In this document: piece by piece, positions 1 to 64,000 of the stretch
Numbering within the stretch: position 1 is the stretch's first letter
Layout of the letters: every line of letters starts with the position of its first letter
Sequence record: PX104378.1
Length of the DNA stretch: 64,000 nucleotides
Reading direction: 5' to 3' (one strand)
From: a phage
Translations under genes and position numbers: made by a program
Notes under the pieces: generated by a model
What the model was told of the DNA's origin: nothing
What the model saw: the letters and a program-made list of their open reading frames with translations, nothing else
The model's database searches: none

Positions 1-401
1 ACAATTTCTGATATCTCGTCGGTCATGTCTTCTTCCCCTAAGAGAGCACCATTTACCCATTCGTATTGTTCAGACACATAATCACAGATTGCATTATATT
101 CTGCTGGGGTTATGTTGTTATGTTTGTAATATTTGAATACATTATCTCCAAAATCTTCGGAGTGTACTTCATACATCACATTAATGATTTTCTTGACAAA
201 TCCATAATCTTGTGTCTCGCGCTCAAGGAAGCGGATAATCTTCACATAATCATCAAAGTTAATCTGATCGCTGATCATCTCAGTGATCATGTAACCATTA
301 ATACCCTCAATGCCATATGTTTCGATGTAATTATCCATACGTTCCATCATTGATTCGCGTGAATCTTCTGAAAGACGAAAATCCTGTAATTGTTTGAACA
401 T
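1..401 (-). CDS. hypothetical acidic protein, 3' end beyond window edge
   Basis: ATG at 401 with GGGAGG SD 8 nt upstream; frame open to position 1 (MFKQLQDFRLSEDSRESMMERMDNY...). Confidence 0.5.
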   Translation of the reverse strand, partial: MFKQLQDFRLSEDSRESMMERMDNYIETYGIEGINGYMITEMISDQINFDDYVKIIRFLERETQDYGFVKKIINVMYEVHSEDFGDNVFKYYKHNNITPAEYNAICDYVSEQYEWVNGALLGEEDMTDEISEI

Positions 402-423
402 TTTAAACCTCCCATATAACAGA

Positions 424-455
424 AAACGGGGCTAGTATAAAACTAGTCCCCGTTT
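424..455 (-). terminator. rho-independent terminator after alt
   Basis: near-perfect hairpin AAACGGGGCTAGT/ACTAGTCCCCGTTT followed on minus strand by UUUCUGUU. Confidence 0.6.
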
Positions 456-479
456 GAGTCAACCATTATTTCTTAAAAA

Positions 480-2531
480 TTACATTTTAAATTTATCTGG
501 CATTGCGTCTACAGATACCAGATCAGCGATAAGCTGACGTAGAGTTGCCTTATCTGCTTTCTTACGTTCGGTTTTAGCTTCGGTAATAAAGCTGGAGAAA
601 GACAGGTCAGAAGCAGGTTTAACAACACCTTCACGGATGAATGCATCACCGTCCGCGATCATCTCGCCAGATTCTTGTAATGCTGCCAGTTCATTTTTGT
701 TCATAATATGTGCCTCAATGTAATAAGTTTCTTGTGAATCCGTCGATGCCGTAGCACGAGTTACCGTATCAAAGGATAACACAACACCGCGAGGAAGTAA
801 AATCTCGCATTCTTTGTAAGCAAATGCTTTGTTACCTACTGGCAATACGGGGATGTTTTCCGCGCCAGCAATGGAGAAAGCAACATTAGCGCCACCTTCA
901 CCGCGAGATCCAGCCATAGAATCTACACCAGCAACGGCACTAGCCACGTTTGCATTCCAGCCGCCAAAAATGTTAGGTGCAAGGGAAGTGCTCACATAGT
1001 TTTTAAAGTAAAACGCTTTTTGCTTACGTGCAGTTTCCCACATTTGCGACCGGAAGTCCATACCACGATACAGAATAGTACCAGGATCAAGTTTAACGCC
1101 ATAGTTGGAGAAGGCATTATCCAGTGCATCGCACATCTTGACCAATTCTTCTGGATCTGCGATGCCTTCAAACTCTTCCAGCTTACGGTCGGTTAGGAAG
1201 TTGTTCATATTGATGTATGCTGCATCGGCATATTCGCTCAACACAAAACCTTCCGCGCCCGGCAGATCAAGATCAATATCTGCCATCATTTCACCCATGT
1301 TGCTAGCAATTGCTTCAAACATACCGGAAGCAACATTACGTAGGGCATCGGTTTTAATCTGTGTGATGTGACTACGCAGCATTTCAGCTTTTACATCTGC
1401 TGGCATAGACTGGTCTACTCGATCCATTGCCAGGGCGGTGATCTTGTTTTCGAATACTTCCTCGCTCATGATTTCTTTTAAGCGTTTGATTGATGCTGCG
1501 ATAACTTCCGCAGACAACGGATCATATTGATCCTGAACTTTTACCAGTTCGCTTACTGCATATTTTGCATCGGCTTCGCTTTCAAAAATAGTACGCATGA
1601 AACCATAGCGAGTGATAATATCACTTGTCCAGTCATTCAGAGAACGAGCGGTTGAACGTTCTAAGGCTTGACGATCAATCAGAGTATTAAACTGTTTCTT
1701 AGGTTCGGCTTCGGTGATATCTTCTTCTGGTTTAAGATTAATTTTTTCTGGATGATTCACGTAGTCGCTGTTATATGTCGCTTGAGTTTTCAGCATTTCT
1801 TCTTTAGTCAAACGAGATTTAGCCGCTACGCGTTGTTCCGCTTCCGCGTTTCGTTCTTCTTCTGACACAAGACTAGCCGCATACGCCTCATCTTTAGTCA
1901 GAGATTCACCAGTAGCCTTAGATACCCAGCGATCACCTAAATCACTTTCTACTTTAGTGAACAAGGATTCATCAAGTTTAATCCCTTTAATCTTATCAAT
2001 CGCCATCCCGCGACGCTTGACAACAACTAAAGCGATCTTTTTGCTGGTCATTACTTCCTGCTGGAATACTTCAAACTTCGGTGTACGACGCACCAAACGC
2101 TCTATAACGCGCTTAACCAGTTCGGTCTTACCTTTCATGCGGGATACGTTAAAACGGAACATAACAGCGTCTAATTGCGCTTTACGGGCTGTTTCCATAA
2201 CCACATCAAAAGCACTTGCCATAACTGCAATCGGGTTATCGCCTAGACCATTTTTAAGCTGTACAATACGACCGCTTTTGTTCATTTCGCACAGTACAAC
2301 ATGTGCGGTCTTGTCACCCATACGAATGATTTTAGGTGTTTTGTTGGTGAAGTTACAAAGACGGACAATCACATCTTTATCGCGTGTCTGTACTGCAAAA
2401 AGCTGTTTAGGATTCTGCTTAGGCTTTAAGCACTGTACCGGAGCAATACTGCCAAAGTTTTCTTCCTCTTCCGTCAACAGCCATTTCTCGAAAGATTCAA
2501 TCATTAGATCGTCGATTTCTAAGTTAAACAT
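480..2531 (-). CDS. alt: Alt-like ADP-ribosyltransferase (virion protein)
   Basis: 683 aa (T4 Alt 682 aa); C-terminal R-S-ExE ART signature (YRGMD, STS, ECEILLPRG); GAGGA SD. Confidence 0.85.
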   Translation of the reverse strand: MFNLEIDDLMIESFEKWLLTEEEENFGSIAPVQCLKPKQNPKQLFAVQTRDKDVIVRLCNFTNKTPKIIRMGDKTAHVVLCEMNKSGRIVQLKNGLGDNPIAVMASAFDVVMETARKAQLDAVMFRFNVSRMKGKTELVKRVIERLVRRTPKFEVFQQEVMTSKKIALVVVKRRGMAIDKIKGIKLDESLFTKVESDLGDRWVSKATGESLTKDEAYAASLVSEEERNAEAEQRVAAKSRLTKEEMLKTQATYNSDYVNHPEKINLKPEEDITEAEPKKQFNTLIDRQALERSTARSLNDWTSDIITRYGFMRTIFESEADAKYAVSELVKVQDQYDPLSAEVIAASIKRLKEIMSEEVFENKITALAMDRVDQSMPADVKAEMLRSHITQIKTDALRNVASGMFEAIASNMGEMMADIDLDLPGAEGFVLSEYADAAYINMNNFLTDRKLEEFEGIADPEELVKMCDALDNAFSNYGVKLDPGTILYRGMDFRSQMWETARKQKAFYFKNYVSTSLAPNIFGGWNANVASAVAGVDSMAGSRGEGGANVAFSIAGAENIPVLPVGNKAFAYKECEILLPRGVVLSFDTVTRATASTDSQETYYIEAHIMNKNELAALQESGEMIADGDAFIREGVVKPASDLSFSSFITEAKTERKKADKATLRQLIADLVSVDAMPDKFKM

Positions 2532-2564
2532 TTTATATCCTCTAGTTGATAACCTATAAACCTA

Positions 2565-2572
2565 TATTTATG
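2565..2572 (-). promoter_or_regulatory. possible late promoter for alt
   Basis: CATAAATA on minus strand (7/8 match to T4 late TATAAATA) about 34 nt upstream of alt ATG. Confidence 0.3.
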
Positions 2573-2573
2573 A

Positions 2574-2596
2574 AAAAGGGGCTTTACGCCCCTTTT
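2574..2596 (-). terminator. GC hairpin terminator
   Basis: GGGGC-TTTAC-GCCCC stem flanked by A/T runs, directly after stop of 2598..2810. Confidence 0.5.
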
Positions 2597-2597
2597 A

Positions 2598-2810
2598 TTA
2601 TAATGCACCATCAAGCAATTGCTCTAAGGTGTATCCTGAATAGTCTTTTTCAATCAGGATATATTTTCCTACTCGTTTAATCCAGCCACGCATTTCAACG
2701 TATTCTGCGTAGTTGATGGTACGAGTTGTTCCATCTTCCAGTAATGCAGTACCGATTTCGTTGATGCGGTCATAAGTTACGTCGGTAATGATGATTTCGA
2801 TGTTAGCCAT
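2598..2810 (-). CDS. hypothetical early protein (70 aa)
   Basis: ORF starting MANIE, preceded by conserved leader and GGAG SD of a promoter cassette. Confidence 0.55.
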   Translation of the reverse strand: MANIEIIITDVTYDRINEIGTALLEDGTTRTINYAEYVEMRGWIKRVGKYILIEKDYSGYTLEQLLDGAL

Positions 2811-2846
2811 TTGATACTCCTTAGTAGTTCGTTTCGGTATGTGTGC

Positions 2847-2875
2847 ATTATAGGGGATCGATGATCCCCTGTCAA
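2847..2875 (-). promoter_or_regulatory. sigma70-type early promoter cassette
   Basis: minus strand TTGACA-GGGGATCATCGATCCCC(17)-TATAAT; palindromic spacer with two GATC. Confidence 0.6.
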
Positions 2876-2882
2876 CAACTTT

Positions 2883-3401
2883 TTAGTTATTTTTTAATTG
2901 CTCATCTTGCAATAAAGCAATCACATGCTGGCGATGTTCTTCCGATTGAGGCACACCGAAAAAGTTTGTTTTGTAGAAATACTCTAATCGGTCTTCTCGT
3001 GTGCTCTCTTCCATCATGATCGCGGGTAGTCCGAGATTTCGGAAACGTCGCTTTTCTGCTGGCGTAAAATCGCTGTAATACAGCATAGAATCATCATTAC
3101 CAGCAATGCTAAACTCATCCTTCATGAAGGAGAATATTGCGTTTAAACGCTGTTTACCGTCCACTATTTCGATTTCATAGCGAGAGCCATCATCAATCTT
3201 AGCCATTGCGATAGCACCAACCGGAAAATCATTAATCAGGTTTTCGATAAACATACGTTTGTTTTCGGTGTCCCATACCAAAGGACGCTGATAATCTGGG
3301 TTCATGTTGATATAGCCATCTTCTAACCACGCCTCATAAACAGAGATGACAAAGTTTTTAGTATTGGTATAGTAACGGCGTTTAGGAGTTAAACGGTTCA
3401 T
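2883..3401 (-). CDS. standalone DUF262 / ParB-like domain protein
   Basis: 172 aa; YQRPLVW and IVDGKQRLNAIF match the DUF262 QR..VW and DGQQR motifs; no DUF1524/HNH partner domain. Confidence 0.6.
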   Translation of the reverse strand: MNRLTPKRRYYTNTKNFVISVYEAWLEDGYINMNPDYQRPLVWDTENKRMFIENLINDFPVGAIAMAKIDDGSRYEIEIVDGKQRLNAIFSFMKDEFSIAGNDDSMLYYSDFTPAEKRRFRNLGLPAIMMEESTREDRLEYFYKTNFFGVPQSEEHRQHVIALLQDEQLKNN

Positions 3402-3577
3402 AGTGTGCTTACCTTTTCAATATATGCGTCCGCATACTGGCGAATGCTCATTTCTTCTCGTACTGCTGCTACAAATTCTTTCATGGATTCAAACCATTTG
3501 TAGGTGTCGCGATACATGACCAACTCTTCCCAAGTAAGATCGCAAATCTCTTTACCGTGTAGTTGTGGTGTTATCAT
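3398..3577 (-). CDS. small hypothetical protein (59 aa)
   Basis: ATGA start/stop overlaps with both neighbours (translational coupling); not in ORF track because under 60 aa. Confidence 0.4.
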   Translation of the reverse strand: MITPQLHGKEICDLTWEELVMYRDTYKWFESMKEFVAAVREEMSIRQYADAYIEKVSTL

Positions 3578-3912
3578 AATATAGTTCTCCTGAATGGATC
3601 ATCACGTAAATCAATATCTTTTAAGAACTCATCCCATGAATAGCGGATATTGTTCTTAATTCTCCAGATAAGCGCAGGGATTGAACGCTCTCCCATCTGG
3701 AAGTATGGATCGTATGATCCGTATGCCCAATATGCTACTACAATTCCACAATCAGCGCAATAGTATTCTATTTCACTTGCTGGCGACAAAAGTCCATCAA
3801 TATGATCAGTGATCTTGCTTTCGATGTTATGGCTATGACAATCAGGGCAACGGATGCAATGACCTTGTTTATCGTAATTTGACGTTAGCGAATACTTAAA
3901 CAATCTCATCAT
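3574..3912 (-). CDS. Cys/His-rich Zn-binding protein (112 aa)
   Basis: CIRCPDCHSH ... CADCG cysteine/histidine cluster; 4-nt overlaps with flanking genes. Confidence 0.5.
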   Translation of the reverse strand: MMRLFKYSLTSNYDKQGHCIRCPDCHSHNIESKITDHIDGLLSPASEIEYYCADCGIVVAYWAYGSYDPYFQMGERSIPALIWRIKNNIRYSWDEFLKDIDLRDDPFRRTIL

Positions 3913-4625
3913 AGATCCTTATTGGCTTCAAATACTGCCTTTGCGAATCCTCGCGGGGTAAGTGACCTGATAGTCTTTGTTCTGGTTCCTTTCCCGCCTA
4001 GCTTAGAATGCTGTTTACTGTACCCTTTCTCAATCGGCAACGGTTTCTTTTCTGGCATTATAAAGCCTTGTCCGGTCCATAAGCAAGTCTTTTTCGGGTA
4101 CATATCACGGGCGGCAATATACTCAGGAAACGTAGGATGTATATCATCTTCCGGCAAATAACCGCCATATTCCCACGGGTGGAACATGTAATCAGGCTTA
4201 CGCCACATGCTAGAGATAACGCTTACAGGATTCTCTATCATGTAGGGAACTCCTAGCCATTCACCCAAATAAGCGGTTATTTTAGCTGCCCGTACATCAT
4301 GAACTTGAATTAATGGTCCTTGCTCTCGTTTCTTTCGTTCAAAGTGTGCAGCGCCACTAACAGCTAAATTGGTACACGGTGGGAATGCAAAGATAATATC
4401 CGGTTTCCCCCATTCAAGGTCCATTGCTCTTTCCAGCCAATTCAAATCAATCCATGTGTTTACATAGGTAATGTTTGGATGTTCAAATCGGGTATTATAT
4501 TTTTTGTATGTACCGTGGTCGCCGTCGTCAGCATTGAAGCAGATCACCTTATGACCTGCTTTAGCCCATTCTAGCCCCATTATCCCCGATCCGTCAAAGT
4601 TGCAGAATATTAATTTTTGTTTCAT
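3909..4625 (-). CDS. truncated C5-cytosine methyltransferase-like protein
   Basis: 238 aa; FCNFDGSGIMG (motif I FxGxG), FPPCTNLAVSG (motif IV PC), YMIENP (motif VI ENV-like); no TRD or motifs IX-X. Confidence 0.5.
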   Translation of the reverse strand: MKQKLIFCNFDGSGIMGLEWAKAGHKVICFNADDGDHGTYKKYNTRFEHPNITYVNTWIDLNWLERAMDLEWGKPDIIFAFPPCTNLAVSGAAHFERKKREQGPLIQVHDVRAAKITAYLGEWLGVPYMIENPVSVISSMWRKPDYMFHPWEYGGYLPEDDIHPTFPEYIAARDMYPKKTCLWTGQGFIMPEKKPLPIEKGYSKQHSKLGGKGTRTKTIRSLTPRGFAKAVFEANKDL

Positions 4626-4867
4626 ATACGCCCCTTTAACCCAACACAGATTTTAGAAGGTTCTTTACCGTGCCACATTAAGTAAAGTCCGTTAGTGCGG
4701 CCTTGTTTTGTATATGATTCTTTTCTAATCTTCTTATAGTGTCGTGCTTCCTCAACCGATTGTTTAGAATACCAATCATAAAGGAAGATGAACAAAGGCC
4801 AACCATTAGCGGCCTTAATGCAGTTATTAAGAAATTCCTTATTGCGTTTAATTAATTTTCTTTTCAC
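4622..4867 (-). CDS. hypothetical basic protein (81 aa)
   Basis: ORF with 4-nt overlaps to both neighbours. Confidence 0.5.
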   Translation of the reverse strand: MKRKLIKRNKEFLNNCIKAANGWPLFIFLYDWYSKQSVEEARHYKKIRKESYTKQGRTNGLYLMWHGKEPSKICVGLKGRI

Positions 4868-5115
4868 GCTGCCCCCGTTGGTTTGATAGTAACAGAATCT
4901 AAAAGACCTTTGTTAGCCAGTTCGCGGCAAGTTTTCAGATCCGCAACTTCCCAGCCAGCCGCAATCAGGTTATCTATGAGGCTGTTAGCAACTTCCTCGC
5001 TCATGAAAGAGCACTGTTTGCCGATGGTGTAGCGTACACGCTGTAATTTCAGTTTACGGAAGCCTTTAACGTTCAGGTCTTTAGCGATTTTCTTTGCGGT
5101 TTCGATGTTAGCCAT
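4864..5115 (-). CDS. hypothetical protein (83 aa), first gene of coupled operon
   Basis: starts MANIE; conserved leader AGGAGAATCAAACAATG downstream of promoter cassette. Confidence 0.55.
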   Translation of the reverse strand: MANIETAKKIAKDLNVKGFRKLKLQRVRYTIGKQCSFMSEEVANSLIDNLIAAGWEVADLKTCRELANKGLLDSVTIKPTGAA

Positions 5116-5155
5116 TGTTTGATTCTCCTAAGTGGTATCTCGTCTTGATGGTTGT

Positions 5156-5184
5156 ATTGTAGGGGAGTTATCCTCCCCTGTCAA
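5156..5184 (-). promoter_or_regulatory. sigma70-type early promoter cassette
   Basis: TTGACA-GGGGAGGATAACTCCCC(17)-TACAAT on minus strand. Confidence 0.55.
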
Positions 5185-5198
5185 CACTTTTTATAAAA

Positions 5199-5366
5199 TT
5201 ATTTGTTAATTTCTGGTGCGTTGCTAGGATAGTAACCTTCTTTAACTCCGAGGTATTTCGCAACCATCCCTACAATCTTCTGTGCTACTACAATGTCAAA
5301 TTTCAGATAATCTTCGCCGTGGGTTTCAATGATATATGCTTCACATGCTGCTTTAGTCTCGAACAT
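5199..5366 (-). CDS. small hypothetical protein (55 aa), paralog of 8461..8628
   Basis: MFETKAACEAYIIETHGEDYLKFDIVVAQKIVGMVAKYLGVKEGYYPSNAPEINK; nearly identical to the 8461..8628 product. Confidence 0.5.
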   Translation of the reverse strand: MFETKAACEAYIIETHGEDYLKFDIVVAQKIVGMVAKYLGVKEGYYPSNAPEINK

Positions 5367-5399
5367 TTTGATTCTCCTATTTCGTTTCGGTATGTGTGT

Positions 5400-5428
5400 A
5401 TTATAGGGGATCTCCCGATCCCCGTCAA
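5400..5428 (-). promoter_or_regulatory. sigma70-type early promoter cassette
   Basis: TTGACG-GGGATCGGGAGATCCCC(17)-TATAAT on minus strand. Confidence 0.55.
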
Positions 5429-5442
5429 CAACTTTTTTAAAA

Positions 5443-5724
5443 TTATTCGTGATTAGTTTCGATGTTGTACATTTTGCACCAGTTCAGCCAATCGCCCAGA
5501 TCTTGATAGTTGATGCTTTTATCTGCGGCCATCGTTTTTGTCTTGATACCCATATGTGCGTTATGAGTAAGCATTTTTACAGTGAACTCAATTTTATCGC
5601 CTTTAGCTTTAACATCAACCAGTTTGGTCCACTGGCTACCAGCACCGCGAATGTTCATACCAACGATGTTTCCGATGTATGCTTCTTTGTTTTTCAGGAT
5701 TTCGGTTGCTTTGATGAATTTCAT
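5443..5724 (-). CDS. hypothetical protein (93 aa)
   Basis: ORF behind cassette leader GGAGAATCAAAAATG. Confidence 0.55.
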   Translation of the reverse strand: MKFIKATEILKNKEAYIGNIVGMNIRGAGSQWTKLVDVKAKGDKIEFTVKMLTHNAHMGIKTKTMAADKSINYQDLGDWLNWCKMYNIETNHE

Positions 5725-5757
5725 TTTTGATTCTCCAGTTCGTTTCGGTATGTGTGT

Positions 5758-5786
5758 ATTATGCTATGTTCTTACTTTGGTGTCAA
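5758..5786 (-). promoter_or_regulatory. sigma70-type early promoter cassette
   Basis: TTGACA-N17-CATAAT on minus strand. Confidence 0.55.
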
Positions 5787-5795
5787 CAACTTTTT

Positions 5796-6065
5796 TTAGA
5801 TATTTTCAGAAATAAATTTTAAAACTTGACGTAAATGTTTCTCATCTTTGATGGTAGCCGGAAGTTCTTCTTTTACTTCCTGTGCAAGATAGATATTTCC
5901 GTTCCAAGTGAAAGATCCGTCTTCGTTTACTCGATAGCTGAACATCCACTCGCAATCATTTTCGATTTCATATACACACAGAAGGGTGTAATCGTTAAAG
6001 CTATTGATTTCAAGGTCGAAGCCGTGACGTTTTGCAAAGTTGGTAGTGGTTTTAGTCAGTGCCAT
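5796..6065 (-). CDS. hypothetical protein (89 aa)
   Basis: ORF behind cassette leader AGGAGAATCAAACAATG. Confidence 0.55.
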   Translation of the reverse strand: MALTKTTTNFAKRHGFDLEINSFNDYTLLCVYEIENDCEWMFSYRVNEDGSFTWNGNIYLAQEVKEELPATIKDEKHLRQVLKFISENI

Positions 6066-6105
6066 TGTTTGATTCTCCTAAGTGGTATCTCGTTTCGATG
6101 TGTGT

Positions 6106-6134
6106 ATTATGCTATAGGCTAGACCAGGTGTCAA
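6106..6134 (-). promoter_or_regulatory. sigma70-type early promoter cassette
   Basis: TTGACA-N17-CATAAT on minus strand. Confidence 0.55.
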
Positions 6135-6160
6135 CAACTTTTTTTAATTTTTTTGGAAAT

Positions 6161-6185
6161 AAAAAAGCCGACGCTAAGGTCGGCT
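6161..6185 (-). terminator. rho-independent terminator
   Basis: AGCCGAC-GCTAAG-GTCGGCT hairpin followed on minus strand by UUUUUU. Confidence 0.6.
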
Positions 6186-6192
6186 AATAAAA

Positions 6193-6501
6193 TCATTTAG
6201 ACAAATAATCATTCTGTGCAATCCGGTCGGCGTATGCTGGTGTTACGTCAATCGCAATCACTTTAACGCGTGCTTTCTTGCGACCTGGGTTTTCTCGTAA
6301 CCAGTGCTCATGACCGTGAACATTTTTATACTGCGATGCTTCTTCGAAGGTACGGATCGGACCTGGGTAATCAGCGTAAAGGATCTCTAGATCTTCGGTG
6401 ATGTAAAAATATACATCGTAATTGCTGTTCTCTAGCTTAAGCAGAGACTTTCGGAACATTGGGAGATTTTCGCGGGTAAATTCAAAGATATTATCTTTCA
6501 T
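6193..6501 (-). CDS. HxHW-family small protein, copy 1 (102 aa)
   Basis: HGHEHW ... VKVIAIDV motif shared with five paralogs; GAGGA SD. Confidence 0.6.
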   Translation of the reverse strand: MKDNIFEFTRENLPMFRKSLLKLENSNYDVYFYITEDLEILYADYPGPIRTFEEASQYKNVHGHEHWLRENPGRKKARVKVIAIDVTPAYADRIAQNDYLSK

Positions 6502-6515
6502 AGTATTATCCTCAA

Positions 6516-6536
6516 TAGTTGGATGAAAAGGGGGCT
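6516..6536 (-). terminator. GC hairpin terminator
   Basis: GGGGGC-TTAAC-GCCCCC followed on minus strand by UUUU. Confidence 0.55.
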
Positions 6537-6551
6537 TAACGCCCCCATATA

Positions 6552-6839
6552 TTAAAACAGTCCTTCTTGTACGCCGTAGTAGAGTTCGTCGCTGATAATT
6601 TCATTAATGCGACGGTGTGCATATTCCTGATTTGCGAAGTTGTCAGCAAGTTCTACTTTAGTTTCGCCGTCATGAGTCCATTTAGTGATAACTTTACCAT
6701 CTGCAAATTTGAAGTTGAACTCTTTAGCTACTGCATCGCGTACCAGACGTGCAAACTTGTTGTTACGGATTGCATTATCGGTTTCGTGTGCAGCGTGAGC
6801 AAATTTGTTAACTTTCAGCGTGATAGTGATGTATGCCAT
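6552..6839 (-). CDS. hypothetical protein (95 aa)
   Basis: ORF behind cassette leader TAGGAGAATCAAATTATG. Confidence 0.55.
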   Translation of the reverse strand: MAYITITLKVNKFAHAAHETDNAIRNNKFARLVRDAVAKEFNFKFADGKVITKWTHDGETKVELADNFANQEYAHRRINEIISDELYYGVQEGLF

Positions 6840-6885
6840 AATTTGATTCTCCTAGTTAGAAAGTGTATCTCGTTTCGATGGGTGT

Positions 6886-6914
6886 ATTATGCTATACACC
6901 CGATCTTATGTCAA
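6886..6914 (-). promoter_or_regulatory. sigma70-type early promoter cassette
   Basis: TTGACA-N17-CATAAT on minus strand. Confidence 0.55.
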
Positions 6915-6920
6915 CACTTT

Positions 6921-7199
6921 TTATAAAATAATTTTTTGATATTTTTCTATGATGTTCGTGTAATCCACATCAACCGCTATCACCGTTGCTTCGAATCCAC
7001 CGTTTAGCCAATGGCTATGGTCATGATCGTGAAAGAAACCAAGACCAGTACGAAGACCTTCTTTATATTCGGCGCGTACATTTAGATCATCATCGATAAA
7101 CAGATAAAACCATGAATTTTTACTAGGATTGATGATACAACCTTTCAGATTAGGGAGAATATCACGACTAAGAATAAACTTATCACCTACTTTGAACAT
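6921..7199 (-). CDS. HxHW-family small protein, copy 2
   Basis: HDHDHSHW ... TVIAVDV; start moved to internal ATG (MFKVGDKF) that has a GAGGA SD. Confidence 0.55.
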   Translation of the reverse strand: MFKVGDKFILSRDILPNLKGCIINPSKNSWFYLFIDDDLNVRAEYKEGLRTGLGFFHDHDHSHWLNGGFEATVIAVDVDYTNIIEKYQKIIL

Positions 7200-7203
7200 A
7201 ATA

Positions 7204-7524
7204 TTAGTCCTCACTTATAAGGTCAAACCAATTGTTTTTCGCATAATGCTTAATGCGTGCTTGATCTGCTTCTGCTGGTGATAGATTCCATGCAACCACT
7301 ACAACTTCTGACGCATCGTCATCCGTTTCTGATACCCAATGATTATGATTCATACAATTGTTTGCTATCGCGTGAGCAAATGATTTCATCACTGGAGACG
7401 TATAATCATAGTAACGGATTTTCAGATTTTCATCAACGTACAAATAGATCGTATAAGGTTTATATTCAGTAACCAGTAACAGACAGTTACGCAATTCTGG
7501 GAAAATATTTTTAGTTAATTTCAT
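7204..7524 (-). CDS. HxHW-family small protein, copy 3 (106 aa)
   Basis: NHNHW ... VVVVAWN; GGAGAA SD. Confidence 0.55.
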   Translation of the reverse strand: MKLTKNIFPELRNCLLLVTEYKPYTIYLYVDENLKIRYYDYTSPVMKSFAHAIANNCMNHNHWVSETDDDASEVVVVAWNLSPAEADQARIKHYAKNNWFDLISED

Positions 7525-7739
7525 ATTCTAGTTCTCCGTAATACACGGTAATCCATTTTTTCTTCATACTTTGTATCTTTCCAACACACAATCCCGTTTA
7601 CTGTGCAATCTTTGGAATTGACGAATGATTCATATTGTTCTGCATCTTCCATCATTGCATGAGCGGTCTTTTCATCGAATATATCGCAGATCGCTTTATA
7701 TGCTCGATAATCTTTAAATTTGCTCATAATTAAGACCAC
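7521..7739 (-). CDS. hypothetical protein (72 aa), tandem paralog A
   Basis: MSKFKDYRAYK... shares N-terminus and C..W..T.Y pattern with 7730..7939. Confidence 0.5.
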   Translation of the reverse strand: MVLIMSKFKDYRAYKAICDIFDEKTAHAMMEDAEQYESFVNSKDCTVNGIVCWKDTKYEEKMDYRVLRRTRI

Positions 7740-7939
7740 TCAAGAGTTTTTGAAAACACATCTATCCATTGTTGAGTATATGCGGTTTCTTTCCATGATA
7801 CAATACCAGTCGAATAATGGTTTTTGTTTCCAGAAAAGGACGGGCATTTTGAGGCATCTTCCATCATCTTTTCGGCGAACTCTGGTTCGTATACTCGCAA
7901 GATCTGTTGATATGCTTTATAATCTTTAAATTTGCTCAT
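7730..7939 (-). CDS. hypothetical protein (69 aa), tandem paralog B
   Basis: MSKFKDYKAYQ... paralog of 7521..7739. Confidence 0.5.
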   Translation of the reverse strand: MSKFKDYKAYQQILRVYEPEFAEKMMEDASKCPSFSGNKNHYSTGIVSWKETAYTQQWIDVFSKTLEWS

Positions 7940-8204
7940 AATTGTTAACTACCTTATCAGCTTCTTTTATTGTTTTTACATCAACTGCGATAATCCGTAA
8001 AGGTTCGTCGAAGGTCCACCAATGATCGTGATTATCAGCTTGTGATTTATCACCAAAGGAATCACGAATATCATTTTTACATTTATAGCTAATGTGACCT
8101 TCATAGTCAACATAAAGGTAATTATCAAAAATCGGCGTTTTTAAGATCATACCGAAAAATCTTTCTTTGTGTGTCTTATCCAGCGTTGCAGTAATTCGCA
8201 TCAT
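7926..8204 (-). CDS. HxHW-family small protein, copy 4 (92 aa)
   Basis: DNHDHWW ... RIIAVDV; AGAGGA SD. Confidence 0.6.
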   Translation of the reverse strand: MMRITATLDKTHKERFFGMILKTPIFDNYLYVDYEGHISYKCKNDIRDSFGDKSQADNHDHWWTFDEPLRIIAVDVKTIKEADKVVNNYEQI

Positions 8205-8216
8205 AATATATTCCTC

Positions 8217-8396
8217 TTAGAAAGGGATGGTCATTTCTTGAGCTTGTACATTCTCGTTAGGATTAAACTTCATCCAACCGATATTGTCTACCAGCATATG
8301 CACATTTTTATCATATCCTACGTGAGTAGTCAATACTGTATGTGCTTTACCTTCAACGATGATTTCCATGTACTTCTGAACTTCGATAGCTTTCAT
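8217..8396 (-). CDS. small hypothetical protein (59 aa)
   Basis: MKAIEVQKYMEIIVEGKAHTVL...; cassette leader GGAGAATCAAAATG. Confidence 0.45.
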   Translation of the reverse strand: MKAIEVQKYMEIIVEGKAHTVLTTHVGYDKNVHMLVDNIGWMKFNPNENVQAQEMTIPF

Positions 8397-8428
8397 TTTG
8401 ATTCTCCGTTTGTTGTCTTGATGGGAGT

Positions 8429-8457
8429 ATCTTACTACTCCCTTTAATCATTGTCAA
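8429..8457 (-). promoter_or_regulatory. sigma70-type early promoter cassette
   Basis: TTGACA-N17-TAAGAT on minus strand. Confidence 0.5.
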
Positions 8458-8460
8458 CGA

Positions 8461-8628
8461 TTATTTGTTAATTTCCGGTGCGTTGCTTGGATAGTAACCT
8501 TCTTTAACACCCAGATATTTTGCAACCATTCCGGTGATCTTCTGTGCTACTACGATATCGAATTTCAGGTAGTCTTCACCGTGGTTTGCTACAATGTATG
8601 CTTCGCATTCTGCTTTAGTCTGGAACAT
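8461..8628 (-). CDS. small hypothetical protein (55 aa), paralog of 5199..5366
   Basis: MFQTKAECEAYIVANHGEDYLKFDIVVAQKITGMVAKYLGVKEGYYPSNAPEINK; start taken at internal ATG behind the cassette leader. Confidence 0.5.
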   Translation of the reverse strand: MFQTKAECEAYIVANHGEDYLKFDIVVAQKITGMVAKYLGVKEGYYPSNAPEINK

Positions 8629-8662
8629 TTTTGATTCTCCTATATCTCGTTGGTATGTGTGC

Positions 8663-8692
8663 ATTATAGGGGATCGGTGACCCCCCTGTCAA
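8663..8692 (-). promoter_or_regulatory. sigma70-type early promoter cassette
   Basis: TTGACA-GGGGGGTCACCGATCCCC(18)-TATAAT on minus strand. Confidence 0.55.
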
Positions 8693-8699
8693 CAACTTT

Positions 8700-9002
8700 T
8701 TATTCTTCGTCTTTATCTTTATATGCGTATTTCATAAATTTGTCTGCCACTTCGTCCGCGTTTTCAGGTTCTACGTCTGACGCTAGGACAACAGCTAGTT
8801 CGGTTTTGTCGTTTCCATCATACCAATGATTATGAGTGTCGTTTTCTTCGATATAAAACGAATCATTTGGATATGGGCGACAATATACGTCTAAATTCCC
8901 ATCGATATAAAAGATCCAATCCGAATACAAAATGATTGTTTTAGCCAGATTTTTATTGTCTCTTACAAAAGGTTCCGCGACAAATAGCTTAGTTTGTTCC
9001 AT
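8700..9002 (-). CDS. HxHW-family small protein, copy 5
   Basis: THNHW ... LAVVLASDV; start at internal ATG (MEQTKLF) with GAGGAG SD. Confidence 0.55.
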   Translation of the reverse strand: MEQTKLFVAEPFVRDNKNLAKTIILYSDWIFYIDGNLDVYCRPYPNDSFYIEENDTHNHWYDGNDKTELAVVLASDVEPENADEVADKFMKYAYKDKDEE

Positions 9003-9018
9003 AGTAATCTCCTCAAAA

Positions 9019-9210
9019 TTATACAACTTCGTAAACTTCCCAATGTCCAACACCGGAACGCTTAACGAAAAGGTTTTCTTTGATGTTATTCATAAACGTC
9101 TGGATGGATTTAATGCGGTTGGAAGGTTTCCAGTCTTCGTTGGCATTGCGGCGATACATAATAACATTACCAGTTCTCTTATATTCAGCAACCATTTTAA
9201 GACCACACAT
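9019..9210 (-). CDS. hypothetical protein (63 aa)
   Basis: ORF with GAGGA SD 9 nt upstream. Confidence 0.4.
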   Translation of the reverse strand: MCGLKMVAEYKRTGNVIMYRRNANEDWKPSNRIKSIQTFMNNIKENLFVKRSGVGHWEVYEVV

Positions 9211-9267
9211 AATATTATCCTCAATTTATGGGAGAGTATTACCCCTCCCAATGATTGTTATATTACA

Positions 9268-9588
9268 TCACACAAAATGGCGTTTCAATGCTTCTTTTGC
9301 GGTTCCGCTAAGACTTTCGATCTCGCCTGGCATAACATCAACTGCCAGAACTTCTACAACATCCTCTGACCCCAACCAGTGAGTATGACCTTTGTAGAAC
9401 TTGATAACCAGACTACCTTCCTCATCCCATTTAACGCTATCGCTAGCCCACCACACATCACCGTCGATAAAGTTGATGTAAAGCACACTACGCCACATTG
9501 AATTAATTACTTTCAATACTGCGCCTTTCATATCTTCCACGGTGTGGTCTTCCATTTTGAAGACCTCGCCTACCTGAACTTTTGCCAT
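9268..9588 (-). CDS. HxHW-family small protein, copy 6 (106 aa)
   Basis: GHTHW ... VLAVDV; GAGGTGA SD. Confidence 0.6.
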   Translation of the reverse strand: MAKVQVGEVFKMEDHTVEDMKGAVLKVINSMWRSVLYINFIDGDVWWASDSVKWDEEGSLVIKFYKGHTHWLGSEDVVEVLAVDVMPGEIESLSGTAKEALKRHFV

Positions 9589-9605
9589 TTAGTCACCTCT
9601 CTTTA

Positions 9606-9785
9606 TTACATAACAATCACGCCAGCCGTTGAAAGTTGATGTTTCAACTGAGCATTTTCTGCTACTGTCAAATCAATGATTTCTTGTGACGCTGCAATCA
9701 TATAACCATTGGTGATATTGTTTTGCATCAGTTCAATGGTTTCTTCGTTGTAGCGGATTTTAGCGATGATTTCGTTGAAGTTCAT
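9606..9785 (-). CDS. small hypothetical protein (59 aa)
   Basis: MNFNEIIAKIRYNEETIELMQ...; cassette leader TAGGAGAATCAAACATG. Confidence 0.45.
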   Translation of the reverse strand: MNFNEIIAKIRYNEETIELMQNNITNGYMIAASQEIIDLTVAENAQLKHQLSTAGVIVM

Positions 9786-9819
9786 GTTTGATTCTCCTAG
9801 TTCGTTTCGGTATGTGTGT

Positions 9820-9848
9820 AGTATAGGGGATCACCGATCCCCTGTCAA
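9820..9848 (-). promoter_or_regulatory. sigma70-type early promoter cassette
   Basis: TTGACA-GGGGATCGGTGATCCCC(17)-TATACT on minus strand. Confidence 0.55.
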
Positions 9849-9861
9849 CAACTTTTTTGAA

Positions 9862-10338
9862 TTATTTTTCTTGATGCTCGCGCTCGTACTTTTCGAAATA
9901 AAATTCTACTGGCTGGTCGTGGATTGACAGTAAGCCAAAGCGTTTAGCCGCTCGCAACCCCATATTGCGCTGAATGTACTTCTGGAAGTTCTCGCGTATA
10001 CACTTACGCCAGTATTCTAAGCCCATACAGCTTTTATAAAGATTGCATTGCACACACGCCGGATTCATGTTATCAAGTATATCATGCTCCGGTTTATGCA
10101 TTCCTACAACCTTATACTTCCACGATCCATCATCATTACGGGCAATTCGTCCATTTTCATCATAGACTACTTTTGAGCGTCGTAATACTGGTTTGATGTG
10201 GTCTGCGTGCCAGCGATCCCCTAGTTCCTCGCCACAATAGGCACAACGTCCACCATATTTCATTTTCAGGATCTGGCGTTGCTCTTTCTTTGACAATTTT
10301 TTAGGTTTAGGGGCTTTCGCCCCTTCATTATCACACAT
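9862..10338 (-). CDS. HNH endonuclease (homing-endonuclease-like)
   Basis: 158 aa; CAYCG ... WHADHIKP ... NMNPACVQCN (HNH with flanking Cys pairs); start overlaps ligase stop by 8 nt. Confidence 0.7.
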   Translation of the reverse strand: MCDNEGAKAPKPKKLSKKEQRQILKMKYGGRCAYCGEELGDRWHADHIKPVLRRSKVVYDENGRIARNDDGSWKYKVVGMHKPEHDILDNMNPACVQCNLYKSCMGLEYWRKCIRENFQKYIQRNMGLRAAKRFGLLSIHDQPVEFYFEKYEREHQEK

Positions 10339-11833
10339 CGAATACCTCTTTTACTGTATTTGCAGTGGTCTTGTCGTAGCGAATACGTTTGATGATCGGG
10401 AGAAATAAAGAGAACTCCGGTTCATCTTCTTTACGTGATTTGCTGCGGATATACCCGTTGCATGTCATCTCAATGACTTTTCCAATCAGGTTATGACGGT
10501 CAGCCCATAACATTTCTCGGTCAAGTTCATTTCGACGATCGAACGGAATTACACGTTCGATACCATCATCACCTTTTTCGGTTGTAGTGTCGGTTAATCC
10601 CGATCCGGTGTTAGTCATCATTCGTCCACACGCACTACGGACAGTAAAACCGCCTACCTTATTGGGGTCTTTACTATGCGGATATACATCAACAATTTCC
10701 GCGTCGAAGTCAATCACTTCTTTAAATTTAACCTGATCTTTACTACGGCGATCTTCAAATACACCATGCAGATTTTTAAGGATAATACCTTCTAAGCCCA
10801 TGTTTACATAGCGATGATATACTTCGCGAGCTTCATCGATATTGTTAACTACAGTATTTTCGATTATCTGAACACGAGGATCGTTAAGTTCTTCAACAAT
10901 CTGTTTTAGTTCTTCGAATCGATCTTTATATTGCTTCGTTGCTCTCTCGTTTCCGTAATACACATCACGGTCGATAACATCCCAGACAGTGTAAACAATA
11001 CATTGGGCTTCTTCTTTTGGAATAGTTCCTTTCAGTGATTTGTTGAGGATACCATTTCCGGTCTGACGATCCGCAACAACGGATTCTTTTACTGCTTCCG
11101 CTACTGGCGTTAATGGTATTTCCTCTTCTTCAAATATCCATGACAGAGTACCATCATAAACGCTCTCAACGAAGTTCTGCGCTGGTGTTTGCGAAAGGGT
11201 AGGCATATATACCAATTCGCCATCTAGAACAATTCCACGGCCTCGTAGACGCTCTAAAACAGAAAACAAATCATCCAGCCCCTGGTAGGTATTACCTGAA
11301 CGGGTATAGATTGCTAATGTTTCCCCGTCAATATCAGCCATACCACGAGCGCCATCACTTTTAAGCTGTGCATATGCCGGATATTTGATATTAGCAATAG
11401 CCTTATCAGAATATGACGATGCAAGGTGGCATGGTTGCTGGGGGATCAGTTTCTTCCATACCTTGTTTGCAGTGGTAGCGGAACAACCGCATTCCAGATC
11501 ACGATTCAGGACCATCATTGCAACTTTAGCATCATCTTCTGACAAGCAAGTCAGAGTATCGGTAACTAGCTGTAATGCTGCATTACCAGTTACTTGACGC
11601 GTGGCAAGTTTATTTTTAAAGACCTGCAATGCACCGGATAAAGACAATACAGACGAATAGCGCGATGGTTTATCGTATTTCTTTACGCCAAACGTAACCT
11701 GTTTGCAATATGCCAGATAAAAGCATTCTTTCAGCGTTTCATTGCTTGCAGATTCTTTCAGGATCTTTTCTTTCAGCGATGTTTTGTCGGTCGCTGCAAG
11801 CTGGTTAATGATATTAAGAATTGACATTTTCAC
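10331..11833 (-). CDS. 30: ATP-dependent DNA ligase
   Basis: 500 aa; KSDGARG adenylation motif (KxDG); N-terminal half aligns with recalled T4 gp30 (...TGNAA..., ...RDLECG..., LASSY). Confidence 0.9.
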   Translation of the reverse strand: MKMSILNIINQLAATDKTSLKEKILKESASNETLKECFYLAYCKQVTFGVKKYDKPSRYSSVLSLSGALQVFKNKLATRQVTGNAALQLVTDTLTCLSEDDAKVAMMVLNRDLECGCSATTANKVWKKLIPQQPCHLASSYSDKAIANIKYPAYAQLKSDGARGMADIDGETLAIYTRSGNTYQGLDDLFSVLERLRGRGIVLDGELVYMPTLSQTPAQNFVESVYDGTLSWIFEEEEIPLTPVAEAVKESVVADRQTGNGILNKSLKGTIPKEEAQCIVYTVWDVIDRDVYYGNERATKQYKDRFEELKQIVEELNDPRVQIIENTVVNNIDEAREVYHRYVNMGLEGIILKNLHGVFEDRRSKDQVKFKEVIDFDAEIVDVYPHSKDPNKVGGFTVRSACGRMMTNTGSGLTDTTTEKGDDGIERVIPFDRRNELDREMLWADRHNLIGKVIEMTCNGYIRSKSRKEDEPEFSLFLPIIKRIRYDKTTANTVKEVFDV

Positions 11834-12293
11834 CTCGTTTTGTTAAACGTTCACGAATATCATTGAGGATACTACAAAATTCCGATTCGGTCAATATGGT
11901 CTTTAACGGATCAGTTCCACCTATGCTATGACGCAATTTCTTATTTCCGGTAGCGAGTAATGCTTTACAAAATTCTGGGTTATTCCGTGCCATCGTAACA
12001 AATGCCAGATGTACCAGTCTGTAATAATGCTCACTCATTCTATGAATCGGGCGACCCTGAAAATATAGCATGTGATTCTCTATCTTTTCAGCCCTTCCGG
12101 TTCTTTTTGCTTTGCCACCGTGCATCAAAAAGATTTCTCTTTGTCTCTGAGGGTTCTTAAATCTTAGCCCCTGTAAAAATCCTTCTGTGCTGTTAATATC
12201 GCAACCAAATAGACGGAATGGTCTTTTATTGAAATTACTCAATTCACCCGATGGATAAGGTCCACCCGCATAGATATCAATTTCAGAAGTCAT
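11814..12293 (-). CDS. NADAR / YbiA-like (DUF1768) protein
   Basis: 159 aa; ELSNF ... STEGFLQGLRF ... ALLATGNKKLRH parallels E. coli YbiA FSNF ... TSEHYFQAQKF ... ALLLATAPAKLVEH. Confidence 0.55.
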   Translation of the reverse strand: MTSEIDIYAGGPYPSGELSNFNKRPFRLFGCDINSTEGFLQGLRFKNPQRQREIFLMHGGKAKRTGRAEKIENHMLYFQGRPIHRMSEHYYRLVHLAFVTMARNNPEFCKALLATGNKKLRHSIGGTDPLKTILTESEFCSILNDIRERLTKRGENVNS

Positions 12294-12447
12294 TGAAACT
12301 AATCTCGCTAATCATAGAGAACGGATCATAATCGTCATGAGGAATATCGATAGTAATCGAATGAGGATTTACCCATACACCAAACTGGTCTTCTTCGGTG
12401 AATACTTCGGTATGGATTTCGTGGATGTTTACATTCATAGTTTTCAT
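12283..12447 (-). CDS. small acidic hypothetical protein (54 aa)
   Basis: AAGGAA SD; stop overlaps start of NADAR-like gene. Confidence 0.4.
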   Translation of the reverse strand: MKTMNVNIHEIHTEVFTEEDQFGVWVNPHSITIDIPHDDYDPFSMISEISFNDF

Positions 12448-12499
12448 AATAAAATTCCTTAATAATCAATAACTTACAAAATCATATAGCCAAAATATA

Positions 12500-12518
12500 G
12501 GCGGGATTATTTCCCGCC
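12500..12518 (-). terminator. rho-independent terminator after gene 31
   Basis: GGCGGGA-TTATT-TCCCGCC hairpin directly after stop. Confidence 0.5.
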
Positions 12519-12529
12519 GTTTAAAATCA

Positions 12530-12853
12530 TTAACCGTAAACTACCACAATATTCTGTTTGTGCGTTACAGTCCATTTCAGGTCGATCTCTTCTTCCTTCT
12601 TAACGCCGTTAATAACGTCTGGATGAGGAACTTTATTCATCTTGCCATGTGGCAGTAGAACAATTTTACCCAGCAATTCTTTATCTACAGTTTCACCAAT
12701 ATCAATAATCTTACCTACCAGCGGAATCTCGCCCATAGTGCGCTTTTGCTCAATAATGATCCCCATAGAGCTTTTTACTTCGGTCCCTGCGCTTTCTGCT
12801 TTAGCTTCGATAATTACATAATCACCAAGTGCTTTAGGAGTTTTAACGGTCAT
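12530..12853 (-). CDS. 31: co-chaperonin GroES-like gp31
   Basis: 107 aa; GDYVII, SMGIII, KVPHPDV parallel T4 gp31 GEYVIL, SGLIIG, NVPHPFV. Confidence 0.8.
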   Translation of the reverse strand: MTVKTPKALGDYVIIEAKAESAGTEVKSSMGIIIEQKRTMGEIPLVGKIIDIGETVDKELLGKIVLLPHGKMNKVPHPDVINGVKKEEEIDLKWTVTHKQNIVVVYG

Positions 12854-12894
12854 AATTTTATTACCTCTTCAAATCAATACAGTTTAATGATGAA

Positions 12895-13215
12895 TTATTT
12901 ATAAATTTCGACGATCTGCGCTGGAGTCAGCCCGTCTACATTAATCAGACTATCAAGCCCAAAACTACGGAAACCTTCAACTGCAATTTCATATACTGGC
13001 AAAGATGTTTCTGATTCTTTACGCGGTTTTTCAACATTCGGAACTAACCACTTTTCGTATGTTTCAAACGGCATCAGTGCCGGATCTCTCGTAGCGATCA
13101 TCTCGCGGACAGTACCATCTTTCTTAGTAAACTGCAAAGAGTGAGTACCGACCGAAAACATTTTCTTTAGTGCTTCACGAAGTGCGATATTATCAATTTG
13201 TTCGGTCATTATCAA
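12895..13215 (-). CDS. hypothetical protein (106 aa)
   Basis: ORF overlapping the 3' end of cd by 23 nt. Confidence 0.5.
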   Translation of the reverse strand: MIMTEQIDNIALREALKKMFSVGTHSLQFTKKDGTVREMIATRDPALMPFETYEKWLVPNVEKPRKESETSLPVYEIAVEGFRSFGLDSLINVDGLTPAQIVEIYK

Positions 13216-13708
13216 TACCCTTCAAATCAGTCAATAATGCTTTTGGAATACGCGTGATCGTAATATCTGCATTATTAAGAATATCAGCCCAATCACGCCC
13301 ACCATTTCGATCATATGTGTCGCAATAGTATAGATGTTTAATTCCACTGTTTGCAATTGCTTTAGCGCAATCTGGACACGGTGAAGCAGTACACCACATA
13401 CTAGCACCTTCAATCGATACACCGCTACGGGCAGCAAACAAAATAGCATTTAATTCAGCATGGATCTCGTTTTTCTGTGACCATGCACTATGTTCTGGTC
13501 GTTTTTCTGGGATCATTTTGCCGTCATCATCCAGCCAACCGCTTTTATGTGCATGACAGCTACAATTTACTTGCCCTGCTGGAGTGCCGTTAAATCCAGT
13601 AGAAATGATTCGCCCGTCTTTTTCAATTAGTGCGCCTACCTTCCACGAAACGCATTTAGAGTTCTTTGCGATTAGATAGGCGATCTGCATGTAAGTTTGT
13701 GACAACAT
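13193..13708 (-). CDS. cd: dCMP deaminase
   Basis: 171 aa; HAELNAI and SPCPDCAKAI zinc-ligand motifs (HAE ... PCxxC). Confidence 0.9.
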   Translation of the reverse strand: MLSQTYMQIAYLIAKNSKCVSWKVGALIEKDGRIISTGFNGTPAGQVNCSCHAHKSGWLDDDGKMIPEKRPEHSAWSQKNEIHAELNAILFAARSGVSIEGASMWCTASPCPDCAKAIANSGIKHLYYCDTYDRNGGRDWADILNNADITITRIPKALLTDLKGIDNDRTN

Positions 13709-13729
13709 AATATAATCCTCACATATTAA

Positions 13730-13933
13730 TTAACCGTATACGCGAAAGTATTCTACTGATCCGTCGCTATACTGTTTTACATTGAATGTATTCACACCAT
13801 GATCATTGCTCATAATGACATATACACTACGACGCTCATCACCAAACGGGTTAACTGGTGCGGGTTCAATTTCAACATTAAAACCACGTTTAGCAAGTGC
13901 TTCGCCTAATTGCTTGAGTTTATCGGTAAACAT
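13730..13933 (-). CDS. hypothetical protein (67 aa)
   Basis: ORF; stop overlaps pseT start region. Confidence 0.5.
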   Translation of the reverse strand: MFTDKLKQLGEALAKRGFNVEIEPAPVNPFGDERRSVYVIMSNDHGVNTFNVKQYSDGSVEYFRVYG

Positions 13934-14832
13934 TAAAAGTCTCCGTAGTTAACCTGAAAACATTCTACACCAATTGATCGGTACATGTCAACCACTTGAT
14001 CACGGTCATCTACTGCCAACACAACATGATAACGCGGTGCAATTTCAGAGAAGAAAATCTCTTTCTTCACTTCATGATCAGGACGACGATCATTAGTTTC
14101 ACGTTGAAAGTGATCACTAGGTTCGATACCTTGTTCACGCAACCATTGCAGCGTATCTTCCTCGCAAACATCCTCACGTCCTGAGCACGTAATGATACGA
14201 TAGCCATTATCACGATACAGTTTAAGCATTTCGATCACTTGCGGACGCGGTTTATCTTCTTTGACCTTTGTCCAGTCAAACGGATGACGACCGCCCTTAT
14301 CCGCTAATGTTCCATCAATATCAAAGATCACTGCCTTCGGCAGCATGGTATTCGGTTTGTATACTTCTTGACCCATATATTCCTGCATCAGATAAAATTG
14401 GTTACGCAAATGAGAAAGTGGAATTGCTTTCTCGCCGCGATAGAAATTACGTTTCTTTAGTGTCTCAAATGATTCATTGAACACTTGTTCAGTATACACC
14501 GCGTTAAATTCTTTTGCAAGTTCTTTGTAGAATACACGATGTTTTTCTTTCAGGTTGGTATCGGAGATAATGATACTCAATCCGCGTGATAGAGTCTCAC
14601 GAGCAATCATTCTCTGAATAGACTCTACCAGCTTTTCTTTTTCCTTAGTATACTTGTATTTCAAAAGTGAGTCAACACCAAACAACATAAGACGAAGATC
14701 ATCGCGATTCACATTACGATAATTACTAAACCGTTTACATGTTTCCATAGCCCATGTAGTTTTACCGGACCCAGAACAACCAACGGTTAAAATCACTTCA
14801 CATTTCGGCATTATTTCTCCTTCGGTTTGCAC
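13933..14832 (-). CDS. pseT: polynucleotide 5'-kinase / 3'-phosphatase
   Basis: 299 aa; P-loop GCSGSGKTT; phosphatase DxDGT (VIFDIDGTLA); collinear with recalled T4 Pnk to the C-terminal QVNYGDF. Confidence 0.9.
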   Translation of the reverse strand: MQTEGEIMPKCEVILTVGCSGSGKTTWAMETCKRFSNYRNVNRDDLRLMLFGVDSLLKYKYTKEKEKLVESIQRMIARETLSRGLSIIISDTNLKEKHRVFYKELAKEFNAVYTEQVFNESFETLKKRNFYRGEKAIPLSHLRNQFYLMQEYMGQEVYKPNTMLPKAVIFDIDGTLADKGGRHPFDWTKVKEDKPRPQVIEMLKLYRDNGYRIITCSGREDVCEEDTLQWLREQGIEPSDHFQRETNDRRPDHEVKKEIFFSEIAPRYHVVLAVDDRDQVVDMYRSIGVECFQVNYGDF

Positions 14833-15263
14833 CGTTCCTCATTAAGTTCTTTGCGATAATAACACATGATCAACTTACTTTCAAGTGTATATCTCTTAAT
14901 ATCCGCAAGCCAGACTCTGAATTTTTGGGAGTCCTCCCACGACATAGAAACTCTAGGTTTACCGTCTATTGTATCCACTTTCAGGTTAATGTCAACTTTT
15001 TCTATTGGTGCTGGTAGTGGAGGATGTAATTTCGGTTCCTGTGAATAATGGTCCATTGTACACGAAGAAAGAGCAAATACAATAGGCACAGCGAAGACAT
15101 GGATTATGGCGGTCTGAAAATTCTTATGTGCTTTCTTAAACATCCAGTGTATCACGAAAATTGAAAACACCATAAGGATAATAATGCTTGCACCTATCCC
15201 CAGATAATCAACCAGATTAAAATTGCTTATCTGCTCTTGCGTAGGCAATATTTCTATGCTCAT
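14811..15263 (-). CDS. membrane protein, possible o-spanin-like component
   Basis: two hydrophobic segments; internal Met followed by a lipobox-like FALSSC and Pro-rich PPLPAPIEK; GGAGG SD at first ATG. Confidence 0.4.
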   Translation of the reverse strand: MSIEILPTQEQISNFNLVDYLGIGASIIILMVFSIFVIHWMFKKAHKNFQTAIIHVFAVPIVFALSSCTMDHYSQEPKLHPPLPAPIEKVDINLKVDTIDGKPRVSMSWEDSQKFRVWLADIKRYTLESKLIMCYYRKELNEERCKPKEK

Positions 15264-15583
15264 TTAGTAGCCTCCTTTAATTCTTCGGTAAACTCCTTAA
15301 ATGAATCATTAAGCTGTTTCTCTACCAACTTGGGTTTTTGTGCTACTACATAGCCTCGTGTAGCGTCTTTCATTGCTTTGTTTTGTTCTTCGGCAAACTT
15401 AGTTCTTATTCCGTACATCTCCTTTTGTAGTGAGTCTACGACCTTCATCTTTTCATCTGTCTTTTTCTTATACTCTGTAAATTCCTGATTCAGTCGATCT
15501 ACCTCCTTTTTATTTTCCCACCACATATTGCCACCTATCCCCAACAACACAGATATGATAACAATGTATATCAGCTTTGACAT
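15260..15583 (-). CDS. i-spanin-like protein (N-terminal TM plus coiled coil)
   Basis: start at internal ATG (MSKLIYIVIISVLLGIGG) downstream of terminator hairpin; the predicted Lys/Glu-rich helix is periplasmic. Confidence 0.45.
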   Translation of the reverse strand: MSKLIYIVIISVLLGIGGNMWWENKKEVDRLNQEFTEYKKKTDEKMKVVDSLQKEMYGIRTKFAEEQNKAMKDATRGYVVAQKPKLVEKQLNDSFKEFTEELKEATK

Positions 15584-15603
15584 ATTACCCCCAACGACAA
15601 AAG

Positions 15604-15621
15604 GCGGGGAACTAGCCCCGC
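15604..15621 (-). terminator. rho-independent terminator after rnlA
   Basis: GCGGGG-AACTAG-CCCCGC hairpin followed by UUUUGUCG. Confidence 0.55.
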
Positions 15622-15627
15622 TTATTA

Positions 15628-16797
15628 TTACCAATCAATCTTATCAGCCGGAATTAGTTTCTTATAATTCCGTAGATAGTAAGTTTTCATTGAAGCCAGA
15701 ATACGGTCATAATCAAGACCATCAAATGCAATCATCAGACACATGAAAATATATGCTTGTGCATCACCATGTTTACGTGATTCGATAGTCGCATTGGATG
15801 CATATGTCTTTCTGTCTTCTCCCGCGTGTGCGTTATAAAATTCTGTTGCTGTCGTAAAGGCATTGCGAAGAATGGACCTGAATGCTTCCTCGAATAGCTC
15901 GATTCGTTCCAGTGCTTCCGGTTCGCCTTCATATGCAGCACGCAAATCATCGGTTTCGCTTTCTACGACATAGTAGATCAGGTTATTAGGAAACATCGAT
16001 GTGTTTTTAATGTTATGCACACCAATATACCATTCACTCTTCACCTTGAACATTTGACCGTCTTTAGTGCGTGCAACAATTCCTTCGATACCTTCTGCGG
16101 TCCTAACTTCATCAAGAATATTGCTAAAACGCGCTGAATCAACCTGTAACGCATTTACCATATGAGGACGTAGGATTGCATCAGCAAATAGCATTTGATG
16201 CGGTACATACTCTCCTGTGACGTTATGGCGTACATTCAGAAGTGTCAGCGACGGTTCAGAATATTCTACAACAATTCGGTTGCTGGGTGCTGTATATTCA
16301 AAGTTGAAAGTATAATCAGACCCAATATCGGCGATCTTAGCGCGTAGATCCGCATACTTCTCTGAATACAGAAGACCGTTTGCTCTCTCTGCCTGGCTTG
16401 AGTACAAGGCCGCTTTAGACTTCAACTGAACATAGCCGTTATCAATGTATGTGCTTACTAGACTACCGTCCATTTTGTCCATGACCATTTCCACATCTTC
16501 CGGCTTAAAGCGAGCGCGATCATTCTCACCCAAATTAAAAAACTTCTCCATAGGACGAGATGCAATGCGGACCGGACGACCTTTATCGTCAATTTCAAAC
16601 ATGATCCCGCGACACTCTAACGCATCTGGTTTATTCCACATTTCCGGTTTGCTCAAGTACAGATAGCTAAAAATGCGCATACGGGTTTGCATCGCCGTAA
16701 TTTCATCTTTGTAATAGAACGTATCAGATCCGTCACATAGTGCCATCAGATTTTTGAACAATGCTAAAATTTTTTTGTTGTTTTCTTTTGTTGACAT
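15628..16797 (-). CDS. rnlA: RNA ligase 1
   Basis: 389 aa; DALECRGIMFE..VRIASRPMEKFFNLGEN and FEYTAPSNRIV match recalled T4 Rnl1 (gp63). Confidence 0.9.
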   Translation of the reverse strand: MSTKENNKKILALFKNLMALCDGSDTFYYKDEITAMQTRMRIFSYLYLSKPEMWNKPDALECRGIMFEIDDKGRPVRIASRPMEKFFNLGENDRARFKPEDVEMVMDKMDGSLVSTYIDNGYVQLKSKAALYSSQAERANGLLYSEKYADLRAKIADIGSDYTFNFEYTAPSNRIVVEYSEPSLTLLNVRHNVTGEYVPHQMLFADAILRPHMVNALQVDSARFSNILDEVRTAEGIEGIVARTKDGQMFKVKSEWYIGVHNIKNTSMFPNNLIYYVVESETDDLRAAYEGEPEALERIELFEEAFRSILRNAFTTATEFYNAHAGEDRKTYASNATIESRKHGDAQAYIFMCLMIAFDGLDYDRILASMKTYYLRNYKKLIPADKIDW

Positions 16798-17194
16798 AAT
16801 TTGTGTTCCATTCCGGTTTAAATTTGGTGATCAAAACAGGTTCTTCGATATCGGCAGTGCTTATAATATCTTTACCCGTTGGATTCTCTATGTACAACTC
16901 AAAGCACTGGCGGTAATAGAATGTTACTGTCTTCCCTTCCTCTAGCGCCTTATGAATATTCTTACTCTTGCGAGTATCCGCCGTTGGTGTCTGTCTGTTA
17001 ATGCTAGTCCGGTAATAGTTGATCCGCTTTCTGAGATTAACAGTCTGACCAATATATACCAGTTCATCATCAACCACAATAGCGTAAAGAACATTTAAAC
17101 GGTTCTTCTGAGGCGGTAGAATCACATCACCATCTTTACACTCTAAACATGAATATTTAACGAATCCATAGTTTTCTATTAGCTCATTAATCAT
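16733..17194 (-). CDS. denA: endonuclease II (GIY-YIG)
   Basis: VLYAIVVDDELVYIGQTVNLRKRINYYRTSINR nearly identical to recalled T4 DenA; 3' end overlaps rnlA start by 65 nt. Confidence 0.8.
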   Translation of the reverse strand: MINELIENYGFVKYSCLECKDGDVILPPQKNRLNVLYAIVVDDELVYIGQTVNLRKRINYYRTSINRQTPTADTRKSKNIHKALEEGKTVTFYYRQCFELYIENPTGKDIISTADIEEPVLITKFKPEWNTNYVNKRKQQKNFSIVQKSDGTM

Positions 17195-17218
17195 TATCCT
17201 TTCCTCACGTCACAACAA

Positions 17219-17238
17219 AGGCGGGATTTCTCCCGCCC
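17219..17238 (-). terminator. rho-independent terminator
   Basis: GGCGGGA-TTTC-TCCCGCC hairpin followed by UUUGUUGUG. Confidence 0.55.
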
Positions 17239-17244
17239 ACCTTA

Positions 17245-17643
17245 TTAACTTTCCAGAATATCGCGAGCTTCGTTACGCTCCTTGATGATTTTCAGGACAA
17301 ATTCCAGTTTTTCTTTGTTCAGTGTTCCGTTTTCCATTGCTTCTTTGACGGTAAACACTCCGCCACCTTGCCCGTATACAGTGACAGTGATTTCACCTAA
17401 CATCGTGGTATGAAAACCGCCAATTTTCGGTGATTCGAAAGAAACAATTACCTCGCGGACAGTATTACCGTCGTTGATTTCTGAGAGGGTAATGTCGTTT
17501 TTGTAGGCGGTTGCTTTAACCATACGGATCAGCATAGTCTGATCTGGGGAGATGGTCATTTTGTCCATTGCATGTTGCAATGCAGCGTAACCGAAAACTT
17601 TAACGAAATCCAGAACGTCTTTGCGAGTTTGAAATTTAATCAT
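17245..17643 (-). CDS. hypothetical protein (132 aa)
   Basis: ORF behind cassette leader TAAGGAGTATCAAGATG. Confidence 0.55.
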   Translation of the reverse strand: MIKFQTRKDVLDFVKVFGYAALQHAMDKMTISPDQTMLIRMVKATAYKNDITLSEINDGNTVREVIVSFESPKIGGFHTTMLGEITVTVYGQGGGVFTVKEAMENGTLNKEKLEFVLKIIKERNEARDILES

Positions 17644-17684
17644 CTTGATACTCCTTAGTAAGTTAGTTTCGTTTCGATGGGGGT

Positions 17685-17713
17685 ATATTACTACCCCCGT
17701 TCCATGCTGTCAA
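17685..17713 (-). promoter_or_regulatory. sigma70-type early promoter cassette
   Basis: TTGACA-N17-TAATAT with GGGGGTAGTAATATACCCCC stem-loop. Confidence 0.5.
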
Positions 17714-17932
17714 CTACTTTTTAATGACAAGTTCGAATTTTGCTACCTTGCGTCCTCTTTTATTGAAAGCAACCCACGGACGGTTTTCAATGTAGAACAA
17801 TTCTTCGCCAATAAAGAATACTGGCTGATTGTAAAGGCGACCCATCAGGTCACGCTGGCGAATGGTAGTAGATTCGTATACTTCTCCTACTACAAAGTGT
17901 TTGCTGATAGAGTCGGTGCAAGTAAATTTCAT
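17714..17932 (-). CDS. hypothetical protein (72 aa)
   Basis: ORF behind cassette leader AGGAGAATCAAAATG. Confidence 0.5.
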   Translation of the reverse strand: MKFTCTDSISKHFVVGEVYESTTIRQRDLMGRLYNQPVFFIGEELFYIENRPWVAFNKRGRKVAKFELVIKK

Positions 17933-17965
17933 TTTGATTCTCCTTTGTTTCTTTTCGATGGGGGT

Positions 17966-17994
17966 ATATTACTACCCCCGTTATTCAGTGTCAA
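17966..17994 (-). promoter_or_regulatory. sigma70-type early promoter cassette
   Basis: TTGACA-N17-TAATAT; near-duplicate of the cassette at 17685. Confidence 0.5.
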
Positions 17995-18001
17995 CTACTT
18001 T

Positions 18002-18220
18002 TTACTTGTTGTATTCATTCCACCATTGGGTGAGCTTATCAATTATTTTTGTGTTTCTATCCAACTTATCCCACCGTTTTCGAGGGTTTATCAACCGGAA
18101 TAGGTAAGGTGTACTTGTTAAGTGGACTCGGTCAATATAGTGATTGATGTACTGTTTTTCGATTCTAAGTTTCATCTTTTTACGATGAAAATATGCAATG
18201 ACTTGTTCTTCTGTTTCCAT
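18002..18220 (-). CDS. hypothetical protein (72 aa)
   Basis: ORF with GGAGGAA SD. Confidence 0.5.
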   Translation of the reverse strand: METEEQVIAYFHRKKMKLRIEKQYINHYIDRVHLTSTPYLFRLINPRKRWDKLDRNTKIIDKLTQWWNEYNK

Positions 18221-18244
18221 ATGTTCCTCCGTTTCGATGTGCGT

Positions 18245-18273
18245 ATTATGCTATGGCAAGATCCTATTGTCAA
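18245..18273 (-). promoter_or_regulatory. sigma70-type early promoter cassette
   Basis: TTGACA-N17-CATAAT on minus strand. Confidence 0.5.
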
Positions 18274-18320
18274 CACCCAATAACAAAAAAGTCGCCACTA
18301 TGGGCGACTTTGAACAAACA

Positions 18321-18797
18321 TTAATCATGACCGTGATTTGCAATATCCGCTCGCGTCGTATCTTTGTGATTTCCTACGTCAAAGACACGATAACCATTTT
18401 CACGCAAAACTTTAATCACTTCTGGGTTATCTTCGAATACTCCCACCACTTCATCTTTATCAAATGATTTAATTACTTCCAGTTTGATGTGATAGTCTTT
18501 ACGGGAATCGGTACGGCCTCTCATAAAGATTTTATCAAAACACACCCCGTTAGAAATTAACCAATCCAGTGTTTCCATGTAAGCATGTGAACTTCGTCCG
18601 GTGAGGATGTAAATCAAATGCCCGTTGTCGGAAAGAGCATTGATAACACGGATTACATCGTAAATGGGGGAATCTCCCCCACATGCCTTGTTATATTCGA
18701 TCCATGACTCGACTTTATCAAGATTTTCGGTTGGCATCTTTGCTAGTCGATGCGTTGGATCTGTGATCGTAAAATCTAAATCGACAAAATATATCAT
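18321..18797 (-). CDS. HAD-superfamily phosphatase-like protein
   Basis: 158 aa; N-terminal FVDLDFTIT (DxDxT), later LTGRS and DNPEV; resembles the Pnk phosphatase domain; 4-nt overlap with nrdB. Confidence 0.55.
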   Translation of the reverse strand: MIYFVDLDFTITDPTHRLAKMPTENLDKVESWIEYNKACGGDSPIYDVIRVINALSDNGHLIYILTGRSSHAYMETLDWLISNGVCFDKIFMRGRTDSRKDYHIKLEVIKSFDKDEVVGVFEDNPEVIKVLRENGYRVFDVGNHKDTTRADIANHGHD

Positions 18798-19954
18798 AGA
18801 TATTTCCCGAATCGGTTGTAGTCGTCGTCTGTTAAATCGGTATTAACCTGAGATACCAGATACATGATCTCTACTTCTTGCGCCGCGTTTTGAACTTCGT
18901 CAGAGTTTAACCACTTACGCATCCACGGTAAAGGATGACGACGAACACTAAACGGGCTTTTCAGTCCGGCAGCACGCATACGGGAATCTGCCAGGTATTC
19001 TACATAGGTTTTCAGAATTTCCGGTGACAGATTAGGAATTGCCCCCATTGCGAATAAGTGATCTACCCATTCTTTTTCTTGCTCGACAACATCCAGAAAG
19101 ATTTTCGTTGCTTCGTCTTCAAGTTCTTCCGCAATCTGTTTCCACTCATCACCATCAGCCCCCGTTTGCCATTGACGAATAATGTATTGTGTGCCTTTTA
19201 AGTGAAGTTGTTCATCACGCGCAATAAATTTCATGATCTTCGCGTTGCCTTCCAGTAAACCACGTTCGGCAAAGCTGAAAGTACACGCAAAGGACACATA
19301 AAAACGGATTGCTTCCAGTGCATTGACGCAGTGTGCACACAGATAAATCGAAGCCATCAGATCTCGTTTTGTATCTTCAAAAAATCTTCTTGCATCATCT
19401 AATGCTGTCGGGTCGTCTCGTTCTTCCCAATAGCGGAGATCTTCTTTTGCGTTCTCATACTTACGAATCCAATAGAGAACATCATCATAATATTGCCCGA
19501 TAGATTCTGCTCGCTTCATGATAGCCGGGTTATCGATGATCTGGTCGAACTCACTAGCCGGATCAATGAAACAGTTACGCATAATGTGAGTATAACTGCG
19601 GCTATGAATCGTTTCGCTGAATGTCCATGTTTGCAACCATGTATCAAGAGTCGGATCGGATACAATTGGACCAAATGCTGCGGACGGTGCGCGACCTTGA
19701 ATAGAATCAAGTAATGTCTGATACTTCAAGTTTTCTGTGAAGAAACGCTTTTCAACGTCACCCATATTAAGATATTGAATACGGTCGGTTGCAAGTGAAA
19801 TTTCTTCGGGACGCCAGAAAAATGACAGAGATTTTTCGATCAGTTCTTCAAATACTTGATGACGCTGAATATCATAGCGAGCGATACCCAACCCACTACC
19901 CAGAAACATCGGTTCGTTCATAATATCAACATGTTCGCGGTTAAATACGCTCAT
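18794..19954 (-). CDS. nrdB: ribonucleotide reductase beta subunit
   Basis: 386 aa; uninterrupted ORF, so no intron as in T4 nrdB; class Ia R2 size and sequence character. Confidence 0.85.
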   Translation of the reverse strand: MSVFNREHVDIMNEPMFLGSGLGIARYDIQRHQVFEELIEKSLSFFWRPEEISLATDRIQYLNMGDVEKRFFTENLKYQTLLDSIQGRAPSAAFGPIVSDPTLDTWLQTWTFSETIHSRSYTHIMRNCFIDPASEFDQIIDNPAIMKRAESIGQYYDDVLYWIRKYENAKEDLRYWEERDDPTALDDARRFFEDTKRDLMASIYLCAHCVNALEAIRFYVSFACTFSFAERGLLEGNAKIMKFIARDEQLHLKGTQYIIRQWQTGADGDEWKQIAEELEDEATKIFLDVVEQEKEWVDHLFAMGAIPNLSPEILKTYVEYLADSRMRAAGLKSPFSVRRHPLPWMRKWLNSDEVQNAAQEVEIMYLVSQVNTDLTDDDYNRFGKYL

Positions 19955-19969
19955 TAATTCACCTCACTA

Positions 19970-20137
19970 TCACTTTTTAACACAAAAGAACTTAGTATTT
20001 CTGTTTATTTCGTTATCCTGTTGCAATTCCTGCACGGCTTCAAAACAACTTTGATGTGATGAAAACTCCACGCTGGTAACAGTTCCTTTATTATATAAGC
20101 CTACGCTAACGGAAAGCAATAACCATATTGTGGCCAT
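19970..20137 (-). CDS. small protein with hydrophobic N-terminus (55 aa), paralog A
   Basis: MATIWLLLSVSVGLYNKG...; 1-nt stop/start overlap with paralog B. Confidence 0.4.
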   Translation of the reverse strand: MATIWLLLSVSVGLYNKGTVTSVEFSSHQSCFEAVQELQQDNEINRNTKFFCVKK

Positions 20138-20310
20138 TAGTTCACCTTCTGCTTTTCAACACAGTACAGATTCATAAAGCGTTTATTGTCTTCGCGGATA
20201 ATCTCGCGAGCTTTAACGCAATCCTGCTTTGTTGCAAATTCAATGCTTGACATATTTCCGTAATTATACATTGAATTGCTGATTGCAATCAATAACCATA
20301 CAGTAGCCAT
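20137..20310 (-). CDS. small protein with hydrophobic N-terminus (57 aa), paralog B
   Basis: MATVWLLIAISNSMYNYG...; shares MAT-WLL, S-EF and C..K pattern with paralog A. Confidence 0.4.
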   Translation of the reverse strand: MATVWLLIAISNSMYNYGNMSSIEFATKQDCVKAREIIREDNKRFMNLYCVEKQKVN

Positions 20311-20477
20311 TATTCGACAACCTCAAAGCATTTATCATCAGGAAGAATAGCCCATTCTACGCCGTATTCATCCTCAACGTAGTAGCAAGCCCCATCATGT
20401 CGAGCATCATATACATCACCGACAACAAAGCTATCGGCTAGTTCAAAATCTACAGCAACACATTTTAATTTGATCAT
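20310..20477 (-). CDS. small hypothetical protein (55 aa)
   Basis: start at internal ATG (MIKLKC) with GAGGA SD. Confidence 0.45.
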   Translation of the reverse strand: MIKLKCVAVDFELADSFVVGDVYDARHDGACYYVEDEYGVEWAILPDDKCFEVVE

Positions 20478-20508
20478 AATAAAATCCTCACTTGTTTTTG
20501 ATGGTTGA

Positions 20509-20537
20509 ATTATAGCGGGGATTTCTCCCCGCGTCAA
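20509..20537 (-). promoter_or_regulatory. sigma70-type early promoter cassette
   Basis: TTGACG-CGGGGAGAAATCCCCGC(17)-TATAAT immediately after nrdA stop. Confidence 0.55.
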
Positions 20538-20545
20538 CACTTATT

Positions 20546-22789
20546 TTACAGCTTGCAAGATGAACATTCGCTAGCGTCTTCCGTACCATCAGCACCATCA
20601 CGCACGTTAGCGTAATACAGTGTCTTGAGGCCGTAATATTGAGCAAACAACATATCATCTAATACATCAGCAATATCGACTTTACCAGTCTTATAAGTGC
20701 TTGGATCGTAGGATGTATTGGAACTAATCGCCTGATCTACAAACTTCTGCATGATCGCTGCCAGTGTCAGATAAGGCTTGTTACCTTTCTTGATCAGTGT
20801 CCAAAGCAGGTCAATAACATCAGCATTATTCTCTACGTTCGGAATAACCTGATTAAATTGCCCTTCTTTCGATCCTTTAACCGATACAATCCCGCGAGGC
20901 GGTTCAATACCGTTTGTACTGTTAGACACCTGAGAAGACGACTCACAAGGCATCAGCGCCGAAAGCGTACTGTTACGAATGCCATATTTTTTCAGGTCTT
21001 CGCGCAGTTCTTCCCAATCCATCTCATACACCGGGTCAACCAGTTCATCTACTGTCTTTTTGTACCAGTCGATAGGCAGTTCACCGCGTCCATAACGTGT
21101 TTCGTGTATCAGTTCGCAAGCACCTTTCTCTTTAGCCAGTTGCACACTAGCCTTAATCAGAGCATATTGCAAGCGTTCAAACGTTTTATGCGTAAACTCG
21201 TTAGCGTCTTCATATGTGAAGAAATTATCCGCCAGATATGATGCAAAGTTAGTCACACCAACACCCAGAGAGCGACGTTTTTTGGCTGTCAGAGCTTGTT
21301 CTACAGGATAATCCTGATAATCTAACAGGTTGTCAAGTGCACGCACCATAACCATAGCGATCCGCTCTACTTCTTCCATATTTTCGATATCGAAATTACC
21401 TAAAACATATGCTGCCAAAGTACATAGGCTGATCTCTGAATCATCACGACCCATCGGTTTTGTCGGCAGAGCAATTTCACAACACAGGTTAGATTGTTTA
21501 ATCGGTGCTACATTACGAATAAACGCCCCGTGATTGTTCATGTTGTCTGTGAACGCTGGATAGATTCGACCAGTGTTAAAACGTTCAATTGCCACCGCTA
21601 AAAACAGGTCTTCGGCTTTAACACGAGTTTTACGAACACTCGGATCTTTTTCCAGTTTTTCGTAAAGCTGGCGGAAACCTTCCTCATCTCGGAAGTACAG
21701 ATCCCACAACAAGCCACCCGCAACATCTGGACTAAACAGAGTAATGTAATCCCGTTTAAGGAATCGCTCTACCATCAGGTTATTAATCTGTACGCCGTAG
21801 TCAAGATGGCGAATGCGGTTATCTTCCACGCCCTTATTGTTCTTTAACACAATCAGACTTTCAAACTCTAAATGCCACATTGGGTAATAGAGTGTCGCTG
21901 CCCCGCCACGAATACCGCCTTGTGAGCATGACTTAACGGCAGTCTGAAAATGTTTCCAGAATGGGATAACGCCAGTATGACGAACTTCACCATGCCCGAT
22001 CTTAGATCCTTCCGCGCGAATCATACCAGCATTGATACCGATGCCAGCACGCTTGCTAATATACTTGATGATTGCATTTGCGGTTTCATTAATACCCTGC
22101 AATGAATCATCAGATTCGATCACCACACACGAACTAAATTGTCGTGTTGGAGTACGCACACCAGCCATAATCGGAGTAGGCAGAGAGATTTGCTTATTCG
22201 CAACAGCATTATAAAAATCAATCACATGTTCAAGTCGATTTTCTGTCTCTTCTTGATGCAAGCACATACCGATCAGCATATACGCAAATTGCGGTGTTTC
22301 GATGATTTTCTTAGTGCTGCGATCCTGAACAAGATACTTCTCTTTTAACTGCATTGCACCCGCATAGGTCATTTTAAAATCAAGTTTATGGTCGATGAAT
22401 TTCTCCAGATATTCCACTTCTTCACGGGAATATTTTTGCAGAATTTCGCGATCATATTTTCCGGTTGCAATATTACGCTCAATATGGCTATAAAAATCAA
22501 TAGGTTGGAATTGACCGTATACTGATTTACGAAGTGCGAACATTGCAAGGTTACTTGCTACATATTGATAATCAGGTGTTTCTACAGTAATGTTATCTGC
22601 GGCGACCTTAATCAATACTTTCTGGATATCATTGGTAGACATACCTTCTGTCAGAAGTGGTTCAACCATATCAAACAATTCATATGGATCAACGTTATGA
22701 CCTTCGGCTGCCGCTTCCAGAATTTTCATTACTTTTTCTTTTTCAAACGGAACAGTCAGACCGGAAGACTTAACAACATTTTTAATCAT
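20546..22789 (-). CDS. nrdA: ribonucleotide reductase alpha subunit
   Basis: 747 aa (T4 NrdA about 754); N-terminal ATP-cone; C-terminal Cys pair in SECSSCKL. Confidence 0.9.
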   Translation of the reverse strand: MIKNVVKSSGLTVPFEKEKVMKILEAAAEGHNVDPYELFDMVEPLLTEGMSTNDIQKVLIKVAADNITVETPDYQYVASNLAMFALRKSVYGQFQPIDFYSHIERNIATGKYDREILQKYSREEVEYLEKFIDHKLDFKMTYAGAMQLKEKYLVQDRSTKKIIETPQFAYMLIGMCLHQEETENRLEHVIDFYNAVANKQISLPTPIMAGVRTPTRQFSSCVVIESDDSLQGINETANAIIKYISKRAGIGINAGMIRAEGSKIGHGEVRHTGVIPFWKHFQTAVKSCSQGGIRGGAATLYYPMWHLEFESLIVLKNNKGVEDNRIRHLDYGVQINNLMVERFLKRDYITLFSPDVAGGLLWDLYFRDEEGFRQLYEKLEKDPSVRKTRVKAEDLFLAVAIERFNTGRIYPAFTDNMNNHGAFIRNVAPIKQSNLCCEIALPTKPMGRDDSEISLCTLAAYVLGNFDIENMEEVERIAMVMVRALDNLLDYQDYPVEQALTAKKRRSLGVGVTNFASYLADNFFTYEDANEFTHKTFERLQYALIKASVQLAKEKGACELIHETRYGRGELPIDWYKKTVDELVDPVYEMDWEELREDLKKYGIRNSTLSALMPCESSSQVSNSTNGIEPPRGIVSVKGSKEGQFNQVIPNVENNADVIDLLWTLIKKGNKPYLTLAAIMQKFVDQAISSNTSYDPSTYKTGKVDIADVLDDMLFAQYYGLKTLYYANVRDGADGTEDASECSSCKL

Positions 22790-22859
22790 ATTACCTCACT
22801 TCATATTTTAGCAGGAACAAGTTTATCCTCCATATTGGGGGGCTTTCGCCCCCTTTTGT

Positions 22860-24092
22860 TTATACTGCCATTTGAGCGGTGATTGCTGGATGGCTTTGAT
22901 AGTTGTGAATTTTAAAGTCTTTCGGAGTCTTTGTCAATACCTCATCTAAAGATTTAAATTCCGGCAACTCAATTGTTGGTTTATCAAACGGAACACGGCT
23001 TAACTGTTCAATAACTTGATCAAAATGGTTTTTGTAAATGTGAGTATCTCCACCAGAGAAAATCAGTTCTCCTACCTCAAGATCACACATTTTCGCTATG
23101 ATGTGAGTTAACAGCGCATAGCTGGCAACATTAAAGGGCAAGCCCAAAAAGCTGTCTACGCTTCGCTGAAACCACATACAAGACAGTTTACCTTCATTGA
23201 CATAGAATTGCACGAACGGATGACATACACCTAATACAGCATTATGTGTTCCTTGTACGTTCCATGAGTCAATAATGATCCGGCGATCCGTTGGATTGTT
23301 TTTAATTTGTTCAATCACGTTTTGTAATTGGTCTTCCCAAATCTTCGGGCGATAGACATATTCTTCATCGTCTTTAGTGCTCGATGTGTCTACGTCCATA
23401 CTAGCAAAAATCGTGGTATCTGGTGCTAAAATATCCCCACCCAGATAATCACTATCAAGTAGATAACCGAAATAACCATCATCTACCCATTCCTGGAATC
23501 CCCACAAGCAATATGCATCATTAACAAAATTAGATTGAGTCTTCCAGTGGTCTGCTACTAAGAATAGATTATATTCAGAATCAAACTCTTCATAACGCAT
23601 ACCACGCCAGATAGCACATAAACGGTCTTCTGTGTCGTTGGTTGGCGTAAAGTCTTCTACCCACGGGTGTTTAAATGTATGTGTATATTTGCTCTTAACG
23701 CGCTTAATTTTGATTTCACCGTGTGGGTGAATCGGTTTGCGTCGCCACGCCATACCATACATATTGCCGACATTATAACCATTGAATCGCAAAGGATTCT
23801 TTTCTTTCATATCAAGACAGTTGCCGCGCCAAATGTCGAAGGCTTCTTCGTCAAACTTACCGCGTGTAATTTCCTGTAAGCGACGGCGGTCAAGTGATCC
23901 CTCCATAAACCATATCAACTCGCCAATTACAGAGGCTGTAGCCATCTTTTTAGTGGTCAGTAAGGGGAAACCCTTTCTTAAATCAATTCGCATCTCTGCG
24001 CCGAATTTAGAGAGCGTACCTACCCCCGTGCGGTCTTCACGAGGCCAGCCATTATCAAGAACATCACGCAACAGTTTCAAATATTCTTTCAT
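22860..24092 (-). CDS. td: thymidylate synthase with large internal insertion
   Basis: 410 aa; TS motifs DRTGVGT, TTKK, DRRIIIDSWN, VCHPFVQFYV, GLPFNVASYALL; about 115 extra residues between the YG.AWRR and QLQNVIEQIK blocks. Confidence 0.8.
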   Translation of the reverse strand: MKEYLKLLRDVLDNGWPREDRTGVGTLSKFGAEMRIDLRKGFPLLTTKKMATASVIGELIWFMEGSLDRRRLQEITRGKFDEEAFDIWRGNCLDMKEKNPLRFNGYNVGNMYGMAWRRKPIHPHGEIKIKRVKSKYTHTFKHPWVEDFTPTNDTEDRLCAIWRGMRYEEFDSEYNLFLVADHWKTQSNFVNDAYCLWGFQEWVDDGYFGYLLDSDYLGGDILAPDTTIFASMDVDTSSTKDDEEYVYRPKIWEDQLQNVIEQIKNNPTDRRIIIDSWNVQGTHNAVLGVCHPFVQFYVNEGKLSCMWFQRSVDSFLGLPFNVASYALLTHIIAKMCDLEVGELIFSGGDTHIYKNHFDQVIEQLSRVPFDKPTIELPEFKSLDEVLTKTPKDFKIHNYQSHPAITAQMAV

Positions 24093-24333
24093 CCCACATC
24101 ACCTTTTTCTTATTGATTGCTTTCTTACGCAGTTTTGCGACTGTCTCGTCAATATCGATAAAGACAACGCCAGGATCGAATACAGTAACAGGTCTTGAAA
24201 TGTCGCTATTTTCCTGTACTGGAAGCCATGACGCTTTAGCTTCATCATAGAGATATTGTAACCCGTAATAATCTACGGCTACTGCGTAGTTTTCACTGGT
24301 AGCTGACCATAATTGAATAATGGTTATTTTCAT
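24064..24333 (-). CDS. hypothetical protein (89 aa)
   Basis: ORF overlapping td start by 29 nt; start taken at MKITIIQ. Confidence 0.4.
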   Translation of the reverse strand: MKITIIQLWSATSENYAVAVDYYGLQYLYDEAKASWLPVQENSDISRPVTVFDPGVVFIDIDETVAKLRKKAINKKKVMWDERIFETVA

Positions 24334-24425
24334 TATTGTTCCCGTCCACAATGTAAACACCGACTACCAGCAAACATCAAAGATTCACCACAATGTTTGC
24401 ACTCATAATCTGTCAGAATTTTCAT
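24333..24425 (-). CDS. tiny zinc-ribbon peptide (30 aa)
   Basis: MKILTDYECKHCGESLMFAGSRCLHCGREQ (two CxxC pairs); 1-nt overlaps with both neighbours; speculative. Confidence 0.3.
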   Translation of the reverse strand: MKILTDYECKHCGESLMFAGSRCLHCGREQ

Positions 24426-24426
24426 G

Positions 24427-24996
24427 TTACGCCTTCTTACGTTCCAAAATTTGCTCACTGATCAGGTAATTATCAAGGAAGTAATTATGTTCTTCTTTGG
24501 TTACAAAGTCAAAATATAATTCCTGAATCATTTCCTTAGAGATACCAACATCATATTCAAATGGATCGTTGATTCCTGAACGTTGAACATACGTTAACAC
24601 AATACGGTCCGAAAAGTCAACCGCTTTTTCAATCAGGGAAGGTCCACCGATAACACTTACCAAACCTTGCGTTTTCTCCAGGACTTTTAACAGATCCTTT
24701 AATTCAATTCCAGTATACACATCTGGTTGGTCGCCGTTTTTGGCTTTCGGTGTCGGCTTGCTGGCATCGGTACTAATAACCACATTCACACGACCTTCCA
24801 GTGCTTTAGGAAGACTTTCAAAGGTATTACGTCCCATTACAACCGCCGCAAGACCAACATCTCCCATAGTGCGCATTTTAAAGTTTTCCATATCTTTTTT
24901 GATTGGACGACCCCACGGTAAACCGCCTTTAAAACCAAACGCCCAATTTTCATCTGACATTTTAGTGTCACCAATCGCAAATACACATTGAATCAT
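24427..24996 (-). CDS. frd: dihydrofolate reductase
   Basis: 189 aa; GGLPWGRPIKKDMENFK, VVMGRNTFESLP, VIGGPSLIEKA (DHFR motifs). Confidence 0.85.
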   Translation of the reverse strand: MIQCVFAIGDTKMSDENWAFGFKGGLPWGRPIKKDMENFKMRTMGDVGLAAVVMGRNTFESLPKALEGRVNVVISTDASKPTPKAKNGDQPDVYTGIELKDLLKVLEKTQGLVSVIGGPSLIEKAVDFSDRIVLTYVQRSGINDPFEYDVGISKEMIQELYFDFVTKEEHNYFLDNYLISEQILERKKA

Positions 24997-25009
24997 AATA
25001 TATCTCCTA

Positions 25010-25339
25010 TCAGATCATTTTAAAGTAGTTTTCGTTAACGTTTTCTTCATTAATTTCTGATTTAAACACTGTGCCATCATCAGGACAGACATAATATCGT
25101 TCTGAATAGTCACGATACTTTTTCAGTAGGCTGACACCAACGTTAACACCATTTTCCCAGAAACGAAAGATAATTTTATCGGCAGTGTAACGATAATCAC
25201 TTTGAATCAGGCTACCATCACCGCGACGAGACTCATAAATTGTAATACAATTGCGGTTGGCTGTATTAAGACATTCCTCAATAGTACCACAAGACAGAAT
25301 TTCGATTGATCCGTTAACTTCTTGTTCTACAGTCCACAT
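25010..25339 (-). CDS. hypothetical protein (109 aa)
   Basis: ORF with GAGGA SD. Confidence 0.5.
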   Translation of the reverse strand: MWTVEQEVNGSIEILSCGTIEECLNTANRNCITIYESRRGDGSLIQSDYRYTADKIIFRFWENGVNVGVSLLKKYRDYSERYYVCPDDGTVFKSEINEENVNENYFKMI

Positions 25340-25361
25340 AATGTAATCCTCACTTTGTATT

Positions 25362-25691
25362 TCACTGTTTTTTGCTCATATTATATGCTTCTAGTGACAG
25401 GTCGTCAACCATCGAAGAAATCTCATTAAGAAAATCTTTTTCCATATATGCCATCAAAGAGTTTGATTCTTTGATATGTTGTATAGCAGTCTCACTTAGA
25501 ACTCCTTCCCCTAAAAATAATGCAACAAGAACACTATCTGGGATATGAATCTCATCATAATCATCGATTCCTTTCTGTACTCGAATAGTGGCTTTTGTTG
25601 TGTTGTGTGTCATGTCTAATTTTGAGAAAAGTTCTACGTTCGGATACTTGTTACTTTTCTTATGCAGTGTCGCGTTCAATAACATAGGCAA
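25362..25691 (-). CDS. hypothetical protein (109 aa)
   Basis: ORF with GGAGGAA SD behind promoter cassette. Confidence 0.5.
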   Translation of the reverse strand: MPMLLNATLHKKSNKYPNVELFSKLDMTHNTTKATIRVQKGIDDYDEIHIPDSVLVALFLGEGVLSETAIQHIKESNSLMAYMEKDFLNEISSMVDDLSLEAYNMSKKQ

Positions 25692-25715
25692 GTTCCTCCA
25701 TTGTTTCGATGTTTG

Positions 25716-25743
25716 TATTATACAATACTATGTTACTTTGTCA
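25716..25743 (-). promoter_or_regulatory. sigma70-type early promoter cassette
   Basis: TTGACA-N16-TATAAT on minus strand. Confidence 0.5.
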
Positions 25744-26362
25744 ACTCTTTTTCAAAAGATTTTACGATATACATGATAGTGCTCAATTCGGACGGTGCTA
25801 CTGTTTCTGTGTAGCCATCCGGCATATCTTTTTTTGAGATATAGGAAGTTTTACCTTTCATCGCTTCCTTGATCTTGTTCTCTAATTCTAAGATCTTTTG
25901 ACCGTCTTGTAAAGTCAATTCATAAAAGATCTCATGGTCGAATTTAGAAACACGAGATTGGTCTTTCATTCGTGCTTTAGTTGTTAAGTTAGTTATTCCA
26001 AATTTAACACCAACAAAATTATTATTGTTGATTAGTCTCTGGATATACAGAGTTCCAATTTTTAATGTATTGTATCCATAGTGGGCACATTTAGGGCAAC
26101 GTCTTCCTTTCTGAAACTCCATTATTGGTTGAGTGTATGTATGCCCTTCGCTACATGTCAAATTTAATTTTGTCTTATTACCTTTCCATTCTCCAATGAA
26201 TCCATTGAAGGTTATATTTTCTTTTTCAAAGACTGGTTTCAATCTTTCATAATATTCAATTGGCGATATAGAACGATTGCTTTTTCTTACCCATTCAATC
26301 TCATGTGCTTGACGTACTAACATAATTTTATCCTCCGTTGTTTCGATGAGTTCATTATACAT
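25733..26362 (-). CDS. Zn-finger protein, possibly nuclease-like (209 aa)
   Basis: CSEGH ... CPKCAH Cys/His cluster, then LYIQRL ... GVKFGIT block loosely resembling GIY-YIG. Confidence 0.45.
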   Translation of the reverse strand: MYNELIETTEDKIMLVRQAHEIEWVRKSNRSISPIEYYERLKPVFEKENITFNGFIGEWKGNKTKLNLTCSEGHTYTQPIMEFQKGRRCPKCAHYGYNTLKIGTLYIQRLINNNNFVGVKFGITNLTTKARMKDQSRVSKFDHEIFYELTLQDGQKILELENKIKEAMKGKTSYISKKDMPDGYTETVAPSELSTIMYIVKSFEKELTK

Positions 26363-26382
26363 TACCTCGCCAACATGTCAAC
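26355..26382 (-). promoter_or_regulatory. sigma70-type early promoter cassette
   Basis: TTGACA-N16-TATAAT on minus strand. Confidence 0.5.
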
Positions 26383-26405
26383 ACCTTTTTCATAAATTTT
26401 TAGGC

Positions 26406-26433
26406 AATAAAAAAGCCTCCCCGAAGGGAGGCT
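26406..26433 (-). terminator. rho-independent terminator after gene 32
   Basis: GCCTCCC-CGAA-GGGAGGC hairpin followed on minus strand by UUUUUUAUUG. Confidence 0.7.
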
Positions 26434-26443
26434 GTAAAATTCA

Positions 26444-27391
26444 TTACATCGCTAACAGAGAGTCCAGGTCATCCAGATCAGAAGCGGAGGAAGTACCGCC
26501 ACCCAGGTCCAGAGATGCCATCAGATCATCAGCGGAAGAATCGGATGTTGTGCTAGTTGCGGTAGTACCAGCGTCGAATGCATTCATCTGTGCATCGAAA
26601 TCGTCAAGCTGGTTGTTAATCGCTGCCGCAGCACCAGAAGCCGCAGCACCAGCTACCAGGCTTACACCTTTAACTTTCTTAAATTTAGCATCCAGTTCCT
26701 CGAAAGATTTAAACTGGTCTTTTGCTACGATAACATCAATATCTACCATGTTTTCGAACAGATATTTCTGGAATGCTTCATCTTCGATGTTCGGAATCGC
26801 TGATTGCTGCATGAAACGTGAATCATCGTAGTTCAGGAATTTATCTACTTTCTTAGCTTTCAGAAGGAAGTTAGCGCCTTCGAACGGACATACGATGTTT
26901 ACAGGTTTTTCGCCCAATTCCGTGTTTACGTTGCTCATTGCCAGAATCTTATCATAAATTTTCTTACCGAAGCGGTATTTAAATACTTTACCTTCGTTTT
27001 CCGGCGCTTTCGGATCTTTCATTACCAGAATGTTTGCGAAGTAAGAAGATTTACGCTTAACATCTTGATATTCTTTATTGTTGGTGTTGTACAGATCATT
27101 TTCGCTAATGTATTTGCACACAGGGCAAGAATCAAAATCACCGTGGGTGCTAGGGCAGTTTTCCCAATAATACTTACCATTTACTTTGAAAGAATGGTTT
27201 ACAAGGTTGATGATCGGTAAACCGTCTTCGGTGCGTGCTGGAAGAAAACGAATCACCGCTTCACCGTTACCCGCCGCGTCAGTTTTAATCTTCCACTCTT
27301 TCGGATCTTCTTTGGAGAAGCCGTTGCTACCTTTCAGTGCTGCCAGTTGAGCTTGCAGTTTGGAAGAATCTTGACGACGAAAAATGTTCAT
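26444..27391 (-). CDS. 32: ssDNA-binding protein gp32
   Basis: [35 protein letters not shown] and acidic C-terminal tail match recalled T4 gp32; start at MNIF with AGAGG SD. Confidence 0.9.
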
Positions 27392-27433
27392 AATTATACC
27401 TCTTTTATACATTAACTATTAATTTGCTAGACT

Positions 27434-27461
27434 ATTATACAGATTTAAATTTACTTGTCAA
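27434..27461 (-). promoter_or_regulatory. sigma70-type promoter upstream of gene 32
   Basis: TTGACA-N16-TATAAT overlapping the 3' end of gene 59. Confidence 0.5.
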
Positions 27462-28138
27462 CTATTTGTTTCGGCTTTTAATTGAGATATTTCTTTACAC
27501 TCTTTAACTACTTTAACAAATAATGCTCTTGCTTTTGCGGCGTCAATAACAAGTAGTTTCTTGTACGCCTTCATTTTAACACTATAAGTTTGCCAAATCA
27601 AGTCTTTGGCTACCTTGTCGTGTTCGTCGATTATATTTAGAAAGCTATCTAACAACATAAACGACTCAAACGATATAATCCGATTTTGCAGTAGTTTAAA
27701 GATACCGCTAGTTTCGGTTGCGGGATTGTATGTAATTAGCTCTTTAAGAGTAACCCCGCGTTTCTCTGAGAAGTATACCAGACTTTTAATGTCATCGTCA
27801 AATCGTGTTGCAGCATCAGTGATCTTACCGATATACTCCATGTAAAATCCGTATGCGTCAACATCGGTGATTTCACCTACCCATGCATCGGTATTAGCTA
27901 CCAGATTGCTTAGGAATAGGAAGTATAATTCTCTTAGATTGTACTTTTCCGCTAATTTTGCGAAATAATACTTATCTCTGCGTTTATTGAATGCGGCATC
28001 AGACAACCGCATCCTCCAATTGTATTTTACGCAATCATAACGCCCGTTCATATGAGCTTTCATCATGCAATATAACATATACACAGATTTAGCATTAATT
28101 CGCATATCTGGATCTGGAGGAAGACGGTTTCTGATCAT
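27458..28138 (-). CDS. 59: helicase loader gp59
   Basis: 226 aa; KSVYMLYCMMKAHMNGRYDCVKYNW, FLSNLVANTDAWVG, SFESFMLLDSFLNIIDEHD match recalled T4 gp59. Confidence 0.85.
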   Translation of the reverse strand: MIRNRLPPDPDMRINAKSVYMLYCMMKAHMNGRYDCVKYNWRMRLSDAAFNKRRDKYYFAKLAEKYNLRELYFLFLSNLVANTDAWVGEITDVDAYGFYMEYIGKITDAATRFDDDIKSLVYFSEKRGVTLKELITYNPATETSGIFKLLQNRIISFESFMLLDSFLNIIDEHDKVAKDLIWQTYSVKMKAYKKLLVIDAAKARALFVKVVKECKEISQLKAETNS

Positions 28139-28147
28139 ACATACCCC

Positions 28148-28417
28148 TTAAATATCGAGAGTGTTGGTCGGTTCGTCGATCACTCCCTTCCTGAGCGTTC
28201 TATTCACTATACATTCTTGTGTGATCTTGTCAATAATGGACACCGGAATATACTTCTGATAGTGACCATATTCTATAGAGTTTTCCTCTACAAACTGAGT
28301 TGTCGCTTCAAGATAAGTCAATCCCTCTTCAACAACCAGTTTTTCGATTGCAAGACCGTTTGCTGTTTTATTCGCGGCTTTTACCGCATGTTCATTAAGC
28401 ATTGAACACCCGATCAT
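28148..28417 (-). CDS. 33: late transcription co-activator gp33
   Basis: YLEATTQFVEENSI and C-terminal PTNTLDI match recalled T4 gp33; N-terminus shorter than T4. Confidence 0.65.
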   Translation of the reverse strand: MIGCSMLNEHAVKAANKTANGLAIEKLVVEEGLTYLEATTQFVEENSIEYGHYQKYIPVSIIDKITQECIVNRTLRKGVIDEPTNTLDI

Positions 28418-28670
28418 AGAGTTCTACCGCTTCATCGCGTTCTGCTTCGAAGGTTTCTCGCTGTTGCTGGTGATACAGTTTAAACAGAATGCCCCACATT
28501 TTACCATCTACGCCTAATTCTTCTTTAGCACGCTGTTTGATCTCTTTGATCTTATCGCCATATGCTTCTTGAATGGTTTTCTGATCGCTGGCTTCTTTAA
28601 TCAGTTGTGCCAGGGTATTTCCGTGCACTGCTTCGTCAAATACTACTTTTTCTTTTTTCTGTTCAGTCAT
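28395..28670 (-). CDS. dsbA: dsDNA-binding protein DsbA-like
   Basis: 91 aa, position between 33 and rnh, helical charged protein; assignment mainly by synteny. Confidence 0.55.
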   Translation of the reverse strand: MTEQKKEKVVFDEAVHGNTLAQLIKEASDQKTIQEAYGDKIKEIKQRAKEELGVDGKMWGILFKLYHQQQRETFEAERDEAVELYDRVFNA

Positions 28671-28674
28671 AATA

Positions 28675-29274
28675 TTAACCCTCTTTAGTCATTAATTGAA
28701 AACCACGTTCAGCTTTTGAGATTTCGCTAGGACTTAAATCGTCACCCACATATTCTAGCATCATTTCTCGGATAATGTCAAGTGCTTTTTCATCACCTGA
28801 TTTTAACTCGAACTCAAGTTCATAATGAGCAGTGTCGCCCAATCCTTCGCCTACTTTGCCATAATAGAAAGTGTCTTTGCACATTTCCACTATACCGCAA
28901 CCCATATCTAGAGTCAATGACTTGCGATATGTCATTACTTGCATTATTGTAGTGATATAGTCGGAGTTTACCCCTAGACTATCAATAAAATGGACGAACT
29001 CATCCCAATTTGAAAATGTCATTTCCTCGCGGTTGAATAGTCCAGATTCATTATCACCCATTTTGACCATGATCTCTGATTTTCGACAGTCAAGTCGTGC
29101 ATAAATTCCTTTTTGACGTAGCGCATGATCTTCGGTATCATAATAAAATTCGTGTTTTAGAATGTTATCACGGTCTACGAGATTGTACCCGTCATACATT
29201 GCTACCCACAAATCACAGATGGTTTCGACGCCAATTTGTGAGTGTGCATAGTATTTTAATTCAAGTTCTTTCAT
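28675..29274 (-). CDS. CYTH-domain (triphosphate tunnel metalloenzyme) protein
   Basis: 199 aa; N-terminal ELELKYY (CYTH EIExK-type motif) and later YELEFELK acidic strand. Confidence 0.5.
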   Translation of the reverse strand: MKELELKYYAHSQIGVETICDLWVAMYDGYNLVDRDNILKHEFYYDTEDHALRQKGIYARLDCRKSEIMVKMGDNESGLFNREEMTFSNWDEFVHFIDSLGVNSDYITTIMQVMTYRKSLTLDMGCGIVEMCKDTFYYGKVGEGLGDTAHYELEFELKSGDEKALDIIREMMLEYVGDDLSPSEISKAERGFQLMTKEG

Positions 29275-29284
29275 GTGTCAACCC

Positions 29285-30232
29285 TTAGAACTCACCAATT
29301 TTCTGCAACATTTTAACTAACGCATTTGTTACAAAATAGTTATAAATTTTACCGCGTGGTGCTGGTTTAGATTTTTCCCATGACTCCAGAATCTGATTCT
29401 GAATATTGTCTGGGATGTAATCGAAATCAATAAGTTCGCGGTTTTCATCAAATCGACGTGCTTCTTCCTCTGTCATCAAAGACTTTGGATCTTCGGCATC
29501 GAAGATTTGCTCTAACCATTTGGTCGCAACTGGTTTAGCTCGTTCACCTTCCAATCGAGAGATAATAAAATCACTACGGCACTTGACAGAAGCTACACCG
29601 TCTTTTGCGTCACCCTTAACACATTTTACCATAAGGTCTTTGTACGGGCTACCGTATTTGCATTTCTTCCATGCTTTTTGTACTGGTGCCCACTGCTTCA
29701 CATTTTTGTATTTGTGCAACTGTGTGTAGTCACCATCGCCGGAGTTGATCAGCACCTGACGACCTTCTACAGAAAACTTTTTAGTTAGCACAGCGATTAT
29801 ATCATCCGCTTCAACTTTGTCAACCTTAATAACGTGATAAGGCATGTTCTCTTTAAACTCTTCGGTGATCTTATTGATCGCAGCAAAGATCATCTCCCAA
29901 TCACGCGGATCTGCGTCTCGTTTTTCCTTACGGTTGCGTTTATAGTAAGGGGCGATATCACGTCGCCAGTAACCTTTGCTTGAATCAAAAGCAAGTACCG
30001 TAATAGGGTATTGCTCTTTGAATTTTGTCATATTATAACGCATGGTGTCAAGAATAAGATGACGGATCATGCCTTCACTAATAGGATCTTCCGGTTTAAA
30101 GGTATGCGAGATAGTAGCAATCATAAGCTGCGACATATCAATCAAATGCACACCTTCCGGTAGTTTATCTTCTGGGTCATCGAAGAAATCATTAAGTGTA
30201 GCGGTAGTTTTTGTAAACGGGTTATACGTCAT
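29285..30232 (-). CDS. rnh: RNase H (5'-3' exonuclease / flap endonuclease)
   Basis: 315 aa; GYWRRD, YYKRNR, VEADDIIAVL, NSGDGDYTQLHKY.NVKQW, IDFDYIPDNI match recalled T4 RNase H. Confidence 0.9.
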   Translation of the reverse strand: MTYNPFTKTTATLNDFFDDPEDKLPEGVHLIDMSQLMIATISHTFKPEDPISEGMIRHLILDTMRYNMTKFKEQYPITVLAFDSSKGYWRRDIAPYYKRNRKEKRDADPRDWEMIFAAINKITEEFKENMPYHVIKVDKVEADDIIAVLTKKFSVEGRQVLINSGDGDYTQLHKYKNVKQWAPVQKAWKKCKYGSPYKDLMVKCVKGDAKDGVASVKCRSDFIISRLEGERAKPVATKWLEQIFDAEDPKSLMTEEEARRFDENRELIDFDYIPDNIQNQILESWEKSKPAPRGKIYNYFVTNALVKMLQKIGEF

Positions 30233-30234
30233 AA

Positions 30235-30420
30235 TTAAGTTCTCTCCACTCTCACAACAACATATTCGCCAAACGAGTTAGATACTTCACGATCATAACC
30301 GTACTTCTCCATAACTCGCAGAATTGCATTGTTTAATTCGGCACGGAAATAATTGTAATCCTTATCTGGGATTCTGTCAACTATCCATTTTGCACCGTCT
30401 GACAAATCAACTTTAACCAT
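30235..30420 (-). CDS. small hypothetical protein (61 aa)
   Basis: ORF directly downstream of rnh. Confidence 0.4.
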   Translation of the reverse strand: MVKVDLSDGAKWIVDRIPDKDYNYFRAELNNAILRVMEKYGYDREVSNSFGEYVVVRVERT

Positions 30421-30458
30421 AATATATCATCCTCTTTTGTTTCTATCAAGCCTTATTT

Positions 30459-30466
30459 TATAAATA
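30459..30466 (+). promoter_or_regulatory. T4-type late promoter
   Basis: exact TATAAATA about 29 nt upstream of gp34 ATG; AAGGAG SD at 30481. Confidence 0.7.
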
Positions 30467-30494
30467 TGAACATACTATAAAAGGAGACCCAATA

Positions 30495-33400
30495 ATGGCA
30501 GATTTTTCTCAACATTTCAAGGCCACATTTGGCTTTGACGCTGGTAATGAAAAGGTCGTCAATGTAGCATTGGCTGATAAGAATGTCAACACCGATGCGG
30601 TCAACGTTGAATTTTTCAATTACCATAATGGTATTACTCAGTATGACACAACTCGCGGTTATGATCAATACGGAACTACAATCTATCAAAACCGTCCGTA
30701 TTATGCAAAAGAAGATATCACAAAGCCAGCAGGTGATTTTGACCCGACTAAATGGCAAGCACTGCGCACCGATCCACGTTGGGATTATATTGCAGCAACT
30801 TCCGGTGATACTCCTTTAAAGTCTGGTGATTATATCGCAGCAGATGGTCAATTTGCAAACTTGACTTTCTCCATGCCAAACAAACCAGCAGAGGGAGACA
30901 CTATAACAGTAAAAGATATCGGTGGCAAGTGTGGTGTTAATGAATTATCGTTCTTGAGTTCAGGTCATGAGTTTTATCATAACGGTAATGTGTATAACCG
31001 CAAATGGTATTGCACTACCCCGTATGCAATGAACTATTTCATCTTTGTTCGTAATCGTTGGCATGTTTATCAGACAGGAACAGAGCCACGCGGTGTGTAC
31101 GCACAGCCAGCGATTGATGCTATTCAAATGCAGAATGGTGATCAGGTATTTCGTCGTAGTTCGTTGGGTAATATTACCTTAGTGCTTCCTAAGTTTGCCA
31201 ACAATGGCGACATGATCCAGACCACAGACCTTGACGGGTTAACCGCAACCAACCACGTTACGGTTAAAGTTCATGAGCACGCAGAAGAACAATCAATTGG
31301 CACGTTCGGATTAAAAGAGATTATCGGTAAGCGTAGCGGTCATGGTGTATTCATCTTTGATAAGCCTGAAAACTTATGGCGTGTGTGGGATGGTGATCAG
31401 TCTGTTCGTCTTAAACCGATCATCGATGACACTCGCTTGCAACCTAATAGTTATGTTGCTGTATTTGGTGATCATGATGTTACTCTGACGCTACCGACCA
31501 ATGTCGAGCCGGGTGATCGTATTCAAGTTTCTATGCAGTATATGCACGGAAACCAGAATTGCCGTATTATCACCGCCGCAGAGGATACAAAAATCCTTAT
31601 GCAGAAAAATATGGTTCAGTTTCCTAAGCGTAGCGAGTACCCATTCAACGGGACCGAGACATGGAAGGAAGTGTCTGAATTGTCGTTCAATGCGGCTAGT
31701 GATTATGTACCTTATCTGGAGTTCTCTTATTCAGAAGGTGATGATGGTAAAAAACACTGGTTGGTAGCACATGCTCACCCGATTGTAGAACGAGTAGATC
31801 CGACTCGTAAAGCGCGTGTTGGTGTAATTGCACTGGCTACCCAGACTGAAACGAATAAAAACCATGAAGAGAATCCTAGCGACGAAGTTGCAGTAACACC
31901 AAAAATGCTGGCTAATAAAACCGCCAACGAAACTCGACGCGGTATTGCTCGCATTGCGACTCAGGAGGAAACGCATCAAGATACTGGTTCCAGCTTCCTG
32001 GATGATGTTATCGTTACGCCTAAAAAGTTAAATGATTGTGTTGCTACCGAAGCCCGTCGTGGTGTGATGGAAATTGCAACTCAACATGAAACCAACGAAG
32101 GTTTAGACGATACTCGCGCAATAACTCCTAAGAAGTTAGAAGAACGTCGCGCGTCCGAGGATCTTGCTGGTATTGCTGAAATTGTTCAGGTAGGCGGTAA
32201 TGCTGCCGCTCGAAGGGGTGAAGCTGGCACGGGGATCTATAACATAAACGACCACGCTAAAATCGTTACTCCGCAAAACATCAACGAAGTCAAGGCGACA
32301 GAAACTTCCCGTGGTGTTGGCTATCTGGCAACTGACGCGGAAGTGCAAGGGGCTACAGAATCAACCCCGCAAGATGCTTTACTAATCACGACTCGCACGC
32401 TAACGAAACGTACTGCTACAGAATCGCGTACTGGTATCGCTGAAATTGCAACTCAGGAAGAAACAAACTTAGGTCAGAGTGATAACCATATCATCACGCC
32501 TAAAAAGCTGCATACTCGCCGCGCAACGGAAACTTTACATGGTTTAGCAGAAATTGCAACTCAGCCGGAATTTGACGCAGGTCGTGACGATGCTCGCATT
32601 TCTACCCCATTGAAGATTAAAACCTTCTTTGAGAATGCACAGCGTTTGAAAGTAGATCCGACTCAGGGGCTTAACCTTACTGGTGATTTGTGGCAAGGTA
32701 TCATGATCAGCGGTCTGGATGCAACCGAAGACACAAAAGGTGTCGCTAAAGTTGCTACTACTCAGCTTACGGATGCTGGTCAAGATGATACTACAATCAT
32801 TACTCCTAAAAAGCTGCAAGGCAAAAAGGCCACCGAAGGTAAAGAAGGTATTATCCGAGTTGGTACTCAAGCCGAAACCGTGGCTGGTGTACTGGCTAAT
32901 GTAGCAATTTCTCCGAAGAACTTCAAATATGTTGTTCAGACAGAGGATACATGGAAAGCAACCGAAGCGCGTCGTGGTTTCTTGAAAGTTGCTACTCAGG
33001 AAAACTGTTTTGTTGGTGATAATCTGCAAGGTTCTACTCAAGAACTAGGAAACTACCAGCATGACGGAATTGCTGTTACCCCGAAAGGATTAAACTACGC
33101 ACTTGCTAATTTCTTACCTAAGATGGCAACCGCTCAGAATAGTTTGAAATTGGGTAACGTAGAGGCCGCTAAATGGGCGCGTAGAGACATTGACCAGACC
33201 ATTGAGAGCAATTACACGTTTAATAAAAACGTTAACGTGAAGGGCGATTTAGAGTGCTTAAAATCTGGTTCCTTTGAAACTCTGTTTGTGACTAAGAACT
33301 CGACTGATGATCCGAGTAATGGTCATCTGGTGTTGGGTGAGCGTGGAGTTGACGGTCACACCGGAATTACTCTGCACGGCACAACCGCATCGGAAGGTAT

Positions 33401-34235
33401 GGAAAACTCATGGTCTATTATCGTTGGTGGTACTGGAACAGCGCAAGTTGTTGATAGTGACGCTATCGCTTTCGGTAAAATCAATGATGGTGGATTCGTC
33501 GAGCATTACGCCTTTGCTATGGAACACAATGGCGACGCGGCAGCATATAGAGACTTTATTGCAGGTCGTAACCTGTATGCGAAACAAGGCGGTTTATACA
33601 TTGTTGACCAGTCTAATCCGGCAATGACTCGTTCCCCAGATGGTATGCTGAATATCGGTCACGGTGGAAGTGTTAATATCAAGGCAGGTTATCAAACGTT
33701 AACTACAGAGATCGCCGGACAGAAATATCAGATCGTACACGCAGGAAACGCAGACGAAGTTCTTAACCGTCAGTTTGTTAAGAATGCTGGCGATACAATG
33801 GTCGGTAAGCTGATTATGGATAATGCGCCTATTGTTTCTGTTAAGCATGAAGCTAGCGCGGCAACCGCTCCGGCAATCGGTAACATCGGTTTCTGGAATA
33901 TGCGCGTTACTACCCAGAACATCAAAGAAACTTATCCAGAGAAGAAAAACGGTACTCTGATGCAATGGGGTACTGACGAGGACGGGCTTACCCAGCTTTG
34001 GTCCCCTGATGGTACTCATAAACATTATATCCGTTCCGGTACTGGTGGTCAATGGACCGCATGGGGTGAAATTTACACCAAACAGAATAAGCCTACCGCT
34101 CAGGAAATCGGGGCAGTAGTTGCAGAAGGTGGTTTAATGAACTCTATGACGGTTCGTGATTGGATCAAAGTTGGTAATGTTAAAATCATCGCCAATAATC
34201 TGACTCGTACCGTAGACTTTATCTGGGAAGACTAA
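30495..34235 (+). CDS. 34: long tail fibre proximal subunit gp34
   Basis: 1246 aa; N-terminus ...DAGNEKVVNVALADKNVNTDAVNVE...YDTTRGY matches recalled T4 gp34; internal GIAEIATQ...TPKKL repeats. Confidence 0.85.
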   Translation: MADFSQHFKATFGFDAGNEKVVNVALADKNVNTDAVNVEFFNYHNGITQYDTTRGYDQYGTTIYQNRPYYAKEDITKPAGDFDPTKWQALRTDPRWDYIAATSGDTPLKSGDYIAADGQFANLTFSMPNKPAEGDTITVKDIGGKCGVNELSFLSSGHEFYHNGNVYNRKWYCTTPYAMNYFIFVRNRWHVYQTGTEPRGVYAQPAIDAIQMQNGDQVFRRSSLGNITLVLPKFANNGDMIQTTDLDGLTATNHVTVKVHEHAEEQSIGTFGLKEIIGKRSGHGVFIFDKPENLWRVWDGDQSVRLKPIIDDTRLQPNSYVAVFGDHDVTLTLPTNVEPGDRIQVSMQYMHGNQNCRIITAAEDTKILMQKNMVQFPKRSEYPFNGTETWKEVSELSFNAASDYVPYLEFSYSEGDDGKKHWLVAHAHPIVERVDPTRKARVGVIALATQTETNKNHEENPSDEVAVTPKMLANKTANETRRGIARIATQEETHQDTGSSFLDDVIVTPKKLNDCVATEARRGVMEIATQHETNEGLDDTRAITPKKLEERRASEDLAGIAEIVQVGGNAAARRGEAGTGIYNINDHAKIVTPQNINEVKATETSRGVGYLATDAEVQGATESTPQDALLITTRTLTKRTATESRTGIAEIATQEETNLGQSDNHIITPKKLHTRRATETLHGLAEIATQPEFDAGRDDARISTPLKIKTFFENAQRLKVDPTQGLNLTGDLWQGIMISGLDATEDTKGVAKVATTQLTDAGQDDTTIITPKKLQGKKATEGKEGIIRVGTQAETVAGVLANVAISPKNFKYVVQTEDTWKATEARRGFLKVATQENCFVGDNLQGSTQELGNYQHDGIAVTPKGLNYALANFLPKMATAQNSLKLGNVEAAKWARRDIDQTIESNYTFNKNVNVKGDLECLKSGSFETLFVTKNSTDDPSNGHLVLGERGVDGHTGITLHGTTASEGMENSWSIIVGGTGTAQVVDSDAIAFGKINDGGFVEHYAFAMEHNGDAAAYRDFIAGRNLYAKQGGLYIVDQSNPAMTRSPDGMLNIGHGGSVNIKAGYQTLTTEIAGQKYQIVHAGNADEVLNRQFVKNAGDTMVGKLIMDNAPIVSVKHEASAATAPAIGNIGFWNMRVTTQNIKETYPEKKNGTLMQWGTDEDGLTQLWSPDGTHKHYIRSGTGGQWTAWGEIYTKQNKPTAQEIGAVVAEGGLMNSMTVRDWIKVGNVKIIANNLTRTVDFIWED

Positions 34236-34269
34236 TTAAAGGGGGGCGAAAGCCCCCTATGGGGTTATT

Positions 34270-35409
34270 ATGACACAAGAGATAGAATTACGCAATACTG
34301 GAATTAAGTTTGCGCATTTCGACGAAGACTCTGCGACATTTACCAGCATTTCAGAAAATAACTCTGTAATGTATAAACTTGAGGTTAGAGGATCTAATGC
34401 GGATTCTACCAAACCAGCAAGGATTAGATTTAATGGAGTGGAGATCGTTGGCACTGGCTATGAAAATGGCCTAAATTTTAAAGTTCTTACTCCAACTGGA
34501 CAATTACACGAAGAAAAGGTATTCTATGGTCGCGGTGCTGTTTTGGCAATGCGTGATTATCTTTCTTTGCTGAAAGGTGATTATATCATTGCGATGGCAA
34601 CGCATGGAGAATTGTTTGCAGATCCGGTAAGTGATGATGTATTCTCTAAGCTGGGATCTGTATCATTCCCGAATCACATTTTGTTACAGCAAATGCCTCG
34701 TGTATCATATGCAGCAATTTATTCTACGAAAATGGGTAAAATTGTTTGTGAGGGTATGCAAGCGACCCACGGGGAAGGGCAAGATTCATCTATACAAATT
34801 GAGAAAGTCTATGATACTATAGATGATCTTGCTATAACAGGAACACCACAACGATTTTTAGATTATCCGGTTGAGTATGTTAGCGAAGATGCCGAACATT
34901 TCGAGCTAATACAATGGCCTCATGATGAGATCAGCGCACCACTTGAAGATTTTAACATAAAGACAGGTGACAAACTATCAATATCTTTTGAATTGTTCCG
35001 TGATAGTGCCGCAGCCGCAGCCAACGTAACAGCGCGTTTCTATCACAACTACTTCACCGATGGACAATATAAAACTGGTGTTCGATACAATGCCAGCAAA
35101 AAAGATCAATGGGAAAAGTTTGAAGCCGTCTATACCGTACCGGAAGGAGTTGATAGTGTTACCACTGGTTGCGTTAGATATCCAACCAACTCAAATGAAG
35201 GTATTGTTAAAGTTAGAAACATACTAATAACGCCGATCAGTGGAGTTGTCAAAACGACTGGTCCTACTTCCTTTGGTGTTAACGGTGTTAGAACAACTCA
35301 CATTCAGGATAACGGTGATTTTACTAACCCTGTAATGAGTCTTCTTAAACTACCCAGAGACAATAAACATATCACATCCAACAACTTTAAAGAGTTCGAT
35401 GTTGATTAA
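34270..35409 (+). CDS. 35: long tail fibre hinge protein gp35
   Basis: 379 aa (T4 gp35 372 aa); position between 34 and 36. Confidence 0.6.
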   Translation: MTQEIELRNTGIKFAHFDEDSATFTSISENNSVMYKLEVRGSNADSTKPARIRFNGVEIVGTGYENGLNFKVLTPTGQLHEEKVFYGRGAVLAMRDYLSLLKGDYIIAMATHGELFADPVSDDVFSKLGSVSFPNHILLQQMPRVSYAAIYSTKMGKIVCEGMQATHGEGQDSSIQIEKVYDTIDDLAITGTPQRFLDYPVEYVSEDAEHFELIQWPHDEISAPLEDFNIKTGDKLSISFELFRDSAAAAANVTARFYHNYFTDGQYKTGVRYNASKKDQWEKFEAVYTVPEGVDSVTTGCVRYPTNSNEGIVKVRNILITPISGVVKTTGPTSFGVNGVRTTHIQDNGDFTNPVMSLLKLPRDNKHITSNNFKEFDVD

Positions 35410-35420
35410 CATTTTTAACA

Positions 35421-35450
35421 AGCCGATCCATGTGGTCGGCTTTATTTTTA
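35421..35450 (+). terminator. rho-independent terminator after gp35
   Basis: AGCCGA...TCGGCT hairpin followed by TTTATTTTTA. Confidence 0.5.
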
Positions 35451-35569
35451 TACAGTTGGTTAAAATGTAACCAAAACGAAGAAAGATCTTTAGAATATAG
35501 AAAATTTGTTTCGGTTAAAAATTAGTCAGTGCCTCCGGCACGTCGCGAAGCGATATTTTGTTAACATTC

Positions 35570-35577
35570 TATAAATA
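35570..35577 (+). promoter_or_regulatory. T4-type late promoter
   Basis: exact TATAAATA 34 nt upstream of gp36 ATG. Confidence 0.7.
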
Positions 35578-35610
35578 CTCGGAACTATAACTAATTTTTG
35601 AGGTTACTTT

Positions 35611-37101
35611 ATGGCAGATTTGAAACATGGATCTACTGTAGGTGGATCTCCCATTTGGACGCAAGGAAACTTGACGATCCAGCCAGCGGGGGACCAGCTT
35701 TTCTACAAAGGTCATAAAATCTATACCGCTTTTGATAGACCTTCGGCTACCGATTTTGATGCTGTTAGTGCATCCGAAGGTGGCACATTTCAAAAGCAAG
35801 TTCATTTCGAGGAAGGTTTAAGCGTAGGTAGCGCATCGGCTGGAGAAACCAAAAAGAACGGTATCTTTAAAGGCCAGAGCGATGCCGCTAATTTTGACGG
35901 CGTAAGCTGGGGTTTGCATTCATGGAAGTCAATCGGCTTTGTTAATGCCCGTGATGGCGTTATAATGGCGTATATTGACACCACAACGGGCGAATTTAAG
36001 TCTAAAGGGACTATCGAAGGGACAACCATTAAAGACACTGGTCAACGCGTCTATAGCCCTGTTAATAAACCAACGAATAATGATTTGGATTTAGTTTCCC
36101 GTCGCGGTGATACTCTCACAGGAACATATAATTTAAACACTGTCACTGTTAAACTATCGGTTGATTCGAAATTAATTGCAAGGGAACGTGATTTAATTAA
36201 TTTTGATGCGACTAAGATCTATTATGGTAACGTTCTTGACACGTTGGTCTTCCGAAGTAAAGATGAGCCTACCATTTTTGTTAATGGCAAAGAAGGTCGT
36301 TTTTATCACACCAACAATAAACCAACTAAAGCCGATGTTGGACTAGGCAATGTCACCAATGATGCACAGGTTAAACGTGCTGGTGATATTATGGAAGGTA
36401 ACTTGCAAGCGCCTAGAATGTTGGCGACAAACGATCCTGCTGGTCCTAATGAATTGGTTCGTTTGAGCTACTTTGAGAAAAAATCAATGGTAGCAAATCC
36501 AACAATCATTGGAAACGTTGATTGGAACACTCTTATTAATCGCGGTATCTATCGTGTGGAAAATGCTGGATCAGGTACTAATAAACCGTCTGATAGCTAT
36601 TATAACGGCGTTTTGATGGTATATCGCCCAGAAGATGCGGTCGGTACTCGTCGAATTGTTCAGGTTTATTATCCTGAATCTATTGACCATCCGATGTGCT
36701 GGCGTTCGTGTTCTAATGAATCATGGACTGCATGGAACTATGTAGATCACCGTAAATTAGCCGATATTCGCTATGTTAACGTAACTGGCGATACCATGAC
36801 AGGACCGTTAACTGTTCCTGCTGCAAATGGCGTTAGAACAGCTAAAACTAACTATAACGGGGATAACTGTTATGCGGCGTTAAGCGGTGCTGATGGCACT
36901 GCTATGATTCACCGCATTAGTGATATTAAAGGGACCGAAAAGCTGGGGATCACCCACGACTCAAAGGTCGTGTTTTTCCGTTCTAGAAACAATACTCAAA
37001 CCGTGGACCGCTATCAGCTTTATCATGAAGGCAATAAACCTACTCCGGCTGATGTTGGAGCAGTTCCACTTAATGCGGTGATTGATTTTGGTACTTTCTA
37101 A
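35611..37101 (+). CDS. 36: long tail fibre distal connector gp36 (enlarged)
   Basis: 496 aa; N-terminus MADLKHGSTVGGSPIWTQGN matches T4 gp36 MADLKVGSTTGGSVIWHQGN; more than twice T4 length. Confidence 0.75.
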   Translation: MADLKHGSTVGGSPIWTQGNLTIQPAGDQLFYKGHKIYTAFDRPSATDFDAVSASEGGTFQKQVHFEEGLSVGSASAGETKKNGIFKGQSDAANFDGVSWGLHSWKSIGFVNARDGVIMAYIDTTTGEFKSKGTIEGTTIKDTGQRVYSPVNKPTNNDLDLVSRRGDTLTGTYNLNTVTVKLSVDSKLIARERDLINFDATKIYYGNVLDTLVFRSKDEPTIFVNGKEGRFYHTNNKPTKADVGLGNVTNDAQVKRAGDIMEGNLQAPRMLATNDPAGPNELVRLSYFEKKSMVANPTIIGNVDWNTLINRGIYRVENAGSGTNKPSDSYYNGVLMVYRPEDAVGTRRIVQVYYPESIDHPMCWRSCSNESWTAWNYVDHRKLADIRYVNVTGDTMTGPLTVPAANGVRTAKTNYNGDNCYAALSGADGTAMIHRISDIKGTEKLGITHDSKVVFFRSRNNTQTVDRYQLYHEGNKPTPADVGAVPLNAVIDFGTF

Positions 37102-37105
37102 TTTT

Positions 37106-37129
37106 AGCGGGGATTATCTCCCCGCTTTT
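37106..37129 (+). terminator. hairpin after gp36 (attenuator or terminator)
   Basis: AGCGGGGA-TTATC-TCCCCGCT followed by TTTTC. Confidence 0.5.
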
Positions 37130-37171
37130 CTAAATAATATTATTCTAATAACCGTTTAAGGATTTTATAAA

Positions 37172-39940
37172 ATGGCAGATTTAAGCAGAATCCAATTTAA
37201 ACGCACTAGCACTAAAGGTCGTCGACCTGATGCTGGTACGATGAATCCGGGTGAGTTGGCGATCAACTTAGCCGACCAATATTTGCTTACTAAAAACGAC
37301 TCAGGTGCTATTATCAATTTAAGTTGTCCTCCGGTGTATGACCGCGATGTTACAATGGCTGGTAAAGTTAAAGGTAATAATTATATCTTAAGTAAAACCG
37401 CTAACTATCTGGAAGATCAGACAGCGCGAGATCTTAACTACTTTGGTGCTTTCCGTACCAATGGTCTTGATGGTTTTCTAGAACTAACGCTAAACGTTCC
37501 TCATTCTTCTGGTGTTCAGCATGGTCGAGGATTTACTTTCCAGTATGGTCACACTGGATCGCGAGTAGAAACCTATGGCTATAATAGAGAAGGTCAAAAA
37601 GCATTCAGCTATAAAATGTATCACGAAGGTGATAAACCAACTCCAGGAGAATTGAACGTTTATAGCAAACAAGAAGTAGATAGAATGTTTGTTAAGAACG
37701 TTAAACTTGCTACAGTTCCTGGTGATACAGTTGAAGGCTATTTTAAATTAGCAACTGCAATGATTCCACAAAATGGTCGTAGTGTATTTTTCCGTATTCA
37801 TGGTGGTAACGGATATAACGTTACTGCATACGATCAAGTTGATATTGTAGAAATTGTTATTCGCAGTGGAAATAATCGCCCTAAAGGTGTTAACGTTATT
37901 GCATATCGCCGAAATACAAACAAATCATTTGATGTTTTGGCTGTTAATACTTCTGGTGATAACTATGATATCTATGTGAAATATCAGCGTTACACTGATA
38001 ACGTTATTGTTGAATTTGGTAAAAGTGTTGATGTTAATCTGGTAGTTCATGACGTTCCAGATTTTGTTGCTGAACGTCCTGCTGGTGATAATGTTATTGG
38101 CGGTCGCGCGGTAACTCTTTTCAACACCGAAAATAAACGTGGTGTGTTGAGTTTTGACGATAACACACAAAATAGCTATGATATTGTTCACTTGAGTAAT
38201 GATAAAGGTACTGGACGAAAATATATTCGTAAATTCCGTAGCAACTATAATGAAATGATCTGGCATGAGACTGTTCAAGGTTCCAGTTATCGTCTGGCTA
38301 CTGGTAGCACTGATGCTCAGGAAATTATGACTATTGAATCTAGTAGCTCAATTGCTGGAACTCATAAAGGTAATATTATTTCTGGTCGTATGCTGTTAAA
38401 TGGCGGATCTAATGCCATTACACTACGCCGACCTGCTGGTCAATCTAATCATATTGCGTTTCAAGATAATCGTACTGGAGATATTACCCGTCAAGGATGG
38501 ATCGGTTATGCAAACGCCGATACTGACGTTTTTGAATGGTATAGTGATGTAGGTGGCAGTTCTATTCGTCAACATATCGACGGACAGATCGAATTTCAGA
38601 CAGGTAACATGAAGCGAGTTTATACCAACGGTCAATTCATTTCTTTATATGCTGATGGCTTCCGTACTGTATATGGTAACTATGGATCATGGTGGCGAAA
38701 TGACGGTAGTAACGTTTATCTGATGAGCACAAAATCAGGCGACGCTATGGGTCCGTGGAATACCTTTAGGCCGTTCATATACAGTCTCGCCAATGGAAAC
38801 GTTACTCTAGGTGGTAGCGATGCTGGCAATCATTTAATGCGTCTCAATAATGAAAATCGTCAAGTAGAAATAAATGCAACAACACATTTAGGGTCTCGAT
38901 TATATTGGGAACGTAGCGAAGGATCGGCATCTAGATTTTTTATTAAGAATTGGGGTAATGGAACTTCTCGCGCTCAAGTGTGGGAACTTGCTGACGAGAC
39001 AGGTTATCATGTATATTCTCAGCGAAACGACGCGGGTGTTCTTCAATTCCGTACTGCTGGTAATTTTGAGACTGGTGGTGATGCTCAAGTAAACGGGACT
39101 TTACGTGTCACCAATGTTCTTCGAACAGATAACCAAATTCAGATTTATCGCGATAACAACAAAGAACTCTGGTTTAAGGATGCTAATGGTACTAACCGTG
39201 GTGTTATCTGGGGTGATAGCACAGGTCAAATGCGCATTCGAAACTATAACAGCGGAGAATTTGACCATGTTTTCCAGACTGGTATGATTCGCTTAGAACG
39301 TGGGTATGCAAACGGTAGCGACCGTGGTTTGATTCGCGGAGAAGTACAAGGTGGTGCTTGGTCAGAATGGAAAACTCGCGCTGCTGGCTTATTGGTTGAC
39401 TGTCCAGCTGCTCAAACTTCCGCATATAACGTATGGAAAGCGACCAAATGGGGTTTAGACCACATCGCGGCAATGGGCGTTCATGTTCCTAGTGGTGTTA
39501 TTACTAATGCTATGGCACGTCTTCATATTCATACCACAAACTTTGACTTTAACGCATCTGGTGATTTCCAAGCTGGTCGCAATGGTAACTTTAACGATGT
39601 TTACATTCGCTCTGATGCTCGCCTGAAAATCAATAAGGAAGAGTATAAGGAGAATGCCACCGATAAAGTTAATCGCTTGACGGTATACACCTATGACAAG
39701 GTTAAATCTTTAACCGACCGTACTGTCATTGCTCATGAAGTCGGTATTATTGCTCAGGATCTTGAAAAAGAATTGCCGGAAGCAGTAACAACTTCTAAGG
39801 TCGGCGATCCTGATAAGCCAGAAGAGATCTTAACAATTTCTAACTCTGCTGTCAACGCTCTTTTAATTAAGGCGTTTCAGGAAATGAGCGAAGAATTGAA
39901 AGTCGTTAAAGCTGAACTAGCGGAACTTAAAAAGAATTAA
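37172..39940 (+). CDS. 37: long tail fibre distal subunit gp37 with C-terminal intramolecular chaperone domain
   Basis: 922 aa; N-terminus QFKRTS..GRRPDAG...GELAINL matches T4 gp37; C-terminal SDARLKINKEE...GIIAQDLEKELPEAV resembles peptidase S74 domain. Confidence 0.8.
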   Translation: MADLSRIQFKRTSTKGRRPDAGTMNPGELAINLADQYLLTKNDSGAIINLSCPPVYDRDVTMAGKVKGNNYILSKTANYLEDQTARDLNYFGAFRTNGLDGFLELTLNVPHSSGVQHGRGFTFQYGHTGSRVETYGYNREGQKAFSYKMYHEGDKPTPGELNVYSKQEVDRMFVKNVKLATVPGDTVEGYFKLATAMIPQNGRSVFFRIHGGNGYNVTAYDQVDIVEIVIRSGNNRPKGVNVIAYRRNTNKSFDVLAVNTSGDNYDIYVKYQRYTDNVIVEFGKSVDVNLVVHDVPDFVAERPAGDNVIGGRAVTLFNTENKRGVLSFDDNTQNSYDIVHLSNDKGTGRKYIRKFRSNYNEMIWHETVQGSSYRLATGSTDAQEIMTIESSSSIAGTHKGNIISGRMLLNGGSNAITLRRPAGQSNHIAFQDNRTGDITRQGWIGYANADTDVFEWYSDVGGSSIRQHIDGQIEFQTGNMKRVYTNGQFISLYADGFRTVYGNYGSWWRNDGSNVYLMSTKSGDAMGPWNTFRPFIYSLANGNVTLGGSDAGNHLMRLNNENRQVEINATTHLGSRLYWERSEGSASRFFIKNWGNGTSRAQVWELADETGYHVYSQRNDAGVLQFRTAGNFETGGDAQVNGTLRVTNVLRTDNQIQIYRDNNKELWFKDANGTNRGVIWGDSTGQMRIRNYNSGEFDHVFQTGMIRLERGYANGSDRGLIRGEVQGGAWSEWKTRAAGLLVDCPAAQTSAYNVWKATKWGLDHIAAMGVHVPSGVITNAMARLHIHTTNFDFNASGDFQAGRNGNFNDVYIRSDARLKINKEEYKENATDKVNRLTVYTYDKVKSLTDRTVIAHEVGIIAQDLEKELPEAVTTSKVGDPDKPEEILTISNSAVNALLIKAFQEMSEELKVVKAELAELKKN

Positions 39941-39982
39941 GGAAAACTCCCAGGGAAGGGAAACTACTAAGGAGAAACGGCT

Positions 39983-40222
39983 ATGGTCTATAATATCGTC
40001 ATTGGTGCTTTGTCTAATTTCGGAATGAAACTATTGTCAAAGTTAATTAGTGAAAAGATGCTCACTAAAATTTTCTTCTACTGCGCTCGTCGTCTTGCGG
40101 CTTATACCAATACGCCAATTGATGATCGTTTCGTGGAAGAACTTTATAAGGAGTTTAATAAAGATCAGTCAGAAGATAGTAACGAGCAAGATAAACCTAG
40201 TGATAGTCAAGTACCTAAATAA
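39983..40222 (+). CDS. hypothetical protein with hydrophobic N-terminus (79 aa)
   Basis: AAGGAG SD; sits where T4 has gene 38. Confidence 0.45.
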   Translation: MVYNIVIGALSNFGMKLLSKLISEKMLTKIFFYCARRLAAYTNTPIDDRFVEELYKEFNKDQSEDSNEQDKPSDSQVPK

Positions 40223-40255
40223 GAGTACACTGTCATAGTTATCTTAGGGCATTAT

Positions 40256-40912
40256 ATGCAAGTTTCTGAAAAAGAGAAAGACTTTGCTATCTCAAATGTC
40301 CTGCGCGCTATTTTCACAACTAAAAGCACGGAGTTGCTCGTACTTCGTGTTTTTGCTGCCGTCGTGTTGTCCATATTAGCATTTGTCGTTTATAGTAAAA
40401 ACGAGTTATTTGCGCTTTATAAAGAGACTCGTTATGAGACTTATGCTCACGTTCTCCAGGTAGAGAAAGACCGCAATTTTGATAATGCAGCACAGGAGCA
40501 GTTACAGATAGTTCATGTGTCGGCTGATGCCGATTTTTCTGCTGTTTTTAGTTTTCGTCCGAAAAACCTAAACTATTTTGTTGATTTGGTGGCATATGAA
40601 GGAAAGCTACCGCATACAATTGACGAAAAGAATTTAGGCGGATTCCCTATCAATAAAACGAGTGAAGAATATCGTAGGCATCTTTTAGGTAAATCCTATT
40701 TTACTGATAAAGATTTCCAGTATATTCCATCGAGGGAGAAAAAATTAGAGAATATCGATATAGGGTTTATGTATTCTTGTCCTATATTCAATCTCGATAA
40801 TGTCTATTCTGGTAGTATCGCCATTGCATGGAGGAATAAACCAGATATTGACATTGAGAATTTAGATACTCTTTGCAATCAATCTGCCAGAATCCTCGGA
40901 AGGATCAGATAA
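40256..40912 (+). CDS. t: holin
   Basis: 218 aa (same as T4 T); one TM segment; EQLQIVH.S..ADFSAV.SFRPKNLNYFVD..AYEGKLP and ARILGR match recalled T4 holin. Confidence 0.85.
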   Translation: MQVSEKEKDFAISNVLRAIFTTKSTELLVLRVFAAVVLSILAFVVYSKNELFALYKETRYETYAHVLQVEKDRNFDNAAQEQLQIVHVSADADFSAVFSFRPKNLNYFVDLVAYEGKLPHTIDEKNLGGFPINKTSEEYRRHLLGKSYFTDKDFQYIPSREKKLENIDIGFMYSCPIFNLDNVYSGSIAIAWRNKPDIDIENLDTLCNQSARILGRIR

Positions 40913-40916
40913 CTTA

Positions 40917-40950
40917 AAGGGGAAGCCTTTCGGCCTCCCCTTCTTTTTTA
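40917..40950 (+). terminator. bidirectional rho-independent terminator
   Basis: AAGGGGAAGCC-TTTC-GGCCTCCCCTT hairpin followed by TCTTTTTTATT, between convergent genes. Confidence 0.7.
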
Positions 40951-41196
40951 TTGGCGCATAGAAGCCCCTGAATCACATTTTGACGCTGTATGATGAAAAC
41001 ATGTAGCGTACCAGTCATCGGCTTGCTTGTCTTCGTCAGAGAACGCGTAATTTCGTTGTATACCGTTTTCTACTTTGACCAGTGCAATAGCTGTTTCTGG
41101 AAGATCAATCAATCGGACAAAATCACCATCTTCCCATTCTACACGAGCAATATCATAACCCATCTCAAAATAAACAATCGCTTGCTCTAATCTCAT
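40948..41196 (-). CDS. hypothetical protein (82 aa)
   Basis: ORF; last gene of minus-strand block converging on t. Confidence 0.45.
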   Translation of the reverse strand: MRLEQAIVYFEMGYDIARVEWEDGDFVRLIDLPETAIALVKVENGIQRNYAFSDEDKQADDWYATCFHHTASKCDSGASMRQ

Positions 41197-41525
41197 TCTG
41201 GAAACTTCCCGTAAATGTTCTCTGCCAACATACGCGCATCGCTAATGATATCTTTCATGCTATGACCGTAGTGTTCAGCCATTGAGTTGACACAATCAAC
41301 AAAGAAATTATAACGGCGACGGTTTAAGATTTCTTCTCTGCTATAGTTTTCATATTTGACGGTCGAGTGTGCTTTCTCGATTGCCTTTATCGCTATATTG
41401 ACTTCATTGATAATGGTTTTAGCATTGTATGCACCACGACGGATCAGGATATTTGTCAATTCTCTTGCAATATCTTGCAATTCTTCATATTCATGTTCAA
41501 ACATAATCAACCTCTCAAAATACAA
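41193..41525 (-). CDS. hypothetical protein (110 aa)
   Basis: ORF with 4-nt overlap to downstream gene. Confidence 0.5.
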   Translation of the reverse strand: MYFERLIMFEHEYEELQDIARELTNILIRRGAYNAKTIINEVNIAIKAIEKAHSTVKYENYSREEILNRRRYNFFVDCVNSMAEHYGHSMKDIISDARMLAENIYGKFPE

Positions 41526-41529
41526 TCCC

Positions 41530-41862
41530 TTACAGATGAAAACCTGTTACGATCACCGCATCGATCGTACCGCTAGGAATAAACGGTTCGCCCTCTTTTA
41601 TTTCAACTTTGAATTGATGCCATTTCGCTAATACTTCTTCCGGTACACCCAGCGATTCGGCGTCTGCTTTAGTTTCATCCATAATCCAACTAGGCTGCAT
41701 GAGAGCATAGTTTACATAGTCCATTTCTGGTGTCATGTCATCAATGTTAATATATTTGCAGTTGACGCGTTTCAGAATTTCAAATTCTTTATTGTCAACC
41801 TGTACCATGTATAATTCAGTAGTTTCTGGAATCAGTTCCCACACAATCAGTACATTTTTCAT
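41530..41862 (-). CDS. hypothetical protein (110 aa)
   Basis: ORF. Confidence 0.5.
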   Translation of the reverse strand: MKNVLIVWELIPETTELYMVQVDNKEFEILKRVNCKYINIDDMTPEMDYVNYALMQPSWIMDETKADAESLGVPEEVLAKWHQFKVEIKEGEPFIPSGTIDAVIVTGFHL

Positions 41863-41870
41863 AGTTCACC

Positions 41871-42239
41871 TCACTTAACAAAGATTTTCTTTAATGCTTT
41901 CAGGATCGTTGCTTCCGGCGCTTCTTCCGGTGGAGGAAGCAATTCTACCACTTCCTCTTCCAACTCGATATAGTCTACCAGATATTCTACATAGAATGCA
42001 AGTGCTTCCATGAAATTAGATGCTACATCCGATTCACCACAAGCTCCTACATGCATTGTATAAACATCACTGCGATCAAGTTTGTGGATGCTTCCCAGAT
42101 AGTTTCGGTTATACCAGACTTCCCACACTTTCAGCTTTCCGGTTTTGGTTGCTGTTTTATAATCGGTTTCGTAATGATGCAATTGACGTTGCAAATCATT
42201 GATAATAACACATTTTTCGTAATTGCTTTGAATTTCCAT
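41871..42239 (-). CDS. hypothetical protein (122 aa)
   Basis: ORF. Confidence 0.5.
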   Translation of the reverse strand: MEIQSNYEKCVIINDLQRQLHHYETDYKTATKTGKLKVWEVWYNRNYLGSIHKLDRSDVYTMHVGACGESDVASNFMEALAFYVEYLVDYIELEEEVVELLPPPEEAPEATILKALKKIFVK

Positions 42240-42249
42240 GATGTAATCC

Positions 42250-42441
42250 TCACTTATCGTTAAGAAGTTCTAAAACTTTCTGTCGTACTTTGTCAATATT
42301 AGTTGATTCAAAAACTGTACGGTATCCCCAGCGTTGACCGTATGAGCGCGAGCAATCCCCATATCCCCATTGTTCAACCTGATAGTATTCAAGGAATGGG
42401 TGTTGCCGAACTATGATACCATCACGGTTAAAAATTACCAT
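42250..42441 (-). CDS. hypothetical protein (63 aa)
   Basis: ORF. Confidence 0.4.
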   Translation of the reverse strand: MVIFNRDGIIVRQHPFLEYYQVEQWGYGDCSRSYGQRWGYRTVFESTNIDKVRQKVLELLNDK

Positions 42442-42464
42442 AATATAATCCTCATGTCAACAAC

Positions 42465-42764
42465 TTATTTTCGGTTGTGGTCACGATATGTTTTAAAATA
42501 TCCCTCGTACCACGGTAAAACATCTGGATTTTTACCACTATACAGACCTTTAACCATCATGTCAATAAGACCGTCCGGTGTTTGATAATTACCAGCTTTT
42601 ATAAGCTCTCTGATTAAAATTTCCTTGTATATGTCTTTCGGATCTTCGTAATCAACTTGTATTGTGGTTGTTGTCCCGCTTAATTTGGTTTCTGGAGTAT
42701 CTTGCATCGCCTTCCACCAATCTTTTGTAATCTTCATGCTGTTGAATTTCATAATTATCTGCAC
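42465..42764 (-). CDS. hypothetical protein (99 aa)
   Basis: ORF overlapping the 3' end of 42755..43522. Confidence 0.45.
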   Translation of the reverse strand: MQIIMKFNSMKITKDWWKAMQDTPETKLSGTTTTIQVDYEDPKDIYKEILIRELIKAGNYQTPDGLIDMMVKGLYSGKNPDVLPWYEGYFKTYRDHNRK

Positions 42765-43522
42765 CCGTACTGGTCAACATAGGTTTTAGAGTGTCCTTGT
42801 TCGCGGACTTCTAAGCGAATGATATCGCTATCCTGTTCACGCCACACATAATACTTTTTATTTTCTTTCCAGCCGCTAAAAACGATCATTCCGTTGTCAT
42901 CAACTACTCGTTTTGTGTTTGCCTTATGAACATCATTATTGTCGATGTATGTAAAATGGATAATCTGACCATCTTTTACTTTCAGAGTCAATTCACCTGG
43001 ATTGTATTCTTTATAAAAAGGCTGTTCTTTCGGCTTAGTGTTTGCTCCGTCGATATTTTTCCATTTAAAGTGAGATTCACATTGCAAGGTAAACTCGCTG
43101 GTTTGTGGTTTCTTTTCTTTCTTCGGTTGCTCTACCACTTTTTCTTCCTGTTTCGGTTGTTCTTCTTCAACCTTCGCAGAAGTCTCTGAATCGCTTTCTG
43201 ACGCTGTTTCTTCTTTAGGTAATACATTCATCAAGTTTTGGATTTGAGCGTTATATACAGCCTCCAGTGGCTGAATCTGCCCGATATTGATCATTGTATC
43301 ACGAACGGTTTTATTCCAGTTGCGTTGCTCTTGTTTCAGAGACGGATCAATCTTAACAGCCTTAACATATACTTCATGGAGTTTAGAATCCAGTGCGGAG
43401 ATTGACTCATTAGCACAAATAAACTTCTCTGATTTGGTAGTGGCTTTAGCGCAATCGAAGGACGCAGCATTAGCACCGAATGCAGTAGCAGAAAGAACGA
43501 TAGCAGCGATAATGTTTTTCAT
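42755..43522 (-). CDS. secreted protein with DUF1311 (LprI-like) N-terminal domain
   Basis: signal peptide MKNIIAAIVLSATAFGANA; then FDCAKATT.SEKFICANESISALDSKLHEVY ... EQRNW typical of DUF1311. Confidence 0.55.
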   Translation of the reverse strand: MKNIIAAIVLSATAFGANAASFDCAKATTKSEKFICANESISALDSKLHEVYVKAVKIDPSLKQEQRNWNKTVRDTMINIGQIQPLEAVYNAQIQNLMNVLPKEETASESDSETSAKVEEEQPKQEEKVVEQPKKEKKPQTSEFTLQCESHFKWKNIDGANTKPKEQPFYKEYNPGELTLKVKDGQIIHFTYIDNNDVHKANTKRVVDDNGMIVFSGWKENKKYYVWREQDSDIIRLEVREQGHSKTYVDQYGCR

Positions 43523-43556
43523 AATATATTCCTCAGTGTTTTGTCTTGATGTGAGT

Positions 43557-43585
43557 ATCTTACTACTCCCTTAATCCGGTGTCAA
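43557..43585 (-). promoter_or_regulatory. sigma70-type early promoter cassette
   Basis: TTGACA-N17-TAAGAT on minus strand. Confidence 0.5.
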
Positions 43586-43592
43586 CTACTTT

Positions 43593-43748
43593 TTAAATTT
43601 CTTCTACAGTAAAGTCTTCAATGTTGTTGTGCTCGGCGAACGTTGCCAGACCAGCATTCCATGCATCATCCTCAGAGAAGAATACACCGTAACGTTCATA
43701 TCCCTTAGCGCCTTCAAATTTAACCAGTAATTTGTGAGTATGTTTCAT
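43593..43748 (-). CDS. small hypothetical protein (51 aa)
   Basis: start at MKHTHKL behind cassette leader GAAGGAGAATCAAAATG. Confidence 0.4.
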   Translation of the reverse strand: MKHTHKLLVKFEGAKGYERYGVFFSEDDAWNAGLATFAEHNNIEDFTVEEI

Positions 43749-43779
43749 TTTGATTCTCCTTCGTTGTCTTGATGAGTTC

Positions 43780-43808
43780 ATTGTAGGGGATCGCCGATCC
43801 CCTGTCAA
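43780..43808 (-). promoter_or_regulatory. sigma70-type early promoter cassette
   Basis: TTGACA-GGGGATCGGCGATCCCC(17)-TACAAT on minus strand. Confidence 0.55.
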
Positions 43809-43818
43809 CAACTATTTT

Positions 43819-44031
43819 TTAATTTTTACCCGCTCGTGCATTAATACGCATTTTCTGAATAGCCATGATCTGGCTTACTGCTTCTTCTTTACGTTCTTGC
43901 GTGATAACGTGACCAGATTCCGCAAACTCTCCCGCAACTTCTTCTACGATCTCGCGAACTTGAGAACATCCAAAGATGCGGTTTCCTTCGTAGCTCATAA
44001 ATTCAGTCACTACTTGCTCAATAGATTTCAT
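43819..44031 (-). CDS. hypothetical protein (70 aa)
   Basis: ORF behind cassette leader GAAGGAGAATCACATG. Confidence 0.5.
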   Translation of the reverse strand: MKSIEQVVTEFMSYEGNRIFGCSQVREIVEEVAGEFAESGHVITQERKEEAVSQIMAIQKMRINARAGKN

Positions 44032-44064
44032 GTGATTCTCCTTCTTTCGTTTCGGTATGGGAGT

Positions 44065-44093
44065 ATATTACTACTCCCGTTTCTTTACGTCAA
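44065..44093 (-). promoter_or_regulatory. sigma70-type early promoter cassette
   Basis: TTGACG-N17-TAATAT on minus strand. Confidence 0.5.
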
Positions 44094-44100
44094 CTGGTTT

Positions 44101-44343
44101 TTAGAAATTTTTCGCTTCTTCTTCGGTCATCATAACCGCGCATTCGTGCATAACTTTGAAAACCGGATCAATCATGTCAAATGCTTCACGGGACAGTTTA
44201 CGAGAAGCGATTTTGATTGCTTCTACGTCTTCTACTACAGGAACAAAAACAGTTTTCAGTTCGTCGAGGACGGCAGCTTCTTTTTCATTCAGGAAGATCC
44301 CAGCGTCGTACAGTGCAACTTCGATAACATTAACTTTAACCAT
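44101..44343 (-). CDS. hypothetical protein (80 aa)
   Basis: start at MVKVNVIEV with GGAGGAA SD. Confidence 0.5.
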   Translation of the reverse strand: MVKVNVIEVALYDAGIFLNEKEAAVLDELKTVFVPVVEDVEAIKIASRKLSREAFDMIDPVFKVMHECAVMMTEEEAKNF

Positions 44344-44377
44344 TTTTATTTCCTCCAGTTCGTTTCGGTATGGGAGT

Positions 44378-44406
44378 ATAATACTACCGATGACCTTTGG
44401 CGTCAA
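44378..44406 (-). promoter_or_regulatory. sigma70-type early promoter cassette
   Basis: TTGACG-N17-TATTAT on minus strand. Confidence 0.45.
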
Positions 44407-44608
44407 CTGCTTTTTTATTATTTTCGTGAAAATTTTTCGTCGCCTCATGTGCTTTTCGCTGGGCTTCTTGTTGTGCTTGCTGGCGTGCTGCCTCTTGCGA
44501 TGCCATAACGGAAGCATTTGCGGCAGTTACAGCCGCTACCATCGCTGCGGTATTGGCATTTACAGTACATGCGCTCGCCAACAAAGCAATTGCAATCATT
44601 TTCTTCAT
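44384..44608 (-). CDS. small secreted protein (74 aa)
   Basis: N-terminal signal-like MKKMIAIALLASACTVNA; AGGGGA SD; 3' end overlaps next promoter cassette. Confidence 0.45.
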   Translation of the reverse strand: MKKMIAIALLASACTVNANTAAMVAAVTAANASVMASQEAARQQAQQEAQRKAHEATKNFHENNKKAVDAKGHR

Positions 44609-44775
44609 AATTTCCCCTTTAGGTTATCTTCGACCTTCATCCATTCCGCATATTCTTGCGCGGCTACTTTCGGAATTAGGCCGTCTTCGTACATTGCCTC
44701 AAGTAATTCTTCGTCGGTGGGCTTATACCCCAGATAAGCCGCAACCTGATTTTTCCAAATCTTATACCAGTTCAT
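44605..44775 (-). CDS. hypothetical protein (56 aa)
   Basis: start taken at MNWYKIW; weak SD. Confidence 0.35.
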   Translation of the reverse strand: MNWYKIWKNQVAAYLGYKPTDEELLEAMYEDGLIPKVAAQEYAEWMKVEDNLKGKL

Positions 44776-44779
44776 ATTA

Positions 44780-45052
44780 TCACCAATCAAGAGCGCGTGT
44801 CTCTGCGTCTTCCCATGCTTGATCCATAACAGCCTTGAAAACATATTCTAAGGTATCATCTTTCGAGAATCCGAAGATCTTAGACGGAATATCTTCAATT
44901 GCTACTCCAGCAACTTCCGCATTACGTGCCTGGCAATAATGCAACTCTAAGTTATCGAGATAACGACCGCCTAATTTCTCCATATCGTCCCAGCATTTCC
45001 AGTAACCTACTTTATCGGCAATTGCTAACACTTTGCTGTTTTTGTTGCTCAT
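44780..45052 (-). CDS. hypothetical protein (90 aa)
   Basis: start at MSNKNSK behind cassette leader AAAGGAGAATCAAAGATG. Confidence 0.5.
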   Translation of the reverse strand: MSNKNSKVLAIADKVGYWKCWDDMEKLGGRYLDNLELHYCQARNAEVAGVAIEDIPSKIFGFSKDDTLEYVFKAVMDQAWEDAETRALDW

Positions 45053-45083
45053 CTTTGATTCTCCTTTTGTTTGGTATGTGTGT

Positions 45084-45112
45084 ATTATGCAATGTTTGAT
45101 TATGGAAGTCAA
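45084..45112 (-). promoter_or_regulatory. sigma70-type early promoter cassette
   Basis: TTGACT-N17-CATAAT on minus strand. Confidence 0.5.
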
Positions 45113-45125
45113 CAACTTTTCAAAT

Positions 45126-45151
45126 AAAAAAGCCGACCACAAGGATCGGCT
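45126..45151 (-). terminator. rho-independent terminator
   Basis: AGCCGA...TCGGCT hairpin followed on minus strand by UUUUUUAUUUG. Confidence 0.5.
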
Positions 45152-45161
45152 TAATAATCAG

Positions 45162-45554
45162 TTACTTACTAAATTTCTTTTTGGCTTCGTCTACTGCATG
45201 AGATGCCAGTACCGCCGCCGCATGTGCGCTTTTATCTGTGTTACAGAGAACACCCAAATAAACATCACGCCAAAGTTTAATCATCTCATAGATCATATCA
45301 ATATCATTTTCTTGTTTGTTGGCGATGCTACTTGTCGTTATCTGGTAAGGCAACGGTTTAATCTGTACTGGATCTGCCATTGGGCTAATCGGTTTCGGTT
45401 CGGTCATAATAGGTGCTGTTGGTGATGTTTTCCATACGCTATCATGCCACGGTTTAATCGTTGTATCGTACAGTTTGTAAGGATTTTTATCTGGATTAAC
45501 CATCCATGCATGATGATTACCCAAACCATTTGAAGTGATGCGTCGTTCAGTCAT
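45162..45554 (-). CDS. hypothetical protein (130 aa)
   Basis: ORF. Confidence 0.5.
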   Translation of the reverse strand: MTERRITSNGLGNHHAWMVNPDKNPYKLYDTTIKPWHDSVWKTSPTAPIMTEPKPISPMADPVQIKPLPYQITTSSIANKQENDIDMIYEMIKLWRDVYLGVLCNTDKSAHAAAVLASHAVDEAKKKFSK

Positions 45555-45557
45555 AAT

Positions 45558-45761
45558 TTATTTCCTCTCTGAAAACTCTTTCATCAAGTTGTCGATCTTT
45601 GCTCTGTGATCTGGCGTGTTTGTCATCTCTGCTAATTTGCTCAGAGATTCACTGGTGATCCGGTTGGATTCTTCCAGTGTTTCAACGACCATTGGCACAA
45701 TCTTTTTATTTTTGTACACAAATGCAATATAACCGCCTTCTGGATATTCTTTCATAATCAA
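45558..45761 (-). CDS. hypothetical protein (67 aa)
   Basis: ORF with 4-nt overlap to gene 52. Confidence 0.5.
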   Translation of the reverse strand: MIMKEYPEGGYIAFVYKNKKIVPMVVETLEESNRITSESLSKLAEMTNTPDHRAKIDNLMKEFSERK

Positions 45762-47119
45762 CCCTTCTTAAGTTCTTTAAGATCTTTCTTATATTCTTTC
45801 ATTGCGGTCGTCTTTGTCCAATACTCATATTCACTATGATGTTTATCGGCATCTTTGACCAGTCGATCATACTCTTCTTGAGTAACGCTATACAATGGCA
45901 TAGAAACGAGCTTATCGGCGTATGGACGCAGTTTTTCATGTCCATTGATGGATTGCATTACCTCGGCCTTTTTCTTGCCCTGTATCGCGATTTCGCCCTT
46001 AATTACGCGGTCGATAAATTCGGCTTTAGCCATTGCATAATTGTATGCTTCCAGTGTTTCCGCTTGCATCAATTCAATGCGTTTATCAACATACCCTAAG
46101 CGGATTTCGACGAATCGGCGAATCAGGTCGCTAGCTTTCTCGAATACTTCTACTAAACCACGTTCGTTAACTACTACGATATTCTGGGCTACTAACTGCG
46201 TTAGTTTAAAATCCTTCATGATTTGCTCATGTCGAGCGGATTCATCTTCGCTTTTGAAATAATCACGTTTCAGTGTTACCTCAAATCTGAATCCGTCCTT
46301 AGAGCAACGGTCATTATACGATACAATCAGATCTTTTTCTTCCAGTGCATCCAGTACCGCTACATATTCTTCACGGTCGAACTTATAAGGAACTTCTGAT
46401 ATTGTCAGTTTAGTCTTGCCGTTTAGTTCATATGTACCCTCAAGAATCACACCATCGCGATCATCTCGCGGGATAACTTTACCCGTGAATTTCGGGAATT
46501 GAACACTAGGTTCTTTATCCAGTTTTCCGGCAAGTGCTAGCTCTGTGCATTCAATAAGGCTTTCCAGTGAATGCGGTAAAATGTCAGTTTTATACCCTGT
46601 AGCAATACCACTAATACCATTAGCCAATACCATTGGCACAACTGGCAAGTAGAACGCTGGCGGGATGTGTTCCAGATCTTCGTGCTTAGGTGCGCAATTC
46701 ATATCTTTATAGATTTTAAAGAAGTTTTCATGCACACGAGCAAAGATATAACGTGCCGCACCTGCTTTCTGGACTAAACGCGATCCGAAGTTACCTTGAC
46801 CGTCAAGCAGTGGAGTATTATTGCTCCATGTATTTGCCATGAGTGATCCGGCTTCTACGGCATTAGTTTCCCCGTGGTGATACCCCAACTCAGCGACACC
46901 AGATCCAATATCTGCCATCTTACGGAATTTCTTACGGTCGCCTTTACTCTTTTGCAAAGCACATTCCATAACAAAGCGTTGCACTGGTTTAAGACCATCC
47001 ACTAATTGAGGAATCCCGCGTTCCTCGGCAGAATAGATCGCATATTCCTTAGCTTCATTATGTACAATGCTTTCAAGGCTACGGTAAGTAACTGATTTAT
47101 TCATCTTCACCTCATACAC
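45758..47119 (-). CDS. 52: DNA topoisomerase II medium subunit (GyrA-like)
   Basis: 453 aa; KPVQRFV, GELGYHHGE, LLDGQGNFGSR, RYIFAR, IPPAFYLP match recalled T4 gp52. Confidence 0.9.
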   Translation of the reverse strand: MYEVKMNKSVTYRSLESIVHNEAKEYAIYSAEERGIPQLVDGLKPVQRFVMECALQKSKGDRKKFRKMADIGSGVAELGYHHGETNAVEAGSLMANTWSNNTPLLDGQGNFGSRLVQKAGAARYIFARVHENFFKIYKDMNCAPKHEDLEHIPPAFYLPVVPMVLANGISGIATGYKTDILPHSLESLIECTELALAGKLDKEPSVQFPKFTGKVIPRDDRDGVILEGTYELNGKTKLTISEVPYKFDREEYVAVLDALEEKDLIVSYNDRCSKDGFRFEVTLKRDYFKSEDESARHEQIMKDFKLTQLVAQNIVVVNERGLVEVFEKASDLIRRFVEIRLGYVDKRIELMQAETLEAYNYAMAKAEFIDRVIKGEIAIQGKKKAEVMQSINGHEKLRPYADKLVSMPLYSVTQEEYDRLVKDADKHHSEYEYWTKTTAMKEYKKDLKELKKG

Positions 47120-47474
47120 GCTTACAAATCACATTCTTTACTTTATCAGATTTATCAGCCCAATCCAATAGCCATTTTAACGGAAGGATTGAAACAATAA
47201 ACGGGGCAGCAATCAAAGCAAACATGATACACCTGATAATCAGGAAAACGCAAGTGACAAAACTAGCGATAGTGATCCCGACAAAACAAAATACCATAGA
47301 AAACAGAGTAATGATATAGAAAGGCCAGAATACCCACTCCCGCATCTTAACGCCTTTGTATTCTCTGAATTGCTTAAAATCTACAAACAACTCTCGGATA
47401 GACGCGTACAGGACTGAAAAATCATCTTTCATTGCTCTGAATGAGCAATCTTCTATTTTAGAATGACCTAGCAT
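47112..47474 (-). CDS. membrane protein (120 aa)
   Basis: two to three hydrophobic segments (FWPFYIITLFSMVFCFVGITIASFVTCVFLII...). Confidence 0.5.
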   Translation of the reverse strand: MLGHSKIEDCSFRAMKDDFSVLYASIRELFVDFKQFREYKGVKMREWVFWPFYIITLFSMVFCFVGITIASFVTCVFLIIRCIMFALIAAPFIVSILPLKWLLDWADKSDKVKNVICKRV

Positions 47475-47476
47475 TA

Positions 47477-47770
47477 TTAACCGCCTTTAACCATTGATAC
47501 CGGAATTGTTTTCTGATTTGTGTATAACTGGCCTACTTCAATTTTTTCTTGAATCACCACGACGTTACAATATCCACTGTCTTTAAGTTTTCTGATAATG
47601 ACTCGCTTTTGTTCGTCGGTGATAGGATTGACTGTTCTCACCAATTCACCACAAATAATAGCACCATCTTTACAATTACCAGTAACTTTCATGCTACGAC
47701 CGTGAACAACAACCACGTCACCGTAAATCACATTTTCGTCGTCGTATTTGGTAATAATCGTGACCGTCAT
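47477..47770 (-). CDS. hypothetical protein (97 aa)
   Basis: ORF. Confidence 0.5.
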   Translation of the reverse strand: MTVTIITKYDDENVIYGDVVVVHGRSMKVTGNCKDGAIICGELVRTVNPITDEQKRVIIRKLKDSGYCNVVVIQEKIEVGQLYTNQKTIPVSMVKGG

Positions 47771-47785
47771 AATGTTATTCCCTCT

Positions 47786-47809
47786 AAGAAAGGCCGCGCA
47801 AAGCGGCCT
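47786..47809 (-). terminator. hairpin terminator
   Basis: AGGCCGC-GCAAA-GCGGCCT hairpin after stop of 47817..48143. Confidence 0.45.
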
Positions 47810-47816
47810 ATGTTTA

Positions 47817-48143
47817 TTATTGTTCTACAGTATAGCCGTTGTTTTCAAGCCATGCAATAACAATCTTTTCGCCAATTTCATCGAGCATTTCATCAGCGCC
47901 ATATTCTTTAATGAAAGTCGATGGATCATTATTGCTTACTACGTGCTGGATCACAACATGTTCAGGAATTGCGTCTAGCAGTTCACTATGATCATACTCA
48001 TTAACGATATCTTCAACACTAACATTATTAACCAAATCAACATCATCCATAGTCACAGTAACGCGACCGGACGGACGCAATGAATATTGGCTACTTTCAA
48101 CTTCAACATGTGCACTTTCGCAAGTAACTTTAATATCAATCAT
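47817..48143 (-). CDS. hypothetical acidic protein (108 aa)
   Basis: ORF. Confidence 0.5.
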   Translation of the reverse strand: MIDIKVTCESAHVEVESSQYSLRPSGRVTVTMDDVDLVNNVSVEDIVNEYDHSELLDAIPEHVVIQHVVSNNDPSTFIKEYGADEMLDEIGEKIVIAWLENNGYTVEQ

Positions 48144-48157
48144 AATTAATTCCTCTA

Positions 48158-49159
48158 TTAGTAATGGCTAAAACCTTCGGTTACATCTTCAACCACATAG
48201 TAACGATGACAGCGCATTTTGGCATTCGCATAATCTTTCGGGATACTTACAACGTGACGCGGATCAACTTTGCATTTAATGATTCGGCCTCGCCCACCGC
48301 CATAGTGCGGAATATAGTGTTTCGCTGCAACGTGGAGGCCATTAGAGCAAGTGCGATCATCATCTGGGTCCACGTCTTTACGTTTCATTTTAACCGTGCG
48401 CCCTGGGCTATTATCAAACGTATGCGTAAAGAAATCTTTATAATCAACATCAACACGTTTCCATGCATAGAAACAACCATCTTCCCCGATCTCAATGTCG
48501 TTGTGCTCTAAGAAGTCAAACAGACGATCTACCGCCTTACGGCTAGGATTCTTCTTGCACTTCTCAAAGAAGTTCAGATAGTGCGTATATGGCTTATTCT
48601 CTTTAATCGACTCCACAACTCGACGAGTCAGATTATTATCAAGAACAATATTATGATAATACACAATGCCATTTTCGATACGGAAAGCGCCGTGATAATA
48701 TACTTCAACCGCTTTCTTAATGTCAATCAGCGTAATAGCTTTGATGAAATCATTCTGTTTAATCGCTTCCAGTGCTTCATTAAAGTTAACATGTGATGGA
48801 TCAGCAGTATAAACAATGTCACCACATGTAATAGTAATGAATTTAGATGAGGCTATTGCTACGATTTTTGAGGAAGTAGTTACGGGCTTTTTTGCGCGTT
48901 CACCGCCTTTTCCTTTACTGGTTTTACGGCGTGCTTTACGTTTTTCTAGTGCCTTGCGACCTTCCGCTACTGCGTCTTTCTGAATCAGTAATACACGGGA
49001 GGCAGTGCGACGAGATACACCAAATGCTGCCGCAAGTGCTTCGCGGGTAGTAAACTTACCTTCACCCCACTGTTTAGCCAGTTTGATTTGTTTTGCAGAG
49101 TCCAGACATTGAACGTTACGGTCAGAGACGGTGATTTTTGCTTTAGTCATATTATTCAT
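48158..49159 (-). CDS. rIIB: rIIB-like membrane-associated protein
   Basis: 333 aa; AVDRLFDFLEHNDIEIGEDGCFYAWK, TFDNSPGRTVKM, SIPKDYANAKMRCHRYYVVEDVTE match recalled T4 rIIB. Confidence 0.7.
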   Translation of the reverse strand: MNNMTKAKITVSDRNVQCLDSAKQIKLAKQWGEGKFTTREALAAAFGVSRRTASRVLLIQKDAVAEGRKALEKRKARRKTSKGKGGERAKKPVTTSSKIVAIASSKFITITCGDIVYTADPSHVNFNEALEAIKQNDFIKAITLIDIKKAVEVYYHGAFRIENGIVYYHNIVLDNNLTRRVVESIKENKPYTHYLNFFEKCKKNPSRKAVDRLFDFLEHNDIEIGEDGCFYAWKRVDVDYKDFFTHTFDNSPGRTVKMKRKDVDPDDDRTCSNGLHVAAKHYIPHYGGGRGRIIKCKVDPRHVVSIPKDYANAKMRCHRYYVVEDVTEGFSHY

Positions 49160-49212
49160 TCCTCTATTAGTTGGGCGACTCTCGCCGCCCGATTCACATC
49201 ATTATACCAGAA

Positions 49213-49344
49213 TTATTTTGCTTCTACAACCTTGCGGATTGTGCGGTCTGATACATTATAGATTCGTGCCAGTTCGCCTTTAGTCAAGCCGCGAGCGTAT
49301 TGTTTACGGATGGTTTCTTTCTGGATAGCGGTCAGTTTAGTCAT
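49213..49344 (-). CDS. small helix-turn-helix protein (43 aa)
   Basis: MTKLTAIQKETIRKQYARGLTKGELARIYNVSDRTIRKVVEAK; HTH-like; between rIIA and rIIB. Confidence 0.4.
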   Translation of the reverse strand: MTKLTAIQKETIRKQYARGLTKGELARIYNVSDRTIRKVVEAK

Positions 49345-49355
49345 AATATCACCTC

Positions 49356-51464
49356 TTAAAATTTAACATTCTTAACCAGTTTCATAAAGTCTTGTGCGCG
49401 TTTGTCGTTATGCAGAATACGATACCAGTTATCTACAATATCATACAGTAACGGGCTATTCTCTTTAAACTTCGCACAAACTGCTTTAATTCGTTCGTTT
49501 GCTGCCGTGAATTTTTCATCACAAATCTTTTTAGTTTCTTCGTCCATAATCCAACGAGTACGAAGGAGTAACTTGGAAACCTCTTTATTATAATGACGAC
49601 CGTACAGTCTGTCAATAAATTCTGGAATACAGCGTTCTAATTCATCGTCATGAAACAACATAGTGATCACACCCAGATATTCGCCATACCCCAGATGATT
49701 GGTCTTAACCTTCTTAGCCAGACCAGCCAGCTTACCGCGAACAAATTCTAGCGCACATTCCAATTGTTCGTCAACGAGATATTTTTGTGTCTCATTACGG
49801 GTAATAATATACTTTGTTACCCCGAAGTAGTCAAGCGCTGTGTGTAATGTATTTTCACTATAGATCGATTGACGGCTACGGCTTTCGAATGCATCACCCA
49901 CGCGGAACATGTGCAAGCCTGATAACTCGCGAATCTCTGCCGCTTTCATGTGATGGCTGGTTTTATGCCAACTGTCACCAATCTTTTCCATGATATACAC
50001 GTTAGGCAGCTTAGGAGTAGCTTCACGCTGTACACGTTCGGCCTTCTCCGGCTTAACTGCTTTAGCACGCAGATCATCGGCCTCGGACACTTTAATCACG
50101 GTCATTTCCGATTCATCATAATACTGTTTGATGTACTCGAAAGTCTCCATATGTTTTTCGTTTCTCTGACGGAACACCAGTACCTTTTTATTGATGCCGT
50201 ATTCTTGGACCATGCCGTTAAGAGTCAGTGCACGTAGTTTCGGTTTATCGGTATCATCAATTACACACAGAATATCTTCTTTATGCATCCATACAAAATG
50301 CGTAATGTTGTATTGACTGCTAACGAAAGCAGGGCGCAATTTACTGATTGTGTGACGAGTACGATACAGAGTATACACCTGTCCTTCTACGTCATTTGGC
50401 GAATCTTTACCCGCATTCACAAACTTATTATAGATTGCTACCGGATCATCCCACTGTCCGATCTTACCCATTTTGCTAATAATATTGCGTTGAGTCGATG
50501 AATACTCGCTCATAAATTGCGCAAGTTTACGCTCTGTTTCAATGCTGGCGATCTTTTCTTTAACCTTTTCCAACATCATTTCATTGATTTCTGCAATGCG
50601 TTTTTCGATGTTCGCTTTAGTCTCAATTGACAAGTGAACTTCTTCACGCGATGGCATCAGGTCCAGATCACCTAACTCGAAATTGATGTAAATGGTCTGG
50701 TGCTGGCGGTTTACAGCTTCTAACCATGTTCCGCGAACATATTCATACGGGATCGGATACTGGATCTTACCCATGATTGCATATACCACATAGGAATCGT
50801 TATCACGTCCATTACACACATAATAATTATCAAAGCTAGGGAAATAATTAATTTCGATGGCATTGATATTAGGTTTGTGTTCCCCAAAATGACGCAGTAC
50901 AAATTGTGCTTCTCGATGCCATGTCTGAATATCTTTTTCCTTCACCGGAATAGTGATTTTCAGACCGTTGTCTTCATAGGTCGGTTCGTCGAAAATCTGC
51001 ACCATTTTCGGCATAGAGTTTTGCACGAATGCAGTAAAGCCATAAGCGCGACCATTGTAGTAGTTTACGATTGTAAAGGTGTCGGTGTAGCTATAAGCAG
51101 ATTTCGCACCTAAACCAAAAGATCCGATATAATCATTAGTCTGGTCTTTGGTTGATTCAAAGTAAACAGTAAACAGTTGTTCTAATTCTTTCTTAGACGG
51201 AATACCCGTACCATAATCACGCACAGAGAAATACGGTTCGATTGCAGTCGGTAAATGAATATCAAACGGACGATCTAAGGTTCCGGCTTCTTTGTGAGTG
51301 TCGGTAGCATTACATGAATACTCACGGACGCAAGCACGCTCACAATATTGATAAGTGTTCTTAGAAAGCACCATAAAAGCCTTGCTACTTGCTTTCAGAG
51401 AAAAATCAACCGCACCGCTCAGGTCACTACCAAATACTTCTTCATTATCAATATGCATTTTCAT
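49356..51464 (-). CDS. rIIA: rIIA-like protein (GHKL ATPase-like N-terminus)
   Basis: 702 aa (T4 rIIA 725); DYGTGI and GSFGLGAKS GHKL-type motifs; adjacent to rIIB. Confidence 0.75.
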   Translation of the reverse strand: MKMHIDNEEVFGSDLSGAVDFSLKASSKAFMVLSKNTYQYCERACVREYSCNATDTHKEAGTLDRPFDIHLPTAIEPYFSVRDYGTGIPSKKELEQLFTVYFESTKDQTNDYIGSFGLGAKSAYSYTDTFTIVNYYNGRAYGFTAFVQNSMPKMVQIFDEPTYEDNGLKITIPVKEKDIQTWHREAQFVLRHFGEHKPNINAIEINYFPSFDNYYVCNGRDNDSYVVYAIMGKIQYPIPYEYVRGTWLEAVNRQHQTIYINFELGDLDLMPSREEVHLSIETKANIEKRIAEINEMMLEKVKEKIASIETERKLAQFMSEYSSTQRNIISKMGKIGQWDDPVAIYNKFVNAGKDSPNDVEGQVYTLYRTRHTISKLRPAFVSSQYNITHFVWMHKEDILCVIDDTDKPKLRALTLNGMVQEYGINKKVLVFRQRNEKHMETFEYIKQYYDESEMTVIKVSEADDLRAKAVKPEKAERVQREATPKLPNVYIMEKIGDSWHKTSHHMKAAEIRELSGLHMFRVGDAFESRSRQSIYSENTLHTALDYFGVTKYIITRNETQKYLVDEQLECALEFVRGKLAGLAKKVKTNHLGYGEYLGVITMLFHDDELERCIPEFIDRLYGRHYNKEVSKLLLRTRWIMDEETKKICDEKFTAANERIKAVCAKFKENSPLLYDIVDNWYRILHNDKRAQDFMKLVKNVKF

Positions 51465-51478
51465 AATATAATCCTCAC

Positions 51479-51736
51479 TTAATTAAAATCTTCTTTGTCC
51501 ATCTCTGCGTAGATTACATCCCACGCCCATAAATCAATAAACGCATTATATGTCACGGTGCAATCGTTGTCAATCACTTCTTTCGCATATTTCTTGATGT
51601 TTTCGTAGGAAACTTGCGGATCAATTTTGTTCTTCCGAAGGTGCGCATATTCATACCTCAAACATTTCATAAACAGGTCCATCGATTTCTTTTCTCGATG
51701 ACACTTGGCGAACATAAAATCAAAACTTCGACTCAT
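51479..51736 (-). CDS. hypothetical protein (85 aa)
   Basis: ORF. Confidence 0.45.
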   Translation of the reverse strand: MSRSFDFMFAKCHREKKSMDLFMKCLRYEYAHLRKNKIDPQVSYENIKKYAKEVIDNDCTVTYNAFIDLWAWDVIYAEMDKEDFN

Positions 51737-51746
51737 TTTCTACTCC

Positions 51747-51941
51747 TTACACATTTTCAATCACCCATTGCAGATGGGCTTCTGCGTCAACCAGTTCAGC
51801 GCGGCTTTTCTCTAAGCACTTGCTGTATTCTTTACGTTCCCAATCAGCAATTTCGTTTTTCAGGACTTCTTCATAGTAAGCAATTACGCCTTTCAGATCG
51901 GAAACTCTACGGCTTGCCAGTTCGATGTAATGGTTACGCAT
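51747..51941 (-). CDS. hypothetical protein (64 aa)
   Basis: ORF. Confidence 0.4.
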   Translation of the reverse strand: MRNHYIELASRRVSDLKGVIAYYEEVLKNEIADWERKEYSKCLEKSRAELVDAEAHLQWVIENV

Positions 51942-52182
51942 TTTGATTCTCCTTTGTTACTAGATAACGAATTTGGTCTTGCATTGCGATCAGTTCCCAG
52001 CGTGCTACTTTCATCATGGAAACTGACTCTTTGAACATAATATTAGCTTTTTCCTTTTCCCCTGTCAAGTAGATTTCTGAAATTTTTTCACAAAATTTTT
52101 GAGTTTCTTCATTCTTAAACGGTTTCATATAAGTCAACCTTTTGTTTTCGATGGGGATATTATGATATATCCCCGATCTCAT
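51934..52182 (-). CDS. hypothetical protein (82 aa)
   Basis: ORF. Confidence 0.45.
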   Translation of the reverse strand: MRSGIYHNIPIENKRLTYMKPFKNEETQKFCEKISEIYLTGEKEKANIMFKESVSMMKVARWELIAMQDQIRYLVTKENQNA

Positions 52183-52194
52183 GTCAACAACTTT

Positions 52195-52494
52195 TTAATC
52201 TTTTTTCAGTGCATCCATTACTCGCGCTGCGATCAGTTCTCGTAAGCACTGATAACCATGATATTTGATGGCAATGTCACGCAGATCATTAACCAGTTCC
52301 CGTACTTCATGGTCTTTCAAATCGTCTCTGTATTTCGATTTAACCGTGTCTTTAGGTGGATTGCGGATAACCTGAAAACCTTGTTCTGCAATCACTGCGG
52401 CTTCGCGCTGGCGTTCATGTTGTACTGTATTTTTGATCAGGTCTGCTTCCATGAACTTTGCCATACTCATCATCATGTTATTCTTTTTGCTCAT
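52195..52494 (-). CDS. hypothetical protein (99 aa)
   Basis: start at MSKKNNMMM with GAGGA SD downstream of promoter cassette. Confidence 0.45.
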   Translation of the reverse strand: MSKKNNMMMSMAKFMEADLIKNTVQHERQREAAVIAEQGFQVIRNPPKDTVKSKYRDDLKDHEVRELVNDLRDIAIKYHGYQCLRELIAARVMDALKKD

Positions 52495-52528
52495 CGTTAA
52501 ATCCTCATAAAAGAAAAGGGAGACTCCC

Positions 52529-52556
52529 ATTATAGAGAATCTCCCTTGTATGTCAA
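52529..52556 (-). promoter_or_regulatory. sigma70-type early promoter cassette
   Basis: TTGACA-N16-TATAAT directly after gp39 stop. Confidence 0.5.
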
Positions 52557-52559
52557 GTG

Positions 52560-54383
52560 TTATGATTGCATCCAAATTTTGCGTTGATCTGCATCTTCAC
52601 TATAGAGCAAATCGAATAGCTCTTTATAGTTTTCCGGCAACGTGATGATCTCCATTACAGGATCGTTGATCACGCGATGATAGTCTGATTCTGTGAGCGA
52701 TGCTAAACCTTTGATATATCGAATGTTGTAACCTTTGATATTATCGCGATCGTTCTCAAAATCTTCTAGGTCATAATACCATCGAACATCATCACCTTTC
52801 TTTGGTTCCGCAATGATAATAGGTGTTTTGATAAACCGGATTCGACCATCTTCGAACAATTCAGGCCAACGTGCAAAGAAAGAGATCAGACTAGGCTTAA
52901 TAGACCCGATCCCGTCAGTATCAGCGTCTGTCATAATCGCAATATTTTTGTATTGCATAACTTCCAATGCATCAACACCAAATTGCAGACCAGTGATCGC
53001 CATGATGTTAAAAATTTCGGCGTTCTTAACGATCTTTGCCTCCGGTTGTTCCCACGTTGTAAGAGTTTTGCCTCGCAACGGGAAACCGCCATGTAAATCT
53101 TGATCACGTACAGAGATCAGATAGTTGATCGCGGAATCACCTTCCGTCAAAAACAGGGTAGTTTCTGCGTCAGTTCCAATAAGGTTAGCTTTAACGTGTT
53201 TTGCTACCTTAGCCCGTTTCGCTGCCTTTGCTGCCTTAGTCGCTGCCGCTTTATCTGCTGCCTCTTTGCGTGCCAGGACTACAGCAATAATAGGCATGAT
53301 AATGTTTTCTTTCTTCGCAATGACTTTAGCCAGTTTTTTAAAATCCAGATCAATGTGTCGCTTGATATCACCAGTTGGATTAGTCAAGCGTTCTTTTGTC
53401 TGTGAATCAAAACGAAGATTAGGCAATTCACGAACAATAAGAATACAGGTCAATCCAGACTTAACCGCAGCTTTAGTAACATCAACCTTATATTCTTTCT
53501 TGATTCGTTTTACAATCTCTTCACAAAGATCATCTGTCACGTAGTCTACGTGCGTTCCCCCGTTTTTGGTAAACAGACCATTAGCAAAGGATACTGATTT
53601 AAAACCTTCTCCCTCGACCGCAGGAACTAGGGCAAGTGAAAAGTTTTTATCTTCAATGACAAACGGATCATCATTGTATAGTTTAGCATAATCCTTGAAC
53701 TTACTAACAATACGTTTACCATTAAACTTAAACGTGATCTTAGGAAAGATTACGCTCAATGATTGCAGACGATCATGAACAATATCTAAAACAGAGTTGT
53801 CCATCATATAACCTTCGAAGTGGTCGAAGTCTGGGCAAAATGTAACCTTCGTTCCCTTCAATTTTGATGGTTTCGACGACCATGTGATATTTTCAGCACC
53901 GTTTGTGCATTGAACGGTCATTTCTGTTTCACCGTCACAGGTCACACCAGTAAACCAATCGCTAAAGAAGTTTGACAACGACGATCCTACGCCGTTCATC
54001 CCTTGCGTTAGTCGATTTGTATCATCAAAGTTAGACCCTGCTTTTGTTCGTGTCCATGCGGCTACAGGTTGCGGAATCTGCGTACCCTCTGGGGTAGTAA
54101 CCATATGTTGAGGAATACCGCGACCATTGTCTGTTACCGTAACAATATTGTTTTGGATATCGACGCTAATCACATTGGCAAATTCAAAGTTAGTGCGGAT
54201 CGCCTCGTCTACAGAGTTGTCGATGATCTCATCAATGATTTTAACCAGTCCAGGAACGTATGAAATTTTTGTCCATTTACCGAACAGGAAACGTTGATGT
54301 TCTTCGTAAGTTGTTGATCCTATATACATTCCTGCACGCTTAAGGACATGTTCACGATCAGATAAAATGCGGAACTCACTCAT
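52560..54383 (-). CDS. 39: DNA topoisomerase II large subunit, fused 39/60 form (GyrB-like)
   Basis: 607 aa; GHKL ATPase motifs (EIIDNSVDEA, DNGRGIP, GLTQGMNGVGSSL) plus TOPRIM region in one ORF. Confidence 0.9.
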   Translation of the reverse strand: MSEFRILSDREHVLKRAGMYIGSTTYEEHQRFLFGKWTKISYVPGLVKIIDEIIDNSVDEAIRTNFEFANVISVDIQNNIVTVTDNGRGIPQHMVTTPEGTQIPQPVAAWTRTKAGSNFDDTNRLTQGMNGVGSSLSNFFSDWFTGVTCDGETEMTVQCTNGAENITWSSKPSKLKGTKVTFCPDFDHFEGYMMDNSVLDIVHDRLQSLSVIFPKITFKFNGKRIVSKFKDYAKLYNDDPFVIEDKNFSLALVPAVEGEGFKSVSFANGLFTKNGGTHVDYVTDDLCEEIVKRIKKEYKVDVTKAAVKSGLTCILIVRELPNLRFDSQTKERLTNPTGDIKRHIDLDFKKLAKVIAKKENIIMPIIAVVLARKEAADKAAATKAAKAAKRAKVAKHVKANLIGTDAETTLFLTEGDSAINYLISVRDQDLHGGFPLRGKTLTTWEQPEAKIVKNAEIFNIMAITGLQFGVDALEVMQYKNIAIMTDADTDGIGSIKPSLISFFARWPELFEDGRIRFIKTPIIIAEPKKGDDVRWYYDLEDFENDRDNIKGYNIRYIKGLASLTESDYHRVINDPVMEIITLPENYKELFDLLYSEDADQRKIWMQS

Positions 54384-54482
54384 TATTAAACCTCTTCATA
54401 ACATAACCATAACTTACTGCAACCGCCACAAAGACGGCTGCAACAATCATATTAAAAATTGAGTGATTGTCAAGTATATGAC

Positions 54483-54656
54483 TCATGACACGCGCACATT
54501 TTTATCGTAATACCCGCCATTAATCCCGCGCGGGGCAGTCAATCCCTGTTTGCATTCTTTACCACATTCAGGGCATTCTGCCTTTTCACGCTCGGAAATT
54601 TTGCGGATTTTCTGAAATTGACCGTGTTCTTCACAAGAATAATCATATAATGGCAT
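54483..54656 (-). CDS. FmdB-type zinc-ribbon protein (57 aa)
   Basis: MPLYDYSCEEHGQF ... CPECGK (CxxH ... CxxC); GGGGA SD. Confidence 0.5.
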   Translation of the reverse strand: MPLYDYSCEEHGQFQKIRKISEREKAECPECGKECKQGLTAPRGINGGYYDKNVRVS

Positions 54657-54657
54657 A

Positions 54658-55326
54658 TTATCCCCTTTGTTTCTTAACTGAATTTGGATCTGGATTTTCT
54701 GGTAGGTCTTCCAGACCCATAGCATAACGTTGTGCATAGATTAGCATAAGAATATCGCGAGCGCAATCATGAATTGCATCATGCGCGATAAATCCGTCTA
54801 GCGTACCCATTGGTAACGGACACTCACACATCCCGCGATGCATCAATGTACGCTCAATGGCGGTGCGAACATCTCGGATGTTCCAGAATCGCACAGGTTC
54901 AAGGCTGAACGTCTCTCGTGTATTGTGTGCACGGCGGATCATATCAACTAGTAACGGAATATCAAACGCATTACCGCGTGACCACATTACTGATTTAACC
55001 GGATCTACTCCTACAGATTCACAGAATGCGTTAAAACGCGCTAAACCTTCTTTAGTTGATACTTCCGTACCATTTGTAATTAATTGCTTTCTCATGCCTT
55101 CTGAGGCGGTATTCTTCCACCATTCAACCACACCATGATCAAAGATCCTTACACCTTTCTGGGAAGGAATATCAAATTTTACCAGAAAGGAATTGTCAAC
55201 CAGTTCTTTAAAAGTCGGTGGATTATGTGGGTCTTCTTTAAATCCGATTGCCGCCATATTGATCACCGCCCCATCAGGCGGATAACCTAAACTTTCAAAG
55301 TCAATCATTAAATCCATTGGAAGCAT
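54658..55326 (-). CDS. dexA: exonuclease A (DnaQ-like 3'-5' exonuclease)
   Basis: MIDFESLG (Exo I DxE), EWWKN, FDIPLLVD, TLDGFIAHDAIHDCARDI, RYAMGLED; position between 39 and dda. Confidence 0.75.
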   Translation of the reverse strand: MLPMDLMIDFESLGYPPDGAVINMAAIGFKEDPHNPPTFKELVDNSFLVKFDIPSQKGVRIFDHGVVEWWKNTASEGMRKQLITNGTEVSTKEGLARFNAFCESVGVDPVKSVMWSRGNAFDIPLLVDMIRRAHNTRETFSLEPVRFWNIRDVRTAIERTLMHRGMCECPLPMGTLDGFIAHDAIHDCARDILMLIYAQRYAMGLEDLPENPDPNSVKKQRG

Positions 55327-55327
55327 T

Positions 55328-55570
55328 TTAAATATCCTCCGCGATGTGTCGGAATAACTCCAGATCGTTTTTATCCAGAATGAAACCGCTACAATCAATA
55401 ATTCCTTTACCGTAATTATCGGTTAATAGTCGGTCCGTTGCCATGTATGCGCGTACCTTGTGGTTAAAATTCATTACATGTTGTGTATAGTCACAATGAA
55501 TCTTTTGACGGTTCCACGCGACAATTGATTCAAGATGAATTACCTTAGAGATATCGTTAATAACAACCAT
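55328..55570 (-). CDS. hypothetical protein (80 aa)
   Basis: ORF between dda and dexA. Confidence 0.45.
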   Translation of the reverse strand: MVVINDISKVIHLESIVAWNRQKIHCDYTQHVMNFNHKVRAYMATDRLLTDNYGKGIIDCSGFILDKNDLELFRHIAEDI

Positions 55571-55571
55571 A

Positions 55572-55739
55572 TCAAAAACCTCGCTTAGTGAAATGTTCGA
55601 TCATTTTATTGATACATGCAGCTTCACTATCGCCGGACACGTTCCAGCCGTACAGACCCCATCTAAAGCACATGGTAACAGTTCCATTGTGACGGCTTAC
55701 CGTCACATCATTAAATTCTGGGATACTTCGCATAATCAT
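55572..55739 (-). CDS. small hypothetical protein (55 aa)
   Basis: MIMRSIPEFNDVTVSRHNG...; GAGGAAA SD. Confidence 0.35.
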   Translation of the reverse strand: MIMRSIPEFNDVTVSRHNGTVTMCFRWGLYGWNVSGDSEAACINKMIEHFTKRGF

Positions 55740-55749
55740 AATAATTTCC

Positions 55750-57141
55750 TCAAATATAGTCTACTCGATACCGCGCACGGGTAACACCCACATATAATAA
55801 CTGCATTGCCAATTCAAAGTCAACATTGTCTGTACACATGCAAGGAGTATACAGGAACACGCGGTCTACGCTGATCCCTTGTGACTTATGAATGGTGCAA
55901 GCTGGTAATGCTTTTACATTCAAGAACATACGTTTCATCGTCCAGAAGGAATCCCAATCTGGTTTAAATTTTGGATTCTCTTTCTTCATTTCGCGATATT
56001 GTCCGGCGACCGTATTCAGATAGATAGAGAAAATGTTCTTCTGACGTTGTTCTGTCAGAATGTTGATTTCTACTAAATCCGGTTTATCTGTAGTGATTCC
56101 GACTGCATCTAAACCGACTTTCTGATTTAGGATTTCTTTGTCTTCGTCATCATCGACGCTTTCCACTTTCAGAGTATAGCCTAAAACTGGTTGCGGATCT
56201 ACCCCCGTGCAACGTAATGTAAATTCACGCGGGATGACCTCTTTAACTCGGATCATCTCACCATTGTTAAAAATAACATTGGGAATCTTCTTCCCGCGTT
56301 CATCTCGCATATATTCGATCAACGGTTCCTGAGTAACCAGAATTTCATCTACAATCACTGGTTCATCGGTGTTATAAACGCGCTTACGTACAATTTCATT
56401 TAGTTTTTCGACGCTCTTGTTAGTGTAAGCCAGAATACGGTTTTCTAGAAGGTCTTCCGGCGTTTTAACGGTTTCGAAATAATGCTTCATAAACTCCGGC
56501 AGAGTTGAGCTATGGAATACACCCTCGTTACCGCACTGCTTTTCGAATACCCATTTACCGTTACGGACAGCGGTCGCCACATCAATTATTGGCGCATTAG
56601 ATCGTTTAATCTCTGTAAGTTCTACATTCTGGAATCTTTCATCTGTGAAGAAAGGAGAGATCGACGTTGCACCGCTCGGATCAACTGGTCGTAACTGGTA
56701 CAGATCACCCACGGCAATAATAACAATTCGACCGTTGATACTCTTCATGAGAATATCAAATAGTTTCTTATCGACCATACTCGCTTCATCAACAATGATG
56801 ATCTGAACATCATCTAGTTTAGGAGTATCCTTTTGCTCAAATACTTGAGTATCTTCATAGTTGGTCGGGTTTAGTCGCAGTAGTGCATGTAAAGTAAATG
56901 CTTGACGACCTACCGCCTTACTCAAAACTTTTTTAGCCTGGTGGGTAGGCGTTGCCAAAACCACACCAGTTACACCACGGCGGACCATTTCCTGGACAAT
57001 GAATTTCATCATTGCGGTTTTACCAGTACCCGCCGCACCACGGACAGTTGTATGCTTCTTTTGTTCAATGCGTTTCATTAGAACATCAAAAGCATGTTTT
57101 TGTCCGTCTGTCAACATATCGAAAGTTAATACTCTGCTCAT
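55750..57141 (-). CDS. dda: Dda DNA helicase (SF1B)
   Basis: 463 aa; Walker A GAAGTGKT, DEASMVD, KRSNAPIIDVATAVRNGKW, LYVGVTRARY match recalled T4 Dda. Confidence 0.9.
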   Translation of the reverse strand: MSRVLTFDMLTDGQKHAFDVLMKRIEQKKHTTVRGAAGTGKTAMMKFIVQEMVRRGVTGVVLATPTHQAKKVLSKAVGRQAFTLHALLRLNPTNYEDTQVFEQKDTPKLDDVQIIIVDEASMVDKKLFDILMKSINGRIVIIAVGDLYQLRPVDPSGATSISPFFTDERFQNVELTEIKRSNAPIIDVATAVRNGKWVFEKQCGNEGVFHSSTLPEFMKHYFETVKTPEDLLENRILAYTNKSVEKLNEIVRKRVYNTDEPVIVDEILVTQEPLIEYMRDERGKKIPNVIFNNGEMIRVKEVIPREFTLRCTGVDPQPVLGYTLKVESVDDDEDKEILNQKVGLDAVGITTDKPDLVEINILTEQRQKNIFSIYLNTVAGQYREMKKENPKFKPDWDSFWTMKRMFLNVKALPACTIHKSQGISVDRVFLYTPCMCTDNVDFELAMQLLYVGVTRARYRVDYI

Positions 57142-57455
57142 TATCCTAAAATCCTCACCTTGCGAACACAGATAGTATTGAGTTCTCGCCGTACCCGTTC
57201 TTTTTCATATTCAGGAATTTTGTATTCTATACCATCCCGAACAATTTCAGAAGACCGGATTATACCAAATTTTCGTTTAGGCACAACCTTGTATTTCGGT
57301 TCACCTGCCAATAGACTCTCACAATAATCTATCTGATCACACATTGACGCTAACGCAGCATCATGAGTTTCGCAAGTTAGGACGCGACCTTTCGCGTCCA
57401 CTGAGTATTGAAAGAATCCGTCTTTATCACGATAACATACAGCAAATACATGCAT
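57141..57455 (-). CDS. hypothetical protein (104 aa)
   Basis: ORF; start/stop abut neighbours. Confidence 0.5.
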   Translation of the reverse strand: MHVFAVCYRDKDGFFQYSVDAKGRVLTCETHDAALASMCDQIDYCESLLAGEPKYKVVPKRKFGIIRSSEIVRDGIEYKIPEYEKERVRRELNTICVRKVRILG

Positions 57456-58210
57456 TATAAACCTACCTTCGCTTTCATCAATTCAATCCACGACGCATCA
57501 ATCGGAAGCCCGTATTTCACGCGTTCTTTTTGTGCTGGCGTTAAGTTCTCATACTTAGAAAGAGATTCAATCAAAACGCTGGTATATTTTAGCACGATTT
57601 CGGTATTGTTTGCAATAGCCTTGAGTTTTTCCTCTTTCTTGTTGATTTCGCTAAGGGCTTGCTTGAGATCTGCAATTTTCTGATAACGTTCTTCCATACG
57701 GAAGAGAGTATTTTTAATCGCTCGCTCGGCTGCCTCTGCTTTCTCCGGTTCGTTGTGCTTTTTGTGGCGCTCGATTGCTAATTTCTTTTCTTCGATTGCC
57801 ATTTCCTGATTTTTGATGCGATTCTCGTTAAGTTCGATCCACTCGATGTACTTTGCACGTAGGGCGATCTCATCATCAGAAAGTTTACCGTTAGTTCCTA
57901 GTTCCTGGATCTCTTTAAGAGATTCGATAGTGTGATTGCCACGGAAAGAATTGTATTTCAGTTTAACCGGAATTACATTGCCATCAACATATCCCAGATT
58001 GCAATCAATGCGCTCTAAGGAGAGTCCGTCATCACCTTCACCGAAAGCCTCACCTGAATATGCGCAATGAGTCTGACGGTAAATGTTACGCACAGTGACT
58101 AAGCTCATAGAGAAGTCTTTGTTGCGACGTGAAGCGCCAGCCATGATAGAGTTCAGACGGAAAACAACCAGCGCCAATTCTTCGTTAGATTTAAAAGCAA
58201 ACAGTTTCAT
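57455..58210 (-). CDS. hypothetical coiled-coil protein (251 aa), srd-position
   Basis: Cys-containing N-terminal domain, Lys/Glu-rich central helix; sits where T4 carries srd; not recognised. Confidence 0.5.
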   Translation of the reverse strand: MKLFAFKSNEELALVVFRLNSIMAGASRRNKDFSMSLVTVRNIYRQTHCAYSGEAFGEGDDGLSLERIDCNLGYVDGNVIPVKLKYNSFRGNHTIESLKEIQELGTNGKLSDDEIALRAKYIEWIELNENRIKNQEMAIEEKKLAIERHKKHNEPEKAEAAERAIKNTLFRMEERYQKIADLKQALSEINKKEEKLKAIANNTEIVLKYTSVLIESLSKYENLTPAQKERVKYGLPIDASWIELMKAKVGL

Positions 58211-58271
58211 AATTGATTCTCCTTAGTTGGTATGTGTGTATTATTGTCTATCTGGTTTGTGCTGTCAACAC

Positions 58272-58775
58272 TTAAATTAAAGAAAATTTGTAAATCTCTA
58301 TCAGGTCGCCGTTACATGCGTAAACTTCCTCGATCTCATCAAGGATCATGGTCGTCCCTGTCTTGTATATGCACTCGCGCTCATCCGCCAACATAGCATA
58401 CAAAGACAGTCGAGTAGTCGGATTGTCATACTCTTTAGACACCACTCGATCAATAGCATGTTCGTAATAATTCATGCAAGGCTTGGTAGGTTTTATTGCA
58501 ATAATCTTTCCTGTTGCATAAACATCGGTTGCAAAGTCCTCTGCTGTTGATTGCAGTGGCGTAAAGCTCATAGGACGCTCTACAACGAAAGAATCGCCTA
58601 CAATTAAGGTATCCAGCTTACGGCCTTCTCTTTTGCTCACACCGCGATACAAGGCTTCATGATGCACTAACCGTTCAGTCTTTTCAATCAATCCATTAAG
58701 GATCGACATATCGATATTTTCTTTAGAGTTCATCACTTCATCAATGATGTTAAGTTCTTCTGGTGTAAATTGCAT
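58272..58775 (-). CDS. modA: ModA/ModB-like ADP-ribosyltransferase
   Basis: R-S-ExE pattern (LYRGV ... PLQSTAED ... ADERECIY); between dda and 56 as in T4; start at MQFTPEE with GGAGG SD. Confidence 0.6.
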   Translation of the reverse strand: MQFTPEELNIIDEVMNSKENIDMSILNGLIEKTERLVHHEALYRGVSKREGRKLDTLIVGDSFVVERPMSFTPLQSTAEDFATDVYATGKIIAIKPTKPCMNYYEHAIDRVVSKEYDNPTTRLSLYAMLADERECIYKTGTTMILDEIEEVYACNGDLIEIYKFSLI

Positions 58776-58808
58776 AATAAAAAGCCTCCAATCTTTCGAC
58801 GGGAGGCA

Positions 58809-58836
58809 TAATAAAACCATTATAGAGTAGTGTCAA
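58809..58836 (-). promoter_or_regulatory. sigma70-type early promoter
   Basis: TTGACA-N16-TATTAT on minus strand. Confidence 0.4.
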
Positions 58837-58843
58837 CTAATTT

Positions 58844-59368
58844 TTAGTAGCCGCGTTCTTGACGGGCGAAGTTTTCAGCATTTTTCAGATAGTACAGCTT
58901 GAAGATATCCTTAGCGGTTAAACCTAAGCCCAGCATTTTAATCAGCACAAAATGCCAGATATCGATCAATTCCATCGCAATTTCGGTTTTATCGTCATCT
59001 GACAGATCAGCAAATTTACGCGCTCGTGCTTCGCCGTGGTTCTTCTTCCACACTTTAGTAATTGCGCTTGCATCTTTGCCATTTGACATGCCACCCAGGG
59101 CAACATAAAGTTCTCGTGTCTCGTCGTCGATTGCGTCATCCCATAGCTTCATCCAATCAAGGATCTCCCCGCAAGTTTCCAGCTTATCAGGATGCGGCAC
59201 CCACTCAAATTTATCAGCTAGTGCGACCTGTAAGCCTTTTTGCATATCTAACATTACTTGCAGCGGATCTTTGCCGCTAGTGATTGCCTCGGAATACGCA
59301 ATACCAGCTTTAGACATAGTTTCGTCGCTAACCAGACCAGCACAAGAATTAAATTCTGACATATTCAC
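58844..59368 (-). CDS. 56: dCTP pyrophosphatase (dCTPase)
   Basis: 174 aa; DPLQVMLDMQ, HPDKLET, IFKLYYLKNAENFARQERGY nearly identical to recalled T4 gp56. Confidence 0.9.
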   Translation of the reverse strand: MNMSEFNSCAGLVSDETMSKAGIAYSEAITSGKDPLQVMLDMQKGLQVALADKFEWVPHPDKLETCGEILDWMKLWDDAIDDETRELYVALGGMSNGKDASAITKVWKKNHGEARARKFADLSDDDKTEIAMELIDIWHFVLIKMLGLGLTAKDIFKLYYLKNAENFARQERGY

Positions 59369-59376
59369 CTCATTAA

Positions 59377-60405
59377 TTAAAATTTACAATATTTCATAAA
59401 CCGCATTTTAGCCATCAGACCTTGTACGGTGTTCTCTTTGATATATTCCATGATCTGGTCGCGTGTAGCGCCCTCGTCCTGAATCATGGCGTTAACGTCT
59501 TTAGAATGCCACGGACAACGATCCCACAAAACAATCTTTTCCCCTGCATTGATAAACTTTTCCAGTCGGTGCATTGTATCGGCTGACCGTGGTTCCGCAT
59601 CAAGTACAAACACTCGCTGGTCTGGGAAAGGGATTTCATCTAATCCCAAAGTACCGCCAGTAATTGCACACCCGTTATCAATAAACAATGAATCGATCGG
59701 ACCTTCTAAGAAATACACTGGCTTGCTCGGATCGGCGCGTTCAAGACCATAGACCTTACTCGCTAACTCGTGAGTTTTAATCGTCATATATTTGGTCTTT
59801 CCGTAATCCTTTCTCAATGCTCGCCCCTGAATGGATTCTATCTTGTTCTCACGGTTAAAGATAGGAATCACTAAACGCGGTTCAGGTTGCGGATTCTTAA
59901 AAGTATCAGCCTTAATGTGATTTGCTACCTTTTGCCATTCTCTCGTGAAATACAGAAGATCCCATTTATCGTGGGGAATGCAACGATCACTGACATACTT
60001 TATTATAGGATGATTAGCCGGAAGAGTATCTAATCTCTCGCAGAAAGGCAATGTTTGCACTTTCTTAATCTCCGGCTTTTCTACCTTTTTCAGTGGCTTG
60101 ACCGTGGTGTTCTTGTGGTCGCCTTGTTCCTTCCGTCTCTCCATAAGCCATTCCCTGAATAGGTCCGGCTTATACTGTTTGAGAAATTCACCTAACGGCT
60201 GATTGTAGTTACAGTTGAAACATCCGGCTCGCAAACTATCTTTATAGGTATAGATACGGAATCGCGCTTGAGTATGATTTTTCTTTGAGTCACCGCAGAT
60301 CGGACAACTACAGACCAGCGTAAATGAGCTAGTATGCAACCGTTTAAAATTTCGTTCGCCGTATATGGCTTTTTCCGCTATTTCATAATCTGCGTAGTAA
60401 ATCAT
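59377..60405 (-). CDS. 61: DNA primase
   Basis: 342 aa (same as T4 gp61); zinc ribbon CPICGDSK ... CFNCNY; EPRLVIPI, LEGPIDSLFI, QGLMAKMR. Confidence 0.9.
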   Translation of the reverse strand: MIYYADYEIAEKAIYGERNFKRLHTSSFTLVCSCPICGDSKKNHTQARFRIYTYKDSLRAGCFNCNYNQPLGEFLKQYKPDLFREWLMERRKEQGDHKNTTVKPLKKVEKPEIKKVQTLPFCERLDTLPANHPIIKYVSDRCIPHDKWDLLYFTREWQKVANHIKADTFKNPQPEPRLVIPIFNRENKIESIQGRALRKDYGKTKYMTIKTHELASKVYGLERADPSKPVYFLEGPIDSLFIDNGCAITGGTLGLDEIPFPDQRVFVLDAEPRSADTMHRLEKFINAGEKIVLWDRCPWHSKDVNAMIQDEGATRDQIMEYIKENTVQGLMAKMRFMKYCKF

Positions 60406-60414
60406 ATTAACCTC

Positions 60415-60618
60415 TTATAGCTCAAATTTCATGAAAGTTCCCACACTTTCATTTTCATTCTCTCCGTTTTCATCTAAGCCAAATTTATAGACACTACCAT
60501 CTGGCGATGTGTAAGAGAATACACGAAAACGGCCTACCGGATCAAGTTCTGTAAATTCATATTCTTTTCCGGCTTCAAAAAGTGCATATGTGCTTTTAAG
60601 ACATTTCATCGTAATCAT
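60415..60618 (-). CDS. hypothetical protein (67 aa)
   Basis: ORF. Confidence 0.45.
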   Translation of the reverse strand: MITMKCLKSTYALFEAGKEYEFTELDPVGRFRVFSYTSPDGSVYKFGLDENGENENESVGTFMKFEL

Positions 60619-60806
60619 TTAAGCGCCACCGACAACAGAATGAGAACTACACCAACATACATTGTGATCTCGGATAACTTTTCTGTTTTTGTTTTGTGTC
60701 CAGATAATCCGAAAACAACAACACCGATAATAGCGGACAGCAAGCCAACGATAAACATGATGATACTAAGCACCGTCTTTCTCCTTCTTGCGTTTTTCTT
60801 TACCAA
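60615..60806 (-). CDS. small membrane protein, two TM segments (63 aa)
   Basis: LSIIMFIVGLLSAIIGVVVFGL and ITMYVGVVLILLSVAL hydrophobic helices. Confidence 0.5.
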   Translation of the reverse strand: MVKKNARRRKTVLSIIMFIVGLLSAIIGVVVFGLSGHKTKTEKLSEITMYVGVVLILLSVALK

Positions 60807-60938
60807 CTATACTAGGTCCACGATTGGTAATAGATCCGCTCGTTTCCCCTGCTGCGATCTTCTCAGGATTGCCGCCAGCATCGCCAGCGGTCATATCTTC
60901 TTTGAGTTTATTTTCTTCAACAAACTGTTTAAAGCCAA

Positions 60939-61313
60939 TCATAGAATAATCTCTTTTAGTAAGTCAACAATCTGGTCTTTCGTCAGTTTATCCTGATTCT
61001 CTACAATCTTGATAACACAAGCGTTAACATCTTTGCGAGTCACGCGGGAGATCGTTTTAATACGATGAAACGGTTCGTAGAAATATACTGCTTCATTATA
61101 GAGCGCAGCAATTTTTCGACGCATTTGATCTTTATCAGCCAGAAAAACAATTGCAGTTTTCGGATCTACACCAGCCACATCATAAAGTTCGGCGACTCCC
61201 CAGCGTCCTTCCGGTTCAACCATACCAGCATGTTTACCGTTAATAAAGATAAGAATGTCTCCGTTATTTGCGGTTTTAAATGCTACATCTTCCGGTGTAA
61301 TCATATTTTTCAT
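60939..61313 (-). CDS. hypothetical protein (124 aa)
   Basis: ORF. Confidence 0.5.
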   Translation of the reverse strand: MKNMITPEDVAFKTANNGDILIFINGKHAGMVEPEGRWGVAELYDVAGVDPKTAIVFLADKDQMRRKIAALYNEAVYFYEPFHRIKTISRVTRKDVNACVIKIVENQDKLTKDQIVDLLKEIIL

Positions 61314-61332
61314 AATATAGTCTCCTTATAGG

Positions 61333-61968
61333 TCAAGCGAACGTAGAAAGCAAATGTTTTGTTTCTTTCAGTTGTCGTTCAAGATCTTTGCGTTTCTCTT
61401 TAAGTTGCATTTTAGCATTGTTTCGCTGTTTTTCAACATCTTTATCGATGTGCTTAGTCCAATTATCAATATCAGAATAAGTTGGCATACCCAATTCTAA
61501 ACCTAATGCGGTTGGATACAGGGTAACAGTCCATAAACCGCTAATCTTCTTAAATAGGTCATGGTGTAGTGTACTACCTACATCTTCCGGTGTCAACTCT
61601 TTTTCTTCTTTCAGTGGTGGGATCTCGTCATATGGTTCCAGTGCATTTACTTTAATATCAGATACCTCATCAAAGAATCCGCGTACATCCGCAGGAAATA
61701 CACAAGCAATTTCCCAACCGTGATCACGCAGAGAAGTAATATTTTTCACTCCCCCACCATGTGTGATGATTGATGTGACATTGCCATCAAGGTCCACCGA
61801 ATTTACGAGAAATGGCTTATCGTCTGTCAGATCATTATAAAACTGTGCTTCGGCTGTAGTCATCTCCAGAAACAGATCTCGGATCGGACGACCATCAGGT
61901 GCGTTACCTTCCTTGAGAGTATAAAAGCGACTTACGATCCATTTTGGCGGTAAAGCATTAGCGATCAT
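61333..61968 (-). CDS. hypothetical protein (211 aa)
   Basis: ORF with basic coiled-coil C-terminus. Confidence 0.5.
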   Translation of the reverse strand: MIANALPPKWIVSRFYTLKEGNAPDGRPIRDLFLEMTTAEAQFYNDLTDDKPFLVNSVDLDGNVTSIITHGGGVKNITSLRDHGWEIACVFPADVRGFFDEVSDIKVNALEPYDEIPPLKEEKELTPEDVGSTLHHDLFKKISGLWTVTLYPTALGLELGMPTYSDIDNWTKHIDKDVEKQRNNAKMQLKEKRKDLERQLKETKHLLSTFA

Positions 61969-62018
61969 GTTATATCTCCTATCAAATCATTCACCAGCGC
62001 CCCGTAGGGCGCATTTTA

Positions 62019-63431
62019 TTAGAAAGTCATGTTATTTGCTAGCTCGTCGAGTTTTTCGCGTTTCTCGGCTTGCTGTGCGCTTTGTGGTTTAACTTGTGCA
62101 TTCTCCTGATCGGCGATCTGGTTTGGAACTTCATACCAACGCTGATTTCCTTTTTTCACACCAACATTAAACCGTGAATAGTAGTTCTTATCACCGTAAC
62201 GAGATTTAATCTGCTTGAGTAGTTGAACACCCATTTTTGCAAGGTCTTCGGTTTCAATTACACCCAACATAAAATCGGCTGTAGCCGGAAGACCTGCTGA
62301 TTCAGCGGTATCACTCATGTTAAGGTCGGAAGCATCCCAACCAGCACGGGTAGTCTGTGCCGCAGTCCAACCAACAACATCCCACTTAACAAAAAATCCT
62401 CGCAGTTCTTCCGCAATCGCCTTAACTAGTGTGTAACTATTTTCAGAGTATACACGCAAGCGAGACGATGCGCAAATCCCCAGATAGTCAACAATCACAA
62501 CATCAGGTTTAAACTGTTTCTTGAGTCGCAATTCATTCATTAACGCCTCAAAGTGATTGGAGTTCGCGCCACCAGTCGGATACTGCTTGATCATCAATTT
62601 TCCAACCGGACGATCTCCGATCTTCTTATTCTTAACACGCTTCATACGTGCGGAATATTCCGCAAAAGAAACATTACCATTATCCAATTCATCTAATGTA
62701 AGGTCAAGCAAGTTTGCGTCAATACGTTTGGCTACGACATGCTCTGCCATCTCCATTGAGATATACAATACATCATAACCACATTCCATATAATCCGCAG
62801 CAAGAGAACACAATCCAAGCGATTTACCAACGTTTACACCAGCAAGCAACACATTTAGCGTTTTTCTTTCCGCCCCTCCTTTCGTGATTTTGTTCAACAT
62901 CGGCAGTTTAAACGGGATCTTATTCGCTTTAGTCTGATATAGCAAGAATCGTTTTTCGAAGTCATTAAACCAGTCATGACCTACATCAGAATCAAACGTA
63001 ATGGATAGTGCTTCCTGCATGATCTCAGGAATAGCTCCCTCGCCAGGCAATTTCTTATTCTGTTTCTCTTTTGGTAGTTGTGCGTTCGCTTGAATCTCTA
63101 GCGCCCGTGACATTGCATTATACATGGCACGGTCACGAATAAATTTTTCGGTTTCCTTCATTAACCAATCAAGGTCTTCCGGTGTATTCTCAAGCGAATC
63201 AAGAAGAGTTTTAGCCCCTTCATATGTTGTCTGATTGCCTCTCTCCTTGTCTAAAGCAATCTGTAATGCAGTTGGCGTAGGAATATTGGAATATTCGTCT
63301 ACGTGCTTTTTAATCAGCTTATAAATCAGTTTTTCTTCGTCTTCGGTGAAGTAGTCCGCTTTAAGGTGAGGCCATACATTCGTAAAGAATGCGCCATTGT
63401 AAATCAACTGTGAAAAGATAGTTTTAATCAT
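62019..63431 (-). CDS. 41: replicative DNA helicase (DnaB-like)
   Basis: 470 aa; Walker A GVNVGKS, YISMEMAE, KQYPTGGA, VVIVDYLGIC, SAGLPATADFMLGVIETE match recalled T4 gp41. Confidence 0.9.
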   Translation of the reverse strand: MIKTIFSQLIYNGAFFTNVWPHLKADYFTEDEEKLIYKLIKKHVDEYSNIPTPTALQIALDKERGNQTTYEGAKTLLDSLENTPEDLDWLMKETEKFIRDRAMYNAMSRALEIQANAQLPKEKQNKKLPGEGAIPEIMQEALSITFDSDVGHDWFNDFEKRFLLYQTKANKIPFKLPMLNKITKGGAERKTLNVLLAGVNVGKSLGLCSLAADYMECGYDVLYISMEMAEHVVAKRIDANLLDLTLDELDNGNVSFAEYSARMKRVKNKKIGDRPVGKLMIKQYPTGGANSNHFEALMNELRLKKQFKPDVVIVDYLGICASSRLRVYSENSYTLVKAIAEELRGFFVKWDVVGWTAAQTTRAGWDASDLNMSDTAESAGLPATADFMLGVIETEDLAKMGVQLLKQIKSRYGDKNYYSRFNVGVKKGNQRWYEVPNQIADQENAQVKPQSAQQAEKREKLDELANNMTF

Positions 63432-63745
63432 ACATAGCCCCCAACTACACGCATAACAAAGGTCTTGAGTTTATACCAGAAAGTTTCTTTTTTCAACTTT
63501 TCTTCTGCTTCTTTGATCTGCGCTGTTAACGCCTTAATGACGTGAGGATATACCACATCACGATCTGACGGCGTGGAGTAGTCGACCACAATACCTTTAG
63601 TGTCTGGATCGTATTCAACATTATGAATATAGACAATATGATGCTCTCCCTCTTCATCAACAATTATCAGTTCCTGAATAACTGTCTTCATTGCTTCTTG
63701 AATCAAGCCGTGTGCTTCTTCTAAACTTGTTGGTTTCTTATCCAT
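63428..63745 (-). CDS. hypothetical protein (105 aa), gene-40 position
   Basis: between 41 and putative uvsX as T4 gene 40; sequence not recognised. Confidence 0.45.
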   Translation of the reverse strand: MDKKPTSLEEAHGLIQEAMKTVIQELIIVDEEGEHHIVYIHNVEYDPDTKGIVVDYSTPSDRDVVYPHVIKALTAQIKEAEEKLKKETFWYKLKTFVMRVVGGYV

Positions 63746-63800
63746 AATATAATCCTCTCTAGATATGAAAAAGGGGCACGTAGCCCCTTTACTACCATTG

Positions 63801-64000
63801 TTATGCTAACATATCTTCGATTTCTTTGTCAACTGCTTCGTCGCTGATCACTTGCCCCAGCTTATAATGATCGTTGATTGCTTCGTTAAACTTATCGTTT
63901 GTCAGAAGTGGTTTCCAGAACTCAATGCTATTGGTTTCTTTAGCACGGAACTTGCGTTCTTCGGTTTCCATCTCTCCGGTCTCAGTATTCAGGATTGAAC
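63801..64000 (-). CDS. uvsX: C-terminal fragment of an ORF, probably uvsX recombinase
   Basis: frame open to window edge; ...KFRAKETNSIEFWKPLLTNDKFNEAINDHYKLGQVISDEAVDKEIEDMLA*; called by synteny only. Confidence 0.45.
   Translation of the reverse strand, partial: SILNTETGEMETEERKFRAKETNSIEFWKPLLTNDKFNEAINDHYKLGQVISDEAVDKEIEDMLA

Follow-up and report, generated by a model that had tools for sequence, protein, structure and literature searches.

Known early gene regions of T4-type phages

Small early ORFans number in the hundreds in the hyperplastic regions of T4-type phage genomes, and several such proteins of T4 are host-takeover or anti-defence factors.

In RB49 and phi1, the hyperplastic region HPR3 comprises the ORFans that separate alt from gene 30 (approximately RB49 ORFs 190-211) and are flanked by PeSL elements (PMC2839356). 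A PeSL is located between ORFs, measures ~70-100 nt and consists of a sigma70-like promoter, a stem-loop and an AT-rich upstream stretch; in beta-galactosidase assays, PeSLs of RB49/phi1 (other copies than those described here) acted as strong promoters and terminators in vivo (PMC2839356). The locus analysed in this study corresponds to HPR3 in its region, its cassettes and its class of small non-essential early ORFs. These ORFs were treated as orphans by Arbiol et al. 2010 (PMC2839356), whose text mentions neither a six-way paralogy nor a function, and also by Nolan 2006. Furthermore, no description of the family was found in the Krischvirus/RB49 literature on anti-defence, paralogs and ORFans.

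Genes and promoter cassettes between ligase and alt

Six ORFs on the minus strand of a Krischvirus genome (RB49-like, T4-type coliphage) encode paralogous, soluble small proteins of 92-106 aa. All six were found in the window (the whole stretch of DNA that was analysed, 64 kb) at the coordinates given in a preliminary description of this DNA, the same six genes are called in the GenBank annotations of relatives, and a Shine-Dalgarno-like GAGG/GGAG is present 6-10 nt 5' of each ATG (6/6 ORFs). The genes occupy the hyperplastic region bounded by DNA ligase (gene 30) and alt, 3' of PeSL early cassettes. The features are listed below in the direction of transcription, for the genes together with the motif, the PHROG, the E-value of the leave-one-out HMM search and dN/dS.

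9820..9848, minus strand: PeSL-type promoter, TTGACA-17-TATACT, whose spacer contains a GGGGATC/GATCCCC stem-loop; at the head of the unit with M6 and M5
9268..9588, minus strand: M6, 106 aa, HTHW, phrog_16486, E 2.1e-6, dN/dS 0.21
8700..9002, minus strand: M5, 100 aa, HNHW, phrog_15965, E 2.7e-9, dN/dS 0.23
8663..8692, minus strand: PeSL-type promoter, TTGACA-18-TATAAT, directly 3' of the M5 stop
8429..8457, minus strand: PeSL-type promoter, TTGACA-17-TAAGAT; heads the unit with M4, M3 and M2
7926..8204, minus strand: M4, 92 aa, HDHW, phrog_15972, E 6e-7, dN/dS 0.15
7204..7524, minus strand: M3, 106 aa, HNHW, phrog_9345, E 7e-12, dN/dS 0.07
6921..7199, minus strand: M2, 92 aa, HSHW, phrog_17255, E 1.2e-8, dN/dS 0.10
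6886..6914, minus strand: PeSL-type promoter, TTGACA-17-CATAAT, directly 3' of the M2 stop
6530..6546, minus strand: terminator-like GC hairpin and T-run between a 95-aa gene and M1
6193..6501, minus strand: M1, 102 aa, HEHW, phrog_9345, E 1.3e-13, dN/dS 0.24
6166..6185, minus strand: terminator-like hairpin and T-run directly 3' of M1

M6 is the second gene of the unit driven by its PeSL promoter (9848-9820). The start of M3 overlaps the stop of a 68-aa gene upstream, and M2 starts 4 nt past the M3 stop. M1 lacks its own promoter and is bracketed by the two terminator-like hairpins; the promoter at 6886..6914 precedes the 95-aa gene and would reach M1 by read-through. The hairpin directly 3' of M1 carries a terminator annotation in G2494 and Makalu_003.

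The interleaved promoter cassettes noticed earlier proved to be five near-consensus sigma70-type promoters within ~70-nt repeats (9848-9820, 8692-8663, 8457-8429, 6914-6886 and 6134-6106). They match the consensus at 10-12 of 12 hexamer positions and lie inside the 70-75-nt repeat families D1/D2; GC stem-loops were seen in the spacers of the promoters at 9848-9820 and 8692-8663. With strong sigma70-like -35 and -10 elements, a stem-loop and repetition between ORFs, the cassettes agree in sequence with the definition of PeSLs. It is most likely that the family genes are transcribed immediately after infection from these early promoters; early expression of these particular genes is what we infer from the promoter sequences.

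The six proteins have pI values of 4.3-6.3 and a negative GRAVY, and none of them possesses a hydrophobic segment. Acidity is highest in M5 (pI 4.3, net charge -13).

Paralogy and the invariant His-x-His-Trp motif

Profiles built from five members recovered the omitted sixth in every case (E 1.3e-13 to 2.1e-6) and ranked it above all other window ORFs; the target set comprised all 627 window ORFs of at least 40 aa, and the best non-member reached an E-value of at least 0.006. The family resemblance is therefore not due to chance, and the six genes form one paralogous family, as had been proposed in the preliminary description. A seventh member was not found in the 64-kb window.

The multiple alignment and the HMM of the six copies, which had been suggested there as a check, confirmed the family. 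In the MAFFT alignment, M1 (Met), H64, H66, W67 and A83 (M1 numbering) are invariant, and the H-x-H-W motif occupies the same columns in all members, as do the two strands Y-x-Y-I-D and V-h-A-x-D-V; M2-M6 share 24-31% identical amino acids with M1. Motif frequencies were counted over 105 domain sequences. The second His (H66) and the Trp (W67) were present in 103/103 sequences each and the first His (H64) in 100/103, with Ser in two cases and Asp in one. The Tyr of the upstream strand (Y33) was found in 98/104 and is otherwise replaced by Phe; Ala83 was conserved in 89/101 sequences. Variation and indels within orthologs cluster at profile positions 41-57, immediately N-terminal to the invariant motif.

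Two invariant polar residues (both His) in paralogs of ~25% identity are more typical of a chemistry common to all copies, be it a metal, a ligand or catalysis, than of protein-protein interfaces that have diversified, which speaks against the binder model given below. In the main rival to that model, the domain might be a small module for binding of a metal or a small ligand, possibly a minimal dimer-dependent enzyme, with a site composed of His-x-His, the Asp of the V-D-V strand and perhaps the Asp of Y-I-D; one chemistry would then operate in all six paralogs on different substrates. We consider this possible, but rather unlikely. It agrees with the invariance of H66 and W67, the near-complete conservation of H64 and the presence of Asp85 in 87/101 sequences, but this residue is Asn or Gly in the other 14, the Asp of Y-I-D is replaced by Thr or Asn in 59/105, and P0080, P0081 and P0084, apparently intact orthologs, have Ser or Asp in place of the first His. 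A conserved Cys is also lacking in the family.

Structure prediction and comparison with known families

A monomer prediction, likewise suggested earlier, was performed for M1 with AlphaFold (AF2) and gave a confident model (pLDDT 84) without a significant neighbour in the PDB. The lowest confidence was obtained for the residue blocks 51-60 and 61-70, which contain the loop and the motif. Low confidence at this place is often seen for ligand-dependent sites and would suit a metal or ligand module, as would P0083, a metagenomic ORF representing a natural tandem fusion of two domains, in which two motifs would be brought together (pLDDT 34 in a single-sequence AF2 run). Against such a module speaks that the model places H-x-H-W in a short helix, in which positions i and i+2 point in different directions, and that neither structure nor sequence searches gave a significant match to a metalloenzyme or to the 2H, HIT and MBL families.

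The six proteins also do not belong to a known housekeeping family; a confident match to one would have contradicted the preliminary description. Scans against Pfam, NCBIfam and PADLOC revealed no family match, and no E-value below 0.18 was obtained in profile searches of PDB sequences. When 19 diverse members were compared with Pfam at E <= 10, no recurrent family emerged; the single weak matches to PROCT, TTL and T4_Y03C (E 0.1) are at chance level. Significant likeness in sequence or fold to any PDB entry, including the solved anti-defence sponges and inhibitors, was not detected. Foldseek searches against BFVD returned family members only, together with one possible degenerate member in JSE.

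Several candidates were rejected. The small subunit of [Fe]-hydrogenase has the HTHW string in common by chance. The metallo-beta-lactamase superfamily is characterised by HxHxDH, an alpha-beta/beta-alpha sandwich of at least ~200 aa and a Pfam Lactamase_B match, a combination that the present family does not show. 2H phosphoesterases (LigT/CNPase/Acb1-like) possess two H-x-T/S-x motifs in two pseudo-symmetric lobes, whereas one H-x-H-W occurs per domain in the present family; the Foldseek matches to CNPase and a phage phosphodiesterase (E 1.3-2.9, TM about 0.2) are noise. The name KOW/Spt5-like, given to P0067 in a TPA record, was not supported by a KOW motif or an SH3-like barrel in Pfam or fold searches.

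Distribution and age of the copies

When 1.84 billion representatives were searched exhaustively with a profile, no more than 21 clusters were obtained, each of them from Krischvirus or from uncultured sister phages, and among 50,697 cultured phage records the family occurred only in Krischvirus-type phages. A search for related loci in IMG/VR with P0096 as query found nothing. Each of the window proteins matches one PHROG end to end (E 1e-49 to 1e-71), and the five PHROGs concerned (9345, 17255, 15972, 15965 and 16486) are all labelled as unknown function; weak cross-matches connect 4/6 members with a second of these five.

In a sister lineage (L003; ~72% nucleotide identity over the aligned part, which makes up 55% of a query that includes ligase, HNH and genes downstream), two M5-type copies are present at the same position between ligase and alt. 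In a distant relative (L002), the members pair one-to-one in the tree with M6, M4 and the M1/M3 clade, which indicates that the duplications are old and the copies stably kept. The paralog lineages are older than the genus Krischvirus.

The restricted distribution bears on the question whether the proteins serve the phage's own programme instead of counteracting host defences, for example as modulators of phage or host transcription, replication or nucleases or as chaperone-like adaptors, with six sub-functionalised regulators. The genes adjoin ligase, alt and other early functions, and stable copy number combined with purifying selection (see below) resembles that of core-like accessory genes. 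However, the family is missing from every other T4-type genus, although all share the core programme, the acidic pI speaks against binding of nucleic acids, and the genes are situated among the non-essential ORFans of a hyperplastic region (PMC2839356). A role of this kind is regarded as improbable.

Selection

The diversifying selection that had been expected for the six copies was not supported at the gene-wide level. Gene-wide dN/dS values of 0.07-0.24 are inside the range of the non-family neighbours (0.02-0.33), all six genes are present in each of the ten Krischvirus genomes compared, and the duplications are old; no gene had among its orthologs a dN/dS that exceeded 1 or clearly surpassed the neighbours, and there was no turnover of presence and absence. 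At the gene-wide level, the copies are maintained by purifying selection. M5, the only gene that seems to evolve fast, occurs in two allele classes across the genus (~71% identity), and its high dS of 0.43 points to whole-gene exchange, not to positive selection. An arms race is not apparent from gene-wide dN/dS, which counts against a model of target-binding proteins.

The same data apply to the assumption that the genes are functionless or selfish cargo, multiplied by PeSL recombination and mini-circle shuffling, with motifs reflecting common descent only. PeSL recombination excises and re-inserts adjacent ORFans in the same region of RB49/phi1 (PMC2839356), a 55-aa gene is duplicated with its PeSL in the window (85% nucleotide identity), and in JSE M1 is frameshifted and M5 N-terminally disrupted. 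Cargo would nevertheless hardly show a dN/dS of 0.07-0.24 in 6/6 genes, retention of all six in ten genomes and of orthologous lineages in a distant relative, and an unchanged motif despite divergence to ~25% identity; besides, only some members are in direct contact with a PeSL. The selection data disfavour this explanation, which is considered very unlikely.

Putative function and comparison with described systems

As a tentative best explanation, to which we assign a probability of roughly 0.35, the six anciently duplicated copies would act as stoichiometric binders of host or competitor molecules, each with its own target. One soluble, mildly to strongly acidic alpha/beta domain of ~100 aa, found in six old copies, presents the His-x-His-Trp site after a loop of variable sequence and length and before the conserved V-h-A-x-D-V strand. 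The common motif would provide the shared contact chemistry, while the flanking loop and the divergent surface would determine the paralog-specific target, and the proteins might thereby inhibit or sequester host or competitor molecules. An own target for each paralog would account for the retention of all six. The working unit is possibly a dimer, as suggested by the tandem fusion P0083. The earlier proposal of a host-factor inhibitor or signal sponge is in this respect a reasonable guess. A more far-reaching version, to which we attach little credence, is that the HxHW domain represents a new fold in homo- or heterodimers, in which the motifs meet at the interface to hold a metal or an immune signal of nucleotide type; paralogs and tandem fusions would then together be a combinatorial repertoire of sponges or inhibitors that neutralises several host immune pathways simultaneously.

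What is described here is a solid family and not a demonstrated new mechanism. Its genes offer a compact target in a 3.4-kb block. If the targets of the proposed binding proteins differ per copy, the family would be a clear case of long-term sub-functionalisation of an accessory scaffold in one phage genome; if a metal or ligand site is proven, this would mean a new small binding fold.

Tad1, Tad2, Acb2 and Ocr/Arn-type mimics are small proteins of lytic phages; they are soluble, often acidic and oligomeric, have a narrow taxonomic spread and are usually encoded by a single copy. By analogy, their size, solubility and acidity may serve as a working model for the six paralogs, which differ from them in their copy number and bear no likeness to the solved structures. 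In the PHROGs, the family is divided into five unrelated-looking groups; here, these five groups, to which the PHROGs assign no function, are joined as one six-copy family with a sharp, invariant motif in common, which has a confident structural model and lacks known relatives.

Paralogy and genomic context

The six small ORFs M1 to M6 are present exactly where the preliminary description had placed a family with an H-x-H-W motif. Each given ATG is preceded by a Shine-Dalgarno-like sequence, and every gene of the region is carried by the minus strand.

Family members and flanking genes in the window
480-2531, minus strand: alt (ADP-ribosyltransferase), one flank of the region
6193-6501, minus strand: M1
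6921-7199, minus strand: M2
7204-7524, minus strand: M3
7926-8204, minus strand: M4
8700-9002, minus strand: M5
9268-9588, minus strand: M6
10331-11833, minus strand: gene 30 (DNA ligase), other flank of the region

M1 to M6 could be aligned end to end (MAFFT), with 24-31% identity of the other members to M1; the initial Met, H64, H66, W67 and A83 (M1 numbering) were invariant. To avoid circularity, six leave-one-out profiles were searched against all 627 stop-to-stop ORFs of at least 40 aa in the window. The left-out member always ranked right after the five training sequences (E 1.3e-13 to 2.1e-6), unrelated ORFs reached at best E ≥ 0.006, and a seventh member was not found in the 64-kb window. 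Among 105 domain sequences from public data, the second His and the Trp of the motif were conserved in 103 of 103 sequences each, the first His in 100 of 103 (two have Ser and one has Asp), the Tyr of strand Y-x-Y-I-D in 98 of 104, and Ala83 and Asp85 in 89 and 87 of 101. The leave-one-out values and the conserved columns confirm one paralogous family with positionally conserved motifs. M1 to M6 are a real, well-delimited six-copy family that was not recognised before.

The 3.8-kb stretch around M1 to M6 matched 59 records of RB49-like T4-type coliphages at 92-98% identity (best match Shigella phage JK32, 98.1%), and judged by sequence the window belongs to an RB49-like phage of the genus Krischvirus, Straboviridae. 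Gene 30 has a gp30.3 homolog before it and an HNH endonuclease after it. In RB49, the equivalent ligase-alt region is the hyperplastic region HPR3, an 'ORFan' cluster (Arbiol et al. 2010, PMC2839356).

Beside the family, a phage-encoded 172-aa protein (2883-3401, minus strand) matches the Pfam domain GmrSD_N (DUF262, E 4e-20), which forms the N-terminal part of a family of type IV restriction enzymes. A 238-aa protein (3909-4625, minus strand) has an F-P-P-C-T motif; no Pfam match was found for it at E ≤ 0.01, and its counterpart in phage JSE is annotated as 'DNA methyltransferase'.

Promoters and transcription units

Five near-consensus promoters (TTGACA-17/18-TATAAT-like), each within a 70-75-nt repeat, are located among M1 to M6, and two of the five have a clear GC stem-loop in the spacer. 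With these interleaved cassettes, the observation of the preliminary description is borne out in every particular.

Promoters and terminator-like hairpins
9848-9820, minus strand: promoter
8692-8663, minus strand: promoter
8457-8429, minus strand: promoter
6914-6886, minus strand: promoter
6134-6106, minus strand: promoter
6546-6530, minus strand: terminator-like hairpin at M1
6185-6166, minus strand: terminator-like hairpin at M1

The repeats match the promoter-early stem-loop (PeSL) elements of RB49 and phi1, for which strong promoter and terminator action was proved by experiment (PMC2839356). The unit from the promoter at 9848 would take in M6 and M5, that from 8457 M4, M3 and M2 (M3 and M2 are 4 nt apart), and M1 comes after a 95-aa gene of the 6914 unit. 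Since M1 lies between two terminator-like hairpins and no sigma70-like promoter of its own was found (6166-6546), it would have to be expressed by read-through or from a promoter that escaped recognition.

Distribution and age

Among 5.8 billion proteins, a word-indexed search yielded 81 matches, none other than orthologs of M1 to M6; among 1.84 billion cluster representatives, an exhaustive profile search (HMMER) yielded no more than 21 clusters at E ≤ 1e-3. With two divergent members, tblastn against 50,697 cultured phage genomes matched only about 57 records, the same set of Escherichia, Shigella and Enterobacteria phages that matched the window. The divergent metagenomic members stem from uncultured relatives. 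One such contig (L003), queried from the ligase through its second family member, showed about 72% nucleotide identity to Krischvirus across 55% of the query; it has two copies of the M5 type, likewise placed between ligase and alt. On a second contig (L002), 2 kb hold five domains, of which two are joined in a single 203-aa ORF.

Neighbour joining groups three of the L002 members with M6, M4 and the M1/M3 clade, respectively, and puts the L003 copies in the M5 clade. Since these copies group with separate members of the window, the duplications are older than the genus.

Copy number, selection and recombination

The region was taken from nine further Krischvirus genomes and JSE. Exactly six members were present in 10 of 10 genomes (window plus nine). 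JSE, counted apart, has six slots too, with an M3-type copy in the M2 slot and two altered loci; these changes could be true decay or sequencing errors of an older genome.

Altered family loci in JSE
5871-6178, strand not given: M1, split by a frameshift
8231-8525, strand not given: M5, N-terminally disrupted

Pooled across all pairs (Nei-Gojobori), dN/dS was 0.24 (M1), 0.10 (M2), 0.07 (M3), 0.15 (M4), 0.23 (M5) and 0.21 (M6), compared to 0.02-0.33 in eight interleaved non-family genes. These values contradict the idea that the genes are functionless PeSL cargo, which is very improbable and ranks below both a binder and a metal or ligand site (see below). Together with the constant copy number they also give no gene-wide support to the diversifying selection suggested in the preliminary description, whose interpretation is only partly borne out. 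So the diversity of the family is due to its age and not to a visible arms race. Within orthologs, variability and indels cluster in the loop that immediately precedes H-x-H-W (profile positions 41-57), and variation in the N-terminal beta-meander is about half as large.

M5 occurs across the genus in two allele classes, whose proteins are 91-94% and about 71% identical to M5 of the window, and has a dS of 0.43, versus 0.06-0.16 in most other genes of the region. This indicates whole-gene replacement by recombination rather than positive selection, which is consistent with PeSL-mediated shuffling.

Other genes of the region also show rearrangement or variation. A 55-aa gene occurs twice (5199-5366 and 8461-8628, minus strand), each copy with an upstream PeSL cassette and with 172 nt in common at 85% identity; this is a comparatively recent PeSL-associated duplication. 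Directly upstream of M3 lie two tandem paralogs, the second of which behaves like M5 (dS 0.72).

Tandem paralogs upstream of M3
7730-7939, minus strand: 69-aa gene
7521-7727, minus strand: 68-aa gene

Predicted structure and putative function

The AlphaFold2 model of M1, built with a 30-sequence family alignment, was confident (mean pLDDT 84.4, pTM 0.80). It predicts four short beta-strands, two short helices, a fifth strand and a C-terminal helix, with H-E-H-W-L as second short helix and V-K-V-I-A-I-D as fifth strand. The lowest confidence (67) fell on the block with the invariant motif.

An extra 88-aa gene adjoins M6 in JSE (9112-9378) and phage G2494 (8001-8267) and is missing from the window. 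Its product matches the M1 model (Foldseek, E 7e-3), has IIYVTEDD, GNGHL and VHLLAHSV where the family motifs would stand, and may be a degenerate seventh member; its sequence score is just 3.4 bits.

The proteins are small, soluble, early-promoter-driven and lineage-restricted, lie in a non-essential-gene region, have no enzyme-like fold, and each copy is maintained although the six diverged long ago. For these reasons our tentative main reading (probability roughly 0.35) is a shared scaffold that binds molecules of the host or of competitors stoichiometrically. Contact chemistry common to all copies would come from the invariant H-x-H-W element, and specificity from the variable loop beside it and the divergent surface.

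The main rival, a possible but rather doubtful one, is a metal or small-ligand site, perhaps catalytic in a dimer. Histidines that are invariant across paralogs at about 25% identity agree with such a site; against it, intact orthologs or paralogs have other residues in place of the first His and of the two Asp that could act as ligands, and the model sets the motif in a helix. That the family serves the phage's own programme is unlikely, more so than either the binder or the metal or ligand site. The rest of the probability is reserved for functions other than those considered here.

Two fusions give a weak hint that the working unit may be dimeric. P0083, the 203-aa ORF of L002 (823-1434), from a distant relative, naturally joins two HxHW domains in tandem; single-sequence AlphaFold2, with no alignment, gave it a pLDDT of 34. 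In a 266-aa ORF of metagenome contig L005 (300-1100), two copies of the 69-aa module that lies upstream of M3 in the window are followed by an M3-type HxHW domain; the two modules could be linked in function, or a stop codon could have been lost.

Relation to known families

Scans of M1 to M6 against Pfam, NCBIfam and PADLOC gave no match, and no characterisation of the six-copy family was found in literature searches. Sequence and fold tests placed it neither with the MBL, 2H, HIT-like or KOW proteins nor in any solved anti-defence family. The closest known objects are five PHROGs families, all of 'unknown function', which are here united into one, and the HPR3 ORFans of RB49 and phi1, described without mention of paralogy or function. 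The family lends itself well to screening by deletion or with a defence library. By itself, a six-copy family is unsurprising in a T4-type hyperplastic region; early accessory ORFan families are a known kind in T4-type phages.

Follow-up and report, generated by a model that had tools for sequence, protein, structure and literature searches.

The ligase/HNH junction

The window analysed here is a stretch of 64,000 nucleotides of phage DNA (sequence record PX104378.1), in which a small HNH nuclease gene follows directly on the gene of the DNA ligase gp30. The 3.5 kb around the HNH open reading frame (ORF) are 95-99% identical to 60 records of the RB49 group (genus Krischvirus, Straboviridae), with Shigella phage JK32 being the closest record (99.0%). 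The junction of the two genes comprises the following features:

10331..11833, minus strand: gene for the gp30 ATP-dependent DNA ligase, 500 aa (PF01068, E=5e-22)
10345..10350, minus strand: Shine-Dalgarno motif AAGAGG of the HNH ORF, within the final ligase codons (sequence read directly)
10331..10338, minus strand: 8-nt overlap ATGTGTGA of HNH start and ligase stop, the same in 10 of 10 aligned genomes
9862..10338, minus strand: gene for the HNH nuclease (H-N-N variant with a predicted CCCC zinc site), 158 aa, ortholog of RB49 ORF212c / RB49p212
10277..10365, minus strand: 89-nt invariant stretch spanning the ligase/HNH junction (alignment of 10 Krischvirus genomes)

Direct reading of the sequence places the HNH ATG at 10338-10336 and the ligase TGA at 10333-10331, so that 8 nt are common to both ORFs, in agreement with the original prediction that the HNH start overlaps the 3' end of the ligase gene. 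The Shine-Dalgarno motif (10350-10345) lies 6 nt 5' of the HNH ATG, and judged by this arrangement the overlap is likely the site of translational coupling. Neither a T4-type late promoter (TATAAATA) nor a strong sigma-70 promoter was found directly 5' of the HNH ORF. Folding showed its ribosome-binding site not to be sequestered, with the wider fold not being significant (z=-1.47). The invariant stretch at the junction is the longest such run in the 3-kb alignment of 10 Krischvirus genomes, and positions 10272-10371 are at least 99% identical in 55 of the 59 full Krischvirus records. A junction of this kind is compatible with co-conversion; other gene overlaps are conserved, too.

The overlap had been regarded as a typical homing-endonuclease arrangement, a view not supported in this genomic setting. 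Of the 29 junctions of consecutive minus-strand ORFs within the first 13 kb of the window, 13 overlap, and the T4 ligase gene is likewise overlapped by the gene following it, alt.1, so that an overlap of start and stop is not diagnostic of a homing gene. Proximity to an essential gene together with an overlapping start is thus insufficient for calling a homing endonuclease in T4-type genomes.

Both the gene and its assignment are already known. The RefSeq orthologs RB49p212 (NP_891783.1), phi1 ORF212 and JSE EpJSE_00219 are all labelled 'HNH endonuclease', and the 'putative mobile DNA elements' compiled for RB49 by Nolan et al. (2006; PMC1524935) include RB49ORF212c, named there an 'HNH endonuclease' (Pfam E=9.2e-7). 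Accordingly, the finding is not new but has been part of the RB49 literature and of RefSeq since 2003-2006. RB49 ORF212c, phi1 ORF212 and JSE EpJSE_00219 represent the same gene, with 98-100% amino-acid identity, the same site after gp30 and the same 8-nt overlap. RB49, JSE and G2494 feature a 157-aa form, the end codons of which are swapped at an ORF211 insertion directly 3', whereas the studied phage has the 158-aa form with a PeSL promoter directly 3'. A literature search found no experimental work on the Krischvirus HNH gene. The ligase ORF of the window measures 1,503 nt compared with 1,497 nt in the RefSeq orthologs, its 5' end being 6 nt longer.

The GC hairpin at the start of the HNH gene

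The first HNH codons contain a GC hairpin, as had been noticed before, which belongs to a class found at further sites of the window:

10309..10324, minus strand: GC hairpin AGGGGC-GAAA-GCCCCT (6 bp), HNH codons 5-10, 6-7 nt past the ligase stop
10309..10332, minus strand: 24-nt in-frame segment (DNEGAKAP) bearing the hairpin, missing from a 70%-identical metagenomic ortholog
22838..22853: post-stop hairpin of the same class, after a 410-aa ORF ending at 22860
34242..34257: post-stop hairpin of the same class, after a 1,246-aa ORF ending at 34235

A 51-nt segment with the hairpin folds at about -12.6 kcal/mol. The whole window holds 38 GC-rich hairpins as opposed to a mean of 3.35 in dinucleotide shuffles, an about tenfold enrichment which argues against a chance occurrence. 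Three copies of the motif GGGG(G)C-GAAA-GCCCC(C) (mRNA sense) exist, all of them 6-7 nt past the stop codon of a gene, and the motif can thus be described as a post-stop intercistronic element; the copy at the ligase end is translated through as part of the HNH ORF. A degenerate PeSL promoter was considered for the same sequence and rejected, because no -35/-10 hexamers flank it and it fits the post-stop class.

The 70%-identical metagenomic HNH protein starts with MCKPKKL and lacks exactly the 24 nt of the hairpin segment. The Krischvirus hairpin is therefore an in-frame indel in the N-terminal tail of the protein, which is modelled with low confidence. Being stable and starting 14 nt into the ORF, the hairpin probably hampers independent initiation, so that HNH would be synthesized at a low level and mainly by ribosomes which finish the ligase and terminate there.

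The variable region downstream

On its 3' side, the HNH gene borders a region of small ORFs extending to the alt homolog:

9862..9877, minus strand: final 16 nt of the HNH ORF, replaced with the ORF211 insertion in 22 of 59 relatives
9820..9848, minus strand: PeSL-type early promoter with TTGACA, a 17-nt GGGGATC..GATCCCC stem-loop (GGGGATCGGTGATCCCC) and TATACT (aligned sequences, PMC2839356)
2532..9861, minus strand: hyperplastic interval from the HNH gene to the alt homolog, with about 25 small ORFs
3909..4625: C5-methyltransferase-like gene, 66% nucleotide identity to the methylase of phage Sasha, 5.2 kb downstream of HNH
480..2531: alt homolog (PF03496)

The PeSL promoter begins 13 nt past the HNH stop codon, and with it begins the PeSL-driven hyperplastic region known from RB49-like phages (Arbiol et al., 2010; PMC2839356). 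The gap between ligase and alt spans about 7.8 kb in Krischvirus, with HNH as its first gene, whereas in T4 it contains alt.1 alone. Directly 3' of HNH, three layouts of gene content exist, leading straight to ORF209 (as in the studied phage), via ORF210, or via ORF211 and ORF210. Where ORF211 is inserted, the protein ends with ...ERENKE instead of ...EREHQEK. The variability 3' of HNH is a property of the PeSL cassettes and not of the HNH gene.

Motif, fold and domain architecture

The assignment of the 158-aa product as an HNH protein with flanking cysteine pairs is well founded. It matches the Pfam family HNH (PF01844) with 27 bits (cut-off 21.4, E=5e-6), with a long insert in the protein restricting the alignment to the first half of the profile, and PHROG 2118 'HNH endonuclease' with E=8e-55. 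In a family alignment of 50 homologs, taken from 179 matches in a collection of 5.8 billion proteins, the residues C32, C35, D46, H47, N90, C95, C98, N99 and K102 do not vary, and neither does a C-terminal F-x-FE motif. Due to this invariance, both cysteine pairs and the catalytic residues D46, H47, N90 and N99 can be regarded as real. The final 'H' of the motif is an asparagine, resulting in an H-N-N variant, and a variable beta-hairpin insert separates the DH from the N. The two CxxC pairs (C32/C35 and C95/C98) form a predicted structural zinc site.

The AlphaFold model of the protein is confident (pLDDT 92.5) apart from the N-terminal tail and features the beta-beta-alpha fold of the HNH superfamily. 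Conserved C-terminal helices comprise residues 107-156. Matches in the PDB were weak, both by Foldseek and by sequence search. Pfam gives PF01844 only, and no DNA-binding domain of a known homing-enzyme type was found in the protein. Searching 1.84 billion representatives with the family profile yielded 157 cluster representatives at E<=1e-30, 1,550 at 1e-10 and 6,933 at 1e-3. Almost all of these matches have a length of 110-220 aa and are matched in one stretch, and among the 150 best ones nearly all are single-domain proteins of about 110-250 aa; their small size and the one-stretch matching suggest a single-domain family without fused DNA-binding modules. Besides, a defence HNH effector (PtuB, retron HNH, Cap5) was considered and rejected, with PADLOC and NCBIfam matches being marginal (E=5e-4 to 8e-3, far below the cut-offs) and no defence partner genes (PtuA, RT, SAVED) lying adjacent to HNH.

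Fixation and selection in Krischvirus

The HNH ORF is present in 59 of 59 full Krischvirus records with a ligase gene, always as a single, ligase-adjacent copy with 96.6-100% nucleotide identity, these genomes forming a shallow clade (dS about 0.15) which stems almost exclusively from E. coli and Shigella. A 60th ligase match is a 1.5-kb fragment record that stops short of the HNH ORF and was left out. Likewise, tblastn recovered the protein with at least 95% amino-acid identity in 59 of 59 records. No broken copies were seen among them, and the 20 Krischvirus matches listed each consist of one unbroken piece. Two IMG/VR contigs with 98-99% identical ligases both carry the HNH ORF as well. An empty site, i.e., a ligase gene without the HNH ORF, was found neither among the 59 records nor on these two contigs, so that within the genus the ORF occupies this position in all sampled relatives and shows no sign of mobility. 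Four jumbo-phage ligases in IMG/VR (41-43% identical) are followed by unrelated genes and are useless as empty sites.

The dN/dS ratio of HNH, calculated over 10 sequences only, is 0.014 (36 of 153 codons variable, with three amino-acid changes), the ratios of the ligase, 30.3 and gp31 being 0.043, 0.027 and 0.044, respectively. Relaxed constraint or decay, the sign of a homing cycle once an element is fixed, is absent from the Krischvirus HNH. Nevertheless, a benefit to the phage and ongoing selection for homing or for marker exclusion during mixed infection are not distinguishable by purifying selection alone.

Outside this shallow clade only one deeper relative was found, on the metagenomic contigs L031 and L032. 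Its HNH protein is 70% identical, with the catalytic residues intact, and its gene is adjacent to and overlaps the ligase gene, the C-terminus of which is also 70% identical (173/246). The same adjacency at equal divergence implies that the pairing of ligase and HNH is older than the genus and that the two genes diverged in step. This co-divergence runs opposite to the cycle of invasion, fixation and decay expected of a homing endonuclease gene.

Relatives in other phages

Beyond these orthologs, the next-best phage homologs of the Krischvirus HNH are at most 49% identical. The closest one, from Morganella phage vB_Mm5 (Straboviridae), occupies a different locus. Further homologs, from siphoviruses and temperate phages, are located close to int/xis, to recombination genes (RecT, RdgC, SSB) or to DNA methyltransferase genes, and family members usually sit in operons with overlapping stops. 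The small HNH proteins of PHROG 2118 / PF01844, such as Sasha gp76, IncHI2 WP_000241452.1 and HCM1.27c of pHCM1, share 35-50% identity and the same domain layout with the Krischvirus protein: an N-terminal helix, CxxC, DH, the beta-hairpin insert, N, CxxCN..K and a helical C-terminus with FYFEK. In comparison to these relatives, the Krischvirus HNH is extended at its N-terminus by a tail of about 13 residues, which reaches the ligase stop and contains the hairpin. Moreover, the gene is fixed in Krischvirus, whereas it is sporadic elsewhere in the family.

In Salmonella phage Sasha, the homolog is a precise single-ORF insertion between an ORF of the SLOG family and the ParB promoter, its ATG overlapping the upstream stop and its own stop lying within the next -35 box. 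Escherichia phage PJ16 is devoid of exactly this ORF, with flanks that are 94-97% identical. This clean indel indicates that the family can come or go as a cassette in 9NA-like phages and, together with the other locus in vB_Mm5, makes a selfish origin and perhaps a residual selfish activity plausible. Of the mobile insertion originally suggested at the ligase gene, the mobility thus stands for the family, while for the Krischvirus gene itself fixation and the low dN/dS speak against it. Sporadic presence and absence among close relatives was found only for the 44%-identical homolog in Sasha versus PJ16, and not in Krischvirus.

Proposed origin and function

In all relatives known so far the Krischvirus HNH gene is intact and highly conserved, which gives it the appearance of an established, resident gene and not of a homing endonuclease that still jumps actively. 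At a probability of roughly 0.6, it is best explained as an anciently acquired small nicking nuclease which is now fixed and under selection, with its expression coupled to that of the ligase. Its family consists of promiscuous small HNH proteins (about 120-180 aa) found in phages, both temperate and virulent, and on conjugative plasmids. An ancestor of the RB49 lineage would have gained the gene as a single-ORF cassette just 3' of the ligase, where the variable region between ligase and alt has its proximal edge. Vertical inheritance with the ligase, genus-wide fixation and strong purifying selection would have followed. Fixation and purifying selection together point to a gene which today is resident and beneficial to the phage, and not to an actively homing element. 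It is a stable, strongly selected member of the gene set that diverged along with the ligase. Its discovery value is small.

The protein belongs to the single-domain nucleases of the beta-beta-alpha-metal type with a predicted structural CCCC zinc site, in which H47 (with D46) may act as the general base and N90 and N99 may hold the catalytic metal. By analogy with characterised small phage HNH enzymes with two CxxC pairs (Xu and Gupta, 2013; PMC3592412), its most likely activity is the nicking of DNA at short sites that occur frequently. The characterised small zinc-site phage HNH nickases comprise the N.phiGamma group, the Gme HNH (4H9D), the GVE2 HNH (5H0O) and HK97 gp74. The Krischvirus protein differs from them by its H-N-N motif, a longer insert between DH and N and a location that is not beside cos or terminase. 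As to its expression, the gene would have no promoter of its own and would depend on the start overlapping the ligase stop, behind a good ribosome-binding site.

Alternative explanations

Unlikely, though still to be taken seriously, is a free-standing homing endonuclease that remains active, cuts or nicks in or near the ligase gene of HNH-less relatives and is copied in by recombinational repair. This would correspond to intronless homing or marker exclusion like that of the T4 seg and mob genes, and the gene would appear fixed since the sampled population has already been swept. As in MobA-E, I-TevIII, I-HmuI and RB49 ORF040, a stand-alone nuclease ORF of a family of mobile origin lies between conserved T4-type genes, here with a conserved essential gene on one side and the next promoter on the other. 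The presence/absence polymorphism of the Sasha homolog with its identical layout, the different locus in a further T4-like phage and the listing of the RB49 copy among putative mobile elements fit this explanation, and the unusually homogeneous 5' flank of the junction could also have been produced by a co-conversion tract. However, no empty site and no pseudogene turned up in the genus, selection on the protein is strong, and the deep relative keeps the adjacency, with HNH and ligase equally diverged, where a homing cycle predicts decay after fixation. The protein also deviates from the T4-type homing HNHs in belonging to PF01844 instead of HNH_3, in having no AP2- or NUMOD-type module or otherwise recognisable DNA-binding domain, and in not being sporadic in close relatives. 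Furthermore, its gene has neither an own promoter nor a regulatory hairpin of the described kind that would sequester the ribosome-binding site. The truly variable HNH genes of the RB49-like genus are others, namely the AP2-HNH RB49 ORF040 (PMC2839356) as well as ORF131 and ORF240 of Makalu_002 (PMC11611945).

A structure-specific or recombination nuclease like endonuclease VII or lambda Rap is improbable. In one version, such an enzyme would cut the GC stem-loops of PeSL and thereby start cassette shuffling and the formation of mini-circles, in line with the location of the gene, which borders on the PeSL-rich hyperplastic region, and with the family members near int/xis, RecT, RdgC and SSB genes in temperate phages. 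T4 endonuclease VII (gp49) also has the beta-beta-alpha-metal fold, a zinc site and an active site of H-N-N type, and the HNH protein gives weak secondary matches to PHROG families named 'endonuclease VII' (E=1e-9 and 6e-7), with BFVD neighbours being named likewise. Still, Krischvirus possesses its own gp49 endonuclease VII (44.6% identical to T4 gp49 in JSE), for which reason a gp49 ortholog or a replacement of endonuclease VII was rejected. PeSL motifs were looked for beside the closest homolog, that of the Morganella phage, and none were found. Moreover, the shuffling of PeSL cassettes has been explained through homologous recombination without a dedicated nuclease (PMC2839356).

Quite improbable is also an extension of the preferred reading, in which the resident HNH would be a domesticated, genus-wide partner of the replication and repair module, i.e., a frequent-site nickase whose synthesis is stoichiometrically tied to that of the ligase via the overlap and the lineage-specific 24-nt hairpin insertion. 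If this were true, its nicks could start recombination, e.g., the shuffling of PeSL cassettes or recombination-dependent replication, or could harm the DNA of competitors or the host while the co-expressed ligase guards the phage genome.

A restriction-like pair of the HNH protein and a phage DNA methyltransferase, by which the own DNA is methylated and unmethylated DNA of host or competitors is attacked, has to be considered very improbable. It is suggested by the succession of a C5-methyltransferase gene, the SLOG ORF and HNH in Sasha, an N6_N4 methyltransferase gene overlapping the HNH start in L017, a C5-methyltransferase gene two genes upstream of the homolog in L026 and a further methyltransferase link in Javan133, as well as by the C5-methyltransferase-like gene of the studied phage. 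However, the linkage is loose, given that the two Krischvirus genes are 5 kb and about 20 ORFs apart and that many contexts of the family are free of methylases. The methylase-like protein of the studied phage has no Pfam match and only a weak PADLOC match, and 'McrA' names in the databases are generic COG labels.

T4-type gp17 terminase carries its own nuclease. A packaging HNH of the HK97 gp74 type aiding terminase was brought up by the many small phage HNH genes which adjoin terminase genes (PMC3592412) and by one homolog, that of Bas79, which precedes a terminase gene by about 0.8 kb. It is effectively refuted, as kinship with gp74 was rejected by profile comparison (hhalign probability 0.7%; PHROG 2323 for gp74 versus 2118), the gene is transcribed together with the ligase and has the ligase gene and small early ORFs as neighbours, all annotated terminase genes being far away, and most family contexts are not near terminase genes.

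Occurrence on plasmids

If demonstrated, the function of the Krischvirus HNH would at the same time account for a small nuclease which is very widespread in phages and in plasmids of the IncHI type. Homologs were found in 2,695 plasmid records, 2,445 of which belong to conjugative plasmids (e.g., IncHI2). The plasmid homologs agree with an old note on the RB49 gene which reads 'similar to HCM1.27c'.

Ends of the HNH gene

In an alignment of ten Krischvirus genomes covering the region from gp31 to the HNH gene, the longest invariant run comprises the 89 nt at 10277..10365, which extend over the end of the ligase gene and the start of the HNH gene, and the second- and third-longest invariant runs (12250-12314 and 11805-11861) likewise span gene overlaps. 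At the other end, the final 16 nt of the HNH gene (9862..9877, minus strand) are replaced in 22 of the 59 relatives, resulting in a C-terminus reading ...ERENKE (e.g., loci L004, L019, and L021). In these relatives, ORF211 starts 7 nt past the new HNH stop codon, with its ribosome-binding site located within the final HNH codons; according to Arbiol 2010 (PMC2839356), ORF211 is homologous to an ORF from a Vibrio superintegron.

HNH homologs in other phages and plasmids

A clean presence/absence of an HNH homolog was found between Salmonella phage Sasha (L003, 3986..4414) and Escherichia phage PJ16 (L028, ~1870..1890), the flanks of the indel being 94-97% identical. In Sasha, the insert runs from the stop codon of the upstream gene as far as the ParB promoter's -35 box. 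Homologs of the window's small HNH protein are carried by 2,695 PLSDB plasmids; 2,445 of these are conjugative, and most come from Klebsiella, Escherichia, and Salmonella. In both plasmid contexts inspected, L029 (IncHI2) and L030 (IncY), a gene of the PAPS-reductase family lies a few kb from the HNH homolog.

The ligase-alt interval

The distance between ligase and alt amounts to ~7.8 kb in the window, whereas both genes are nearly adjacent in T4. An Alt-like gene forms the distal boundary of this variable interval, which further includes a C5-methyltransferase-like gene followed by two ORFs:

480..2531, minus strand, Alt-like ADP-ribosyltransferase, 683 aa (PF03496)
3909..4625, minus strand, C5-methyltransferase-like gene with the motifs FPPCT and ENP
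3574..3912, minus strand, TFIIB-type zinc-ribbon ORF
2883..3401, minus strand, GmrSD_N/DUF262 (ParB-like) ORF

The methyltransferase-like gene gave no Pfam match and shares 66% nucleotide identity with the Sasha methylase. In this 9NA-like siphovirus, methylase, HNH homolog, and ParB-like gene stand side by side.

The window as a whole contains five canonical PeSLs, early promoters with a stem-loop between -35 and -10. In each, TTGACA and TAnAAT are separated by a GGGG...CCCC stem-loop of 17-18 nt. Across relatives, their stems are kept while the loop bases differ. PeSLs are also interspersed among the members of a tandem paralog array, small ORFs of 92-117 aa that share the motif Y..D..L ... 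H.HW ... V.A(V/I)DV and belong to PHROG families annotated solely as 'unknown function'. Two further small ORFs are near-identical (...TKA.CEAYI...GEDYLKFDIVVAQKI.GMVAKYLGVKEGYYPSNAPEINK):

43808, 9848, 8692, 5184, and 2875, minus strand, starts of the PeSL -35 hexamers
6193..9588, minus strand, paralog array (6193-6501, 6921-7214, 7204-7524, 7926-8204, 8700-9053, 9268-9588)
5199..5366 and 8461..8664, minus strand, near-identical ORFs

Each of the latter has a PeSL-type stem-loop or promoter nearby (5406-5423 and 5184 for the first, 8692 for the second). Together they look like a duplicated PeSL+ORF cassette, which is the outcome predicted by the PeSL shuffling model.

Post-stop GC hairpins

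Read in mRNA sense, a hairpin of the form GGGG(G)C-GAAA-GCCCC(C) occurs three times in the window:

10309..10324, minus strand
22838..22853, minus strand
34242..34257, plus strand

Each of the three copies follows a gene's stop codon at a distance of 6-7 nt and lacks a U-tract; the hairpin appears to be an intercistronic RNA element dedicated to the post-stop position. Overall, GC hairpins reach 38 matches in the window, compared to 3.35 in shuffles.

Follow-up and report, generated by a model that had tools for sequence, protein, structure and literature searches.

The closest described system is that of phage T4, whose gp30.3 has been renamed AdfN (anti-DarT factor NADAR) by Johannesman et al. 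(preprint PMC11257639; Nat Commun 2025, PMC11825919). AdfN is both necessary and sufficient for the resistance of T4 to DarTG1: deletion of adfN renders T4 and T2 about 10^4-fold sensitive to this defense, and RB69, with an allele of its own that is 15 residues short, is rescued by AdfN provided in trans. The substitutions E36A and K43A of the T4 protein abolish rescue, and purified AdfN strips ADP-ribose from DarT1-modified DNA in vitro (PMC11825919, PMC11257639). On DNA, T4 gp30.3 hydrolyzes G-ADPr but not T-ADPr in vitro (PMC11125620). In a transposon screen, 30.3/adfN additionally came out as conditionally essential, with DarTG1 as the only condition (bioRxiv 10.1101/2025.11.20.689424).

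The action of T4 AdfN depends on its context, as the protein is fully effective only in T-even infection, and a further T-even protein is possibly needed (PMC11825919). The 2024 preprint proposed that AdfN needs or prefers hydroxymethylated DNA (PMC11257639). Nevertheless, T4-GT7, a phage with unmodified DNA, still depends on AdfN and is protected by it, and the authors now ascribe the T-even context dependence to an additional phage factor (PMC11825919).

Identity of the gene

The gene described here is found in a stretch of 64,000 nucleotides of phage DNA (sequence record PX104378.1), referred to as the window.

11814 to 12293, minus strand: gene 30.3 (adfN ortholog), encoding a 159-aa stand-alone phage-type NADAR domain protein

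This ORF consists of 159 codons and starts with ATG. The encoded protein matches the Pfam family PF08010 (Phage_30_3, "Bacteriophage protein GP30.3") with an E-value of 2.2e-38 and 131.7 bits, against a cut-off of 36, in an end-to-end alignment that covers profile positions 2 to 138 of 138, and it matches PHROG 652 with an E-value of 4e-45. In pairwise comparison, its identity to T4 gp30.3 is 39% in a full-length alignment (E 9e-31), and that to gp30.3 from RB49 (record AJ550428) is 99.4%. The same gene is annotated as 30.3 in JSE, while most GenBank records of Krischvirus-type phages label it "hypothetical protein". By sequence, the ORF is thus identified as the Krischvirus ortholog of T4 gene 30.3 (adfN). 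The 3-kb stretch around it is 97.6 to 98.6% identical to about 60 Krischvirus genomes, including RB49, JSE, and GoldenSnicker, and the window phage is accordingly assigned to Krischvirus, as an RB49/JSE-like T4-type coliphage.

When the protein is compared as a single sequence, the general NADAR models score low: PF08719 (NADAR) gives an E-value of 0.021 and 15.5 bits, below its gathering threshold of 35.1, and the NCBIfam model "NADAR family anti-phage protein" is also sub-threshold (E 0.028). The gp30.3 family profile, in turn, aligns by hhalign with E. coli YbiA over 133 columns (probability 95%, E 4e-8), with the SNF and E-x3-Q-x2-K motifs in register, and finds YbiA (2b3w, E 0.0023) among the PDB sequences. 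A NADAR profile similarity, as anticipated by the first-pass annotation, is therefore present, and membership of the ORF in the gp30.3/NADAR family is virtually certain.

Other database matches were also considered. A likeness of residues 45 to 151 to the C-terminal part of the D-alanyl carrier protein ligase 7vhv, the unexpected top hit (E 3.7e-4) when the sequence alone was run by phmmer against PDB sequences, is probably due to chance; it is gone when the 76-sequence family profile is used, for which YbiA alone keeps a meaningful E-value. The NCBIfam model DltA matches the protein weakly (E 0.19), and a PADLOC search with the protein yielded no match.

Active site and fold

The sequence elements of the protein are the following.

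12231 to 12242, minus strand: LSNF motif (aa 18-21), N-terminal signature of the NADAR fold, aligned to SNF of E. coli YbiA
12162 to 12191, minus strand: active-site helix STEGFLQGLR (aa 35-44), which contains STEGFLQ (aa 35-41), E37, and R44
11934 to 11963, minus strand: ALLATGNKKL block (aa 111-120), from the translation
11928 to 11930, minus strand: H122 in KLRHSIGG, last strand, aligned with T4 H123
11823 to 11888, minus strand: C-terminal helix (aa 136-157), from DSSP on the predicted model

The YbiA-like blocks LSNF, STEGFLQ, and ALLATGNKKL, which had been noticed from the letters alone, are all found, and their coordinates are confirmed by translation. Conservation was assessed in an alignment of 168 family sequence segments, counting only rows with a residue in the given column, and in a curated alignment of the gp30.3 family (A1) with 76 sequences. 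L18, S19, and N20 are invariant or nearly invariant across the family representatives. E37, aligned to T4 E36 and to the glutamate of YbiA, lies in a column with Glu in 162 of 166 rows, and the column of H122 holds His in 161 of 164; both are invariant in A1. The glutamate of NADARs that contacts the distal ribose is E43 in P. nicotianae, E88 in E. coli C7, and E36 in T4 (PMC11543638, PMC11257639), and by correspondence to T4 E36 the catalytic glutamate of the ORF protein is assigned as E37.

The residue in the last strand separates the types of NADARs, being His in phage gp30.3, Glu in YbiA, and Asp in the DarG1/DarT1-associated antitoxins (PMC11543638, PMC11125620). With H122, the Krischvirus protein differs from the DarG1 antitoxin NADARs (BC4488 subfamily, with E. 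coli C7 and Geobacter lovleyi 8BAT), which hold a catalytic Asp at this position and carry an N-terminal extension that is missing here. It also differs from the YbiA subfamily (E. coli YbiA, PDB 2B3W), which is defined by Glu and includes the riboflavin-intermediate N-glycosidase and YarT-associated antitoxins. E. coli YbiA shares 19 to 25% identity with the ORF protein, depending on the method, gives no protection from DarT1 in vivo, and is located in a LexA-controlled host operon.

The 159 residues are modeled as a single domain, a core without extra parts, whose predicted fold matches NADAR structures only (the YbiA fold, with two small beta-hairpins flanking a helical core). The helix 136-157 is intact, whereas the equivalent helix is missing from the inactive RB69 allele (PMC11257639). 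Compared with T4 AdfN, the Krischvirus protein is seven residues longer at the C terminus.

The one deviation among the checked active-site residues is position 44. The lysine that coordinates the pyrophosphate is always found seven residues after the glutamate, as K43 in T4, K95 in E. coli C7, and K50 in P. nicotianae (PMC11543638, PMC11257639), and in T4 AdfN it was mutated to Ala; the Krischvirus protein has Arg instead. In the family alignment this column holds Lys in 151 of 166 rows and Arg in 11 (about 7% of the representatives). Several members that are distant from one another have Arg together with both Glu and His, and Arg is shared by the 69%-identical relative P0002 and by Acinetobacter phage KARL-1; the 62%-identical relative P0003 is not among the non-Lys rows. 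The corresponding substitution K95R in the DarG1 NADAR of E. coli C7 retains hydrolysis in vitro but loses the rescue of cells from DarT1 (Schuller et al., PMC11543638). The replacement of Lys by Arg in Krischvirus gp30.3 is thus plausibly tolerated, its neutrality not being guaranteed by this precedent.

Genetic neighborhood

Gene 30.3 is located in a leftward-transcribed region between genes 31 and 30, with the following neighbors.

10331 to 11827 (or 11833), minus strand: gene 30, ATP-dependent DNA ligase (Pfam DNA_ligase_A_M, E 5e-22; JSE annotation)
12283 to 12447, minus strand: 54-aa ORF (31.-1 of RB49, phrog_15277), upstream of 30.3, whose start it overlaps by 11 nt
12500 to 12518, minus strand: terminator-like GC hairpin with T-run, just downstream of gene 31, by consensus match only

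The gene order in the window and in JSE is 31, 31.-1, 30.3, 30. The position beside the DNA ligase gene, pointed out in the first-pass annotation, is even closer than adjacency, as the 3' end of 30.3 overlaps the ligase start by 14 to 20 nt and contains the ligase Shine-Dalgarno sequence GAGGTGAAAATG. The genes 31.-1 and 30.3 are probably co-transcribed and translationally coupled. The hairpin may mark the start of a transcription unit composed of 31.-1, 30.3, 30, and an HNH endonuclease gene; the number of terminator-like matches in the region around 30.3 is not above that in shuffled controls. A promoter scan around 30.3 likewise returned sigma-70-like sites no more frequently than in shuffled controls.

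The HNH endonuclease gene (9862 to 10338, minus strand; Pfam HNH, E 5e-6) shares 8 nt with the ligase gene at the 3' end of the latter, and is probably a mobile, homing-type element inserted next to gene 30. The protein of 31.-1 shares 44% identity with its counterpart on metagenomic contig L007, a faster divergence than that of 30.3 (69%).

The T4 order is 31 ... 30.3, 30.2, 30.1, 30, so that two genes precede the ligase there, while Krischvirus 30.3 lies directly against it because 30.1 and 30.2 are absent. In a tblastn search with T4 30.1, 30.2, 30.4 to 30.9, and rIII, no match was found in the whole 64-kb window. 30.3 is the one member of the T4 set 30.1 to 30.9 plus rIII for which a homolog is detected in the window, and the genes of the T4 block that can be detected (with the region 10331 to 13708 compared with T4) are alt, 30, 30.3, 31.1, and cd only. 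This block is highly plastic.

Placement next to the ligase had been taken as an argument for function, and a functional coupling between both genes was considered and rejected. In addition to the two intervening genes of T4, the homologs in more distant phages lie in unrelated neighborhoods: in Vibrio phage QD01 between an a-gt.4-like ORF and a 5'-nucleotidase gene, next to genes 47 and 46, and in Rhizobium phage Y68 near a helicase and a denV-like gene. In KARL-1, 30.3 is found between genes 31 and 30, with one gene separating it from gene 30. Adjacency to the ligase is not conserved across T4, Vibrio, and Rhizobium phages, and therefore reflects inherited, lineage-specific synteny rather than a functional link.

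The two ADP-ribosyltransferase (ART) genes that had been claimed are encoded in the window, near its beginning.

480 to 2531, minus strand: alt, ADP-ribosyltransferase, full length (ADPrib_exo_Tox, E 2e-9)
3 to 401, minus strand: second ART, N-terminal 133 codons, cut by the window start (JSE annotation "ADP-ribosyltransferase")

The second ART lies in tandem with alt, downstream of it on the minus strand. The presence of both genes within the same leftward-transcribed region could suggest that 30.3 serves the ADP-ribosylation performed by the phage itself, by trimming or recycling the ADP-ribose of Alt and the second ART or by clearing collateral modification of nucleic acids. This is highly improbable. 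The ART genes do not adjoin 30.3 but lie about 9 to 12 kb from it, and no ART gene is found within the 3.5 kb inspected around the homologs in QD01 and Y68. Characterized NADARs cut N-glycosidic base-ADPr bonds and not the arginine-ADPr of proteins (PMC11543638, PMC11125620), and T4 can do without 30.3 when DarTG1 is absent (bioRxiv 10.1101/2025.11.20.689424). For the recycling role suggested earlier, the only remaining tie is the general remark that T4-like NADARs belong, as ARTs do, to the early genes (PMC9503650).

Between alt and the ligase gene, this early region also holds a 172-aa ORF (2883 to 3401, minus strand) that consists of a GmrSD_N/DUF262 domain alone (Pfam, E 4e-20). It matches the PADLOC models NsnA (E 1e-20) and PD-T4-2_A (E 5e-12), and represents the N-domain of a defense-type nuclease on its own.

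Distribution and selection

Homologs of 30.3 are found in 1510 phage records, mainly of T4-type phages infecting enterobacteria, Acinetobacter, Aeromonas, and Vibrio, and 1502 of them cover at least 80% of the ORF protein. The gene is present in all 60 phage records at the Krischvirus level (at least 95% identical). Beyond isolated phages, 971 relatives were retrieved at E <= 0.001 among 1.8 billion cluster representatives.

The metagenomic contig L007 shares the gene order of the window from rnlA to the ligase gene. Between this contig and the window, 30.3 shows a pN of 0.18 and a pS of 0.70, with a dN/dS of about 0.10 that comes from a single 69%-identical relative and at which dS is saturated; this value is within the range of the neighboring genes cd, ligase, and 31.1 in the same comparison. 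Such a ratio points to purifying selection on 30.3. Together with its being the sole survivor of the small ORFs, it indicates that 30.3 is selectively maintained within a plastic region.

These data bear on whether the Krischvirus gene could be a weakened or decaying copy, in which R44 lowers the activity and protection in vivo has been lost, as in the inactive RB69 allele. Precedents for such a loss are the failure of K95R of E. coli C7 to rescue cells from DarT1 (PMC11543638) and the natural non-functional allele of RB69 itself (PMC11257639). Yet K95R is still active in vitro (PMC11543638), and Arg is seen again in about 7% of the diverse family representatives with E37 and H122 in place, KARL-1 among them. 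The low dN/dS and the full-length conservation relative to the one 69%-identical relative, the occurrence of the gene in 60 of 60 Krischvirus-level records, and the nearly complete coverage in 1502 of 1510 phage records also speak against decay, which is very unlikely.

Among the metagenomic relatives, gp30.3-type NADAR domains are found fused to calcineurin-like metallophosphoesterases, thymidine kinases, and BspA-type leucine-rich repeats, as well as in tandem duplicates. There are also recurrent gp30.3-type proteins of about 470 aa, with an N-terminal part of about 320 aa without Pfam match (the whole set comprising P0058, P0062, P0061, P0019, P0020, P0024, P0038, and P0077).

Proposed function

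Krischvirus gp30.3 is proposed to be a minimal, core-only ADP-ribosylglycohydrolase of the NADAR fold. The protein would bind the ADP-ribose that the host toxin DarT1 places on the N2 amino group of guanine in phage DNA, with the distal ribose placed between E37 and H122, and R44, a basic residue, holding the pyrophosphate. Hydrolysis of the N-glycosidic bond would then make the template replicable again and allow growth of the phage on E. coli carrying DarTG1. By analogy with T4, it is quite likely that Krischvirus gp30.3 removes the guanine-ADPr made by DarT1 from phage DNA and thereby defeats DarTG1.

The identity of the gene, its family membership, its fold, the conservation of the active site, and purifying selection are read from the window, while the substrate (guanine-ADPr in DNA) and the role in counter-defense are transferred from the experiments on T4 gp30.3. 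The anti-DarT role raised in the first-pass annotation thus finds its support in the deletion, trans rescue, and in vitro experiments on the T4 ortholog; the argument from ligase context is weak. The reading is favored by the PF08010 match, the orthology to T4 30.3 and the shared position, the YbiA profile match, E37 and H122, the intact C-terminal helix, and the dN/dS. Points against a role in countering DarTG1 are R44 in place of Lys, the lack of rescue by K95R, the identity of only 39% to AdfN, the need of AdfN for a T-even context, the absence of 30.1, 30.2, and most of the T4 small ORFs, and the sub-threshold NADAR score.

No DarT1 toxin gene is found beside 30.3, whose neighbors are the 54-aa ORF, gp31, and the DNA ligase, and the gene is therefore an orphan NADAR carried by a phage. 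In this it resembles AdfN(Bas32) and AdfN(Bas60) from T5-like and Vequintavirinae phages, phage-borne orphan NADARs that counter DarTG1. These two were acquired independently, belong to other NADAR branches, and do not cluster with gp30.3 proteins; they neutralize DarT1 even in uninfected cells, whereas T4 AdfN does not.

Krischvirus gp30.3 might instead be a NADAR whose main substrate is other than DarT1-modified DNA, with the counter-defense against DarTG1 absent or secondary in this genus. Candidate substrates would be soluble ADP-ribose derivatives or immune signals, ADP-ribosylated RNA, or the products of other guanine- or cytidine-directed ARTs, such as pierisin/ScARP-like or YarT-like toxins. 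NADARs of every family, the T4 protein included, also take G-ADPr off RNA in vitro (PMC12945103), the fusions of gp30.3-type domains to thymidine kinase and metallophosphoesterase hint at nucleotide metabolism, and R44 and the 39% identity to T4 leave room for a shift in specificity. Conversely, the sole known in vivo phenotype of a gp30.3 protein is the counter-defense against DarTG1 (PMC11825919; bioRxiv 10.1101/2025.11.20.689424), three independently acquired phage NADARs all counter this system (PMC11825919), and the ORF protein keeps the catalytic Glu, the His, and the whole fold. Another main substrate is therefore unlikely, and removal of DarT1-made guanine-ADPr is the preferred function.

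A contrast based on the specificity for hydroxymethylcytosine (hmC) was also considered. The cytosine of RB49 DNA is unmodified (PMC4041780), and the hmC pathway is missing from Krischvirus, although a single isolate shows unexplained cytosine modifications (PMC13390438). Under the proposal of the 2024 preprint, a copy of the gene in a cytosine-DNA phage would have been surprising. Since AdfN protects the unmodified T4-GT7 (PMC11825919), the contrast with the Krischvirus copy disappears, and the idea was dropped.

The gp30.3 branch of Krischvirus and Lazarusvirus, with its natural Arg and in phages lacking hmC and most T-even small ORFs, might differ functionally from T4 AdfN. Such a difference is considered rather unlikely. 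The branch might, for example, act without the putative T-even-specific cofactor, and so also in uninfected cells or for unrelated phages, or might alternatively prefer another ADP-ribosylated substrate or toxin.

Significance

The anti-DarTG1 biology of gp30.3 was already published between 2023 and 2025, and RB49 and JSE already have the gene under the name 30.3; a literature search combining Krischvirus and DarTG found no report. The natural Lys-to-Arg variant in the Krischvirus branch is only a mildly new point. As a natural comparison, it gives modest access to NADAR catalysis and to the unexplained dependence of T4 AdfN on host context. If the branch were indeed functionally distinct, the contrast could be used to map the source of the context dependence of T4 AdfN.

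From a practical point of view, the annotation of 30.3 can be corrected, as most records list a "hypothetical protein" although experiments have established that its T4 ortholog acts against DarTG1. In RB49/JSE-type phages considered for therapy, the presence of 30.3 predicts resistance to the defense of DarTG1-carrying E. coli.
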